In this document: piece by piece, positions 1-32,000 of the stretch
Layout of the letters: each line of letters opens with the position of its first letter
How positions within the stretch are numbered: the stretch's first letter is position 1
DNA from: Candidatus Electronema aureum
Lineage (GTDB): Bacteria; Desulfobacterota; Desulfobulbia; Desulfobulbales; Desulfobulbaceae
Reading direction: 5' to 3'
Length of the DNA: 32,000 bases
NCBI GenBank assembly: GCA_004284765.1
Contig: NQJD01000001.1
Coordinates: 30,001-62,000 of the forward strand
Program-made: the position numbers and the translations under genes
The notes under the pieces: generated by a model
The model's database searches: none
Told to the model about the DNA's origin: nothing
The model's input: the letters and a program-made list of their open reading frames with translations, nothing else

Positions 1-786
1 GTTCACCAAGAAATTGGCGGAGAAGGACATTTTGTTAGCGGAACAGGTAATTTTTATATAAATAAAACATTATCACCAGATAATTATTGGAAATTAATCT
101 CCAAGACACCGCACTGGTTGCTATTATTTGGATTGGCACCGTTTTTTTACAGATGGAACGAAGAAATATTTTTAGGAGAAATGAAACCAATGATGATTTT
201 TGAATTTATATTAATATCAGTAACTCTAATCCTTGGATTGCTTTGGTTACTATCATCGGAACACGAATTAAGTATTCTTGAACATCACTTAGGAAAATCC
301 CTCAAGCAAGGAAAATTTTCTCCTCGCATAATTTCGTATTCAATTCCGATATTCATGATAATACTGTCGGCATCTGCAAATCGTATATATATTTATGCAT
401 TTATTTACTGGATGTACATAAGTGTAGATGTCTTTGGGAGGAAGATTGCTGCAGATATTATTTACGATGCTGTTAAAGATGTTTGTGCTCATGGTGGATC
501 AAATAAGGCGATCGATAAGATATATTCGTATTATATAAAAAATTTTTTTGAGCTCAGAGGGTATATTACTGGCTCTGTATTTCTTGTAGTATTTCTTGTC
601 GGTATCTTGTCAGAAAATTTAATAGATAAATCAATTTTGCCACATATGTTTTTTCTGGAAAGAAAATTTGGTGTTATTGAGATTTTGTATCTAACAGCAA
701 CCAGCAGTATCGTTTTAAGCGAGATAGTAATTTGGTGTTGGAGAAAAGAAATGTATACTTATATATCAGAATATGATAATGCTTAA
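1..786 (+). CDS. multi-pass membrane protein of unknown function; reading frame is open to the window edge, so possibly 5'-truncated
   Basis: Frame +1 has no stop from nt 1 to the TAA at 784-786. The ORF-track start at 118 is TTG and the first ATG is at 181. The translation shows about five hydrophobic helices (MMIFEFILISVTLILGLLWLL, IISYSIPIFMIILSA, IYIYAFIYWMYISV, ITGSVFLVVFLVGIL, VIEILYLTATSSIVLSEIVIWCW). No family recognised. The DNA is AT-rich. Confidence 0.5.
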   Translation, partial: VHQEIGGEGHFVSGTGNFYINKTLSPDNYWKLISKTPHWLLLFGLAPFFYRWNEEIFLGEMKPMMIFEFILISVTLILGLLWLLSSEHELSILEHHLGKSLKQGKFSPRIISYSIPIFMIILSASANRIYIYAFIYWMYISVDVFGRKIAADIIYDAVKDVCAHGGSNKAIDKIYSYYIKNFFELRGYITGSVFLVVFLVGILSENLIDKSILPHMFFLERKFGVIEILYLTATSSIVLSEIVIWCWRKEMYTYISEYDNA

Positions 787-807
787 CGCAAATAAAATCT
801 GCCACCT

Positions 808-1416
808 TTGGCAAAAAAAGCAATCGTGTTAATTAAATCTGTTTACATATTTACCTATATTCTTTTTGTTGTATTTAGCTGTTTATTTAATTCATCTTGT
901 TTATCTCGAATTCCATCGAATGAGAGATGTAACTTTTCCTCTGTATTCTCAGAACCAGAACGTTGTTTTGGTGGAATAGGAGATCGATGCAAAGGTGTCC
1001 CTATTATCGCGCCTATGTATTTCAATGAATCTACCTGCACTGTTTCTGGTTATATGTCTGTTGGAAGCATACTGCATGACAAATGTTGTATAAGAACTTT
1101 GAATACCGGATATAAATGCGCATTTCCTGATGAAAAAACGAGTGAATGTCGCAAAGAATGGGATAAAGCCATTCGTGATTCGCTATGTTCTGTGTTTGGC
1201 GCAAAAAGGCAATGGGCAGTTACATTTGGCCCATACCAAATTGATAATGGAGGAGATTGCAGCACTGATTGTGAAACGCTGCCTTTTCGAGCACCATCAG
1301 GGGCTGCTGTTGATTTAGCGGATCAAATATACTGCAAGAATGGGTGTCTTAAATCAGCAAACGGCGAAGTCATATCCTATGAAGATGTTTGTGGGGATTA
1401 TTGTATTTGTCAATAA
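808..1416 (+). CDS. cysteine-rich secreted protein or lipoprotein candidate, unknown family
   Basis: 202-codon ORF with a TTG start (alternative GTG a few codons in). N-terminal basic then hydrophobic segment (KKAIVLIKSVYIFTYILFVVFSC) resembles a signal or lipoprotein leader. 18 Cys counted in the translation, including a CC pair and a terminal CGDYCICQ. No clear Shine-Dalgarno. AT-rich. Confidence 0.5.
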   Translation: MAKKAIVLIKSVYIFTYILFVVFSCLFNSSCLSRIPSNERCNFSSVFSEPERCFGGIGDRCKGVPIIAPMYFNESTCTVSGYMSVGSILHDKCCIRTLNTGYKCAFPDEKTSECRKEWDKAIRDSLCSVFGAKRQWAVTFGPYQIDNGGDCSTDCETLPFRAPSGAAVDLADQIYCKNGCLKSANGEVISYEDVCGDYCICQ

Positions 1417-1495
1417 TTTTTTTCTTTGCAAGAAACATAGCTAAACCCGCTGCCTTCTTTCATAGGTGAGCGTTTTTTCCTTGTCCTTAAATAGA

Positions 1496-1516
1496 CAAGG
1501 CAGCAGTTTCAGGAAC
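1496..1516. repeat. left copy of a perfect 21-nt direct repeat, CAAGGCAGCAGTTTCAGGAAC (att-like)
   Basis: The identical 21-mer recurs at 3042-3062 in the same orientation. The left copy overlaps the 3' arm of a small hairpin (ccttgtc-N8-gacaagg, 1479-1500) and lies where the AT-rich DNA ends. Confidence 0.85.
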
Positions 1517-1582
1517 AATTGACAACCTATCTACAGCAGGATACAATACACTGAGCTGCATTCCTGTTTTTTCGGAGTCCGG

Positions 1583-1661
1583 TAGGTTGGGGTGAGGCAC
1601 AAACCCCGACAATCATAAGGCGAGTCGGACATGTCGGGGTTCTCCGCCCACCCGCAACCTA
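1583..1661. repeat. long imperfect inverted repeat or structured element (candidate ncRNA, ssDNA hairpin or palindromic element)
   Basis: The left arm taggttggggtgaggcacaaaccccgac (1583-1610) pairs with the right arm gtcggggttctccgcccacccgcaaccta (1633-1661). This gives an outer ~12-bp stem, an internal loop, an inner 9-bp stem (aaccccgac/gtcggggtt) and a 22-nt apical loop. The loop contains a third gtcgg copy that allows an alternative pairing. Confidence 0.6.
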
Positions 1662-1687
1662 TGAGCTAACAAACAGCAGAGATTTTT

Positions 1688-1825
1688 CCTTCCAAAAGGT
1701 GTAGGTTTTGCCTATCAGAAGGCATCGGCTTTTCCTATCAAGAAACCTCCCTTCTATATATCAAAAAGGAGGTTTTTATATATCAAAAGGGAGTCTTTTT
1801 AGTACATAGAAGGGTAGTCTTTTGA
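1688..1825 (+). repeat. array of six degenerate ~21-24 bp tandem direct repeats (iteron- or operator-like), consensus about ctATCAaAAGGnnnnnnCTTTT
   Basis: Units: ccttccaaaaggtgtaggttttg / cctatcagaaggcatcggctttt / cctatcaagaaacctcccttc / tatatatcaaaaaggaggttttta / tatatcaaaagggagtcttttta / gtacatagaagggtagtcttttg. AAGG anchors sit at 1696, 1719, 1766, 1787 and 1810; the third unit is degenerate. Confidence 0.6.
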
Positions 1826-1850
1826 TTCGCAAAAAATCCGCATGTATCAA
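1822..1850 (+). promoter_or_regulatory. candidate sigma70 promoter for the 1907 ORF (TTGATT-N17-TATCAA)
   Basis: ttgatt at 1822-1827, a 17-nt spacer, tatcaa at 1845-1850. It directly abuts the last tandem repeat unit. AGGAGG at 1893-1898 sits 8 nt (1899-1906) before the ATG at 1907. Confidence 0.4.
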
Positions 1851-1906
1851 TGTATGTATTCATCTCTTTCCGTAAAGAATAATCATTTCTTATCAGGAGG
1901 TTCCCC

Positions 1907-2953
1907 ATGCCGGTTGGATACTATGTCAGAGAGAACAAACTCACCACGCCCCCTTCGTACAGCTGTCAGACAACTGCGGAAGACACACTTGGCTATGATG
2001 AAATCGCGGAACTTATTCATACGCTGAATCCGTCAATAACCGCTGCCCAGGTCAAGACGGTTTTGCAGAACTTCCAGCAGGTTGTCACGGAGCAGATTGC
2101 TGACGGCAAGTTCGTCAAATTAAAGAATTTCGTCTCCTTCATGCCGCGCCTCCAAGTGCGTTTGGACCTTCCGACCGATGACATTCCGCCTGATGCGGTG
2201 AAAGTGGCGGCCAAGATTCCGAGGCAGTTCAACCGGGCTGTCCAGAACATAGCTACCTATGAAAGGCTTGGTTATCCGTCCAAGGCCCCTGAAGTGGTCA
2301 TCGGGTATGAAACAAATACAAAGTACCCTCGGTTCATCAGGGAAGGATATCCGTTCCGCCTATCTGGGAAATTTCTTGGTTTTGATGTTGATGATGAGGA
2401 TTTAGGAATCTTCTTGGTTGATGCCAATGACAATGAGATCGAGCAGGACAAGATTGCTCTCAATGACCCGTCAAACGTGATCATCACTGCTGATTTCGGC
2501 GAAGCACCTGCTGCGTCTCCGAATGTCGAGAAGACCATCCTCTGCCGGAACAGATACACCTCGAACGGCACCATCCGGGAGGGATCCTACGAGCATGTGA
2601 GAAGTATGAATTTTATCGCGGCTGATCAGCTTGAGATGTTTGTTGCCGGTGCTGACGCGACAGGTCCTGTCCAGGCTGTGAAGCACAATGCGCCAGCTGA
2701 GGATTGCCGCGTTGAGGCGATATTGAAGCCTGACAATACGATCACATTGGCAATCGGCCCGTACATCGGTGAAATGGGGCCTCCGGTCACTGTGCCTCCC
2801 GAAGGCGGCAACATTGTCCTGCCCGGCCTTTCTGTTGATGTCAGACTGCATGTTGCCAATGCCGCAGCTTATGCTGCTCTGCGTAATTTTCTGCTGGCAC
2901 ATGGACGATATGTTCTGGAGGTCTGCAATATGGCTCAATTCGGCGGTGCCTGA
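1907..2953 (+). CDS. HU-like (HU_HIG-type) DNA-binding N-terminal domain fused to a DUF4469-like Ig-fold region, plus a ~120-aa unrecognised C-terminal extension
   Basis: Strong SD and ATG. The N-terminus (YYVRENKLTTPPSYSCQ...DEIAELI...ITAAQVKTVLQNFQQVVTEQIADGKFVKLKNF) matches my recollection of the Bacteroidota 'putative histone-like DNA-binding protein' family. The middle segment (PFRLSGKFLGFDVDDEDLGIFLVDANDNE...NDPSNVIITADF) resembles the DUF4469 pattern. This is recall only, not a search. Confidence 0.6.
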   Translation: MPVGYYVRENKLTTPPSYSCQTTAEDTLGYDEIAELIHTLNPSITAAQVKTVLQNFQQVVTEQIADGKFVKLKNFVSFMPRLQVRLDLPTDDIPPDAVKVAAKIPRQFNRAVQNIATYERLGYPSKAPEVVIGYETNTKYPRFIREGYPFRLSGKFLGFDVDDEDLGIFLVDANDNEIEQDKIALNDPSNVIITADFGEAPAASPNVEKTILCRNRYTSNGTIREGSYEHVRSMNFIAADQLEMFVAGADATGPVQAVKHNAPAEDCRVEAILKPDNTITLAIGPYIGEMGPPVTVPPEGGNIVLPGLSVDVRLHVANAAAYAALRNFLLAHGRYVLEVCNMAQFGGA

Positions 2954-3041
2954 TCTTGACGGCTTCTGGATTTGGCATGAGGCTGTTGCCTTTCACCCGA
3001 ACGAGATAGGCGGGATATTGGAAGAGATTGCCCGGAATGGG

Positions 3042-3062
3042 CAAGGCAGCAGTTTCAGGAAC
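3042..3062. repeat. right copy of the perfect 21-nt direct repeat, CAAGGCAGCAGTTTCAGGAAC (att-like)
   Basis: Identical to 1496-1516. It lies 88 nt after the stop of the 1907 ORF and 50 nt upstream of the favoured GTG start of the dgt-like gene. It would fall inside the coding sequence if the TTG at 3028 or the ATG at 3037 were the true start. Confidence 0.85.
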
Positions 3063-3111
3063 TCTTGCAGGATTTCCCTGTCATCCCTCCGATACGTGCT
3101 ACCTGAATACT

Positions 3112-4176
3112 GTGAACATTCGTCGCCAGTTAGAAGAACAGGAAAAACTTATCCTCTCACCTCATGCCTGTTTCAGTAGCAGATCGCGAGGGAGGTTGCG
3201 CGATGAGTCGCCCTGTGACCTCCGCACTGCCTTTCAACGCGACCGCGACCGCATCATTCACTCCAAAACCTTCCGCCGCCTCAAGCACAAGACTCAAGTT
3301 TTTTTAGCTCCAACCGGTGACCACTACCGAACCCGCTTAACCCATGTCCTTGAAGTTTCTCAAATTGCTCGCACCATTGCGGTCTGCCTACATTTGAACG
3401 AGTATCTCACTGAGGCCATTGCCCTTGGTCACGATCTCGGCCACACGCCTTTTGGCCATGCCGGTGAGTATAGCCTTAATCGCCTGCATCCGGGCGGCTT
3501 TCGACATTATATTCAGAGCCTACGGGTGGTTGATTTTCTCGAAAATCACGGTCAAGGGCTGAATTTGAGCTGGGAGGTACGGAACGGCATTGTCAAGCAT
3601 TCCAAGGGCTATCGGGACATTCTGCCTGACGACTCGCGGGAGCTGCCCGCAACGCTGGAGGGCCAAGCGGTGCGGGTAGCGGATATTATCGCCTACCTTA
3701 ATCACGACATGGATGACGCGCTGCGAGCCGAAATGATTAAAGAAAGCGATTTACCTATTCACTTGCGGCGGGTGGTGGGCGACCGGCCCGATCTTCGCAT
3801 TGCCGCCATGATGCGTGACCTGATCACAGAAAGCCTACGGGCCAACGAAGGTCGTCTCCGTCTCAGCCCGATGATGCAGGAGGTCATCTGCGGAATGCGC
3901 ACTTTCCTCTACGACAACGTTTATCGTAATCGGCTCGTACACAATGAGTTTGAAAAAGCACAAAATGTCATCCGCGAGCTGTACCTGTTTTTCTTGGAGC
4001 ATGAATTTCCAATCAGCCCAGAGCTGGTTTGCGCAAAACGTAAACCGCCCGTAGATGGCAAGGAAGAGAAACAGCTGCATCGATTAGTCTGCGATTTCAT
4101 TGCAGGAATGACAGACCGCTATGCCTTAGACCTATATAGTCAAATTTTCCTACCTAAACCTTGGTCGGTGATGTAG
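3112..4176 (+). CDS. dgt: dGTPase-like deoxyguanosinetriphosphate triphosphohydrolase family protein (HD domain)
   Basis: Motifs FQRDRDRIIHSKTFRRLKHKTQVF, RLTHVLEVSQIAR, HDLGHTPFGH and the C-terminal DFIAGMTDRYA are typical of the family. The start is placed at the in-frame GTG at 3112 (VNIRRQLEEQEKLILSP...), matching usual family N-termini. The ORF-track start at 3028 (TTG) and the ATG at 3037 remain possible. Confidence 0.85.
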   Translation: MNIRRQLEEQEKLILSPHACFSSRSRGRLRDESPCDLRTAFQRDRDRIIHSKTFRRLKHKTQVFLAPTGDHYRTRLTHVLEVSQIARTIAVCLHLNEYLTEAIALGHDLGHTPFGHAGEYSLNRLHPGGFRHYIQSLRVVDFLENHGQGLNLSWEVRNGIVKHSKGYRDILPDDSRELPATLEGQAVRVADIIAYLNHDMDDALRAEMIKESDLPIHLRRVVGDRPDLRIAAMMRDLITESLRANEGRLRLSPMMQEVICGMRTFLYDNVYRNRLVHNEFEKAQNVIRELYLFFLEHEFPISPELVCAKRKPPVDGKEEKQLHRLVCDFIAGMTDRYALDLYSQIFLPKPWSVM

Positions 4177-4241
4177 CTTATGCATAAAAAATTGCATTCG
4201 TTGAGAACAGTTCTATCTAAAACGCCACCGCTTGTACAATC

Positions 4242-4862
4242 TCAGTTTCCTGGAGGCACACTTTGTTCAGCTGGACTAACAGGCTTATTTTCCTGAATCT
4301 GGGCCTGCTGCTGCATTTCTTCTGCCGCAGGAGGAACTACTTTTTCCAGTTCAGGCGCGGGAGATAGCTGCACAGTCGGGGTCTGCTCTCGTTGTAGGTA
4401 GGAAAAAGGGTTCCAGCCGGTGTAAAGGAAAAATCCGGCAACGAATAGCCCAATGAGCATCAGCATCATAACTGCCAAAGTGACTGCCGAAACATGGGCA
4501 GGCTCGGCCAGCTGTTTGGCCGACATCCCACTGCCTTTACTGCCTTTTTGCCCGTCTATTTGCTGGTGTTGTTCACGTTCAACTATGAATCTTCTTGCCA
4601 CCTGATTCCCGTCTATGCCAAGAAGATTCGCGTAAATCGCTACTTGGCCACGAATGAATGTATTAGCCGGTAAGTCGGTATAATTCTCATGTTCAATGGC
4701 GACCAGATTGGAAGCGGAAATATTGGTCTCTTTCGCAGCATCTCGGATGCTGATTCCTTTTTCCTTGCGCAGCTGCCGCAGCATCTCCCCCACGCTTACT
4801 ACCTGATGCTCTCCGCTGACAGCTGCCTGTTTGTCCGTGCCACTCTGTTCTTGTCTGTTCAT
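4242..4862 (-). CDS. RodZ-like helix-turn-helix membrane protein (HTH, single TM helix, Pro/Gln-rich tail)
   Basis: HTH segment LRQLRKEKGISIRDAAKETNISASNLVAIEHENYTDLPANTFIRGQVAIYANLLG. One TM helix, VTLAVMMLMLIGLFVAGFFLY. Low-complexity C-terminus. Confidence 0.65.
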   Translation of the reverse strand: MNRQEQSGTDKQAAVSGEHQVVSVGEMLRQLRKEKGISIRDAAKETNISASNLVAIEHENYTDLPANTFIRGQVAIYANLLGIDGNQVARRFIVEREQHQQIDGQKGSKGSGMSAKQLAEPAHVSAVTLAVMMLMLIGLFVAGFFLYTGWNPFSYLQREQTPTVQLSPAPELEKVVPPAAEEMQQQAQIQENKPVSPAEQSVPPGN

Positions 4863-4910
4863 GAATCTCTGCTGATGGTTGTATTATTGGCAGTTTCTCC
4901 AGCTACGCCG

Positions 4911-5858
4911 TCATAAAATCCTGATGTATGCTCCACTGCGGATTTCTTCAATCCATGTTTTATAGCGCGTCTCTAACTCCTGCTTGTGCAGAATTTCGTG
5001 AATTTCATTCTTAACAGACTCATAAGGAGCTTTAGTCGCGTCTTTGCCAGAAGAAAGTAATTTAAAAATCATCAAGCCTTCTGGAGTGTCAATGACCGGG
5101 CTGATGCCACCAGACTGAAGCGAAGTCACTGCTTCCCGCATGTACGATGCCATCTCGTCAGCCTTAAACATACCAATATCACCGCCGTCCGCAGCAGAGG
5201 GGAGTTCAGAATGCTTCCGCGCCAATTCTTGAAAATCCTCTCCAGCAAGAGCACGATTGCGTACTGCTTCGGCTTTTTCTCTGGCTGCCTGCTTCGCCGC
5301 GCCAAAGGCAAAACCGATCTGAAGAAGATGATAGCCCGTGGCTTTGGCGGTATATTTCTGCTCGTAATATTCTTTAATTTTTTCTTCCGGGACAACTACT
5401 TTGGAACGCACCGCATAACCGACCAACCTTGAACTGAGCATTTGCTCCTTGAGATTGTCACGATACTGCTGCTCGTTCAGGCCCATTTTTTCTAATTCAG
5501 CCTTGAATTCGTTCTCGCCGATCCCCCCGCGCTCCAATATTTGCTGCCGTGCCTGCTCAATATCTGCATCAGTCACGTTAATCTTCATCTGCTCGGCTTG
5601 CTGAAGGAGAAGATGCTTTTCGATCAACCGGTCGATTACGCCCTTTCGGGCTTGGTGCATGGCTTCAGCCCGCTGACTGAACGGAACTTCCGCCTTGATC
5701 CGCTCAAAAACCGCCTTGCCTGCCTCCTCGACTTCGGACACAGTGATGACATCTTGATTGACCACAGCGGCGCAAGAGTCAATCACCTCGCCCGCCTCGG
5801 CCAAAGAGACAAGCAGAACGATGAACACGGCCAAACTGCTGCATACTTTTTTAATCAT
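4911..5858 (-). CDS. periplasmic peptidyl-prolyl cis-trans isomerase, SurA/PpiC (parvulin) family
   Basis: Signal peptide MIKKVCSSLAVFIVLLVSLAEA. SurA-N-like helical region. Parvulin-like segment YHLLQIGF...FQELARKHSELPSAADGGDIGMFKADEM...GGISPVIDTPEGLMIFKLL. Confidence 0.8.
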   Translation of the reverse strand: MIKKVCSSLAVFIVLLVSLAEAGEVIDSCAAVVNQDVITVSEVEEAGKAVFERIKAEVPFSQRAEAMHQARKGVIDRLIEKHLLLQQAEQMKINVTDADIEQARQQILERGGIGENEFKAELEKMGLNEQQYRDNLKEQMLSSRLVGYAVRSKVVVPEEKIKEYYEQKYTAKATGYHLLQIGFAFGAAKQAAREKAEAVRNRALAGEDFQELARKHSELPSAADGGDIGMFKADEMASYMREAVTSLQSGGISPVIDTPEGLMIFKLLSSGKDATKAPYESVKNEIHEILHKQELETRYKTWIEEIRSGAYIRIL

Positions 5859-5936
5859 ATCCCACCCTGTGGTCTGTAGAACACAAAGTCAGAAAGCGAA
5901 CACGTGGCCCGCCTTCTGATTCCCAGCGACGTGGTC

Positions 5937-8030
5937 TTATGCTTTGTTGCTCTCTTCCAGCACGGCCTTGCGGCTCAGACGAATGCGGCCTCGGCTGTCA
6001 ACATCCAGCACTTTGACTTTGATCCGATCTCCTTCTTTGAGAACATCCTCAACCTTATTCACCCGCTGCACATCTAACTCGGAGATATGCACCATGCCGT
6101 CCGTGCCCGGCAGAATTTCAACAAAGGCACCGAAATCCTTGATTGTCTTGACTACACCATCATAAATTCTGCCGATCTCCGGCATAGCAGTCATTCCCTC
6201 AATACGAGCAACCAAAGCAGCAGCAGACTCATTGGTTTTGGAGAAAATTTTTATCGTGCCATCATCTTCTACGTCGATCTTAGCATCAAACTCGGCGGTC
6301 AACTCGCGGATGATTTTGCCGCCCGGCCCGATAATGTCGCGGATTTTATCTTGGCTGATTTTGATAGTGACATAACGCGGCGCATGATCTGAGATTTCTG
6401 TGCGCGGAATGCCAAGTGCCTCTTCCATTTTGCCGAGAATATGAAGGCGGCCTTCCTTGGCTTGGGCTAAGGCATTGCCCATGATCTCGCGGCTTACCCC
6501 GTCGATCTTAATATCCATTTGCAACGAAGCGATACCTGAAGACGTGCCAACCACTTTGAAATCCATATCGCCGAGATGATCCTCGTCGCCAAGAATGTCG
6601 GTGAGTACGACAATTTTATCGCCTTCTTTAATCAAGCCCATCGCCACGCCAGAAACCGGAGCTTTGATCGGCACGCCTGCATCCATCAGAGCTAAACTCC
6701 CGCCGCAGACGGTGGCCATTGATGACGAACCGTTCGACTCCAGTACTTCCGAAGTCAGCCGCATGGTGTAAGGAAAATTGACAGAATCGGGTAGCACTGC
6801 TTCAATACCTCGGCGGGCCAAGGTACCGTGGCCGATGTCGCGGCGACTGGGGCCGCGCAGGGCACGCACTTCGCCGACGCAGAAGGGCTGGAAGTTGTAA
6901 TGCAGCATAAAACGGCGGTACACATCACCGGTCAAGCCTTCGATATGCAGCTCGTCACGCTCAGAACCCAGCGTGGCCACGACCAGAGCTTGGGTTTCGC
7001 CGCGCGTGAAAAGAGCTGAACCGTGCGCCTTGGGCAACACGCCCACCTCGCATTGAATGGGCCGCACTTGATCAAAACTGCGTCCGTCAAGGCGGATACC
7101 TTGATTGACGATCCGATCGCGCATGACCTTTTTTCGATATGCGTCGAGCAGCTCCGCAACCTCGTCTGCCTTTTTATACAATTCTGGGTTACTATTAGCC
7201 AGCACTTCGTCTTTAAGTGCCTCGTAGCGACGACTCCGCTCCATTTTATCGGCTGTAGCAACCACGGTTTCCATGCCTGCGGCAGCTAATTCTTCTACTT
7301 GAGCCTTCAGAGCTTCGTTGACCTGCGGCGGCGTAACGCTCCGTTTGGGCTTGCCAACTTCTGCCCGCAGCGCATTCTGCACAGCGATAAGCGGCTGAAT
7401 CTCGCGATGAACAAAGAAAATGGCATCCAGCACCACTTCTTCGCTTAATTCAGCCGTGCGACCCTCCACCATGATTACAGCGGTCTCGGAACATGCCACG
7501 ACCAAATTCATAGCCGATTGCGCTAACTGGCTTTTGCTCGGATTGAGGACATACGCCCCATCAATATAACCAACTCTGGCCGCAGCAACCGGCCCGCTCC
7601 ACGGAATGTCAGACAAAGCCAAGGCCGCTGATGCGCCGTTCATAGCCAGAATGTCGGGATCAATCTCCGCTTCTGCTGAAAAAACGGTGGCAATCAGCTG
7701 GGTTTCTGCCCGATAACCTTTAGGAAAAAGCGGTCGCAGCGGACGATCAATCAATCGGCTGGTCAAAATTTCTTTTTCAGAAGGCCGTCCAATTTCCCGG
7801 CGGAAATAGTTACCCGGAATTCGGCCAGCAGCATAAAGTCGCTCCTGATATTCTATAGTCAAGGGCATAAAGCCCATGTCTTCTTTCTCTTTTTTTTCTG
7901 CTACCACCGTGACCAGCACCATCGTCTCGCCGCAGGAAATCACTACCGCGCCGTCTGCTTGCTTGGCCATTTTGCCGGTCTCAAACACCATGCTACGCCC
8001 ACCGATCTCTACCTCTGTTCTCTTGTACAT
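5937..8030 (-). CDS. pnp: polyribonucleotide nucleotidyltransferase (PNPase)
   Basis: 697 aa covering two RNase PH domains, KH and S1. The N-terminus MVFETGKMAKQADGAVV, the FMLHYNFQPFCVGE motif and the C-terminal S1 segment (GRIYDGVVKTIKDFGAFVEILPGTDGMVHISE) are all recognisable. Located downstream of rpsO. Confidence 0.97.
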   Translation of the reverse strand: MYKRTEVEIGGRSMVFETGKMAKQADGAVVISCGETMVLVTVVAEKKEKEDMGFMPLTIEYQERLYAAGRIPGNYFRREIGRPSEKEILTSRLIDRPLRPLFPKGYRAETQLIATVFSAEAEIDPDILAMNGASAALALSDIPWSGPVAAARVGYIDGAYVLNPSKSQLAQSAMNLVVACSETAVIMVEGRTAELSEEVVLDAIFFVHREIQPLIAVQNALRAEVGKPKRSVTPPQVNEALKAQVEELAAAGMETVVATADKMERSRRYEALKDEVLANSNPELYKKADEVAELLDAYRKKVMRDRIVNQGIRLDGRSFDQVRPIQCEVGVLPKAHGSALFTRGETQALVVATLGSERDELHIEGLTGDVYRRFMLHYNFQPFCVGEVRALRGPSRRDIGHGTLARRGIEAVLPDSVNFPYTMRLTSEVLESNGSSSMATVCGGSLALMDAGVPIKAPVSGVAMGLIKEGDKIVVLTDILGDEDHLGDMDFKVVGTSSGIASLQMDIKIDGVSREIMGNALAQAKEGRLHILGKMEEALGIPRTEISDHAPRYVTIKISQDKIRDIIGPGGKIIRELTAEFDAKIDVEDDGTIKIFSKTNESAAALVARIEGMTAMPEIGRIYDGVVKTIKDFGAFVEILPGTDGMVHISELDVQRVNKVEDVLKEGDRIKVKVLDVDSRGRIRLSRKAVLEESNKA

Positions 8031-8349
8031 GCAAACTCCTTTGCGTTCAGCTATCCCGGACTGATGGCCGGGTCTATTCTTCTGTGTTATTTGGTCGAGT
8101 TATTTTATTTTTTGGCATGTTCCGCCGCATTGCATACTTAAAAGAAAATGTACTTGGAAGGGAACACAGCGGCAGGATTGTCTTCCTGCTGACAGCAGGA
8201 AAATGTTTGAGGCGATGAGAAAAAATTTGCACAATGGTTCCTTGGGCAGCAATAACTTTATCCTGTCGGCGCAGCAGGCGACGCCGGAAGAAAATCAGCA
8301 GAAAAAGCCGAGGAAAAACCATATCGTTTTTTCAATCATTTGAGAAACC

Positions 8350-8379
8350 TGTCTCTATCTGTGCGCACAGATAGAGACA
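8350..8379 (-). terminator. perfect 30-nt palindrome just after rpsO; candidate rpsO terminator/attenuator or processing hairpin in the pnp leader
   Basis: tgtctctatctgtgc|gcacagatagagaca, located 24 nt downstream of the rpsO stop on the minus strand. It is followed by GGTTTCTC, which is only weakly U-rich, so read-through into pnp is likely. Confidence 0.5.
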
Positions 8380-8402
8380 AGGAACGCTACTGTTTGTTAC
8401 TG

Positions 8403-8672
8403 CTACTTCCTGATGCCCAGCGTCTGAATGATTGCCCGGTACCTGTTGATATCTTTCTTTCGCAGATACTGGAGCAGGCTACGCCGCTGACCAACCAATT
8501 TCAGCAGACCACGGCGAGAATGATGATCCTTGGCATTCGTCTGAAAATGAGCGGTGAGATAGCTGATTCGGTCGGAAATCAGAGCGATTTGCACTTCCGG
8601 CGAACCGGTATCGCCCTCATGGGCCGCGAATTTCTCAATGATCTCTTTTTTCTTTACTGTGCTTTGTGCCAT
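8403..8672 (-). CDS. rpsO: 30S ribosomal protein S15
   Basis: 89 aa starting [48 protein letters not shown] sits 6 nt upstream of the ATG at 8672. The longer ORF-track version (to 8831) is an upstream extension. Confidence 0.95.
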
Positions 8673-8827
8673 AATCGGCCTCCAAAAAAGGTGTTGTCCT
8701 TCTGCTGTCGGCAAAGCCTGCGCTTCCTCAGCCTCGCCGGAGTCTGGATACAATTGCCTACTGATCCGCACCCGAGGAATGAGATGCGGGAGACAATCCG
8801 CTGTTTCCGCCCGCTGCGGAACAGTCT

Positions 8828-9580
8828 TCACTTCAATGTTTCTTCTTTTGTCGCCGCCAACGCCTGCTCAACGGTCAACATCCCTGCTAAGAGCGCGGTT
8901 TGTGTAATACCTTCGGAGAAGAAAAGCAATCCACCGTCAAACGCCTCTTCCACCGCAAAACCACCGCTGCGGGTACGCCGTAAATCAGTCAGATGCGCCC
9001 CGCAGCCAATTTTACGGCCTATATCTGCGGCAAGTACCCTGATATATGTACCCCGGCTACATGAAACTGTGAACGACAGCCGAGCTGTATTCGCATCATA
9101 CCCGTTCAGATCGAGGCTGTAAATTTCAATCGGCTTGGCCGCCTTTTCAATCATGATACCTTGACGGGCATAATGATAGAGCGGCTTGCCTTGGTGCTTG
9201 GCTGCTGAATAGGCGGGCGGAGCTTGTAACTGCGGGCCAACAAACTCTGGCAGCAGCGCGACGATATCCTCTGAAATCAGCTCTGGCACCGGCCTAACTG
9301 CTGTCACACGGCCTTCAGGGTCAAGGGTTTCTGTTTCTTGGCCTAACTGAAGGACGGCCTGATAGGTCTTACGGCCTGTCATAAACGCATCAATGTGCTT
9401 GGTGGCTTCCCGCCCGGCGCACAGAATCAGCAAGCCGCTGGCAAAAGGGTCTAACGTGCCTGCATGTCCAACTTTTTTGATCTCCAGCAGTCGCCGTAGT
9501 TTCTGTACTACAGCAAAGGAGGTAACTCCGACCGGTTTATCAATTAGAAAAACCCCGACGGCGGACGCAGCTAAACTCAC
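8828..9580 (-). CDS. truB: tRNA pseudouridine(55) synthase
   Basis: Motifs [17 protein letters not shown] and [16 protein letters not shown] (catalytic Asp). Conserved position between rbfA/nrnA-like and rpsO. Confidence 0.9.
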
Positions 9581-10578
9581 TGTTTGCCTTGCCGCAGAGC
9601 TTGCTCCAGCACCGGCAAGAGCATATCACGCACTTGCTCCATGCTGCGCCCGGTCATGCGGAAACCAGCGGCATTTTTGTGACCACCACCGCCAAACTGA
9701 GCCGCAGCCCAAGCCACATCGCAATCACCCTTAGCCCGGATACTAACTGAAACTTCATCATCTTTCCGTTCCTTAAGAAAGACAGCAGCTCGCACCGCCC
9801 GGATTGAGCGAGGAAAGTTGATCAAATTGTCGCAGTCTTCATAATCAGTGCCGGTTGTTTGAAGCATTTTTCGAGAAACCTGAATGATCGCGACCTGATC
9901 GTCGAAGAATGTCTGGAGGGTGGAAAGCACCAATTGCATCAGCTGAAGGCTGCCAAAGGAAGCGTTGTCGTAGAGACGCTGACTGATTGCGGCAGGCCGG
10001 ACTCCCCGATTGAGCAACCGTCCAGCCACCGCAAAGGTGTGAGCGGAAGTGCAGTCGTACTGAAAGGAACCGGTGTCAGTGACAAGCGCGGTATAGAGGC
10101 ATTCAGCAGCTTCTTGGGAGATACTGTCCGCCACGCCCAACTCCACCGATAAATCATAAATCATCTCACCAGTTGAGGAGCGATGCGGCTCAATCCAGTG
10201 AAGATCGCCAAAGCCTGCGTTGCTCTGGTGATGATCAATGACTAAAAACGGTTTGATCTCGCGCAGCGCGGCTCCGTGTTTGCCTAATCTGGGCAAGTCA
10301 CCGCAGTCTAAGCAAATACCCATGATATCTGCTCCGCATTCCTCAACAAAAGCACGGATACGATTGATATCCATCTCAATCCGCGCCCCAGCGGCAAGAC
10401 TGCTGTACACCTCTACAGGCGGTTCTTCCAAATAACAAACCGTCTGCTTGCCCATCATGGTAAGAATATTGGCAAGACCAAACAAGGAACCCAGCGCGTC
10501 GCCGTCAGGGCGGACGTGAGTCGCCAGCACGATGTTTTGCACGGCTTCTATGGCCTGCCGGGCTGACTTTCTATTCAC
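9577..10578 (-). CDS. DHH/DHHA1 family phosphoesterase (NrnA-like oligoribonuclease / pAp phosphatase)
   Basis: Motifs HVRPDGDALGS, VIDHHQSN (DHH) and FGGGGHKNAAGF (DHHA1). 4-nt overlap with truB and 8-nt overlap with rbfA. Confidence 0.85.
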   Translation of the reverse strand: MNRKSARQAIEAVQNIVLATHVRPDGDALGSLFGLANILTMMGKQTVCYLEEPPVEVYSSLAAGARIEMDINRIRAFVEECGADIMGICLDCGDLPRLGKHGAALREIKPFLVIDHHQSNAGFGDLHWIEPHRSSTGEMIYDLSVELGVADSISQEAAECLYTALVTDTGSFQYDCTSAHTFAVAGRLLNRGVRPAAISQRLYDNASFGSLQLMQLVLSTLQTFFDDQVAIIQVSRKMLQTTGTDYEDCDNLINFPRSIRAVRAAVFLKERKDDEVSVSIRAKGDCDVAWAAAQFGGGGHKNAAGFRMTGRSMEQVRDMLLPVLEQALRQGKQ

Positions 10579-10987
10579 GGTCTTCTTCGCCGCTCTCTTT
10601 TGGCCTTTCTTTGTTGATCTGCCGAAATAGCCGCTCTAATCGTTCAACTTCCTCGCTCTGTCGGTCGTAGAAGAAGAGCAGTGCCGGGGTGCAGCGCATG
10701 TTCAGGGTTTTGGCGAGATGAGAGCGGAAAAATCCGCTGGCGTTCCGCAGAGCTTTGAGAACCTCAGCTGAACTGCTCCCTTCCGGCACGGTGAACCAAA
10801 TTTTGGCCTGCTTCAGATCAGGAGTTACCTGTACTCTGGAGTACGCCACTCTGGTCAGTCGGGCATCACGCACATCCTGACGCAGCAGCACAGACAGCTC
10901 CTGCATCACGGCCTCAGCCACTCGGTCTGGGCGCGAGCTTTTTGGCTTACCCAGACCGGGCAGGGTGAAATCGAATTCTTGCCTCAT
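10571..10987 (-). CDS. rbfA: ribosome-binding factor A
   Basis: RVAEAVMQELSVLLRQDVRDARL...VTPDLKQAKIWF pattern. Located immediately downstream of infB. Confidence 0.9.
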   Translation of the reverse strand: MRQEFDFTLPGLGKPKSSRPDRVAEAVMQELSVLLRQDVRDARLTRVAYSRVQVTPDLKQAKIWFTVPEGSSSAEVLKALRNASGFFRSHLAKTLNMRCTPALLFFYDRQSEEVERLERLFRQINKERPKESGEEDRE

Positions 10988-11018
10988 CGTACAATGCAGG
11001 AAATCCTGTCCTCCTTAA

Positions 11019-13694
11019 CTACAACGTGGCTGCAACTTTATCCACGTGGAAAGCTTCCAACGTGTCGCCAACCTTGATGTCATTGTATTTTTCCACCCCG
11101 ATGCCGCACTCATACCCTGCGGCTACATCTTTCACATCGTCTTTGAAGCGGCGGAGGGAAACAATCTTACCGGTGAAAATGACTACCGACTCGCGCAAGA
11201 CCCGAACATGGGCACTGCGCTCGATTTTGCCTTCGCTCACGATGCAGCCAGCAATGGTACCGACCTTGGGTACCGTAAAGGTCTCACGCACCTCGGCAGA
11301 GCCGATGACCCGCTCCCGCAGTTCGGGATCGAGCATACCGGCCATCGCCTTCTCAATATCCTCAAGAGCATGGTAAATAACATCATAGGTACGGATGTCC
11401 ACATGTTCTTTTTCTGCCAGTTCTTTGATTCTGGCGGCAGGACGAATATTGAAACCGATAATGATCGCCTCTGAAGCCGAAGCTAAATGAATGTCGTTTT
11501 CAGTTATTGCACCGGCACCCTCGTGCAGCACTCGCACTCGCACCGCAGCGGTGGAAAGATTTTCAGCCGCTTGTCCAAATGCCTGCAAAGTACCCTGGAC
11601 ATCGGCTCGCAGAATGACCCGCAGTTCTTTCACGCTCTGCTCGGCCATTTTCTCAAAGAGGTTATCCAAGGAAACCTTGGAGGCTGAGGCCAGCTCTGAC
11701 TCGCGCATCTTGAGCTGTCGCGCATCAGAAACGGCCTTGGCCATCTTCTCATCCTTGACCACCATGAACTCGTCGCCCGCTTGTGGCACACCGGACAGTC
11801 CCTGCACCTCAACCGGAATCGACGGTCCGGCCTCAGTGACCTGCTCGCCGCGTTCATTCATCAAGCTACGCACTTTGCCGCTAAACTGACCCGCAATGAA
11901 ATAATCGCCAGGCCGCAGAGTACCTTCCTGCACCAGCACCGTAGCTACCGGACCTCGGCCTTTGTGTAACTGGGCCTCAATGACTGCCCCGCGTGCTTTT
12001 CGGGCATGGTCAACCGTTAATTCGAGAATTTCCGCCTGAAGCTGAATATTCTCTAACAGCTCTGGGATGCCGATACCTTTTTTGGCCGAAGTCTCACAGA
12101 AAATGGTGCTGCCGCCCCATGCCTCTGGGATCAAACCAAAATCACCCAACTCGCGGATAACCCGCGCTGGGTCGGCGTTGTCCTTGTCAATTTTGTTGAT
12201 TGCCACGACAATCGGCACGTCAGCGGCCTTAGCATGAGCAATGGCCTCCTTGGTCTGCTCCATCACGCCGTCGTCCGCTGCAACCACCAGCACGACGATA
12301 TCCGTGACCTTCGCACCACGAGAGCGCATTTCGGTGAAAGCGGCATGACCAGGAGTATCAACAAAGGTGATATCCCCAGAGGGGGCCTGCACATGATAAG
12401 CACCGATATGCTGAGTGATACCGCCTGCTTCGCCAGCGGCTACATCCGTTCTGCGAATGGCATCAAGGATAGAGGTTTTGCCATGATCGACATGACCCAT
12501 GACCGTGACCACCGGAAAGCGGGACTTTTTCTCGCCGCCGGTCTCTTCGGCCGCCTGCAATGCCTCAACTCCCAGTTCCTCGGTCATACCTTGGCCAACC
12601 TCGTAACCGAAGTCTGCCGCCACTAATGCAGCAGTGTCAACATCTAAGGACTGATTGAGCGTGGCTAATACACCAAGACGCATCAATTTGGCGATGATTT
12701 CGCCCGCTTTGACACCCATCCGTTTAGCCAGATCGCCAACACTGATGGTCTCAAAAACGGTGATCCGCCGCTTGATCGCCTTGGTTTCAGCAACAGGGAC
12801 AGGCTGCGGCTTGCTTTTGGCGCGTTTGTCCTTTTTACGACGACCTTGATAGGGCATGTCGTCGCCGCCTGCACCGCTAAAGGTCTGAGGTGATCGGCCT
12901 TTGCCGCGTCCACCGCCTTTGCCGCCGCTCTTTTTAGCTCGACTGTCCTCTTCCGCGCTAACCGTCACTACCCGTTTGCCTCTTTTTTTGTTCTTAGAAG
13001 CATCAGGAGTGACCGCTGCCGCACCCGGAGCTGCATTAGCGGCTACACGGGGAGGTCTGGGGGATGAGGACTGCGGACGGGGAGCAGCTCCGCCTTGCGA
13101 AGGCCGTCCGCCGCCCGGGCCGGGTCGGCTGCCCGACCTTCTCGGTTCTTCGGTCGCCACTGGAATTTCCACTTGGCCAACAATTCGAGCTAATCCCTTA
13201 GCCCGTTTTGGTGCGCCTACTGTCGGCCTGCTGTCTCCAACACCGACAGCCGGAGTGCTTTTTTTCAGCCCTTCAACAGAAGGCGCACTGCCCGTTTCCG
13301 CCGGAACCGCCACATTCAAGACTGTTTCTTGCCCGGCACTCTGCTCTGCTGCTTTTTTCATTTTCGCCGCTTGCTCCGCCGCTGCTTTGGCCGCAGTTTC
13401 TTCCGCCTGTCGGGCAAGATGTTCCTTTTGATCCCGGGATCTACGTCGAATCACCGCCGCGCCTTTGTCTGGCATGTCCGCACCACCTCTGTTTTTTGCG
13501 CCGATCGGTTTGTCCGTCATCTCGGCAGTCGCCCTGCCCAGCACCTTGCGGCGGATGTTGGTCGCCATGTCGTCATCCACCGTGGAACTGGGGCTTTTAA
13601 TCGGATAGCCCATCTCCGCCAGCTTTTCTGCCAGTTCTTTGCTTTTGAGACCGGCCTCTTTCGCCAGATCGTAAATGCGGATCCTGCTCATCAA
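11019..13694 (-). CDS. infB: translation initiation factor IF-2
   Basis: 891 aa. N-terminus MSRIRIYDLAKE, a low-complexity Ala/Pro/Gly/Lys-rich linker, and a GTPase domain (VVTVMGHVDHGKTSILD, DTPGHAAF, NKIDK). Confidence 0.97.
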   Translation of the reverse strand: MMSRIRIYDLAKEAGLKSKELAEKLAEMGYPIKSPSSTVDDDMATNIRRKVLGRATAEMTDKPIGAKNRGGADMPDKGAAVIRRRSRDQKEHLARQAEETAAKAAAEQAAKMKKAAEQSAGQETVLNVAVPAETGSAPSVEGLKKSTPAVGVGDSRPTVGAPKRAKGLARIVGQVEIPVATEEPRRSGSRPGPGGGRPSQGGAAPRPQSSSPRPPRVAANAAPGAAAVTPDASKNKKRGKRVVTVSAEEDSRAKKSGGKGGGRGKGRSPQTFSGAGGDDMPYQGRRKKDKRAKSKPQPVPVAETKAIKRRITVFETISVGDLAKRMGVKAGEIIAKLMRLGVLATLNQSLDVDTAALVAADFGYEVGQGMTEELGVEALQAAEETGGEKKSRFPVVTVMGHVDHGKTSILDAIRRTDVAAGEAGGITQHIGAYHVQAPSGDITFVDTPGHAAFTEMRSRGAKVTDIVVLVVAADDGVMEQTKEAIAHAKAADVPIVVAINKIDKDNADPARVIRELGDFGLIPEAWGGSTIFCETSAKKGIGIPELLENIQLQAEILELTVDHARKARGAVIEAQLHKGRGPVATVLVQEGTLRPGDYFIAGQFSGKVRSLMNERGEQVTEAGPSIPVEVQGLSGVPQAGDEFMVVKDEKMAKAVSDARQLKMRESELASASKVSLDNLFEKMAEQSVKELRVILRADVQGTLQAFGQAAENLSTAAVRVRVLHEGAGAITENDIHLASASEAIIIGFNIRPAARIKELAEKEHVDIRTYDVIYHALEDIEKAMAGMLDPELRERVIGSAEVRETFTVPKVGTIAGCIVSEGKIERSAHVRVLRESVVIFTGKIVSLRRFKDDVKDVAAGYECGIGVEKYNDIKVGDTLEAFHVDKVAATL

Positions 13695-13743
13695 TTGCTC
13701 CCGTAACCTTTCTTGCCGTAGTATAACTGCAATCAGCAGCGGC

Positions 13744-13959
13744 TTAAAGACGAAATGCCCGTTTCAAGCCTTTTTTGTTCTTTTCTAACCGAAGGCGACA
13801 CTGATCGTTGCGGCAGCAGTAAACACCCCGTCCCGGCAGGCATCTCCTGCAATCCTCAACCAATGCACCTTCAGACAACACTAATCGCGCCATTTCTGTC
13901 GCCGAGCGTTTTTGCCCGCAGCCCTTGCAGGTGCGGACAGGGACATGCCCTCGCTTCAT
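13744..13959 (-). CDS. YlxR/DUF448-like small RNA-binding protein
   Basis: 71 aa with RTCKGCGQKR...GRGVYCC. The start overlaps the nusA stop by 4 nt, the canonical nusA-ylxR-infB position. Confidence 0.8.
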   Translation of the reverse strand: MKRGHVPVRTCKGCGQKRSATEMARLVLSEGALVEDCRRCLPGRGVYCCRNDQCRLRLEKNKKGLKRAFRL

Positions 13960-15290
13960 TCTTCGGAATTCAACTCGTCGTCAACGTCCTGTTGCCCGCT
14001 GCTGTTGTCAGCAGTATCCTGCGGTGGCGCGACAGCCTTTGTCTCTTTTGCTTCAGCGAAACCAGCAGCTTGAAGTTTCATCAATGCAGCCTGATCCTCA
14101 TCTACGCTGATGATCTCCGCCAATTCAGCCAACGGAGCCGTTGCGAGTTTGGCCGCTGAATCCAATCCGGCAGCGGTTAATTTGTCTGCCTCTTCTTCGT
14201 CAATGCCGTCCACAGCCAGCAGGCTTAAATAGCCAGGCCGCCCCATATCATGGTAATTTCGCTCACTTTTGACATCAATTCGCCAGTTGAGCAACCGAGC
14301 CGCAAGTCGCACATTCTGCCCCTGCCGCCCGATGGCCAAGGAAAGCTGATCGTCCGGCACCACCGCCAGCAAGGAATGCCGCTCTTCATCGACAATCACT
14401 GTGCTGACTTCAGCCGGGGCCAAGGCATTGCTGACATATTTAGCTGGATCAGGACTCCAAGGCACGATGTCAATGCGCTCGCCTTGCAACTCCTGTACCA
14501 CATTCTGTACCCGCGCCCCTTTCACACCGACGCAGGCACCAACCGGGTCCACGTCTGATTCGCTGGAGGTTACAGCAATTTTAGCCCGAAAGCCTGGCTC
14601 GCGAGCCGCACCCATAATTTTAACGATGCCTTCTGCGATTTCTGGTACTTCCAGCTCGAACAGCTTCATCAGAAATTCGTTGGAGGTTCGACTGAGAATC
14701 AGTTGGGAATCGCGTGCATCGTGCCGCACTTCTTCAAGATACGCTCGGATGCGGTCGCCCTGCTTGTAAGAACGCTTGGGAATTTGCCCCTCGCGCGGCA
14801 GCACTGCGTCCGTGCGACCCAAGTTGACGATCATTTTGCCCCGCTCAAAGCGCTGAACGATACCATTGACAATGGTACCCTCACGGTCGCGGAACATGTC
14901 GAAAACCACTTCGCGTTCAGCATCACGCATCCGGTGGATAATCACCTGCTTGGCTGACTGCGCGGCAATCCGCCCCAGTTCAGAGACGTTGTCTAATTTT
15001 TCGCCAAGGTCTTCTTCTAACTCGATGTCGGGAGCCAGTTTGCGGGCCTCGTCGATATGCACCTCGGATTCTTCATCCCAGACATCATCAACCACGGTGC
15101 GGTAGCGAAAAACTTCAATTTCGCCTAACTCCTCGTTAAACTGAACTTCCATGTCCCGCTTACCGCCGTACCTTTTCCGCACTGCTGAACGCACCGCCTC
15201 TTCAACTGCCTCAATCATCAAGGCGCGGTCGATGCCTTTGTCACGACAAATTTGATCGAGTATCCGTTTTAAATTTTCTCCACCTGACAT
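13956..15290 (-). CDS. nusA: transcription termination/antitermination factor NusA
   Basis: 444 aa. The N-terminal region, S1 segment (GTIVNGIVQRFERGKMIVNLGRTDAVLP), KH segments (GACVGVKGARVQNVVQEL, AIGRQGQNVRLAARL) and an acidic tail are recognisable. Confidence 0.97.
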   Translation of the reverse strand: MSGGENLKRILDQICRDKGIDRALMIEAVEEAVRSAVRKRYGGKRDMEVQFNEELGEIEVFRYRTVVDDVWDEESEVHIDEARKLAPDIELEEDLGEKLDNVSELGRIAAQSAKQVIIHRMRDAEREVVFDMFRDREGTIVNGIVQRFERGKMIVNLGRTDAVLPREGQIPKRSYKQGDRIRAYLEEVRHDARDSQLILSRTSNEFLMKLFELEVPEIAEGIVKIMGAAREPGFRAKIAVTSSESDVDPVGACVGVKGARVQNVVQELQGERIDIVPWSPDPAKYVSNALAPAEVSTVIVDEERHSLLAVVPDDQLSLAIGRQGQNVRLAARLLNWRIDVKSERNYHDMGRPGYLSLLAVDGIDEEEADKLTAAGLDSAAKLATAPLAELAEIISVDEDQAALMKLQAAGFAEAKETKAVAPPQDTADNSSGQQDVDDELNSEE

Positions 15291-15348
15291 GCTCTTTCTC
15301 CCCTCCGCTCAAACAAGCGGCCCAGGTCTCTATATATTCACCGCCCTG

Positions 15349-15813
15349 CTACAGGCTCAGACGGGCTTTCGCAACCCCTTCCAGATCAATTGTCATCGGC
15401 CCGACTTCATCCGCAGCAAGCGCAATCTGCTGTTTCTCCGTGTCCACCGCAGTCAGTGTACCAAGAAAGGCGTACTGGCTGTTCACCGGCTCCTTGAGCT
15501 TGATCCTAACCCGGCGACCCGTGAAACGGACAAAATCCTCGACCCGTTTCAGCGGACGTTCGGCTCCGGGAGAGGAAACCTCCAGCGTGTAAGCATGGCG
15601 AATGACATCCTCTGCCTCTAAGCGTGCAGCAAGCTGCCTGCTCACCGAGGCGCAGTCATCCACATTAACCCCGCCCTGCTCGCGATCAATAAATAATCGC
15701 AGTACCCAACCGGATTCTTGGCGAAATTCTACCTCCACCAACTCCAGCCCCATTTCCTCTGCAATCGGACGGGCAAACTGCTCCGCCGCCTTGGCCACCC
15801 GGTCTCCGCTCAC
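15349..15813 (-). CDS. rimP: ribosome maturation factor RimP
   Basis: 154 aa with GLELVEVEF...LRLFID...V.DCASVSRQL...YTLEVSSPGAERPL. Located directly upstream of nusA. Confidence 0.9.
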   Translation of the reverse strand: MSGDRVAKAAEQFARPIAEEMGLELVEVEFRQESGWVLRLFIDREQGGVNVDDCASVSRQLAARLEAEDVIRHAYTLEVSSPGAERPLKRVEDFVRFTGRRVRIKLKEPVNSQYAFLGTLTAVDTEKQQIALAADEVGPMTIDLEGVAKARLSL

Positions 15814-15868
15814 AAGCTGCCTTCCTTTTCATGCAAGGAACGCTCTCCCTGCTCTGTGCAAAACCAAT

Positions 15869-15890
15869 AAAAAAAGCGGGCATAGCCCAC
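15869..15890 (-). terminator. small intrinsic terminator-like hairpin after tRNA-Gly
   Basis: On the minus strand, GTGGGC-TAT-GCCCGC (one G·U pair) is followed by a run of 7 T. It lies between tRNA-Gly and rimP. Confidence 0.4.
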
Positions 15891-15964
15891 TTTCGCAAAA
15901 CCTCAGAAATGCGTACTGGTTCCTCTTGCGCTCCAGTGGAACCAGCGAGCTGACAGCGTAAAAG

Positions 15965-16040
15965 TGGAGCGGGTAACGGGGTTCGAACCCGTGGCCCCAA
16001 GCTTGGGAAGCTTGTGCTCTGCCAGCTGAGCTACACCCGC
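15965..16040 (-). tRNA. tRNA-Gly (anticodon CCC)
   Basis: 76 nt on the minus strand: GCGGGTG-TA-GCTC-AGCTGGC-AGAGC-A-CAAGC-TTCCCAA-GCTTG-GGGCC-ACGGG-TTCGAAC-CCCGT-TACCCGC-T-CCA. Cloverleaf folded by hand. Discriminator U, CCA encoded. Confidence 0.9.
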
Positions 16041-16108
16041 TCATCGTGACCGGCATCAGTCTGAAGAACAACATAGCTAATGCGCCCTGTCAACTCGTTC
16101 GGACTCTT

Positions 16109-16137
16109 TATATAGTCAATATATATTTTTTTGTCAA
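16109..16137 (-). promoter_or_regulatory. candidate sigma70 promoter for tRNA-Gly (TTGACA-N17-TATATA)
   Basis: On the minus strand, TTGACA is at 16137-16132, followed by an A/T-rich 17-nt spacer and TATATA. This is about 65-70 nt upstream of the tRNA 5' end. Confidence 0.35.
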
Positions 16138-16178
16138 GCGGCAACACGCAAAACGACACAAGCCCGCAGAGCGTGGGT

Positions 16179-16556
16179 TCACCGCACTTCTTCCCATTTT
16201 GCATCTTTTTTCCAATCCTGATCATCTTTTTGCAAGAGACGGAATTCACAACCTGTAACCTGCTCACCGTTGAGCGTGACCACCACCATTTCTTGGCTGA
16301 CCGGATTCACCCATTTGCCAACCAAAGGCAGGCTGCCCAGCTGTCCTTTACGAGCCTCAGAATACAGATACTCTTCTACACCCAGCCCAACCGTGCGGCG
16401 ACCGTCTGGCTCGCCGAGATACTGTAGCACGTCTTTGCGGGTTGATTCACCCACCTTGATCAGGGCCGCGTCTGAGGCTAAATGCCGGACCGGTTTGAAG
16501 GAACAACCGCTCGCCAGAACAAGGAAAGCAAACATTATGATGATCATCTGCCGCAT
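16179..16556 (-). CDS. BamE/SmpA/OmlA-like outer-membrane lipoprotein
   Basis: Lipoprotein leader MRQMIIIMFAFLVLASGC. SmpA_OmlA-like motif IKVGESTRKDVLQYLGEPD. Confidence 0.6.
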   Translation of the reverse strand: MRQMIIIMFAFLVLASGCSFKPVRHLASDAALIKVGESTRKDVLQYLGEPDGRRTVGLGVEEYLYSEARKGQLGSLPLVGKWVNPVSQEMVVVTLNGEQVTGCEFRLLQKDDQDWKKDAKWEEVR

Positions 16557-16614
16557 GACAGGAACCTCCGCTCAGGTTTCGGTTAAAAAAGAAAAAAGAC
16601 CGCCGTTGGTCATC

Positions 16615-16962
16615 TTACACCGTCCACCGCTGATCTTCAATCCGAACTGCGCTTTTTAGCTCAATGTTATAGATGAAGATGACTGCGATCAGGTTCAAGC
16701 GCAGGCCGAACCTTTTTTTCCTGTTTCGATACCGCTTGTACAAAATGCGATTGAGTTTGAGAAAGATAGGCTCAACTGACAGATGCAGTTTGGTTTTCTT
16801 AAACAGTATTCGACTGTTGGGATGTATTTAGCCACAACCACGCCGCTATTAAGCGGCATCAGCGAGCAGTTGAGGGTGAGTTGTTCTGCCTCTGCTATGT
16901 GTTGTCCTACTGTCGATTTTGTATGTCGGACAATTCAAAAGATTGAGAATATGCTGATCAAG
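16615..16962 (-). pseudogene. decayed DDE transposase remnant (IS5/IS1182-like C-terminal motifs)
   Basis: One minus-strand frame reads ...HPQLLADAA** then, after stops, ...LSVEPIFLKLNRILYKRYRNRKKRFGLRLNLIAVIFIYNI...*. LLADAA resembles the ADxGY block around the second catalytic Asp. VEPxFxxLK plus the hydrophobic ...NL tail resembles the catalytic-Glu block. The frame is interrupted by stops and much too short. Confidence 0.3.
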
Positions 16963-17100
16963 TCAGCAGCATAGAATTTGAAATTGTCCTCGTCGATGTG
17001 ACCGAGCAACCAGTTAAACTCCCTCAAAAAAACAGCGGCAGTATTACAGCGGCAAGAAGAAGTGTCACACGCAGAAAGCGCAGATGCTTGCTGCGGAGTT

Positions 17101-17140
17101 AAAACGAAAAAAGGGTCTGAAGCAATTGCTTCAGACCCTT
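17101..17140 (-). terminator. intrinsic terminator downstream of tRNA-fMet
   Basis: Perfect 13-bp stem aagggtctgaagc-aatt-gcttcagaccctt (17111-17140), followed on the minus strand by TTTTCGTTTT. Confidence 0.7.
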
Positions 17141-17150
17141 GTATTTCTTT

Positions 17151-17227
<77 letters not shown>

Positions 17228-17240
17228 ACACGTGTCGAGC

Positions 17241-17269
17241 AATATACACCCGTCCGGTTTGGCTGTCAA
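17241..17269 (-). promoter_or_regulatory. near-consensus sigma70 promoter for tRNA-fMet (TTGACA-N17-TATATT)
   Basis: On the minus strand, TTGACA is at 17269-17264, followed by a 17-nt spacer and TATATT at 17246-17241. The tRNA 5' end is 13 nt downstream. Confidence 0.55.
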
Positions 17270-17301
17270 CAGCAAAGCTGACGATTCCCCCAGAAACTTT
17301 C

Positions 17302-17748
17302 TCAGAGTGGGCGGATCGTACTGATCTGTGTCAATATTTTCTCCGAGAAGGAGGTCAACTTACCTTGACGGTCGATGCAAGCGTGCTTGGTGAAACCTTT
17401 GACCAGTAGCAGTTCTCGCCCCTTTTCCATGATGCGATAAATTCGATAATGAAAGCGGATTGTTAATCGCGTCACCTCAGCAAGTGAAGTGGCAATACTG
17501 ATCAAATCATCGTAGCGGCCTGAAGCCTTGTAGCGAAGGTAGCATTCCGTCACTGGCAGAATGATGCCTTCCTTCTCCATCTCGCTGTAAGGCAGCCCGT
17601 GACTGCGCATCATCTCTGTTCGCCCCATCTCCATGAAGCGGAGATAATTGGCATTATACACTAATCCGCCTGCGTCGGTGTCGCCGTAGATGACCCGATA
17701 TTGCATCCGAAAGATCGGCTCGGTCATCTCCATGCGCAGGTCAGCCAT
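17302..17748 (-). CDS. YbgC/4HBT-family acyl-CoA thioesterase
   Basis: YRVIYGDTDAGGLVYNANYLRFMEMGRTEMMR...ILPVTECYLRYKASGRYDDL is a hot-dog fold thioesterase pattern. The start is placed at the ATG at 17748, with GGAG 7 nt upstream and an ATGGCTGA overlap with the upstream gene's stop. The ORF-track start at 17778 is less likely. Confidence 0.75.
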   Translation of the reverse strand: MADLRMEMTEPIFRMQYRVIYGDTDAGGLVYNANYLRFMEMGRTEMMRSHGLPYSEMEKEGIILPVTECYLRYKASGRYDDLISIATSLAEVTRLTIRFHYRIYRIMEKGRELLLVKGFTKHACIDRQGKLTSFSEKILTQISTIRPL

Positions 17749-18976
17749 GCCGCTTCTCCAGCTCGACAAAACGGGCAAAAAAGGCCGCGCCGCTCTCTAA
17801 ACCGAGACCGCTTTCCTCCACTTGCGCTCTGATGTTCTCCTCAGTATAGCTGACCCCGGAAGACGGCTTTATCCCTCTTGAATCATAGAGGAACATCGGC
17901 ACGGGCCAAGCCTCGTGAGTGCGTTTAGCTAATGGAGTATAGTGATCCATCGTCACCACGAGGCGGTAATCCTCGCCGCGCCTGTCCATCTCTGCTGCAA
18001 TCGGGGCAACAATCTTGGCATCAAAGTCCTCAATCGCTTGCACCTTGTCCCGCACCGCGCCCTGGTGCCCGGCCTCATCTGGAGCCTCAACATGCACCAA
18101 GACAAAATCCTGCGTCTTCAGCGCAGTGAGCGCAGCCTCGGCCTTGCCTTGGTAGTTGGTATCTAAATAGCCAGTTGCGCCCTCTACCTTCGGCACCTCC
18201 AGACCGCTGCACACACCCAAGCCTTTGAGCAGGTCAACCGCAGAGATCAGGCTGCCGGTTACGCCGTAGCGCAGACGCAGCGGAGCCATCGCCGGTTTAC
18301 CGCCTTCACCCCAGAGCCAGATGCCGTTAGCAGGCTTCTTGCCCGCCGCAAGCCGCTTCTGGTTCACCGGGTGATCAGCCAGCACCGCAGCAGCCTTGCG
18401 CAGCAGCTCGGACAAGTAATCACTGGCAAGATATTGTCGATACAACGAGGTCACGTCCTTGTCCATCCAGTCGTGCGGCGGCACCGTGCGCAGATGTTCT
18501 GGCACCGCACCGTGGTGGATGAGCAAATGGCGGTAGCTCACGCCCGGATAGAAGTGGAGCTTGTCCGTGCCGCAGGTTGCTTGGAGGGCGGCGATCAGTT
18601 CGGCTGCCTCGGCAGTGCTGATGTGGCCAGCACTGTAGTCGAGCATAGTCATGCGGTCGTTGCCTTCATAGCGCACCGTGACCAAATTGCAGCGGAAGGC
18701 GGCCCCATTCGATGGAACAGCTATGCCCATGCTCGCGGCCTCCAGCGGTGCGCGGCCCGTGTAGCAGTTCTCCGGCTCATAACCAAGCAAGGAAAGATTG
18801 GCCACGTCGCTGCCGGGCGGATAACCACGCGGCACGGTACGCACCAGCAAGGCTTCTCCTGCGGCGCAGAGACGGTCGATGGTAGGCTTATGCGCCGCTT
18901 GCAGCGGGGTTTTGTTGGCGAGTGTCGGCACCGGCGTGTCGCCCATACCGTCGCCGATCAGGAGTATGTATTTCAT
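17741..18976 (-). CDS. cofactor-independent phosphoglycerate mutase family protein (ApgM-type; this family is also annotated as 'proposed homoserine kinase')
   Basis: N-terminus MKYILLIGDGMGD, with the ...VHVEAPDEAGHQG and TMDHYTP metalloenzyme motifs. 411 aa. Confidence 0.8.
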   Translation of the reverse strand: MKYILLIGDGMGDTPVPTLANKTPLQAAHKPTIDRLCAAGEALLVRTVPRGYPPGSDVANLSLLGYEPENCYTGRAPLEAASMGIAVPSNGAAFRCNLVTVRYEGNDRMTMLDYSAGHISTAEAAELIAALQATCGTDKLHFYPGVSYRHLLIHHGAVPEHLRTVPPHDWMDKDVTSLYRQYLASDYLSELLRKAAAVLADHPVNQKRLAAGKKPANGIWLWGEGGKPAMAPLRLRYGVTGSLISAVDLLKGLGVCSGLEVPKVEGATGYLDTNYQGKAEAALTALKTQDFVLVHVEAPDEAGHQGAVRDKVQAIEDFDAKIVAPIAAEMDRRGEDYRLVVTMDHYTPLAKRTHEAWPVPMFLYDSRGIKPSSGVSYTEENIRAQVEESGLGLESGAAFFARFVELEKRHG

Positions 18977-19061
18977 ACAAGTCAGTCCTTGGGAAAAAAG
19001 GTATTCTCATCCCTTTGCTTTTACTATTTTAAACCTAAAGATGCAACATCTTAAAGAAGAT

Positions 19062-19140
19062 GTCTCGATCCATTGGGCGCATCCTGTAGAATAGCGGTAT
19101 CTAAGCCCTATTCATAAGAAGTGCACCAACGGATCGAGAC
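19062..19140. repeat. 15-bp inverted repeat (1 mismatch) flanking a 49-bp spacer in the apgM-like 5' region
   Basis: gtctcgatccattgg (19062-19076) against ccaacggatcgagac (19126-19140). Confidence 0.5.
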
Positions 19141-19282
19141 GATTTTATTATCGCTGTTTTTCTGCTTGGTTGCGAGCAATACGGTGTCATTAAACAACAA
19201 TACCGGCTGCGGCGGGGTAGTTTTGCGCCTGCCTTAACAGATGAAGAAGATCACTATATAAATCTACAGAGAGTATTTCAAA

Positions 19283-19398
19283 TAGGAGTTACGCAGTTGA
19301 AATTAGAAGTTCAATTATTACAGCAACTTGTTCTTTTACTGCACAGATCTCCAGTTGAATAAAATCAACGGGTTGCAAAACCAACTGCGTAACTCCTA
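19283..19398. mobile_element. 116-bp element with perfect 17-bp terminal inverted repeats (MITE-like; alternatively a large regulatory stem)
   Basis: taggagttacgcagttg (19283-19299) and caactgcgtaactccta (19382-19398). This can also be read as 15-bp TIRs flanked by TA/TA. The interior is AT-rich and contains reiterated CAGTTGAA/CAACTG motifs and a small hairpin, gttga-ataaaa-tcaac. Confidence 0.4.
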
Positions 19399-19662
19399 AG
19401 AAAAATTAAAAAATATGAGCCAGTTATTTATATAAGATAGAGAAAGCGCATCGAATCGGCATTCAGCGTGATCACGCAAAGATTTTCAGCGCATATGCAT
19501 GCCGTTACTCATCAAGGCTTTGAACTGAACGTATTGATGTTCATATTGACTTACTTGCCGTAGGATCGGTGCCTAAATTGTACATAAATTGCCGCAGGCA
19601 ACGGGAACCCGCGCTGTTCTTTCTGTTCTGAAATTACGTTGCGGTGCCGCAGCTCTTTTTCG

Positions 19663-19691
19663 TTGACAAATACAGGTGATGCGTTTAAGTT
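19663..19691 (+). promoter_or_regulatory. weak candidate sigma70 promoter upstream of dsrA (TTGACA-N17-TAAGTT)
   Basis: ttgaca at 19663-19668, a 17-nt spacer, taagtt at 19686-19691. The -10 element is poor. Confidence 0.25.
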
Positions 19692-19708
19692 CTCTTACTG
19701 AGAAATAG

Positions 19709-19739
19709 CAGTCGCGCAGGCGACGCGCGTCGTTTTTTT
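19709..19739 (+). terminator. terminator-like GC-rich hairpin plus U7 tract, 85 nt upstream of the dsrA start (leader attenuator or 3' end of a small RNA)
   Basis: cagtcgcgcaggcgacgcgcgtcg can pair cgcgc (19713-17) with gcgcg (19725-29), plus flanking pairs. It is followed by ttttttt at 19733-19739, in plus-strand orientation. Confidence 0.4.
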
Positions 19740-19823
19740 GCAGGCAGCGTGAGCCTGTTCAATTTATAGCAGTTACGGTTTTGGTTTTATTCAATCTAAC
19801 CCCATGAGCAGGAGGAACACCCG

Positions 19824-21104
19824 ATGGCAAAGCATGATACGCCTTTGTTGGACGAACTGGAAAAAGGCCCGTGGCCGAGTTTCGTCACCGACATGAAGCG
19901 CCAGGCAGAAACCCACCCGGAGTGCTGGGACATACTCGGTCAGCTGGAGCTTTCCTATAAAGATAAAATTACCCATTGGAAACACGGCGGCATTGTTGGT
20001 GTTTTCGGTTACGGCGGCGGTATCGTTGGGCGTTATTCGGATGTACCGCATCGCTTTCCCGGTGTTGAGCATTTCCACACCGTCCGCATTGCCCAGCCTT
20101 CTGGTTTATATTATTCGACCAAGAACCTGCGCGGTCTGATGGATCTGTGGGACAAGTATGGTTCTGGCATGACCAACATGCACGGTTCTACCGGTGACAT
20201 GATTTTCCTCGGTACCCGTACTGAAAATCTGGAGCCGTTGTTCTGGGATCTGACCCATAATCTGGAGCAAGACCTTGGTGGTTCCGGTTCTAACCTGCGT
20301 ACTCCGTCGTGCTGCTTGGGCGAGTCACGCTGCGAGTGGGCTTGCTACGACACCCAAGATGTTTGTCATCATCTGACCATGCACTATCAGGACGAGATTC
20401 ACCGTCCTGCGTTCCCGTATAAGTTTAAGTTCAAATTCTCCGGCTGCCCGAATGACTGCGTGGCTTCTATTGCCCGTTCTGACTTTGCTCTGATCGGCAC
20501 GTGGAAGGATGATATTCGCATCAACCAAGCTGCGGTTAAAGAGTACATCGCTGGCAATTATCCGTCTAACGCAGGCGCACACGCAGGACGCGACTGGGGC
20601 AAATTCGACATCAAGAAGGAAGTCATTGACCTCTGTCCGACCGGTTGCATGTGGATGGAAGGTGGCGAGCTGAAGATTGACAACGCCGAATGCACCCGTT
20701 GTATGCACTGCATCAACGTTATGCCCCGCGCTCTGAAGCCTGGCAAAGAGAAAGGCGCAACCATCTGCATCGGTGCTAAGGCTCCGATTCTGGATGGTGC
20801 CCAGTTCGCCACCATGGTTATTCCCTTCATCGAAGTCTCCAAGGAAAACGAGTACGAAAACGTTATTGACGTGATCGAGCAGGTTTGGGACTGGTGGATG
20901 GAAGTGGGCAAGAACCGCGAGCGCGTCGGTGAGACCATGCAGCGTATTGGTCTGCCGAACTTCCTGCGCGTGATGGAAATTGAGGCAACTCCCCAGCATG
21001 TCCGTGAACCCCGCTCTAACCCCTACGTCTTCTGGCGTGAAGAGGAAGTAGAAGGTGGCTGGGAGCGCGATGTTGTGGCGTTCCGCAAGAAACATGCCGC
21101 ATAA
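19824..21104 (+). CDS. dsrA: dissimilatory sulfite reductase alpha subunit
   Basis: 426 aa starting [23 protein letters not shown]. Sirohaem and [4Fe-4S] Cys clusters ([22 protein letters not shown]) and a ferredoxin-like insert (CPTGC...CTRCMHC). AGGAGG RBS. Confidence 0.97.
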
Positions 21105-21158
21105 GCGGGCAGTCAAACGATTTTATTTACAATTTGAACACATATAAGGAGACTGCAA

Positions 21159-22301
21159 ATGGGTTACGATCCAACTAATCCCATGGAAGGCCGGATCACC
21201 GACTTGGGGCCGCGTCACTACACCGAGATGCTGCCCCCGGTCATTGCGGCTAATAAAGGCAAGTGGGACTACCATGAGATTATAGCTCCGGGCGTGCTGG
21301 TGCATGTGAGCGAGAGCGGCGACAAGTGCTACACCGTGCGCGTTGGTTCTCCGCGTCTGGTTTCTATTGAGTACATCCGTGAGCTGTGCGATATCGCGGA
21401 CAAGCACTGCAAAGGCTATCTGCGCTTCACCACCCGCAACAACGTGGAGTTCATGACTGACTGCAAGGATGCTTGTGACGCGCTGATTGCTGAACTCAAA
21501 GGCCGCACCACCAAGTTCCCGATTGGTGGTACTGGTGCCAGCATCACCAACATCGTTCATACCCAAGGTTGGGTCCACTGCCACACTCCGGCCACCGATG
21601 CTTCTGGCCCGGTTAAGGCAGTTATGGATGATCTGTTTGAGTATTTTGGCTCAATGGTGCTGCCTGCTCAGGTGCGCATTGCTTTGGCCTGCTGCCTGAA
21701 CATGTGCGGTGCTGTTCATGCTTCTGACATCGCTATCCTCGGTATTCACCGTAAACCGCCGATGATCGACCACTCCCGTATCACGGGCGTGTGCGAGATT
21801 CCGCTGGCCATTTCCGCTTGTCCGCTGGGTGCAGTAAAACCGGCTAAGGCTCAAGTGGACGGTAAAGAAGTAAAGACTGTGCAGGTTAATGCTGAGCGTT
21901 GTATGTTCTGCGGTAACTGCTACACCATGTGTCCGGCCATGCCTTTAGCTGACCCGGATGGTGACGGTATCGCTATTCTGGTGGGCGGCAAGGTATCGAA
22001 CTCCAAGTCTGCTCCAAAGTTCTCTAAGTTAGTTGTTCCTTTCCTGCCTAATACCCCGCCGCGTTGGCCAGAGACCGTTTCTGTCATCCGCAAGATCGTC
22101 GAGGTTTACTCTAAGGATGCACGTAAGTACGAGCGCATCGGCGAGTGGGCAGAGCGGATTGGCTGGGAGAAGTTCTTTGAGAAGTGCGACATTCCGTTCA
22201 CGGATAAGTCCATTGACGATTACCGTCTGGCTTATGATACGTGGCGGACAACCACTCAGTTCAAGTACACCAAGGCTACAGACGCTTACACCAAAAAGTA
22301 A
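21159..22301 (+). CDS. dsrB: dissimilatory sulfite reductase beta subunit
   Basis: 380 aa. [13 protein letters not shown]..., [28 protein letters not shown] and [21 protein letters not shown]. Located directly after dsrA. Confidence 0.97.
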
Positions 22302-22311
22302 GACTCTGCGC

Positions 22312-22340
22312 ACACCCGGCCAGCTGCTTTGGCCGGGTGT
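22312..22340 (+). promoter_or_regulatory. perfect 11-bp stem-loop between dsrB and dsrD
   Basis: acacccggcca-gctgctt-tggccgggtgt, starting 11 nt after the dsrB stop. It is followed by TTCTGATAAAA, not a full U-tract. Confidence 0.5.
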
Positions 22341-22373
22341 TTCTGATAAAACTCTGCCAATAGGAAAACCATC

Positions 22374-22619
22374 ATGGCAATGAGTGTTGAAGAAGTAGAA
22401 GCCGCAATGATCGAAAAAGCGACCAAGTCGCCGAAAGCGCAGCTCTACATCAAGGATTTCTACGAATGCGATTCTGAACGCGGCCCGCGCGATATCAAAA
22501 ATATCGCCAATGGACTGGTCAAAAAAGGACAGATGATGTTCTGGTCTTCCGGTTCCACGACCATGTATGCACTGCCCAGTCGGATCAAGAATGAAGAAGG
22601 TGCAGAAGGGGTAAACTGA
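22374..22619 (+). CDS. dsrD: DsrD (small winged-helix protein of the dsr locus)
   Basis: 81 aa with the characteristic FWSSGSTTMYAL motif and a Lys-rich N-terminal half. Located after dsrB. Confidence 0.9.
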   Translation: MAMSVEEVEAAMIEKATKSPKAQLYIKDFYECDSERGPRDIKNIANGLVKKGQMMFWSSGSTTMYALPSRIKNEEGAEGVN

Positions 22620-22650
22620 GTCGTTTTCAGTACGCCTGATGCAGAAAAAA

Positions 22651-22679
22651 AGCGGGAACCGAAAGGTTTTCGCTTTTTT
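22651..22679 (+). terminator. intrinsic terminator after dsrD, probably bidirectional
   Basis: agcgggaacc-gaaa-ggttttcgct (two G·U pairs), followed by TTTTT and preceded by AAAAAAA. The convergent radical SAM gene ends at 22678. Confidence 0.7.
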
Positions 22680-23694
22680 ATGAACGATTATGCGTGTTGT
22701 TGACCGTATAACGCAGCTGTTTCTTATCTATGACAAGGGAGATACGCTGCCACAAGCCGAGCTGCCGCAGTCGTTCAATATTTGCCGATTTCATTCCCCG
22801 AAATACAGACTGATCTCGGTCATTGATGCTTAAGCGGACAGCCTCTGTTTTGGCCTGTGCCAGTAGCTTTCTTGTTTGCCGCAGCATCAGACGTGAGGCA
22901 ACCAGCTCGCCAAAGGCTGGATGCCACGGTCCAGCCAGCAATGAGGCTTCTAGTTCAACTCCCGCTTGCAGGCCCATCCGCACCACACAGATACCTTCCC
23001 GGTCAAAGTGTTCTTTCATAAAAGCAGCCAACAGCACTGCCTTTGCCAGACTGAGCGGCGTGTAGCGACCCTGCGTGTATAAATCGGCCAACCCGCTATT
23101 TTTCACCACTAAGAGCGGGTAGATGCGGACAAAATCAGGCTGCAGAGAAATCACTTGTTCGACAGTACGACGCAGAGTAGCGCGACTGTCTTTCGGTAGC
23201 CCGATCAGCAGTTGAATGCCGATTTCCAGCCCAACCTGCCGCAGCGCAACAACTGCCTGCTCCGTTGCAGCGGCTGTGTGACCCCGCTTTGCCGCCGTCA
23301 AAACTTCATCGTTCATCGACTGTACGCCCAGCTCGACCGTTGCTACAGAGCGAGCTTGCAAAAACTGTGCCTGCTCTACATCCATGCAGTCAGGCCGGGT
23401 GGAGAGCCGCAAGGATTGCACCAAATTTTGCTCAATAAAAGGTGCAGCAGCGGCCAGCAGTTCCTCTTGCCGCGACCGAGGCAGAGCGGTAAAGCTGCCG
23501 CCGTAAAAGGCCACTTGCGCCCCGCGTTCAGTATTTGATCTCTCTAACCAGTTTTGAATCTCTGCCTGTACAGCTGCCGCTGTGACCGGTTTGCCGATGG
23601 TTTGGCCGCTAATCTGATGCTGATTGCAGAATAGGCAACGATGTGGGCAGCCTTCGTGCGGAATGAAGACGGGAATAATCAGCGGGCCAGACAC
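22678..23694 (-). CDS. radical SAM protein (ELP3/COG1243-like core, no acetyltransferase domain visible)
   Basis: N-terminal IPVFIPHEGCPHRCLFCNQ contains the CxxxCxxC cluster motif. TIM-barrel-like remainder (VELGVQSMNDEVL...). 338 aa. The start lies 3 nt after the upstream protease stop. Confidence 0.8.
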   Translation of the reverse strand: MSGPLIIPVFIPHEGCPHRCLFCNQHQISGQTIGKPVTAAAVQAEIQNWLERSNTERGAQVAFYGGSFTALPRSRQEELLAAAAPFIEQNLVQSLRLSTRPDCMDVEQAQFLQARSVATVELGVQSMNDEVLTAAKRGHTAAATEQAVVALRQVGLEIGIQLLIGLPKDSRATLRRTVEQVISLQPDFVRIYPLLVVKNSGLADLYTQGRYTPLSLAKAVLLAAFMKEHFDREGICVVRMGLQAGVELEASLLAGPWHPAFGELVASRLMLRQTRKLLAQAKTEAVRLSINDRDQSVFRGMKSANIERLRQLGLWQRISLVIDKKQLRYTVNNTHNRS

Positions 23695-23697
23695 TGT

Positions 23698-25698
23698 TCA
23701 AAAAAATTTCACACCTTGAAAGAAGCGAGCGCAGTCTTGCTCAATGTCGCCTTCCTCTTCCGCTGCGGTTTTGTAGGAGCAGCCAACCGTAAACAGCTTT
23801 TCGATTTTTTGCCCGTCAAAAGCGGTCAAAGTTTTCTTGGTTTGCGTGGCCGTCTTGTGAATAATGCGGCGCTCGCCTTTATTGATCACCTTGCCAGAAA
23901 ATTCGCCAGTGGAATGCAGGGCTTCATCCCACGTAGCGGTATAATTTTCCTGACTGAAGGGACTTGGCGCAAAGAAAGGCTGGATACGATAATGTGCTGG
24001 GCTACCTTTCTGTGGAAAGATTTCAAAACGAACTAAATCTTCAGCCAACAACAGCTCATTGGCATAGCCAAGATGCAGATGCAAAGAGGATTTGCCGCTG
24101 ATTTTTGGATTGCTGAAATCTATCTGAAAATCTTTCAGCTTCATCTGAAGCCGACTGCCTTCACGAACCATCTCCGCTCCCTCAAAATAGACAGGTAAGC
24201 GTTCCTTGCCCAAGGAAAAATATTCAACCCAGTCGTCCACTTCGCCTTCATAGCCAATAGTAATCTCGTCGCTACCCTCTTTGACCATATCAAAATAATT
24301 CAGTTTGAGGATGCTTGCAGATTTCACTGTCACATTGCAGAGTGCGCCTTTGGGATATGCCAAACAGTGGCTGGCAATGAAAAAATTGTTGTGTTCGCTA
24401 AACCAGAGCGAGGTGGTCCATTTTCTGCCTAACCGATCATTCCAGACATTTTTTTGCTCTGGCTCGCCGAAGCTATTGATGCGGACTTTTTCTGTACCCA
24501 CGGAACGATAGTATGGAATAGCCTTGAGCAGAGTATCCATGATCATTTTCGGCGAATCAAGAAAGTCCTTCAGCGGGGTTTCAGGGCTTTTTTCGACAAT
24601 AGCTTGAAAATCAAAGTGAAGCGACTCTCCCCGATGAACATTCTGCACAGCGGAGAGCGGTATTTTTTCCATACTATAGCTCGCCGCTGTCCACTGTTTA
24701 AAATCAATGTCTGGAACCAGCGCAGCCAGTCCTTGGAAAATCGGCTGATTACGCAGATAATCCCGAAACCGAGGCCCTAAAGGAAAGCTCTTTTCCTTCA
24801 CTTTCTCGGTTAATTCGGCAGCAATGGCTTTATGAAAGGCATCCAAGGAATTCTGCGATTTTTCTGCTACTTCCGTTACTGCCGCAGGCAAAGGCAGACT
24901 AAACGACCAGTCCTTAATCACGGTTTCGTCGGTACCAGCGATTTCAACAGTAACATTGCGCAGCTGAAATTCTGCTTTGTCGGTCAGATTGCTAAATTCG
25001 CTGATCGGCACTGCCACATTGTAGTTTTCACCCACATTGGCCCGACTGACGATCACGCCCGCGACTTCTCCGGCCAGATTGAGTAGCGGGCCGCCGCTGT
25101 TGCCCGGCGAGGCAGGTGAAGAAAAACGGATGTCCTTCCACTTACCGTACTCACGCTCATCTGTGAAGGAAGCCACCTGCCCAGCCCGGTAGGAAATGCC
25201 TTCGCCGAGAGCATTCCCTGCGGAAAAAACCGTGTCGCCTACATCAAGTGGGCCGCTGAACGTGAGCGGTCTAATTTTTTCCGGGTATTGCTCCAGATTA
25301 AAAACCAGCATATCGCGAATGGTAGAATATTTATTAATTTTACCAACCGGATAGACCTTACCTGCCGCGTCTCGGATAAAAAATTGTTTACGCAGAGAAA
25401 AATACATCGGGCTGAAGACATGACCAGCAGTCAGCAGTTCTTTTTCGTTGATGAAAAAGGCCGTGCCGATGCTATAATATTTTTCATTCCGCTCTTTGAA
25501 ATCCATTTTTTCAAAAGGCAGTTTGCGGTCATATTCCATTTTGCTACTTTCTATTTTAGGCGTAACTACTTCATAAATGCCGTTGTTCAGCTGCTTAATT
25601 AACTCTTTGTCTAAAAATTTAATGCTATTTTCCGCCCAAACTGTTCTGCTGAAAAACAATGTAACGAGTAACGCTGTAAATATCTTTTTTTTCTGCAT
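23698..25698 (-). CDS. secreted trypsin-fold (S1-type) serine protease with a ~430-aa unrecognised C-terminal region
   Basis: The start is placed at the ATG at 25698, with AGGAG 5 nt upstream. Signal peptide MQKKKIFTALLVTLFFSRTVWA. Catalytic-triad-like order TAGHVF (His), IRDMLVF (Asp), GNSGGPLLN (Ser). The remaining ~430 aa has no motif I recognise. Confidence 0.75.
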   Translation of the reverse strand: MQKKKIFTALLVTLFFSRTVWAENSIKFLDKELIKQLNNGIYEVVTPKIESSKMEYDRKLPFEKMDFKERNEKYYSIGTAFFINEKELLTAGHVFSPMYFSLRKQFFIRDAAGKVYPVGKINKYSTIRDMLVFNLEQYPEKIRPLTFSGPLDVGDTVFSAGNALGEGISYRAGQVASFTDEREYGKWKDIRFSSPASPGNSGGPLLNLAGEVAGVIVSRANVGENYNVAVPISEFSNLTDKAEFQLRNVTVEIAGTDETVIKDWSFSLPLPAAVTEVAEKSQNSLDAFHKAIAAELTEKVKEKSFPLGPRFRDYLRNQPIFQGLAALVPDIDFKQWTAASYSMEKIPLSAVQNVHRGESLHFDFQAIVEKSPETPLKDFLDSPKMIMDTLLKAIPYYRSVGTEKVRINSFGEPEQKNVWNDRLGRKWTTSLWFSEHNNFFIASHCLAYPKGALCNVTVKSASILKLNYFDMVKEGSDEITIGYEGEVDDWVEYFSLGKERLPVYFEGAEMVREGSRLQMKLKDFQIDFSNPKISGKSSLHLHLGYANELLLAEDLVRFEIFPQKGSPAHYRIQPFFAPSPFSQENYTATWDEALHSTGEFSGKVINKGERRIIHKTATQTKKTLTAFDGQKIEKLFTVGCSYKTAAEEEGDIEQDCARFFQGVKFF

Positions 25699-25813
25699 GG
25701 CTCTCCTGCTTGATAATGAATCGCTGAACAACAGTTTCATTGCAATGAAATGATTAGACTACAAAGAAGGGAGTGCGATTGTGCCACCGTTATTCCCTCA
25801 CCGTTTTATCCGC

Positions 25814-28279
25814 CTACCACAAATCTTCCGTCTCTCGTGCGGTTGGTAAAGGCCGTCCCTGATGCAGGATGTCCTCATCTAATATTTTGTGCAAAATAGA
25901 GGTCAGGCAGCCGGGCTGGAGATAGTCTTGCCCTCGGCCTCCTGAAAAAACGAAAGCAGTTTTCCGCGCCAAATCTTCCCACGTCATTGAAGAAGAATTA
26001 TTGGCAACAATCTCAAAAAAATGAAGATTATAGGGATCGTTGATCATCGCCATACCTGTGCCGATGGTAGCTAAGATATCGACGTGGCCGAGAAACAACC
26101 GATTTAATTTGGTATAGACCTTTACCCCGCCGCAAGAGCCAAGGCTGAGGAAACGTTGCTTGGCGTTCAAGTTTTGGGCGGAAATCTGCTTACTCTCTTG
26201 AAGTTGATTAATAGGATCAGTAATCTGCTCCGAACGCCAATAAGAATGACCGCGCTGGGCCAGCATTTCGTCGTTGCCTTGGAGGAAGCGCAGCATCACC
26301 CGCTGCTGACTCTCCTGATCTCCATAGACATGCACGGAATGACTAATGACGATCCCATTGACTTTTTTCACAAAAGTAGCAGAAAACGGCTCTTGGCGCA
26401 TGGCCTCAAAGAGTGTACCGAAATTTTGACCGGTGCGGGCGATGATGCTTTCAAAACGCTGGCGTTCAGCGGCGTTGCTGGCAAAGGTGTACTGATCAGC
26501 TAACCTGAGCTGATAGCCGTTTTTTCTCAACAATTGGGCATTGGAGACAAAAGAGCTACGCCCGTCGTCATCAGGATGGAAAATTGAGAGCGAGCCAAGC
26601 TGGCCGTCCTGCTTCCACTGAACAAAGGGTGTGAGTAAATAGCGGCGGATATCGACCGCACCGTTACGAGCGATGGTTTGCTGAATTAGCGCGGTGGATT
26701 GAGGACTGAGGAGTTCTTGATATTCTTGGATATAGTACTGAAGAATGACCGTGATCAACTTGCTGTAACTGCTTCTGCCGTTGTCAGAGGCCACCATTTT
26801 TTGGATCAAAAAATGCCGAGCTGACGGCTCCAGCACCGTGAGTAGGTAGCGGAAGGTGGCGGAAAAGAGCAAAATTGAGTCCTCATCCTTGAAGGCCGAG
26901 GAAGCTACCAGCTCCAAAATGCGCTGTTGTTCTAACGCGTCAGTCGGAAAAAAGGCAGTCAGCTTGCCTTTTTGGGCCAGACTGACAATGAAGTTAGAGA
27001 CCAGCAGGTTGCCGGGATCGGTAGCCCGAAGAAAGACGAGCAAGTTATTCCGATGCGCCGCGCTGACTCGTTTTTGCAAAATTGGTACCAGAATGTCTCG
27101 GAACGAGGAATCATACAGCTCGCTGCCCTGAGCTAACAAGGCATAAATATTGGCTGAAGTTAGGTCTTCTGCCACTTGACTGCGGTCGGCAGTGGTAGCT
27201 TGGCGCAGCACACTGATCATCTTACCCCGCTGACCTTGGGCTGCTGCAAACTGCCCGCCGTAGCGCGCTCTGGTGGTTCTTGATAGCTTATTGAATAGTC
27301 CTTGTAGCTCACCCGCGCCCATGCTTTGGAGCCGAGCTTGCGAATATTCCACGCCGTATTCGTTAGTTACGGCATGAAGATTGTTAATCCGCCAGACAAT
27401 TTCTTCACCCGCATGATAGAGAGCATCAATGAGAGCAGAGCGGTTCACATCGCTCATGCCGTAGTACTGCGCTTCCTGTACTGACACCGACTGAGAAAAA
27501 TAGCGGGTCAGCCAAGTCCAGATGGTGTTGCGGTCTAATTTTTTGCGTTTGAGGAAAAACTGCATGTTCCAAGCGTCTTCATCCCGCAGCGCGTGAAAAA
27601 GCGGTAGCGCAGTCAAAGCGGTATCCGGGTTCATGTCCTGCACAGCGGCAAAAGAGGCAAAGGCCCACGCTTGCTTTTTGTTGAATTTTTGCAGCGTGGT
27701 TAAGCTGGCCAAGCCGCGATGGACATCCATTCCTTGGATAGCGAAGAGCTGTCGGGCAGTCAGGCTGCTGTCGTCATTCATGGTATTAAGTTGGGGAATC
27801 AGCTGCAAAGCCAAGCCGGAATTCATCCCACTCATACTGATGCAAGCGCGAAAGGTTTTGAGGGCCTCGCGTCGCATCGCCCGCAGTCCCGGCAGCACGT
27901 GAGCGGCCTGCGGCATAGTGGCTCCACTCAACGCGGACCACTGCTCAAAGGCAAGCAGCTGCTCAAAGGAAATCTTGTTCTGGGCTAAATCAGTCAGCAG
28001 CACTCTGCTTTGGGCAAAATTGGCCCCTGGCAGCAGACTGAACCGCCGCACTGCCCGCTGGGCGTTATAATCTAATCCTTTGATCACGTTGCTGCCGTAT
28101 GCCAGCTCTTGAGGCATCAGGCCGGAAATTCTGGCAAAAGCGGCAAAGGTGTTCTGTAACACCACGTCGTTGACTTGCGTTTCCGCCGCTACCGCCGGAG
28201 ACAGCACCGGGGAAAACACGGTAAGTAAGGCAAAAACCGGCAGAGCCGTGAGTAAACGACAGGAACGTTTTTTAGGCAT
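25814..28279 (-). CDS. large secreted protein of unknown function, with six tandem 32-34-aa N-terminal repeats and a C-terminal His/Cys motif
   Basis: Continuous ORF. The ATG at 28279 gives the leader MPKKRSCRLLTALPVFALLTVFSPVLSPAVAA. The ORF-track GTG at 28312 adds 11 aa and lies 10 nt after the rodA stop. Repeats and motifs were read directly from the translation. No family recognised. Confidence 0.65.
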   Translation of the reverse strand: MPKKRSCRLLTALPVFALLTVFSPVLSPAVAAETQVNDVVLQNTFAAFARISGLMPQELAYGSNVIKGLDYNAQRAVRRFSLLPGANFAQSRVLLTDLAQNKISFEQLLAFEQWSALSGATMPQAAHVLPGLRAMRREALKTFRACISMSGMNSGLALQLIPQLNTMNDDSSLTARQLFAIQGMDVHRGLASLTTLQKFNKKQAWAFASFAAVQDMNPDTALTALPLFHALRDEDAWNMQFFLKRKKLDRNTIWTWLTRYFSQSVSVQEAQYYGMSDVNRSALIDALYHAGEEIVWRINNLHAVTNEYGVEYSQARLQSMGAGELQGLFNKLSRTTRARYGGQFAAAQGQRGKMISVLRQATTADRSQVAEDLTSANIYALLAQGSELYDSSFRDILVPILQKRVSAAHRNNLLVFLRATDPGNLLVSNFIVSLAQKGKLTAFFPTDALEQQRILELVASSAFKDEDSILLFSATFRYLLTVLEPSARHFLIQKMVASDNGRSSYSKLITVILQYYIQEYQELLSPQSTALIQQTIARNGAVDIRRYLLTPFVQWKQDGQLGSLSIFHPDDDGRSSFVSNAQLLRKNGYQLRLADQYTFASNAAERQRFESIIARTGQNFGTLFEAMRQEPFSATFVKKVNGIVISHSVHVYGDQESQQRVMLRFLQGNDEMLAQRGHSYWRSEQITDPINQLQESKQISAQNLNAKQRFLSLGSCGGVKVYTKLNRLFLGHVDILATIGTGMAMINDPYNLHFFEIVANNSSSMTWEDLARKTAFVFSGGRGQDYLQPGCLTSILHKILDEDILHQGRPLPTARETEDLW

Positions 28280-28322
28280 AACAGAACGAAAAGAATATTT
28301 TTTTGGGTTCACGTGACTGTTT

Positions 28323-29435
28323 TTACCTTTTCTGAAAGCGCCGCATACGGATATTCATCAGGATGCCAATGGCAATCAAGTTAGTCAGCAGCGAAGAGCC
28401 GCCGTAGCTGAAAAAAGGCAACGGAATGCCCACTACTGGCAGCATCCCCATGATCATAAACAGGTTGATCAATCCCTGCCAAAAAATCAGCATGACAATG
28501 CCAAAGGCGAGATAAACACCAAACTTGTCGCGAGCGGAGAGGGCGATGTTCATCCCCCAAAGGAGGAGAAAGAAAAAGCAAAGCAAAAAAAACATCGAGC
28601 CGACAAAACCCAGCTCCTCGCACCAGACTGCAAAGGCAAAATCGGTGTGCCGTTCGGGCAGAAAATTGAGATGCCCCTGCGTTCCTTCCATGAATCCCTT
28701 GCCGAAGAACTCGCCACTGCCTACCGCAATTTTCGACTGCTTGATCTGATAACCGTGATTCATGGGATCACTTTCTGGATTAAGAAAGGTCTCAATTCGG
28801 CGGCGCTGATAGGGTTTAAGCCCGTATTTCCAGCCCAGCACAACAGTAATCAGGCCAGTGATACTCAGCGAGGTCAAGGCTGGCCAGCGCAGTCTGGAAA
28901 ACAAGGTCATCGAGACAAACATAAAGGCCAGCATCAGCGCGGTACCCAAGTCTGGTTGAATCACAATTAACAGAAAGGGTACTACTGTCAGGGCCGCAGG
29001 TCGCAGGAGATCGAGTAGGCCGTAACCATCCTCTTTCGCTTCAAAACGGGCATAGCAGCTGGCCAGCACCAGCACAAGGAAAAGTTTGGCAGGCTCTGAG
29101 GGTTGGAGCTTGATAAAACCAAGATCAATCCAACGCTGGCTACCAGCTACAACCTTGACGAAGAGCTTGGTGTAGATCAGCAGGAAACAAACCGCAACGT
29201 AGCCGACATAGGAAAGCATCTCCAGCTCGCTGTAATCAACGCTGAGGATAAAAAGAATTAAAGCATATCCGAAGAGAAAAAAATAGAGCTGCTTGAAAAA
29301 AAGCGGCGAGGGTGAAGGACCACCGTTCCATGTCGCGCTGAACAGGTTGGCTAACGACATGATTGTAATCAGGGACAGGGTCAGCACTGTCACCCAGTCA
29401 AAGTTGTTAAGGACGCGGCGGTCGAAGCGGAGCAT
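28323..29435 (-). CDS. rodA: rod shape-determining protein RodA (SEDS/FtsW-RodA-SpoVE family)
   Basis: 370 aa, polytopic. QPSEPAKL and PERHTDFAFA... motifs, and the C-terminal LPFFSYGGSSLL. Located downstream of mrdA. Confidence 0.9.
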   Translation of the reverse strand: MLRFDRRVLNNFDWVTVLTLSLITIMSLANLFSATWNGGPSPSPLFFKQLYFFLFGYALILFILSVDYSELEMLSYVGYVAVCFLLIYTKLFVKVVAGSQRWIDLGFIKLQPSEPAKLFLVLVLASCYARFEAKEDGYGLLDLLRPAALTVVPFLLIVIQPDLGTALMLAFMFVSMTLFSRLRWPALTSLSITGLITVVLGWKYGLKPYQRRRIETFLNPESDPMNHGYQIKQSKIAVGSGEFFGKGFMEGTQGHLNFLPERHTDFAFAVWCEELGFVGSMFFLLCFFFLLLWGMNIALSARDKFGVYLAFGIVMLIFWQGLINLFMIMGMLPVVGIPLPFFSYGGSSLLTNLIAIGILMNIRMRRFQKR

Positions 29436-29457
29436 GAGTCAGGAAAAAAGGTGAAAG

Positions 29458-31413
29458 TTAATCCCCTCCTACAGGGACTACGGGTAAGGCACCGGCATCC
29501 TCTGGCTTGGGCAAGCGGTCGGCGAAATATTTTTCCAGCACAGCCTTGGCGATAGGCGCGGCTGCTGAACCGCCGTGCAGACCATGCTCAACCAGCACCG
29601 TTACCGCAATTTCTGGATTTTCTGCGGGTGCGAAGCAGGTGAACCAAGCATGATCTCGGTATTTATAAGGAATATTTTCTTCTTTAAGATGTTTGTATTG
29701 TTTGATCCGCACGACTTGAGCGGTACCGGTCTTGCCTGCCACAGTGATGCTGTTGAGTCGCGCCTTGGTTGAGGTCCCACGACGACCGTTTACCGCCTCA
29801 ATCAAGCCCTCTTTGAGGAGATTGAGCGCACGCTCTTGGCCGGTGAAATGATCAAGCTCCGTCGCCTGAAAGCGTTCAACTATATGACCGTCAGGATCGC
29901 GCACTGTTTCAATAATACTTGGTTTATACAGCCTGCCGCCGTTGGCCACCGCAGCAGTCATCATAGCCAGTTGGAGGGGTGTAACTAAGTTGAAACCTTG
30001 GCCGATAGCCACGGACAACGTTTCGCCGTCCTGCCAAGGCTTACCGTACCTTTTCAGCTTCCATTCTGAGGTAGGAATCAAGCCGCTCTTCTCATGCTCA
30101 ATCTCGACTCCAGTTTTTTTGCCCAAACCAAGGTGACTGGCATAATTTGCCAACCGATTTACTCCCAGCCGTTGTCCTAAGTGATAAAAATAAACATCGC
30201 AGGATTCAGAAAGGGCGCGTTTGAGATTCACCGTGCCGTGTCCGCCTTTGTATTTCCAACAACGATAGCTGCGGTTGCCGAAACGATAGGAACCCGGACA
30301 ATAGACCGTGCTGTCTGGAGTGATAATGCCTTCTGCCAAACCAGCGAGTGCCGTCACGATTTTGTAAGTAGAGGCAGGTGGATACTGGCCCTGCACGGTT
30401 TTGTTGATCAGCGGATGATGGGGGTTATCGAGCATCTCTTTCCAATTTTTACTGGAAATACCGCCGAGAAATTTGCTCAAATCCAGCACTGGCGAGCTGG
30501 CAACGAGGAGCAAGCGGCCCGTATTTACCTCCACCGCCACCACTGCCCCGGACTTATTCTCGTCCATCATGATTTTTTCTGCCGCCTGTTGGAGATCAAC
30601 ATCTAAAGTAAGCTGGATATCGCTGCCCGGCAGTGGCTCTAAGCCCTTGAGATTGCGCTGCTCAAAGCCGAGCGAATTTACCTCCATGTATTCGCGGCCC
30701 TTTTCTCCGCGCAGGTCTTTTTCCCGTAACCGCTCTAAGCCCATCTTACCCGTCATATCGCCGGGCCGATAACTATCGGTTTCAGCATCTGTTAAATCTT
30801 CTTTGCTGATTTCTGCAAGATAACCGATCATGTGAGAGGCTAAGTTGCCGTAATGATAGACCCGCTGCGGCACTACCTCAATTTTGATACCCGGCATGTC
30901 CATCCGGTTATTCTCAATATAGGCCACTTTGTCCCATTCTATATTCTCGGCCAGACGAATCGGAATGTGACCGGGCGTGCCTGCCATCTTGCGGATGCGG
31001 GCTAAGAGATCGGAGGGGTCAACTGCTAAAATTGCGGCAACTTTTTTGATCAGTTCTTCATCGATGCGGTTTTTCTCCCGCACCCAAACCACGTTAAAGG
31101 AAGGTTTGTTGGTGACAATCTCTCGGCCTTTTCGGTCTAAAATATTGCCACGGGGAGCGGCGATATCAACTGTGCGGACTCGGTTATTTTGGGCAAGTTT
31201 GGCATACTGATCGCCTTGAAGTATTTGAAGGTACCAGAGTCGGGCTGCTAAGGTGGCAAAAAAGAAAATCAGCACTGCTGAGGAATACATAGCCCGACGG
31301 CGGTATAAGTCCAGCTCGCCTTGGTTGATGTGGCTGATAACGGTTTTGTCGTCGCCGCTGCGGGCGGCATCTTCCTCTGTCCCGTGCGTCCTTCTCCGGT
31401 TGATTTTCCTCAT
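29458..31413 (-). CDS. mrdA: penicillin-binding protein 2 (elongasome transpeptidase)
   Basis: 651 aa. N-terminal TM anchor, LWYLQILQGDQY...RGNILDRKG, STYK active-site motif (PASTYKIV) and KTGTAQ. 4-nt overlap with mreD. Confidence 0.93.
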   Translation of the reverse strand: MRKINRRRTHGTEEDAARSGDDKTVISHINQGELDLYRRRAMYSSAVLIFFFATLAARLWYLQILQGDQYAKLAQNNRVRTVDIAAPRGNILDRKGREIVTNKPSFNVVWVREKNRIDEELIKKVAAILAVDPSDLLARIRKMAGTPGHIPIRLAENIEWDKVAYIENNRMDMPGIKIEVVPQRVYHYGNLASHMIGYLAEISKEDLTDAETDSYRPGDMTGKMGLERLREKDLRGEKGREYMEVNSLGFEQRNLKGLEPLPGSDIQLTLDVDLQQAAEKIMMDENKSGAVVAVEVNTGRLLLVASSPVLDLSKFLGGISSKNWKEMLDNPHHPLINKTVQGQYPPASTYKIVTALAGLAEGIITPDSTVYCPGSYRFGNRSYRCWKYKGGHGTVNLKRALSESCDVYFYHLGQRLGVNRLANYASHLGLGKKTGVEIEHEKSGLIPTSEWKLKRYGKPWQDGETLSVAIGQGFNLVTPLQLAMMTAAVANGGRLYKPSIIETVRDPDGHIVERFQATELDHFTGQERALNLLKEGLIEAVNGRRGTSTKARLNSITVAGKTGTAQVVRIKQYKHLKEENIPYKYRDHAWFTCFAPAENPEIAVTVLVEHGLHGGSAAAPIAKAVLEKYFADRLPKPEDAGALPVVPVGGD

Positions 31414-31961
31414 TGCAGCTTGTTGTCCTGACGGAACTGGTTGCCAGTACCCGCACCTTTTGGCCCGGCAAAAGAGAATTTGCCGCGCAGTCGGGAATCT
31501 AAGAAATCAAAACAGCGGAACAGCGGATAGGAAAACAGACAGACTAAACCAGCCCGAAACAACATCGGCGGCCATGACCAGAGGATTCCAGCCTCAGGCT
31601 GAAGGATATCAAGCAGTAAGGAGGATAACCAAGAAATTAACAAATAGCTTACCGCTACCAAGGGCAGCTGATAGAGCGGCTTTCGCACCGGCATTTTGAT
31701 CGTCATGAACTTGAGCAGCAGCCAGCCGCAGCAGCAAATGGCTGGATACAAGCCGACTAAGGTGCCGGAATAGACATCCATCACGCAGCTGACGGGCAAC
31801 AAAATAATGATGCCTCGGCAAAGGCTGAACTGACACGCCACGTAGGCAACGAGGACGTAATACAAGTCTGGCGCGACCGGCCAGAGCGGTCCGGGCATGA
31901 AGACCGTGGTTTGCACCGCTGCCAGCAGCAGACCTACAAGAATGAAAACAAGGGTCGCCAT
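31410..31961 (-). CDS. mreD: rod shape-determining protein MreD
   Basis: 183-aa polytopic protein directly upstream of mrdA. The hydrophobic pattern and position are typical of MreD. Confidence 0.75.
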   Translation of the reverse strand: MATLVFILVGLLLAAVQTTVFMPGPLWPVAPDLYYVLVAYVACQFSLCRGIIILLPVSCVMDVYSGTLVGLYPAICCCGWLLLKFMTIKMPVRKPLYQLPLVAVSYLLISWLSSLLLDILQPEAGILWSWPPMLFRAGLVCLFSYPLFRCFDFLDSRLRGKFSFAGPKGAGTGNQFRQDNKLQ

Positions 31962-31970
31962 AAGTACAGC

Positions 31971-32000
31971 TCAGGGGTATCCGGCCTCAGACTGCGGGCG
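31971..32000 (-). CDS. 3' end of the upstream gene, presumably mreC (only 9 codons in the window)
   Basis: The minus-strand frame reads RPQSEAGYP*, ending 9 nt before the mreD ATG. The identity is inferred from synteny only. Confidence 0.3.
   Translation of the reverse strand, partial: RPQSEAGYP

Follow-up and report, generated by a model that had tools for sequence, protein, structure and literature searches.

A 21-nt direct repeat around a single-gene HU-HIG unit upstream of dgt in a cable bacterium, read as the footprint of a local insertion or rearrangement

Results

An HU-HIG Gene Unit Lies Upstream of dgt Between Two Copies of a 21-nt Sequence

The interval upstream of dgt in the 32-kb window (the whole stretch of DNA that was analysed, from a cable bacterium, Ca. 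Electronema/Electrothrix) is best read as one copy of a relocating single-gene HU-HIG/DUF4469 unit and not as an att-bounded cassette. We see close to an even chance that a lineage-specific insertion or rearrangement put this unit, without its terminator, ahead of dgt, with a duplication of 21 nt of the flank. We treat the interval as the footprint of a local event, and not as a new mobile element, because no finding marks the duplication as a working recombination site. The features of the region are collected in Table 1.

Table 1. Features of the region around the HU-HIG gene and dgt, in window coordinates.
Feature	Position	Strand	Basis or remark
3′ end of Cys-rich gene plus 54 nt	1355..1470	+	94.8% identical to L113 551-666
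Left junction segment, with left repeat and promoter	1471..1577	+	absent at the other loci of the family
Left copy of the 21-nt direct repeat	1496..1516	+	exact match; ends 2 nt before the -35 hexamer
Strong sigma-70-type promoter, TTGACA-17-TACAAT	1519..1547	+	11/12 consensus positions; function inferred
Long imperfect hairpin, whose base marks the left end of the conserved unit	1582..1663	+	fold
Linker motif AAACAGCA, hairpin to array	1671..1678	+	present in most family leaders
Array of ~6-7 units of 22-24 nt, skeleton (T)CAAAA-N8-10-TTTTGA	1686..1835	+	tandem repeat finder
Possible unit-internal promoter, TTGATT-17-TATCAA	1822..1850	+	aligned leaders; inferred
HU-HIG/DUF4469 (Ig-like) protein gene, 348 aa	1907..2953	+	Pfam domains above cut-offs
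Final 12 nt common to relatives; family terminator absent	2954..2965	+	comparison of loci
Right junction segment, locus-specific, with right repeat	2966..3111	+	no match in any locus compared
Right copy of the 21-nt direct repeat	3042..3062	+	exact match; 50 nt upstream of the conserved dgt start
dgt (dGTP triphosphohydrolase-like) gene	3112..4176	+	NF002327, 506 bits, cut-off 393

The Duplication Is Genuine

The 21-mer CAAGGCAGCAGTTTCAGGAAC, which a previous sequence-only reading of this DNA had placed at both ends of a cassette, was verified as two exact copies in the same orientation; these are its only occurrences in the window, all on one strand, and they bracket about 1.5 kb. It is the sole long perfect direct repeat of the 32-kb window, where no third copy with up to 3 mismatches was found. 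Chance alone would give about 1e-4 such matches (~5e8 same-strand position pairs × 4^-21), and none of 100 shuffled sequences yielded any 21-mer match. The repeat can be extended to 27 nt with 2 mismatches (AATRGR plus the 21-mer) and to 32 nt at 88%. The 21-nt duplication is genuine and non-random. The weaker continuation (..TT..GCAGGAT) described after both copies did not survive the same kind of control, its local alignment being equalled by 200 of 500 shuffles and the repeat-anchored gapped alignment by 387 of 2000, which is chance level.

Outside the window, the exact 21-mer had zero matches in 241 million metagenome contigs and a viral collection, and with up to 5 mismatches it was found in none of the other HU-HIG family loci. 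Inspection of the 21-mer revealed neither a dyad nor internal repeat symmetry, and a sigma-54 promoter and a dif-like site were likewise rejected by inspection. A third, inverted copy at 1441-1456 (13/16 matches) was discarded, the segment 1417-1530 folding no better than shuffles (z = -1.3) and 3-mismatch matches of this kind occurring at the chance rate across 1.4 Mb, and the likeness of the reverse-complemented 21-mer to the post-terminator family motif GAACCTGCCTTTG is a chance one (score 14-15, against a window-wide maximum of 24). In general appearance, a perfect 21-nt core between unrelated flanks, the repeats share the look of att cores, an observation that counts against the explanation preferred here.

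The Unit Consists of a Structured Leader and One Gene

The long hairpin, the array, the promoter and the single DNA-binding-type ORF that had been reported between the copies are all present as described. Preceded by a ribosome-binding site (AGGAGG, 1895-1900), the ORF carries HU-HIG, HU-DNA_bdg and DUF4469 domains with Pfam scores above the gathering scores (PF18291, 31.4 bits vs 26.2; PF14848, 30.3 vs 30; PF14734, 26.8 bits vs 22.6) and belongs to the HU-HIG/DUF4469 family, for which 36 homologue clusters were recovered. Its sequence matches 4FMR, an HU dimer with an Ig domain in the DNA cleft, only weakly (E = 0.21), and the AlphaFold model of the protein (pLDDT 44.5) was too poor for a structure search.

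Comparison with the loci of about 30 relatives delimited a conserved unit made of the long hairpin, AAACAGCA, an array of 22-23-nt palindromic units and the ORF, which extends in the window from ~1578 to 2965, that is from the hairpin base (~1578-1582) to 12 nt past the stop codon. In at least 10 loci the hairpin precedes the HU-HIG gene, its sequence conserved and with little covariation. The leader has a good fold (z = -4.1), and a search for a known RNA family in Rfam gave nothing at the gathering score and noise alone at E up to 5. The array has a period of 22 by tandem repeat finder (tandem units at 1755-1823) and its units are degenerate in the window; the arrays of relatives have a period of 23, and in 5 of the 8 relatives tested perfect 16-18-bp palindromes with varying centres were significantly more numerous than in shuffles. 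A dimeric DNA-binding protein probably binds to the palindromic units, and the HU-HIG protein itself is possibly the binder, which would amount to autoregulation.

Two promoters could serve the gene: transcription from the strong one would start near 1554, and the unit-internal candidate is conserved in most family copies while scoring below the threshold of the promoter scan. A terminator usually closes the family unit; the one that follows the gene in 9 of the 22 relative loci listed, CCGGAGCnGAAGCTCCGG, is missing in the window.

Both Repeats Lie Outside the Conserved Unit

Judged from the aligned loci, neither 21-mer belongs to the conserved HU-HIG unit, which ends 62 nt (left) and ~76-77 nt (right) inside the two copies; the notion of a compact self-contained module reaching from repeat to repeat was accordingly abandoned. 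On the left, the contig of a relative, L121 (SRR23867506), is colinear with window positions 1-1532 at 96.5% identity and covers the 21-mer and the promoter -35, so that, as far as this alignment goes, the left copy and the -35 of the strong promoter are flank DNA common to both. L121 differs from the window at 2 of the 21 positions of the repeat and at 54 of 1532 overall, and the 21-mer therefore shows no extra constraint (2/21 against 3.5%). Further left, homology to L113 ends at 1470/1471, 25 nt before the repeat; the homologous segment lies downstream of the HU-HIG gene in L113 and upstream of it in the window. The left copy had been said to sit exactly where the AT-rich DNA ends, and it does lie near the GC transition, but GC rises gradually (0.28-0.33 before ~1000, 0.39-0.45 over 900-1950) and the breakpoint is at 1470/1471.

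On the right, the closest relatives of the gene, L113 and L120 (gene identity of 95.6% and 88.9% at the nucleotide level), carry other 3′ flanking DNA from 2966 onwards, 12 nt past the stop codon. The right junction segment was rejected as a gene fragment since no homologue of its peptide was found, and a scan of 2954-3111 gave neither a terminator nor a clear promoter.

The right copy had been assigned to the start or upstream region of dgt. Upstream is correct: orthologues begin V/M-NIRRQLEE, which fixes the conserved start at GTG 3112, and the repeat becomes intragenic only with ATG 3037, which is not conserved. It was rejected as conserved coding sequence, the N-terminal extensions of the orthologues being unrelated. 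In the three Electronema-type relatives examined (L091-L093; dgt 87-91% identical) the neighbours of dgt differ on both sides in every case, the upstream regions are unalignable and non-syntenic, and the 21-mer is absent upstream of the gene. An empty site with a single core copy was found in no relative, a search that says little because dgt has no conserved neighbours in the three loci examined; a genome scan via dgt gave no cable-bacterial locus closer than 74% among the matches listed, and the same-strain contigs are all in the occupied state.

The Family Occupies Many Loci, and Only One Other of Those Compared Shows a Flanking Repeat

The HU-HIG gene adjoins dgt only in the lineage of the window. 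Elsewhere the genes beside family loci mostly differ (a CRISPR array and TonB receptors; Roc-COR and cytochrome b; BrnT; YcaO), and the leader-plus-gene unit is also found in ordinary chromosomal contexts of closed genomes. Differing contexts alone are no proof that the unit is mobile, because synteny is generally lacking in these genomes, for dgt too. Both flanks were available for 17 loci; of these, only the window (21 nt) and L005 from Electrothrix (16 nt) have flanking repeats that exceed chance, and the 16-mer of L005 belongs to a longer promoter block with near-copies in L099, L105 and L106. A phage origin was set aside, with no viral loci and only a generic PHROG DNA-binding match, as was a defence origin (zero PADLOC matches).

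Pfam searches agreed with the earlier statement that no integrase or transposase lies between the copies, and neither a recombinase nor a transposase was found among the window ORFs scanned with Pfam (all but a few) or annotated on the matching contig; the first ORF of the window runs off its edge. The mobile character that the interval had been given is supported by the presence of relatives of the gene at unrelated loci in other cable-bacterial genomes, but no third copy, recombinase or empty site was found to go with it.

Alternative Explanations for the Repeats

According to the original proposal, the two 21-mers are the attL and attR of a small integrase-less, cis-mobilizable element that entered upstream of dgt by site-specific recombination, with its recombinase encoded elsewhere. 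Part of this proposal holds, in that a real repeat brackets a gene without a recombinase, and a perfect 21-nt direct repeat with dissimilar flanks, enclosing one accessory gene beside a housekeeping gene, is what it would predict; the slight extra similarity at flanking positions (AATRGR, NNTTG) and the many different loci occupied by the gene family also agree with it. It is nevertheless unlikely. The family-conserved unit falls short of the repeats by 62 and 77 nt, similarity to the closest relatives is lost 76 nt ahead of the right copy, and the 21-mer and the junction segments occur in 0 of ~30 related loci. The scanned ORFs of the window lack a recombinase and a third copy was not found. 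Moreover, the right junction is crossed by four contigs of the same strain, none of them showing a branch, and therefore no abundant empty-site variant is present in those samples.

It is less probable still that the 21-mer serves in cis-regulation, as an operator, an UP-like or an activator site that would stand shortly before two transcription starts, co-regulates the HU-HIG gene and dgt and has been maintained by selection, with no mobility event at all. The TTG found 2 nt after both copies, the left of which is the -35 of the 11/12 promoter, would fit such a site, and so would the 16-nt repeat of L005, which flanks a homologous gene within a promoter block that has near-copies in three other loci. 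Against this, the right copy has no convincing promoter downstream, the 21-mer lacks dyad or internal repeat symmetry, its L121 orthologue has changed at 2/21 positions against 3.5% overall, and the three Electronema-type relatives examined lack it upstream of dgt.

We hold it improbable that the HU-HIG unit is a new non-autonomous mobile cassette, in which the 5′ hairpin would be the site of a trans-acting enzyme and insertion beside host promoters would produce target duplications of 16-21 nt. The observation cited for it is that duplications flank the unit at two independent loci, of 21 nt in the window and 16 nt in L005 (near-identical in L105/L106).

That the interval is the remnant of an integrated small replicon, with the array as origin iterons and the protein as initiator or partition protein, is very improbable: tandem 22-23-nt units do adjoin a DNA-binding-type gene, but the HU-HIG/DUF4469 protein has no Rep, ParB or primase domain, the array units are palindromic, the leader-plus-gene unit occurs in ordinary chromosomal contexts of closed genomes, and it was not found in viral contigs. 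Finally, it is hardly credible that the repeat matches by chance or was produced in assembly by a k = 21 overlap or graph loop, since, although 21 nt is a common de Bruijn k-mer size, the right junction is spanned at 100% identity by independent k = 31 contigs (L001-L004) from four sequencing runs and the left one by L121, and both the expectation and the shuffles given above speak against chance.

Discussion

In the local insertion or rearrangement that we favour, the unit would have been set between the AT-rich accessory islet and dgt, leaving the two junction segments as a patchwork and duplicating 21 nt of pre-existing flank sequence, so that one copy now stands on each side. Candidate routes for the duplication would be a Campbell-type single crossover, a template switch during repair or the action of a recombinase. 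Because no donor copy, empty site or intermediate of the event was seen, its direction and mechanism are unproven. In the resulting arrangement the strong promoter of the flank would drive a structured leader of ~350 nt and the HU-HIG gene, and, with the terminator gone and no evident promoter ahead of dgt, transcription probably continues from the unit into dgt; the event may therefore have rewired dgt expression.

If this reading is true, the interval is a commonplace trace of the genome plasticity of cable bacteria, with low priority as a new mobile element. The event would then have stripped the unit of its terminator and brought dgt under a strong foreign promoter, and dgt expression in the strain is predicted to be altered. 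Were the repeats live att sites instead, the interval would be among the smallest recombinase-less integrative modules known. A live element should yield a circle junction CCGGAATGGG-21mer-AATTGACAACC and a repaired site TTAAATAGA-21mer-TCTTGCAGG; with the 21-mer spelled out, the empty site would read CCTTAAATAGA-CAAGGCAGCAGTTTCAGGAAC-TCTTGCAGGATTT and the circle GCCCGGAATGGG-CAAGGCAGCAGTTTCAGGAAC-AATTGACAACCTAT. On the side of the protein family, the hairpin and the palindromic array offer a concrete candidate nucleic-acid partner for proteins without a known ligand. HU-HIG/DUF4469, an enigmatic family, has been described as a Bacteroidetes radiation. The family is also present in Desulfobulbaceae cable bacteria, as a compact unit with a conserved hairpin and a palindromic 23-nt array.

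Among known systems, integrase-less att-flanked islets formed by tandem accretion likewise combine a short perfect repeat, recombinase-less accessory DNA and a housekeeping neighbour. Unlike in these islets, the repeats of the window lie off the ends of the unit and recur in no related locus, and the analysis found neither an adjoining element with an integrase nor a third copy or an empty site. The att-flanked cis-mobilizable elements of the literature are also typically far larger than the 1.5-kb interval.

Integron gene cassettes resemble the unit in having one ORF and a long imperfect hairpin and in occurring in differing neighbourhoods. The hairpin of the window, however, is 5′ of the ORF, whereas the attC of a cassette is expected 3′, and its arms read TAGGTTG...CAACCTA against the RYYYAAC...GTTRRRY cores of integrons; there is no intI and no cassette array, and the family unit owns its leader and terminator. 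Xer-dependent modules (IMEX; the pdif modules of Acinetobacter plasmids) are compact, with 1-2 genes, no recombinase of their own and short specific boundary sites. A Xer/dif site has 28 bp, with two 11-bp arms and a 6-bp spacer, while inspection of the 21-mer gave no 11-6-11 dyad, and the two sites of the window are in direct orientation and unique to the locus.

An insertion sequence, MITE or transposon was rejected, since no inverted repeat is common to the ends 1517... and ...3041 and a transposase is lacking; the target duplications of such elements are of 2-14 bp, against 21 nt here. An iteron-type replicon was rejected as well, as the HU-HIG/DUF4469 protein has no Rep domain and the units are palindromic.

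The closest counterpart in domain content is the HU-HIG clade of the HU/IHF superfamily, with its C-terminal Ig-like domain; the same domains are found here above the Pfam cut-offs, in a gene that likewise stands alone, without conserved operon partners. In Bacteroidetes, rapid divergence and variable genomic contexts are described for HU-HIG proteins by Burroughs et al. (2017; PMC5499826), and the family of the window is also fast-diverging and found in variable contexts. The host differs, being Desulfobulbaceae cable bacteria instead of Bacteroidetes, and the similarity to 4FMR is only remote. The family of the window further has a conserved leader composed of the hairpin, AAACAGCA and the palindromic 23-nt units, a feature that goes unmentioned in the passages of that source considered here and sets the cable-bacterial units apart.

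Direct repeat and content of the interval

The 21-nt direct repeat upstream of dgt is real: CAAGGCAGCAGTTTCAGGAAC occurs twice in the window in the same orientation, as the sequence-only reading had reported, and no further copy was found with up to three mismatches allowed. No match arose in 100 shuffles, the chance expectation for such a pair in 32 kb is about 1e-4 by our own arithmetic, and the pair is the only long perfect direct repeat of the window. Similarity around the copies reaches 27 nt with two mismatches and 32 nt at 88%, and then ends; the weaker continuation proposed beyond them was at chance level in both free local and repeat-anchored alignments. Assemblers often use a k-mer size of 21, so an assembly artefact was considered; it was ruled out by independent contigs across both junctions, the right one being spanned at 100% identity by four contigs from four independent sequencing runs and the left one by a contig of a relative (L121). 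All same-strain contigs show the occupied state, with the graph unbroken at the repeat.

Features of the interval, and sites of a promoter block in Electrothrix loci
Feature	Position	Strand	Basis or remark
21-mer, left copy	1496-1516	+	exact match
21-mer, right copy	3042-3062	+	exact match
Sigma-70-type promoter	1519-1547	+	11/12 positions matched
Long hairpin	1582-1663	+	left end of unit
Tandem 22-nt units	between hairpin and ORF	+	repeat detection
ORF with HU-HIG, HU-DNA_bdg and DUF4469 domains	1907-2953	+	Pfam
Left junction segment, with left 21-mer	1471-1577	+	locus-specific (locus comparison)
Right junction segment, with right 21-mer	2966-3111	+	locus-specific (locus comparison)
Promoter block, L005	9540-9680, 11385-11450
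Promoter block, L105/L106	4700-4830, 6385-6450
Promoter block, L099	1500-1620

Each element said to lie between the copies (hairpin, tandem units, promoter, single ORF) was recovered, and the stated lack of an integrase or transposase held: no recombinase or transposase was found in the interval or in the other window ORFs examined, a few ORFs being unscanned or without a Pfam match. Those other ORFs are housekeeping genes, e.g., rimP, PNPase, dsr-type reductases, FtsW and PBP2. A 64-nt near-perfect palindrome (8333-8396; two 32-nt arms without spacer) lies directly upstream of the minus-strand PNPase gene at 5937-8030. By Pfam thresholds the ORF product is a bona fide HU-HIG/DUF4469 member.

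The leader of about 350 nt folds much better than shuffles (z = -4.1). Every same-strain short-read contig (L001-L004) stops within it, with left ends at window 1563, 1820 and 1826, which suggests that the genome or sample has other copies of some of the hairpin and unit array, e.g., in further HU-HIG paralogues.

Host, dgt and the AT-rich islet

The dgt product is 87-91% identical to Candidatus Electronema dGTPases and the HU-HIG protein 79-85% identical to Ca. Electrothrix proteins, identities that mark the host as a cable bacterium. Orthologous dGTPases have 350-357 aa and begin V/M-NIRRQLEE, and the longer called N-termini are mutually unrelated; the start is therefore probably GTG 3112 (354 aa) and not, as gene callers have it, ATG 3037 (379 aa). 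This GTG follows the right 21-mer by 50 nt and has no obvious Shine-Dalgarno sequence before it.

No empty site, a single 21-mer upstream of dgt without the intervening DNA, was found. The dgt matches listed from a scan of the genome collection included no cable-bacterial loci. The search had no power, because in all three Electronema-type relatives examined (L091, L092 and L093, dgt 87-91% identical) the dgt neighbours differ entirely on both sides from those in window 3112-6000 and the upstream DNA is unalignable. On this comparison, local synteny in cable bacteria is very poorly conserved.

Two proteins with no match in Pfam, PHROG or PADLOC are encoded in the AT-rich islet (window 1-1470, L121 1-1718; GC 0.28-0.41): one of membrane type (288 aa), the other secreted and Cys-rich (196 aa, about 20 cysteines). 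For the latter, only five close homologues are recorded.

A conserved single-gene unit in relatives

We collected 36 homologue clusters of the HU-HIG protein and scanned about 30 family loci, 24 of them from metagenomes and none on viral contigs. Their alignment delimits a conserved single-gene unit, which begins at the base of the long hairpin (window ~1578-1582) and runs through the motif AAACAGCA, the array, a conserved TTGATT-17-TATCAA element and a ribosome-binding site to the ORF. The hairpin sequence is kept in at least 10 loci with little covariation (copies in L095-L103, L108, L109, L114 and L120, and solo at L099 1351-1423); it has no Rfam match, frequently begins directly after the upstream gene's stop codon, and varies as a right arm alone (L101, L114) or with a loop insertion of about 85 nt (L097, L102, L109). 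Array units of 22-24 nt share the skeleton (T)CAAAA-N8-10-TTTTGA and are degenerate in the window; of eight relatives tested, five have perfect 16-18-bp palindromes with varying centres (e.g., CAAAAGGGTACCCTTTTG and TCAAAATGcagcCATTTTGA) in significant excess over shuffles. Of the 22 relative loci listed, 9 have an intrinsic terminator, CCGGAGCnGAAGCTCCGG, after the ORF; homology of the window to relatives stops ahead of it, at 2965, 12 nt past the stop codon.

The genes adjoining HU-HIG differ among most loci (e.g., CRISPR array and TonB-dependent receptors; Roc-COR and cytochrome b; BrnT toxin; YcaO). In L006 (Ca. Electrothrix sp. GW3-4, 9995-10020) an in-frame stop interrupts the homologue 8 codons in, which may reflect a pseudogene or a sequencing error, and the called protein restarts from a later ATG (317 aa). 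In the 272-aa metagenomic protein P0036, D5_N and DUF5906 (primase/helicase-type) domains accompany a segment that matches part of the HU-HIG protein at 81% identity.

Position of the repeats relative to the unit

The self-contained module bounded by the repeats that the sequence-only reading had described did not survive this comparison, since the unit ends 62 nt (left) and 77 nt (right) short of the 21-mers and no other family locus carries the 21-mer, even with up to five mismatches; searches of 241 million metagenome contigs and of the viral collection did not find the exact sequence either. That the perfect copies are attL and attR of a live element appears unlikely.

Over window 1-1532, where its contig stops, L121 is colinear at 96.5% identity; the shared DNA takes in the promoter's -35 and the left 21-mer, which differs by two substitutions. 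By this colinearity, left copy and promoter belong to DNA contiguous with the AT-rich islet. Conservation of the 21-mer between the two does not exceed that of the surrounding sequence. Of 17 loci compared at both flanks, just two have flanking repeats beyond the 8-12 nt expected by chance, the window with 21 nt and L005 with 16 nt; the 16-mer of L005 has near-identical copies in L105/L106 and is a piece of a longer promoter block with near-copies in L099, L105 and L106. A shared regulatory site at the 21-mers seems slightly less likely than live att sites.

The block (...CTGTATCYRTCTGTTACGTTAA...TTGACA-18-TATATA) recurs in Electrothrix loci, its 16-nt piece standing on both sides of the L005 HU-HIG gene and the L099 block ahead of a G+C-rich leader. 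In L005 (Ca. Electrothrix aestuarii CP159373.1), the block preceding the HU-HIG homologue lies about 130 nt beyond the end of a CRISPR array (7890-9470; about 24 units, repeat GTCTTAATACCCTCTTCATAGGGTAGGTGTTACGAC).

The closest relatives of the HU-HIG gene, L113 (95.6% nucleotide identity) and L120 (88.9%), match the window for 12 nt past the stop; they depart from it there, 76 nt short of the right copy. In the L113 3′ flank, recognisable DNA resumes with the window's 1355-1470 segment, and queA comes after it; this segment thus lies left of the unit in the window and right of it in L113. At L113 430-666, about 125 nt of unrelated ORF-like sequence after the HU-HIG gene are joined to the final 60 nt of the Cys-rich gene, with queA next; this looks like a rearrangement scar at the same islet end.

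Proposed event

We tentatively favour, at a little under an even chance, a local footprint over a self-contained element: a lineage-specific insertion or rearrangement would have put a terminator-less HU-HIG unit between the AT-rich islet and dgt, making the patchwork junctions and duplicating 21 nt of flank. The duplication may have come from a Campbell-type crossover of a circular intermediate, from template switching in repair, or from a recombinase. The flank promoter would drive the leader, and transcription probably continues into dgt, as a scan of 2954-3111 showed neither a terminator nor a promoter. The palindromic units resemble binding sites of a dimeric DNA-binding protein, which may be the HU-HIG protein. 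The remaining alternatives are each very improbable.

Comparison with known systems

The integron cassette is the system least like the interval, which carries its hairpin on the opposite side of the ORF and has a different core arrangement. A transposon or MITE was rejected, since terminal inverted repeats are lacking and the 21-nt duplication is too long, as was an iteron replicon, the interval having no Rep gene and its units being palindromic. With an integrase-less att-flanked islet the interval shares a perfect short direct repeat and nothing else; there the repeat should bound the recurring unit, which the window's repeats fail to do. The window protein resembles the solved member 4FMR only remotely. 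For the HU-HIG clade, Burroughs et al. (2017; PMC5499826) describe stand-alone, fast-diversifying genes of Bacteroidetes with no conserved operon partners, and the window's gene family matches the clade as described there.

Follow-up and report, generated by a model that had tools for sequence, protein, structure and literature searches.

An iteron-like array of 23-bp units coupled to an HU-HIG/DUF4469 gene in cable bacteria

Results

Organisation of the locus

The window, by which we mean the whole stretch of 32,000 nucleotides analysed here (Candidatus Electronema aureum, contig NQJD01000001.1), contains a gene for an HU-HIG/DUF4469 protein, preceded by a tandem array of 23-nt units, a candidate core promoter and a leader (Table 1). 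Array and gene lie within a conserved cassette, which has a GC-rich imperfect inverted repeat at its 5' edge and is flanked by two copies of a direct repeat. The dGTPase gene beside the cassette is closest to Ca. Electronema (91%). A preliminary description of positions 1688-1850 had listed the AAGG anchors of the array, the promoter hexamers TTGATT and TATCAA, and the downstream open reading frame, and all of these coordinates were confirmed in the sequence. The fragment it had singled out for cloning, 1440-3062, is larger than the conserved extent given by pairwise homology.

Table 1. Features of the cassette and its surroundings, numbered from the first letter of the window
Feature	Position	Strand	Basis or remark
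Partial inverted copy of the 21-bp repeat	1441-1456		
21-bp exact direct repeat CAAGGCAGCAGTTTCAGGAAC, left copy	1496-1516	+	Flanks cassette
Near-consensus sigma-70-like promoter, TTGACA-17-TACAAT	1519-1547	+	11/12 matches; points into cassette
Conserved 1.4-kb cassette (array and gene)	1563-2963	+	Pairwise blastn
GC-rich imperfect inverted repeat	1581-1662	+	Cassette 5' edge; arms 1581-1611 and 1632-1662, loop 1612-1631; fold -54.3 kcal/mol, z -2.65
Tandem array, 6-7 units, period 23 nt	1684-1829	.	TRF, autocorrelation, 23-nt register
Array units in the 23-nt register	1677-1699, 1700-1722, 1723-1745, 1746-1768, 1769-1791, 1792-1814, 1815-1837		Unit starts 1677, 1700, 1723, 1746, 1769, 1792, 1815
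AAGG anchors of the array	1696, 1719, 1766, 1787, 1810		
Inverted repeat AAACCTCC/GGAGGTTT	1743-1750 and 1768-1775		Spans array units 3 and 4
Candidate core promoter, TTGATT-N17-TATCAA	1822-1850	+	TTGATT 1822-1827, TATCAA 1845-1850; read from sequence, below scan threshold
Leader with ribosome-binding site AGGAGG (1895-1900)	1851-1906	+	Highly conserved
HU-HIG/DUF4469 gene, 348 aa	1907-2953	+	Pfam, PDB search, AlphaFold2 model
21-bp direct repeat CAAGGCAGCAGTTTCAGGAAC, right copy	3042-3062	+	50 bp upstream of dGTPase GTG start (3112)

The repeat array

The array units stand head to tail without spacers and have the layout TATCAAAAGG, 4-6 nt, T-run. The autocorrelation of 1688-1850 peaks at lag 23 with a value of 0.47 and reaches 0.44 at lag 46. 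For shuffled sequence the best lag gives a mean of 0.35 (s.d. 0.02), and over lags 8 to 59 the observed peak was matched in none of 5000 shuffles that preserved dinucleotide composition. With Tandem Repeats Finder (TRF), 1755-1823 scores 66-73 as 3.0 copies of a 22-nt unit; a score of at least 66 was obtained in one of 2000 shuffles of the intergenic region. As neither statistic is readily reproduced by shuffled sequence, the repeat array is real and beyond chance, and the repeats of about 23 bp, phased at roughly two helical turns, that had been read from the sequence in the preliminary description hold up against a formal test. The inverted repeat noted there for units 3 and 4 is also present. 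The three distal units have diverged too far for TRF and are visible in the autocorrelation; distal and proximal units differ strongly from each other. An iteron origin calls for three or more direct repeats, each of 17-23 bp, at intervals of about two helical turns, and the array with its six to seven units has this geometry.

Three other identities were considered for the array and rejected. A CRISPR array is ruled out by the lack of spacers between the units, and the only true CRISPR array nearby was seen at one of the related loci described below (L001). A series of overlapping promoters, in which the 23-bp period would reflect the offset between -35 and -10 elements, does not fit on our reading of the hexamers, which are out of register. 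A CsrA-type GGA sponge was discarded, again on our own reading, because GGA is absent from the array of locus L024 and from most main-clade units. A regulon search found no enrichment of the unit motif elsewhere in the 32-kb window.

Promoters and leader

The array borders the conserved 5' region of the HU-like gene, which agrees with the adjacency first described. The core promoter proposed at this junction stands in part. Both hexamers are present with a 17-nt spacer, and the -35, which coincides with the T-run of the last array unit, is invariant in four relatives; the -10 is weak and varies among these relatives (TGTCAA, TACCAT). Our promoter scan demanded a 16-18 nt spacer and a -10 with A at position 2 and T at position 6, and the candidate fails it for want of the final T. 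In main-clade arrays of types A and C the last unit supplies an invariant TTTTGATTC. Across four loci the leader hardly varies between TCTTTC and the ATG. By hand count, 1828-1900 is about 68% A+T, but the gene has its promoter and leader in these same nucleotides, whose composition is hence not diagnostic of an unwinding region.

The near-consensus promoter further upstream (Table 1) is local to the insertion context of the window. Locus L006 has an upstream TTGACA-17-TAAATT promoter (10/12 matches), and the scan found no near-consensus site upstream in L012 or L009; an upstream promoter is therefore not universal.

The HU-HIG/DUF4469 protein

The protein has three domains: a HU/IHF fold at the N-terminus, then an Ig-like domain, and a β domain at the C-terminus. 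It matches PF18291 (HU-HIG) with 31.4 bits (cut-off 26.2) and PF14734 (DUF4469) with 26.8 bits (cut-off 22.6). A profile search of the PDB retrieved 4FMR (E 1.2e-10), a Bacteroides HU-plus-Ig protein. The AlphaFold2 model has a mean pLDDT of 89, and its best Foldseek match is 4FMR as well (E 7e-13), followed by classical HU/IHF chains with target-normalised TM scores of up to 0.88. The protein has both the domain signature of the HU-HIG clade and the HU-then-Ig architecture of 4FMR. The HU/IHF fold assumed in the preliminary description is thus genuine, but DNA binding of the classical kind, assumed with it, finds little support. Canonical HU/IHF binders (PF00216) are basic proteins with conserved Arg/Lys residues in their β-arms. 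The 348-residue protein is acidic (pI 4.97, net charge -12), with a neutral HU domain (pI 6.6); the arm tip, PTDD, is acidic and invariant across the cable-bacterial alignment. The only invariant arm positions in an alignment of 32 sequences are F75, F78, L86 and P94; the family thus has no basic residue in the arms that is kept throughout. Given its low pI, acidic arm tip and lack of an invariant basic arm residue, the protein is unlikely to be a classical DNA binder.

The HU-HIG clade was defined by Burroughs et al. in 2017 and described as a Bacteroidetes radiation, its genes lacking operon partners (PMC5499826). The proteins were argued to be unlikely sequence-specific factors, and a role in biological conflicts was proposed, possibly by binding protein or RNA; RNA or protein binding was suggested for the Ig-fused members in particular (PMC5499826). 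In 4FMR the Ig domain occupies the DNA cradle (PMC5499826). No PADLOC defence model matches the protein of the window. DUF4469 is not mentioned in any paper that we found, nor did we find a description of a tandem repeat at an HU-HIG gene in cable bacteria.

Arrays at related loci

Close homologs of the protein come only from cable bacteria (Ca. Electrothrix, Ca. Electronema and Desulfobulbaceae MAGs) and form two paralog clades, 79-95% and 42-47% identical to the window protein. We fetched 26 related loci, referred to by L numbers, of which 23 had upstream DNA that could be recovered. In every one of these 23, TRF places a period-23 array no more than 600 nt ahead of the start codon, so the repeat does recur beside homologs of the gene, and it does so in both paralog clades. 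The arrays comprise at least nine unit sequences in 3-13 copies: TTTGCCTGTCAAAAGGCGTAGGG, ACCTTCTTACATATAAAAGGGAG, AAAAGGCAGACCTTTTGACATAT, AAAATACATGTATTTTGACGTAC, ATACAGATATTCTGAGATATAGA, GCAAGCATGCAATCGATCGGACC, CGCAACCATGCAATCGATCCGAC (12.7 copies), CTGACACTGGTCAGGATCAACAC and CTGAGCCTGCTCACCGTCGGACG (6.7 copies). The period is 23 in every unit type, and there is no other period-23 array in 187.6 kb of the same cable-bacterial DNA. In L008 the last unit of the array is of another type.

The distance of the array from the gene depends on the array type. In main-clade types A and C the proximal edge lies 78-87 nt before the ATG. Types D and E reach to 25 nt before the ATG, and arrays so placed must therefore overlap the promoter or be transcribed. 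Types D and E also co-occur with a variant of the N-terminal 25 residues (K4, I9, R11, A19, I21) on otherwise different protein backbones, so that array and first codons are evidently swapped together, as one block.

Many units contain dyads. One layout recurs in several unit types: 6-bp arms separated by a 4-nt gap and followed by a 7-nt spacer, or, in another reading, a dyad of 19 bp around a 7-nt centre, followed by a linker of 4 nt (6/7/6/4). The symmetry of each array was compared with 300 controls in which an identical column permutation was applied to every unit. Dyad symmetry exceeds these controls in L012 (0/300), L011 and L008 (2/300) and L016 (4/300); it is also significant in L010 and marginal in L006, L001 and L009. 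It is absent or not significant in six arrays: L014, L018, L019, L005, L024 and that of the window, whose symmetry was equalled by 36 of the 300 controls. We conclude that the universal property is the 23-bp phasing of the DNA, and that dyads are frequent and not obligatory.

DNA or RNA

Mismatches between the 6-bp arms comprise 35 G:T and 31 A:C, and such near-equal numbers mean that neither strand has the wobble bias that an RNA helix would be expected to leave. Many arrays fold better than shuffled sequences (z -3 to -10), and in main-clade arrays the sense and antisense folds are equally stable, with no consistent strand bias. On the sense strand, the array of L024 fails to fold (z +0.27), and folding of L005 is not significant (z -0.79). 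Rfam 15 at the gathering score finds only two tRNAs in the window; at permissive thresholds, all matches in 1400-1960 fall far below the gathering score. A known RNA is ruled out by Rfam at both thresholds, and the wobble test and strand-specific folding give no RNA signal. With no wobble bias and one unit type that does not fold, the array most likely works as a DNA element.

Cassette borders and flanking sequences

By pairwise blastn, homology between loci extends from -344/-330 to +1047/+1057 relative to the ATG. The flanks are unrelated in most locus pairs and the cassette occurs in many genomic contexts; these comparisons show, at the level of sequence homology, that array and gene are passed on together in a single cassette of 1.4 kb. 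An all-against-all comparison of flanking open reading frames from 27 sequences (the 26 loci and the window) found no conserved neighbour. The closest dGTPase loci (L031, L032; 76-80% DNA identity), compared in search of a site without the insertion and its 21-bp repeats, have no upstream sequence in common with the window. One MAG has two copies of the cassette (L006, L007). A terminator after the stop codon is kept in some relatives; the window lacks it.

The preliminary description had also suggested a small replicon or a partition site. The cassette and the 32-kb window contain no initiator gene, no gene of the ParA/ParM type and no other replicon or partition gene. The initiator gene in cis that marks an iteron origin is missing, and so is the adjacent ParA, ParM or TubZ NTPase of a partition locus; the neighbours are orphan ORFs and the dGTPase gene. 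No transposase or integrase is found among the called neighbour genes or the recurring ORF families.

The GC-rich inverted repeat is found once per locus in 11 main-clade loci, in the same orientation and just 5' of the array, and its 3' half is best conserved. It is found nowhere else in the window or the loci and matches no Rfam family. A dispersed MITE or REP element is rejected by this single occurrence per locus, with none elsewhere in about 190 kb, and an integron attC site by the GTT...AAC polarity, which by our own reading is reversed.

The two exact copies of the 21-bp direct repeat are the only ones in 32 kb, where none is expected by chance. Loci L001 and L019 have an analogous flanking repeat of 16 bp. 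For the 21-bp and the 16-bp repeat alike, the following host gene has the right copy in its 5' region, and a TTGACA motif comes directly after the left copy. No flanking repeat of at least 14 bp is present in the other 15 loci examined.

Rates and mode of change

Aligned with L006, the window shows two exact 23-nt deletions, and arrays therefore change by whole units. Among type-C loci in different contexts (n=5), the array is 97.2% and the spacer 96.3% identical, while the adjacent gene is 89.3% identical at third codon positions and 98.7% at positions 1 and 2. In the promoter-proximal 40 nt there are no mismatches in 240 comparisons among four type-C loci, whose third positions differ by 5.8-20%. 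These alignments show the array to be under slower change than neighbouring third codon positions in close relatives, although part of the contrast could stem from recombination, given a gradient along the locus and clear mosaicism. Its retention in two old paralog clades argues for the array being a functional, selected DNA element.

Three independent assemblies are identical to the window over 3 kb and all start at 1820-1826, the proximal edge of the array. The array edge breaks short-read assemblies, and the module is therefore likely to be truncated in many MAGs.

Homologs on rep_O elements

More distant homologs of the protein (31-40% identity), the nearest outside cable bacteria, are found on small elements with genes for an HTH protein and Phage_rep_O; some of the elements also have a membrane FtsK-like ATPase. 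All six independent elements with such homologs encode Phage_rep_O, and all six have a period-23 iteron array inside rep_O, beside a (CTTT)n or AT-rich tract, which is how lambda-type iterons are classically arranged. The iterons share the 6/7/6/4 dyad layout with several cable unit types, and on account of this common period and arm/centre/arm/linker arrangement the label 'iteron-like' given in the preliminary description is apt. The elements have a GC content near that of cable bacteria, and their HU-like module frequently occurs in duplicate or carries additional C-terminal domains by fusion, an RCC1 propeller being one example.

The iterons of these elements lie 1-2 kb from the HU-like gene, and there is no array upstream of that gene. 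No cable unit matches any of the six rep_O iteron consensus sequences. Searches by tblastn with two rep_O proteins gave nothing better than E=2 in the window or any cable locus, and with no match near any array we discard the idea that the array is a decayed rep_O gene. The five ORFs around the array lack a Phage_rep_O domain. No relative of the HU-HIG protein was found in IMG/VR, among INPHARED phages or among PLSDB plasmids; this HU-HIG branch is confined to cable bacteria and rep_O-type mobile elements.

Discussion

We tentatively favour the view, at somewhat less than even odds, that the array is a phased protein-binding array controlling the adjacent promoter, with a putative binder. The array would consist of helically phased binding sites that form an iteron-like operator or upstream control region of the HU-HIG/DUF4469 gene. 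A protein, probably a dimer, would load cooperatively on successive units and so set transcription of the downstream gene. The binder would most simply be the gene's own HU-fold product, which is the sole partner that always travels with the array, and control would then be autoregulatory. The layout of the array may have descended from, or converged on, the lambda-O-type iterons of rep_O elements. A control region of this kind is consistent with a spacing of 23 bp (about 2.2 helical turns) that is held while the unit sequence turns over, and with an N-terminus of the HU-fold product that co-segregates with the array type. Also in its favour are the arrays at all 23 loci and their restriction to this gene, the slow change of the array in close relatives, the gain and loss of whole units, the lack of an RNA signature, the dyads of several unit types and, in types A and C, the fixed distance to the ATG. 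Several observations speak against it. The protein is acidic, its arms are not basic and the cradle of its structural relative 4FMR is filled by the Ig domain. Strong differences between units of one array, as in the window and L008, are awkward for a single sequence-specific binder. The six arrays with no significant dyad symmetry, the weakness of the candidate promoter downstream, the type D and E arrays that reach to 25 nt before the ATG and the rep_O-element homologs that have no upstream array also count against an operator.

The second explanation, which we regard as unlikely, is that the array is a captured set of lambda-O-type iterons, be it what is left of an origin, an origin that depends on a helper, or a chromosomal decoy by which initiators of invading rep_O elements are titrated, a form of immunity of the incompatibility type. 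The binder would then be a Rep_O-like protein encoded elsewhere and not the HU-like protein, and an acidic protein need not bind DNA at all. The invariable association of the distant homologs with Phage_rep_O and its internal period-23 iterons points in this direction, as does the dyad layout common to these iterons and several cable unit types. Fast turnover of the units would fit an arms race or an incompatibility determinant; the AT-rich stretch after the array and the many contexts of the cassette are also compatible with capture. However, neither a rep_O gene nor a remnant of one is present in the window or any cable locus, the cable units match none of the six iteron consensus sequences, and the iterons of the elements are distant from the HU-like gene instead of upstream of it. 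The fixed position of the array relative to the start codon in two ancient paralog clades indicates coupling with the gene, and the PADLOC defence models do not match the protein.

A somewhat smaller chance attaches to the two versions, taken jointly, of a self-contained mobile nucleoprotein module of a hitherto undescribed kind. In version (a) the HU-HIG/Ig protein would recognise its own fast-evolving array; in version (b) the array would be a chromosomal iteron decoy, kept by cable bacteria together with a captured element gene so that rep_O elements are hindered in replicating. Both versions would account jointly for the strictness of the 23-bp period, for units that turn over between close relatives and for the link to rep_O elements.

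The remaining explanations are less likely than both an operator and a set of O-type iterons. It is improbable that the array is transcribed in a long 5' leader and acts as RNA, its hairpins binding a protein (possibly the HU-like product) or else stabilising or attenuating the mRNA. Such a leader would suit the near-consensus promoters upstream of the array in the window and L006 and the TTGACA just upstream of the array in L001 and L019, though the latter was not reported by the promoter scan. It would also suit the arrays of types D and E that end 25 nt before the ATG, the stable folds of many arrays, the type-A units, which resemble a small hairpin followed by a T-run, and the proposal of Burroughs et al. 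that Ig-fused HU-HIG proteins bind RNA or protein (PMC5499826). What weighs against it is that G:U-compatible mismatches are not in excess on either strand, that L024 and L005 do not fold significantly on the sense strand, and that palindromes lacking a loop (such as GCATGC and ATCGAT) are unable to fold into RNA hairpins; L012 and L009 yielded no upstream promoter in the scan, and Rfam gave no match.

We think it slightly less probable again that the cassette is mobile by way of the array or the neighbouring GC-rich inverted repeat, either of which would act as a recombinase or transposase site, comparable to the multi-site ends of Tn7 or Mu. The sharp homology borders of the cassette in its many contexts, its two copies in one MAG, the direct repeats flanking it in the window, L001 and L019, and the exchange of the 5' block (array and N-terminus) between backbones could all be taken as signs of movement. 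Yet the 3' end has neither an array nor a matching inverted repeat, no transposase or integrase was found among the called neighbours or recurring ORF families, and the flanking repeats differ in length and sequence where they occur, with none of at least 14 bp in the 15 other loci. Least credible of all is a neutral minisatellite that hitch-hikes with the gene, which would account for the variable copy number, the unit-sized indels, the wide drift of unit sequences and the assemblies that break at the array, but not for an array that all 23 loci have kept, across two paralog clades with about 45% identity, fixed at period 23 in all unit types, more conserved than third codon positions and without comparable arrays elsewhere in 188 kb.

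To our knowledge, HU-HIG is a large family with no known function or target. The array and the HU-HIG protein are a concrete pair for testing, as the cable-bacterial branch is always accompanied by a private, selected and phased array. If the protein recognises its own array, this would be the first cognate nucleic-acid target for the HU-HIG clade; if the array is an autoregulatory operator, an HU fold would be used as an iteron-type binder; and if it is an iteron decoy or helper-dependent origin, it would represent a new way for a chromosome to interact with replicons. We know of no cable bacterium in pure culture and of almost no characterised regulatory DNA from this group. In such a group, a conserved module of 1.4 kb in which the cis element is plain to see offers a rare point of entry.

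Comparison with known systems

The closest parallels are the iterons of lambda O and of the plasmids P1, F, R6K, RK2 and pPS10, which like the cable array are tandem direct repeats about two helical turns apart. The spacing is 20-24 bp in lambda, and in the rep_O elements it is exactly 23 bp, as in the cable array. Iterons run into a gene promoter and diverge fast between lineages, which is reminiscent of the array; they often have an internal dyad with an A-rich centre and adjoin an AT-rich stretch, traits that the cable arrays may share. Unlike iterons, the cable array has no initiator gene in cis or in the window; it is chromosomal and lies upstream of an HU-fold gene, not in or beside rep; and a cellular lineage has conserved it in two paralog clades.

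Repeat-type centromeres and operators, such as R1 parC/ParR, the pSM19035 omega heptads and F sopC/SopB, likewise have short phased repeats upstream of or across a promoter. The gene behind that promoter encodes a small dimeric DNA-binding protein, and site and protein co-evolve and move as a module. The cable array differs in having no partner NTPase (ParA, ParM, TubZ), in a candidate binder that is acidic and of a different fold, and in units of 23 bp as opposed to 7-11 bp or 43 bp. The REP, BIME and RIP elements of enterobacteria are clustered short palindromic intergenic units too, with a link to the HU/IHF family in that they bind IHF, HU and gyrase. REP elements occur in hundreds of dispersed copies in alternating orientation, usually at the 3' ends of genes, whereas the cable unit motif is found in one array only.

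The protein of the window resembles the HU-HIG clade (PF18291, 4FMR) in passing the Pfam cut-offs and in having no conserved operon partner. It departs from the clade as described, a Bacteroidetes radiation with no known DNA target, in its three-domain form of 348 residues, in its occurrence in cable bacteria and on rep_O elements, and in that the cable form always has a cognate upstream array (23 of the 23 loci with upstream DNA). By its sequence features the array resembles iterons or repeat-type operators and centromeres, and it has neither the initiator of an iteron origin nor the NTPase of a partition locus. What appears to be new is the permanent pairing of an HU-HIG gene with an iteron-like array, a pairing seen in cable bacteria only and with ties to rep_O elements, in which the array has a presumed function in control of the gene.

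Direct repeats flanking the cassette

The cassette carrying the HU-HIG/DUF4469 gene and its upstream period-23 array lies between two exact copies of a 21-bp sequence, and in Ca. Electrothrix aestuarii (L001) it lies between copies of a 16-bp sequence that is present in a second cable-bacterial locus, L019, as well (see table). In both cases the next host gene has the right copy in its 5' region; this gene encodes a dGTPase for the 21-bp repeat and a TonB-dependent receptor for the 16-bp repeat. Taken together, the repeats and the position of the right copy suggest that the cassette was inserted with a long target duplication, or was integrated from a circular form. We sought an empty site for the cassette and found none; the closest dGTPase loci (L031 and L032) have no upstream sequence in common with the window.

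Features of the window and of L001
Feature	Location	Remark
Orphan ORF 1	window 118-786	inside AT-rich island
Orphan ORF 2	window 808-1416	inside AT-rich island; cysteine-rich, hydrophobic N-terminus
Partial inverted copy of 21-bp repeat	window 1441-1456	
21-bp exact direct repeat	window 1496-1516 and 3042-3062	either side of cassette
Sigma-70-like site, TTGACA-17-TACAAT	window 1519-1547	predicted; 11/12 positions match
GC-rich imperfect inverted repeat	window 1581-1662	fold -54 kcal/mol
tRNA-Gly(ccc)	window 15965-16040	
tRNA-Met	window 17151-17227	
16-bp exact direct repeat	L001 3605-3620 and 5392-5407	either side of cassette

The predicted sigma-70-like site is immediately 3' of the left direct repeat and is oriented into the cassette. 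The GC-rich inverted repeat that follows is cassette-specific; two related loci (L012 and L016) have an insert of ~110 nt in place of the loop, and four others (L006, L015, L023 and L025) lack the 5' arm.

Adjoining the cassette, window positions 1-1480 form an AT-rich island (GC content 34.7%, versus 51.9% in the remainder of the window) that looks like foreign DNA. Neither of its two ORFs has a match in Pfam, NCBIfam or PADLOC. The remaining window is an ordinary core region with pnp, rpsO, truB, a DHH-family gene, rbfA and infB (5937-15813); judging by position alone, the ORFs at 13956-15290 and 15349-15813 could be nusA and rimP.

Variation in the array and among related loci

Three independent short-read assemblies yielded contigs (L037, L038 and L039) that are identical to the window across 3 kb and have their first nucleotide at window 1820-1826. 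Their common start, exactly at the array's promoter-proximal edge, makes it probable that natural populations carry the array in polymorphic or multi-copy form; it truncates contigs of MAGs. In L006 (3734-3772) and L012 (2363-2381), a terminator scan picked out individual array units, each read as a small hairpin with a T-run behind it. Were the array transcribed, such units could weakly pause or terminate the polymerase.

In Electrothrix sp. GW3-4 (L002 3994-5045), the gene copy is frameshifted by +1 at codon 6 and has a premature stop ~90 nt ahead of the normal one, and unrelated GC-rich sequence takes the place of the two proximal array units. Either this copy has become a pseudogene or the assembly is wrong here. 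L001 (CP159373) contains a CRISPR array at 1977-3470, with some 20 repeats (GTCTTAATACCCTCTTCATAGGGTAGGTGTTACGAC), that ends ~530 nt upstream of the HU-HIG/DUF4469 gene.

Homologues on rep_O elements

On the rep_O element L036, three copies of the hairpin GTATGGACGGCAAGTTGAGCCGTCAAT (1700-1775 and 2897-2925) bracket two tandem paralogues. Another such element, L027, encodes a 700-residue protein (837-2939) that joins a complete HU-HIG/DUF4469 module to an RCC1 β-propeller. The module shares 30-36% identity with the cable-bacterial proteins, and the fusion gene is immediately upstream of a stand-alone paralogue. Family members of 540-880 residues are numerous, and these lengths suggest a conserved N-terminal module combined with variable C-terminal domains.

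Follow-up and report, generated by a model that had tools for sequence, protein, structure and literature searches.

A three-domain protein of the HU-HIG branch in cable bacteria, encoded behind a phased upstream repeat array

Background

The HU-HIG proteins are, to our knowledge, a large family without an assigned function, discussed so far for Bacteroidota only and represented by a sole orphan crystal structure, 4FMR. The clade and its Ig-fused subclade were described by Burroughs, Kaur, Zhang and Aravind (2017, PMC5499826), who defined the clade as a Bacteroidetes radiation, argued that its members are unlikely to be sequence-specific factors and argued that in 4FMR the Ig domain fills the DNA cleft. 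Proteins of the Ig-fused subclade (PF18291/PF14848 plus PF14734; type 4FMR, Bacteroides vulgatus) have a length of about 230-265 aa and consist of an N-terminally extended HU head and, after it, the Ig domain. They are encoded by solitary genes without conserved operons, have expanded within particular lineages, diverge fast and are present only patchily among close species. Apart from the length, these traits recur in the family presented here, which differs in adding a third domain of 114 aa and in its hosts, the cable bacteria (Desulfobulbaceae) as opposed to Bacteroidota.

Cable bacteria are multicellular, electrically conductive filaments whose biology is poorly understood genetically. 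Literature searches for DUF4469, for BVU_2165 and for cable bacteria with histone-like proteins gave no paper, and the main text of two cable-bacteria genomics papers does not mention the family, designated here HU-Ig-CTD for its three domains.

Results

The gene and its product

The window, a 32,000-nucleotide stretch of DNA from a Candidatus Electronema genome, contains the following gene and translation signal:

1907..2953, + strand: coding sequence for the 348-aa, three-domain HU-Ig-CTD protein, stop codon included (ORF list, Pfam, AlphaFold2 model, dN/dS)
1895..1900, + strand: Shine-Dalgarno sequence AGGAGG, six nt 5' of the ATG, read directly in the sequence

The reading frame opens with ATG, and its G+C content of 51.8% matches the 51.9% of the genome; a preliminary description of this DNA had reported both the canonical Shine-Dalgarno sequence and the host-like composition, and both hold. 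Alignment with the 93%-identical ortholog in a related genome, G003, gave a dN/dS of 0.17, which by sequence comparison marks the ORF as a real gene evolving under purifying selection. The product is acidic, with a pI of 4.97 and a net charge of -12.

Domain organization and predicted structure

The protein can be divided into an N-terminal extension and three domains:

1907..1987, + strand: N-terminal extension, residues 1-27, a predicted beta-hairpin with the family motif N-x-L-T-x-P-P-S-Y
1988..2275, + strand: HU-fold core, residues 28-123, consisting of two helices, then a beta-sheet whose short "arm" (residues 83-97) is acidic, and finally a third helix
2276..2608, + strand: Ig-like domain (IPT/TIG, E-set type), equivalent to DUF4469, residues 124-234 (PF14734, VIA-align)
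2609..2950, + strand: C-terminal domain (CTD), residues 235-348 (114 aa), rich in beta-structure; its last part is a strand-helix-strand unit in which the motif Y-G-R-x-x-x-E-V is conserved

The preliminary description had recognised an HU_HIG-like segment in the first ~90 aa and a DUF4469 Ig-like segment at about residues 150-205, and had proposed profile searches as a check. These placed PF18291 (HU-HIG) at residues 1-99 with 31.4 bits (cut-off 26.2) and PF14734 (DUF4469) at residues 144-194 with 26.8 bits (cut-off 22.6), and PF14848 (HU-DNA_bdg) scored 30.3 bits (cut-off 30), so that all three exceed their Pfam thresholds; the model described below shows the HU and Ig folds in the corresponding positions. 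The DUF4469 match spans only profile positions 16-69 of 101, and several paralogs cover positions 1-92. PF00216 (Bac_DNA_binding) was borderline, at 22.5 bits with a cut-off of 22.4, and TIGR01201 (HU_rel), an NCBIfam subfamily of long HU relatives from Bacteroides and Porphyromonas, reached 24.7 bits, far under its cut-off of 68.6. Past approximately residue 200 there was no Pfam match.

AlphaFold2 modelled the whole protein with a pLDDT of 94.5 and a pTM of 0.73. In the model, the N-terminal hairpin is formed by strands at residues 2-10 and 17-22; N10, L12 and T13 are near-invariant in the family alignment, and the HU-HIG profile match includes residues 1-27. The HU head (model residues 25-119) aligned in VIA-align with Hbb (2np2, Z 7.9), HU (2ndp, Z 7.7) and IHF (1ihf, Z 7.5), and in Foldseek with HU 6n2l at a TM of 0.82. 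It thus has in common with canonical HU, IHF and Hbb (PF00216) the core of two helices, three-stranded sheet and C-terminal helix (Z 7-8), and probably a dimeric body. Unlike these proteins, however, the window protein lacks basic, proline-tipped arms, is acidic, is 3.5 times longer and is multicopy. The arm (sequence LDLPTDDIPPD) has a net charge of -3 and a pI of 4.05, and the segment is acidic in nearly all paralogs, with net charges of -2 to -6. An acidic protein (pI 5.0) with an acidic arm is unlikely to wrap DNA in the manner of HU.

The Ig domain (model residues 124-234) gave VIA-align Z scores of 8-10.5 to 3hrp, 1qhp, the C-terminal Rel domains of TonEBP, NFAT and NF-kB, and SGBP-B, with rmsd of 2.1-2.9 A over 80-95 residues. 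These neighbours thus include the IPT/TIG domains of Rel-family/EBF transcription factors and of Bacteroides surface glycan-binding proteins; the likeness, with identities of 5-16%, is at the fold level only, and a shared Ig fold implies no shared function. Over both domains together (model residues 1-234), BVU_2165 of Bacteroides (PDB 4FMR) was matched by Foldseek at E 8e-13 and by VIA-align at Z 13.6 over 216 residues, and a family profile run against PDB sequences found the 4FMR sequence at E 7.8e-8 (positions 26-220). The window protein and the HU-HIG/DUF4469 proteins, of which BVU_2165 is the type, are therefore homologs.

Because the Ig domain extends to residue 234 in the predicted structure, the extra part begins at residue 235; the roughly 120 additional C-terminal residues noted earlier are thus the 114 aa of the CTD, missing in the ~230-265-aa proteins of the BVU_2165 type. 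A quick tree groups the short forms (~230 aa) in a clade (SH-aLRT 99) that excludes every three-domain form. Structure prediction followed by a Foldseek search, also proposed earlier for this part, gave a confident model (residues 198-348 modelled separately, pLDDT 94.6, pTM 0.85) and a best PDB match of only E 0.078. No convincing neighbour was found among the viral structures of BFVD (best E 0.05), in two VIA-align runs (best Z 5.0 and 4.7) or in the ESM Atlas, and the CTD had no match in Pfam, NCBIfam, PHROG or PADLOC. The weak top neighbours were 9gb1 (Z 5.0, 91 residues, rmsd 3.4 A), 3hxl (Z 4.8) and 4ut1 (Z 4.5), which are tail-sheath and FlgK/FlgL (flagellar hook-junction) outer domains, the stated background best of VIA-align being Z 7-8. 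The CTD is thus predicted to fold confidently, without a recognisable fold. An internal duplication of the Ig domain was considered as its origin and rejected, as the two show no similarity.

Distribution and divergence of the family

The longer form had been taken as peculiar to this gene, in a sulfate-reducer chromosome. Neither point survived: the host, Candidatus Electronema, is a cable bacterium of the Desulfobulbaceae and not a classical sulfate reducer, and the three-domain form is the standard architecture, with 16-18 family copies, CTD included, in this genome. The profile matches number 18 in this genome, between 6 and 34 in all eight genomes of the same genus that were searched, and 13 in a further genome, G015; in copies, each relative in the genus has 8-34. 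The family was absent from 30 other genera searched; within the taxonomic family it occurs in 2 of 16 genera, Electronema and Electrothrix, both cable-bacterial. Had the gene been a widespread, syntenic core gene of Desulfobacterota, the preliminary description would have lost its point, but none of 300 other genomes of that phylum has a homolog and the orthologs are non-syntenic. Within Desulfobacterota, then, the two genera of cable bacteria alone yielded the three-domain branch, in tens of divergent, solitary copies. These hosts depart from the Bacteroidetes radiation by which the clade was defined, and make the window gene a homolog outside its defining range. Related clusters in the atlas came from Spirochaetota, Bacteroidota and Thermodesulfobacteriota. 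The further claim that DUF4469 fusions are typical of Bacteroidota agrees with the 14 control genomes, among which Bacteroides thetaiotaomicron alone had a DUF4469 match.

Of the 16 copies in the host genome, four are frameshifted, and the three domains are conserved full-length across 12 intact paralogs. Paralogs are 22-30% identical to the window copy, and variation among them is highest in helices 1-2 of the HU head (1.76 bits, versus ~1.0 for both the Ig domain and the CTD). The window copy itself falls in a separate deep subfamily together with metagenomic forms in which the same 340-aa module is followed by RCC1, LRR, PPC or propeller domains (RCC1, LRR or PPC in those of the subfamily). 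The long fused forms were not found in profile searches of genome contigs and viral contigs, nor by a homologous-protein search restricted to longer lengths, and a profile search of metagenome contigs recovered RCC1-domain relatives only; their amino-acid composition suggests hosts with lower G+C. Searches of phage and plasmid collections by tblastn gave no homologs, and PADLOC-DB 2.0 gave no defence family up to E 1 for either the whole protein or the CTD.

A phased array in front of the gene

Directly upstream of the gene lie two further features:

1688..1850, + strand: array of ~22-23-bp units with the core TCAAAAGG (alignment of this genome, G003 and G015; repeat search)
1834..1862, + strand: candidate promoter TTGATT-N17-TATCAA, read in the sequence where the array ends

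The array is conserved with the orthologs in G003 and G015, differing in unit number, and the TTGATTCGCAAAAA part of the candidate promoter is conserved in both; a consensus promoter scanner made no call for 1834-1862. About 13 of the 16 paralogs in the host genome carry copy-specific repeats immediately 5' of a TTGACA-N17-TAnnnT promoter, and a sister group at 44% identity carries 23-bp arrays of its own. The orthologs of Candidatus Electronema sp. KV and Candidatus Electrothrix aarhusensis are 80% identical full-length and have unrelated array units, whereas one ortholog pair, 84% identical, has its unit in common. Private phased arrays before promoters may set this family apart from the Bacteroidota HU-HIG genes.

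The layout recalls iteron- and centromere-type arrays such as ParR/parC of plasmid R1 and Rep/iteron systems, in which evenly phased units likewise abut the promoter of the adjacent gene. The resemblance is a functional analogy only, in which the layout alone was observed here: the arrays of the window family, of five to nine phased units and each private to its own locus, are chromosomal, have no ParM/ParA-type or Rep partner and accompany a protein of another fold.

Probable exchange between species

DNA shared with the orthologous loci is confined to the array and the gene (1615-2957 with G003, 1684-2962 with G015), and the gene neighbours of the orthologs differ in G003, G015, G002 and G001. 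The window gene has a dS of 0.21 to G003 and 0.61 to G015, far below its flanking core genes (2.3 and ~4, respectively, for the dGTPase-like gene; 1.6 for the upstream gene), which suggests that the array-plus-gene unit was recently exchanged between species. No conserved effector gene, and no phage, flagellar or secretion gene, lies nearby. Two candidate partners were rejected: a Cys-rich neighbour occurs in one other genome only and is unlinked there, and a downstream PIN-type pair follows just 2 of the 16 paralogs.

Discussion

The reading that we favour, tentatively and as somewhat short of probable, is that the protein binds its own array, regulates its own gene and is exchanged with the array as a unit. 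It would dimerise through the HU head, by analogy with 4FMR and HU, and the dimers may bind the phased ~23-bp units ahead of the protein's own promoter. Contact would be made not by basic arms of the HU type but by the variable surface of the head (helices 1-2, the N-terminal hairpin and helix 3), while the conserved Ig domain and CTD might link neighbouring dimers into a higher-order complex controlling expression of the gene. Array and gene together would then constitute the unit exchanged among cable-bacterial species. In favour of this we counted the domain architecture and the homology to 4FMR, the expansion in cable bacteria with all three domains conserved, the copy-specific arrays of ~13 of 16 paralogs, the retention of the window array in G003 and G015, the arrays of the sister group, and the concentration of paralog variation in HU helices 1-2; for the exchange of the unit, we counted the low dS and the confinement of shared DNA to array and gene. 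Against it we counted the acidity of protein and arm, the cleft argument of Burroughs et al. 2017 (PMC5499826) and the 80%-identical orthologs with unrelated arrays, next to an 84%-identical pair that shares one.

The same acidity, together with the argument from 4FMR that the Ig domain occludes the cleft, speaks for a protein that does not read DNA. As has been proposed for the Bacteroidota HU-HIG proteins, it could be a conflict or sensor protein, its HU head, Ig domain and CTD recognising proteins or nucleic acids of invaders, its many fast-diverging copies reflecting an arms race and the arrays serving as regulatory sites of another factor. We consider this possible, if somewhat unlikely. 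It would accommodate an expansion peculiar to the lineage, in which 4 of 16 copies are frameshifted, the lack of synteny, the synonymous-site evidence of recent exchange, the unrelated array of the 80%-identical ortholog, and the RCC1, LRR, PPC and propeller domains of metagenomic relatives, which are typical ligand-recognition modules. Yet no PADLOC defence model matches, phage and plasmid collections hold no homolog and there is no conserved effector gene nearby; moreover, variation peaks in the HU head, the Ig domain and CTD varying less, and a phased array of its own, fixed before the promoter of each copy, is left unexplained. Alternatively, some other factor, shared or neighbouring, might read the arrays, with the HU-Ig-CTD protein as regulated output in a non-DNA role such as a cytoplasmic scaffold or adaptor. 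Such an arrangement would fit an acidic protein and arrays that may be wholly different in proteins 80% identical to each other, but it appears quite improbable: no second gene is consistently linked to the loci, and private arrays would require as many private readers, when only the HU-Ig-CTD gene multiplies with them.

The structural neighbours raise two further alternatives. A structural or surface protein decorating a filament or a phage-like particle, its Ig domain and beta-rich CTD resembling tail-sheath and hook-junction outer domains, is hinted at by the weak top neighbours of the CTD (Z 5.0, 4.8 and 4.5) and by the surface glycan-binding proteins near the Ig domain. It is very improbable, as Z scores of 5 or less lie below the usual background of 7-8, the surroundings contain no phage, flagellar or secretion genes, nothing matched in phage genomes or BFVD, and no signal peptide is seen on inspection, the N-terminus being the conserved HU-HIG hairpin. 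The chance that the protein is simply another HU or IHF paralog of the nucleoid, bending DNA without sequence specificity, is close to negligible. The HU fold of the model and the PF00216 score, barely above its cut-off at 22.5 versus 22.4 bits, are what it has in its favour, and it is already contradicted by composition and architecture: 348 aa in three domains, a pI of 4.97, an arm without basic residues, a TIGR01201 score of 24.7 against 68.6, and 16-18 divergent copies per genome.

Self-binding of the array, our favoured reading, can be extended to a larger proposal, which we regard as rather unlikely. Every HU-Ig-CTD gene would form, together with the 23-bp array private to it, a self-recognising, horizontally exchangeable nucleoprotein module, and the family would be an HU-fold lineage with programmable specificity without basic arms, its tens of mutually orthogonal copies serving as private chromosomal marks or switches. 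The CTD would polymerise dimers along the array or carry cargo, roles that, within such a module, the RCC1-, LRR- and PPC-fused relatives suggest.

What is new here is a three-domain HU-HIG branch whose third domain has no known fold, its massive multiplication, exclusive to cable bacteria, and a gene that appears to move between species along with its upstream array. The system offers testable handles: one cognate array per protein, natural pairs at 80-84% identity with the same or different arrays, and the hypervariable surface of HU helices 1-2. If the proteins do read their own arrays, the published inference of a clade that is not sequence-specific would be overturned.

Other features of the locus

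Three elements lie outside the gene and array:

1490..1521, + strand: left copy of a direct repeat, overlapping a near-consensus promoter-like site at 1519-1547
3036..3067, + strand: right copy of the direct repeat, in a spacer that is not conserved and precedes the dGTPase-like gene (GTG start 3112)
1582..1662, + strand: stable hairpin between an AT-rich island and the array (RNA fold)

The gene had been described as the sole occupant of a repeat-bounded cassette. The repeat itself stands: its copies, 32 nt long, are 88% identical and share an exact core of 21 nt, for which we estimate a chance expectation of ~4e-6 within 6 kb, and the genome has only these two. As the mark of a family-wide mobile cassette it was rejected, since it is absent from five relatives, including G003 with its 93%-identical ortholog, and lies 80-165 bp outside the ortholog-shared segment 1615-2957. 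The hairpin was likewise considered as a multicopy element and rejected as such; the RNA fold of 1572-1672 has a free energy of -44 kcal/mol (z -3.85), and none of 200 shuffled sequences was as stable.

Domain organization of the window protein

The ORF at 1907-2953 (+, 348 aa) has an ATG start with AGGAGG six bases 5' of it and a G+C content of 51.8%, against 51.9% for the genome, so the canonical Shine-Dalgarno and host-like composition of the preliminary description are present as reported there. From a dN/dS of 0.17 relative to a 93%-identical ortholog, it is taken to be a functional coding gene. Searches of Pfam-A with curated cut-offs bore out the HU_HIG-like and DUF4469-like regions that had been recognized by eye: HU-HIG (PF18291) matched residues 1-99 with 31.4 bits (cut-off 26.2), HU-DNA_bdg (PF14848) scored 30.3 bits (cut-off 30) and DUF4469 (PF14734) matched residues 144-194 with 26.8 bits (cut-off 22.6). 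Past approximately residue 200 there was no Pfam-A match, and the NCBIfam model TIGR01201 scored 24.7, well under its cut-off of 68.6. An AlphaFold2 model, built with 74 relatives as input (mean pLDDT 94.5, pTM 0.73), divides the protein as follows.

Residues 1-27, N-terminal beta-hairpin
Residues 28-123, HU-fold core
Residues 124-234, Ig domain
Residues 235-348, further domain, here named CTD

Over residues 1-234 the model superposes on the Bacteroides vulgatus protein BVU_2165 (PDB 4FMR; Foldseek E 8e-13; VIA-align Z 13.6 over 216 residues), the sequence of which is also found by the subfamily profile at E 7.8e-8. By VIA-align, the HU part aligns with Hbb, HU and IHF (Z 7-8), and the Ig part aligns with IPT/TIG-type domains, namely those of Rel-family C-terminal domains, EBF and Bacteroides surface glycan-binding proteins (Z 8-10.5). 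The claimed extra C-terminal domain proved to be confidently folded and without a convincing structural neighbour. Modeled separately (residues 198-348), it reached a pLDDT of 94.6 and a pTM of 0.85; Foldseek returned no convincing neighbour from the PDB (best E 0.078) or BFVD (best E 0.05), and nothing in the ESM Atlas matched the CTD part. Among 48,161 representative chains, VIA-align gave a best Z of 5.0, to a phage tail-sheath outer domain (91 residues, rmsd 3.4 A), where the tool's stated usual background best is 7-8; a second-look run gave a best Z of 4.7 and likewise no convincing neighbour. Comparison of the two domains ruled out that the CTD is a repeat of the Ig domain.

A cable-bacterial branch of the HU-HIG proteins

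We assign the window protein with high confidence to a branch of the HU-HIG Ig subclade that has three domains and belongs to cable bacteria. A six-frame search found 18 family matches in this genome (assembly of 2.76 Mb in 73 contigs). There were 6-34 in every one of the 8 genomes from the same genus and 13 in a single genome from a second genus; the 30 other genera searched within the taxonomic family and order had none. The family is thus not widespread in Desulfobacterota: it occurs in 2 of the 16 genera of a family-level sample (g1, 8/8 genomes; g8, 8/12) and is absent from 300 further genomes of that phylum. When named species genomes were scanned, the two carriers proved to be Candidatus Electronema and Candidatus Electrothrix, both cable bacteria.

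Sixteen paralogs were extracted from this genome. The 12 intact ones (348-365 aa) align across all three domains, including a C-terminal motif Y-G-R-x-V-D-V-L, so the extra domain, which the preliminary description noted in this gene, is common to the family. With ~26% identity to the others, against roughly 40-60% among the latter (estimated by eye from the alignment), the window copy stands apart as the outlier. The remaining four are frameshifted or truncated; because family sequence resumes downstream in another frame, about a quarter of the copies are either decaying or mis-assembled.

Interrupted paralogs of this genome
Contig C69, 413-1100
Contig C3, 27195-28196
Contig C17, 11818-12687
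Contig C18, 5307-6197

An exhaustive phmmer search over 1.84 billion cluster representatives gave 230 hits with E ≤ 0.001, of which 104 had E ≤ 1e-10. Proteins of ~340 aa match over their full length at 30-50% identity, those of ~230-250 aa cover residues 1-230 alone, and those of 500-880 aa carry the whole 340-aa module followed by RCC1 repeats, LRRs, PPC or DUF6242/EPTP propeller-like domains. In a quick IQ-TREE search on the first 240 residues of 136 sequences, with SH-aLRT support only and a midpoint root, the short forms make up a single clade (support 99). A second (99) comprises this genome's main-type paralogs, and a third (97) unites the window copy with the 340-aa forms and all 31 long fused forms; main-type and window-type proteins represent two deep subfamilies. 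The amino-acid composition of the long fused forms points to hosts of lower G+C than cable bacteria.

Burroughs et al. 2017 treats HU-HIG as a Bacteroidetes radiation (PMC5499826). Our search of the HU-HIG literature found nothing beyond that study (PMC5499826), searches for DUF4469, BVU_2165, or cable bacteria with histone-like found no paper, and the main text of some cable-bacteria genomics papers does not mention the family. Relative to known HU-HIG proteins, the branch adds a domain without a recognized fold, an exclusive expansion in a host lineage new to the group, and evidence for exchange of array and gene as a unit.

Probable exchange of array and gene between species

The features at issue are:

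~1688-1850, array of 22-23-bp units with core TCAAAAGG, own to the window copy
1907-2953, +, HU-Ig-CTD gene
3112-4176, +, dGTPase-like HD/HD_assoc phosphohydrolase, an ordinary neighbour
4242-4862, -, HTH_25 protein, C-terminal membrane segment, RodZ-like by eye, an ordinary neighbour

DNA homology around the gene is limited to 1615-2957 against a same-genus genome (G003) and to 1684-2962 against an Electrothrix genome (G015); the common segment comprises array and gene and ends a few bases past the stop codon. The genes upstream are syntenic with G003 and those downstream are not, and the orthologs in G015 and two further relatives (G002, G001) lie among unrelated housekeeping genes.

Synonymous divergence (dS) of the gene and its neighbours; dS of the comparison genes is saturated, so dS ratios are lower bounds, not estimates
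HU-Ig-CTD gene: 0.21 vs G003 (0.047 in the CTD third); 0.61 vs G015
dGTPase-like gene: 2.3 vs G003; ~4 (saturated) vs G015
Upstream gene: 1.6 vs G003

These comparisons are most simply read as recent exchange or conversion of the array-plus-gene unit among species of cable bacteria. Amino-acid differences from G003 number 24 and cluster in residues 30-64 and 99-147, as do the synonymous differences, giving a mosaic; against locus L023 (G003, contig C2), most 90-nt windows are 97-100% identical, and 1997-2086 and 2177-2356 just 70-86%, a pattern suggestive of recent exchange combined with conversion tracts. Near the window copy there is no integrase or transposase gene, and no homolog of the protein was found in phage or plasmid collections.

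The direct repeat claimed in the preliminary description, at 1490-1521 and 3036-3067, was confirmed (21 nt exact, with similarity extending patchily over ~130 nt); the cassette that it was thought to bound was not. The repeat occurs in this genome only and is absent from the five relatives examined, both copies are in DNA not conserved in relatives, and it lies 80-165 bp outside the exchanged segment. We therefore read it as the scar of a local rearrangement, associated with the left-hand AT-rich insertion and with the variable stretch preceding the dGTPase-like gene, and reject the idea that it delimits a mobile cassette common to the family.

Two further loci were observed in relatives. At L013 (G003, contig C54, 1488-2076) is a second, partial window-type copy (residues 157-348, 95.6% nucleotide identity), and ~1 kb from it a 65-nt piece of junction sequence from the full-length G003 locus; together they indicate duplication or rearrangement at that locus. 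At L024 (G015, contig C1, near 818000), an Electrothrix ortholog of 85% identity is frameshifted ~30 codons before its end, with the conserved terminal motif running on in another frame; it may be a pseudogene or an assembly error.

Upstream arrays and possible function

In approximately 13 of 16 paralogs, a TTGACA-N17-TAnnnT promoter is directly preceded by three to six repeats or palindromes specific to that copy, and the window array is kept in the G003 and G015 orthologs with differing unit numbers. The paralogs differ most from one another in HU helices 1-2, at 1.76 bits per column compared with ~1.0 for the Ig domain and CTD; were the head to read the arrays, its specificity surface would be expected here. 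We tentatively propose that a dimer of the window protein would read its own phased array through the variable head and that the conserved Ig domain and CTD would link dimers, with autoregulation as the outcome. Such reading would differ from classical HU-type DNA wrapping, which is unlikely, since the protein is acidic (pI 4.97, net charge -12), as is its HU-arm-equivalent segment (LDLPTDDIPPD, net -3); the arms of the other paralogs are likewise acidic (net -2 to -6), and mildly basic character is confined to the N-terminal hairpin and the helix-3 region. The argument of Burroughs et al. from 4FMR agrees (PMC5499826).

Acidic composition also suits the main rival, the published conflict/sensor idea without DNA reading, as do the pseudogenes among the copies, the exchange between species and the RCC1/LRR/PPC fusions; this idea leaves the private arrays unexplained, however, and has no support from defence-gene models, and we consider it somewhat less likely. 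Caution over the array-reading proposal comes from a 44%-identity sister group, in which two Electronema proteins, 84% identical (L037, Candidatus Electronema sp. KV; L025, G002), have the common array unit CACGAATGCnTGCATTTGA, yet the Electrothrix aarhusensis ortholog (L038), at 80% identity over the whole length, has the unrelated unit CCTGACACTGGTCAGG. Promoter and leader 3' of the 23-bp arrays are conserved at these three loci. Within the 80%-identity pair, excess divergence falls in residues 1-27 and 67-97, with none in the CTD; either specificity depends on a small number of residues, or the array is read by something other than the protein next to it.

Genomic surroundings

Positions 1-1615, and ~220 bp further left, have a G+C content of 31-40%, against 52% for the genome, and look like an accessory insertion. 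Neither of its two ORFs, one multi-pass membrane-like and ending at 786, the other Cys-rich (808-1416), has a Pfam match; the Cys-rich one was found in a single further relative (G005, 88% identity). In G003 the segment is missing from the syntenic site, where the flanks are only 184 bp apart. Between the segment and the array lies an imperfect hairpin (1582-1662; -44 kcal/mol, z -3.85, 0/200 shuffles as stable), partly conserved in G003; a multicopy element was ruled out. A near-consensus (11/12) promoter-like site, TTGACA-N17-TACAAT at 1519-1547, overlaps the end of the left flank repeat ~360 nt 5' of the ATG; not conserved in G003, it resembles promoters preceding the dGTPase-like gene in relatives.

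The true start of the dGTPase-like gene is probably the GTG at 3112, because homology to relatives begins there. The region 5' of it differs in all five relatives examined and thus would be a variable spot that repeatedly hosts HU-Ig-CTD genes; at L030 (G001, contig C34) a different, main-type paralog lies ~1 kb upstream. Elsewhere in the window's own genome, main-type paralogs on contigs C60 (from 5182) and C2 (from 172054) both have the same small ORF downstream, with a second ORF behind it that by eye resembles a PIN-domain toxin; the two ORFs would form a toxin-antitoxin-like pair, one that does not generally accompany the family.
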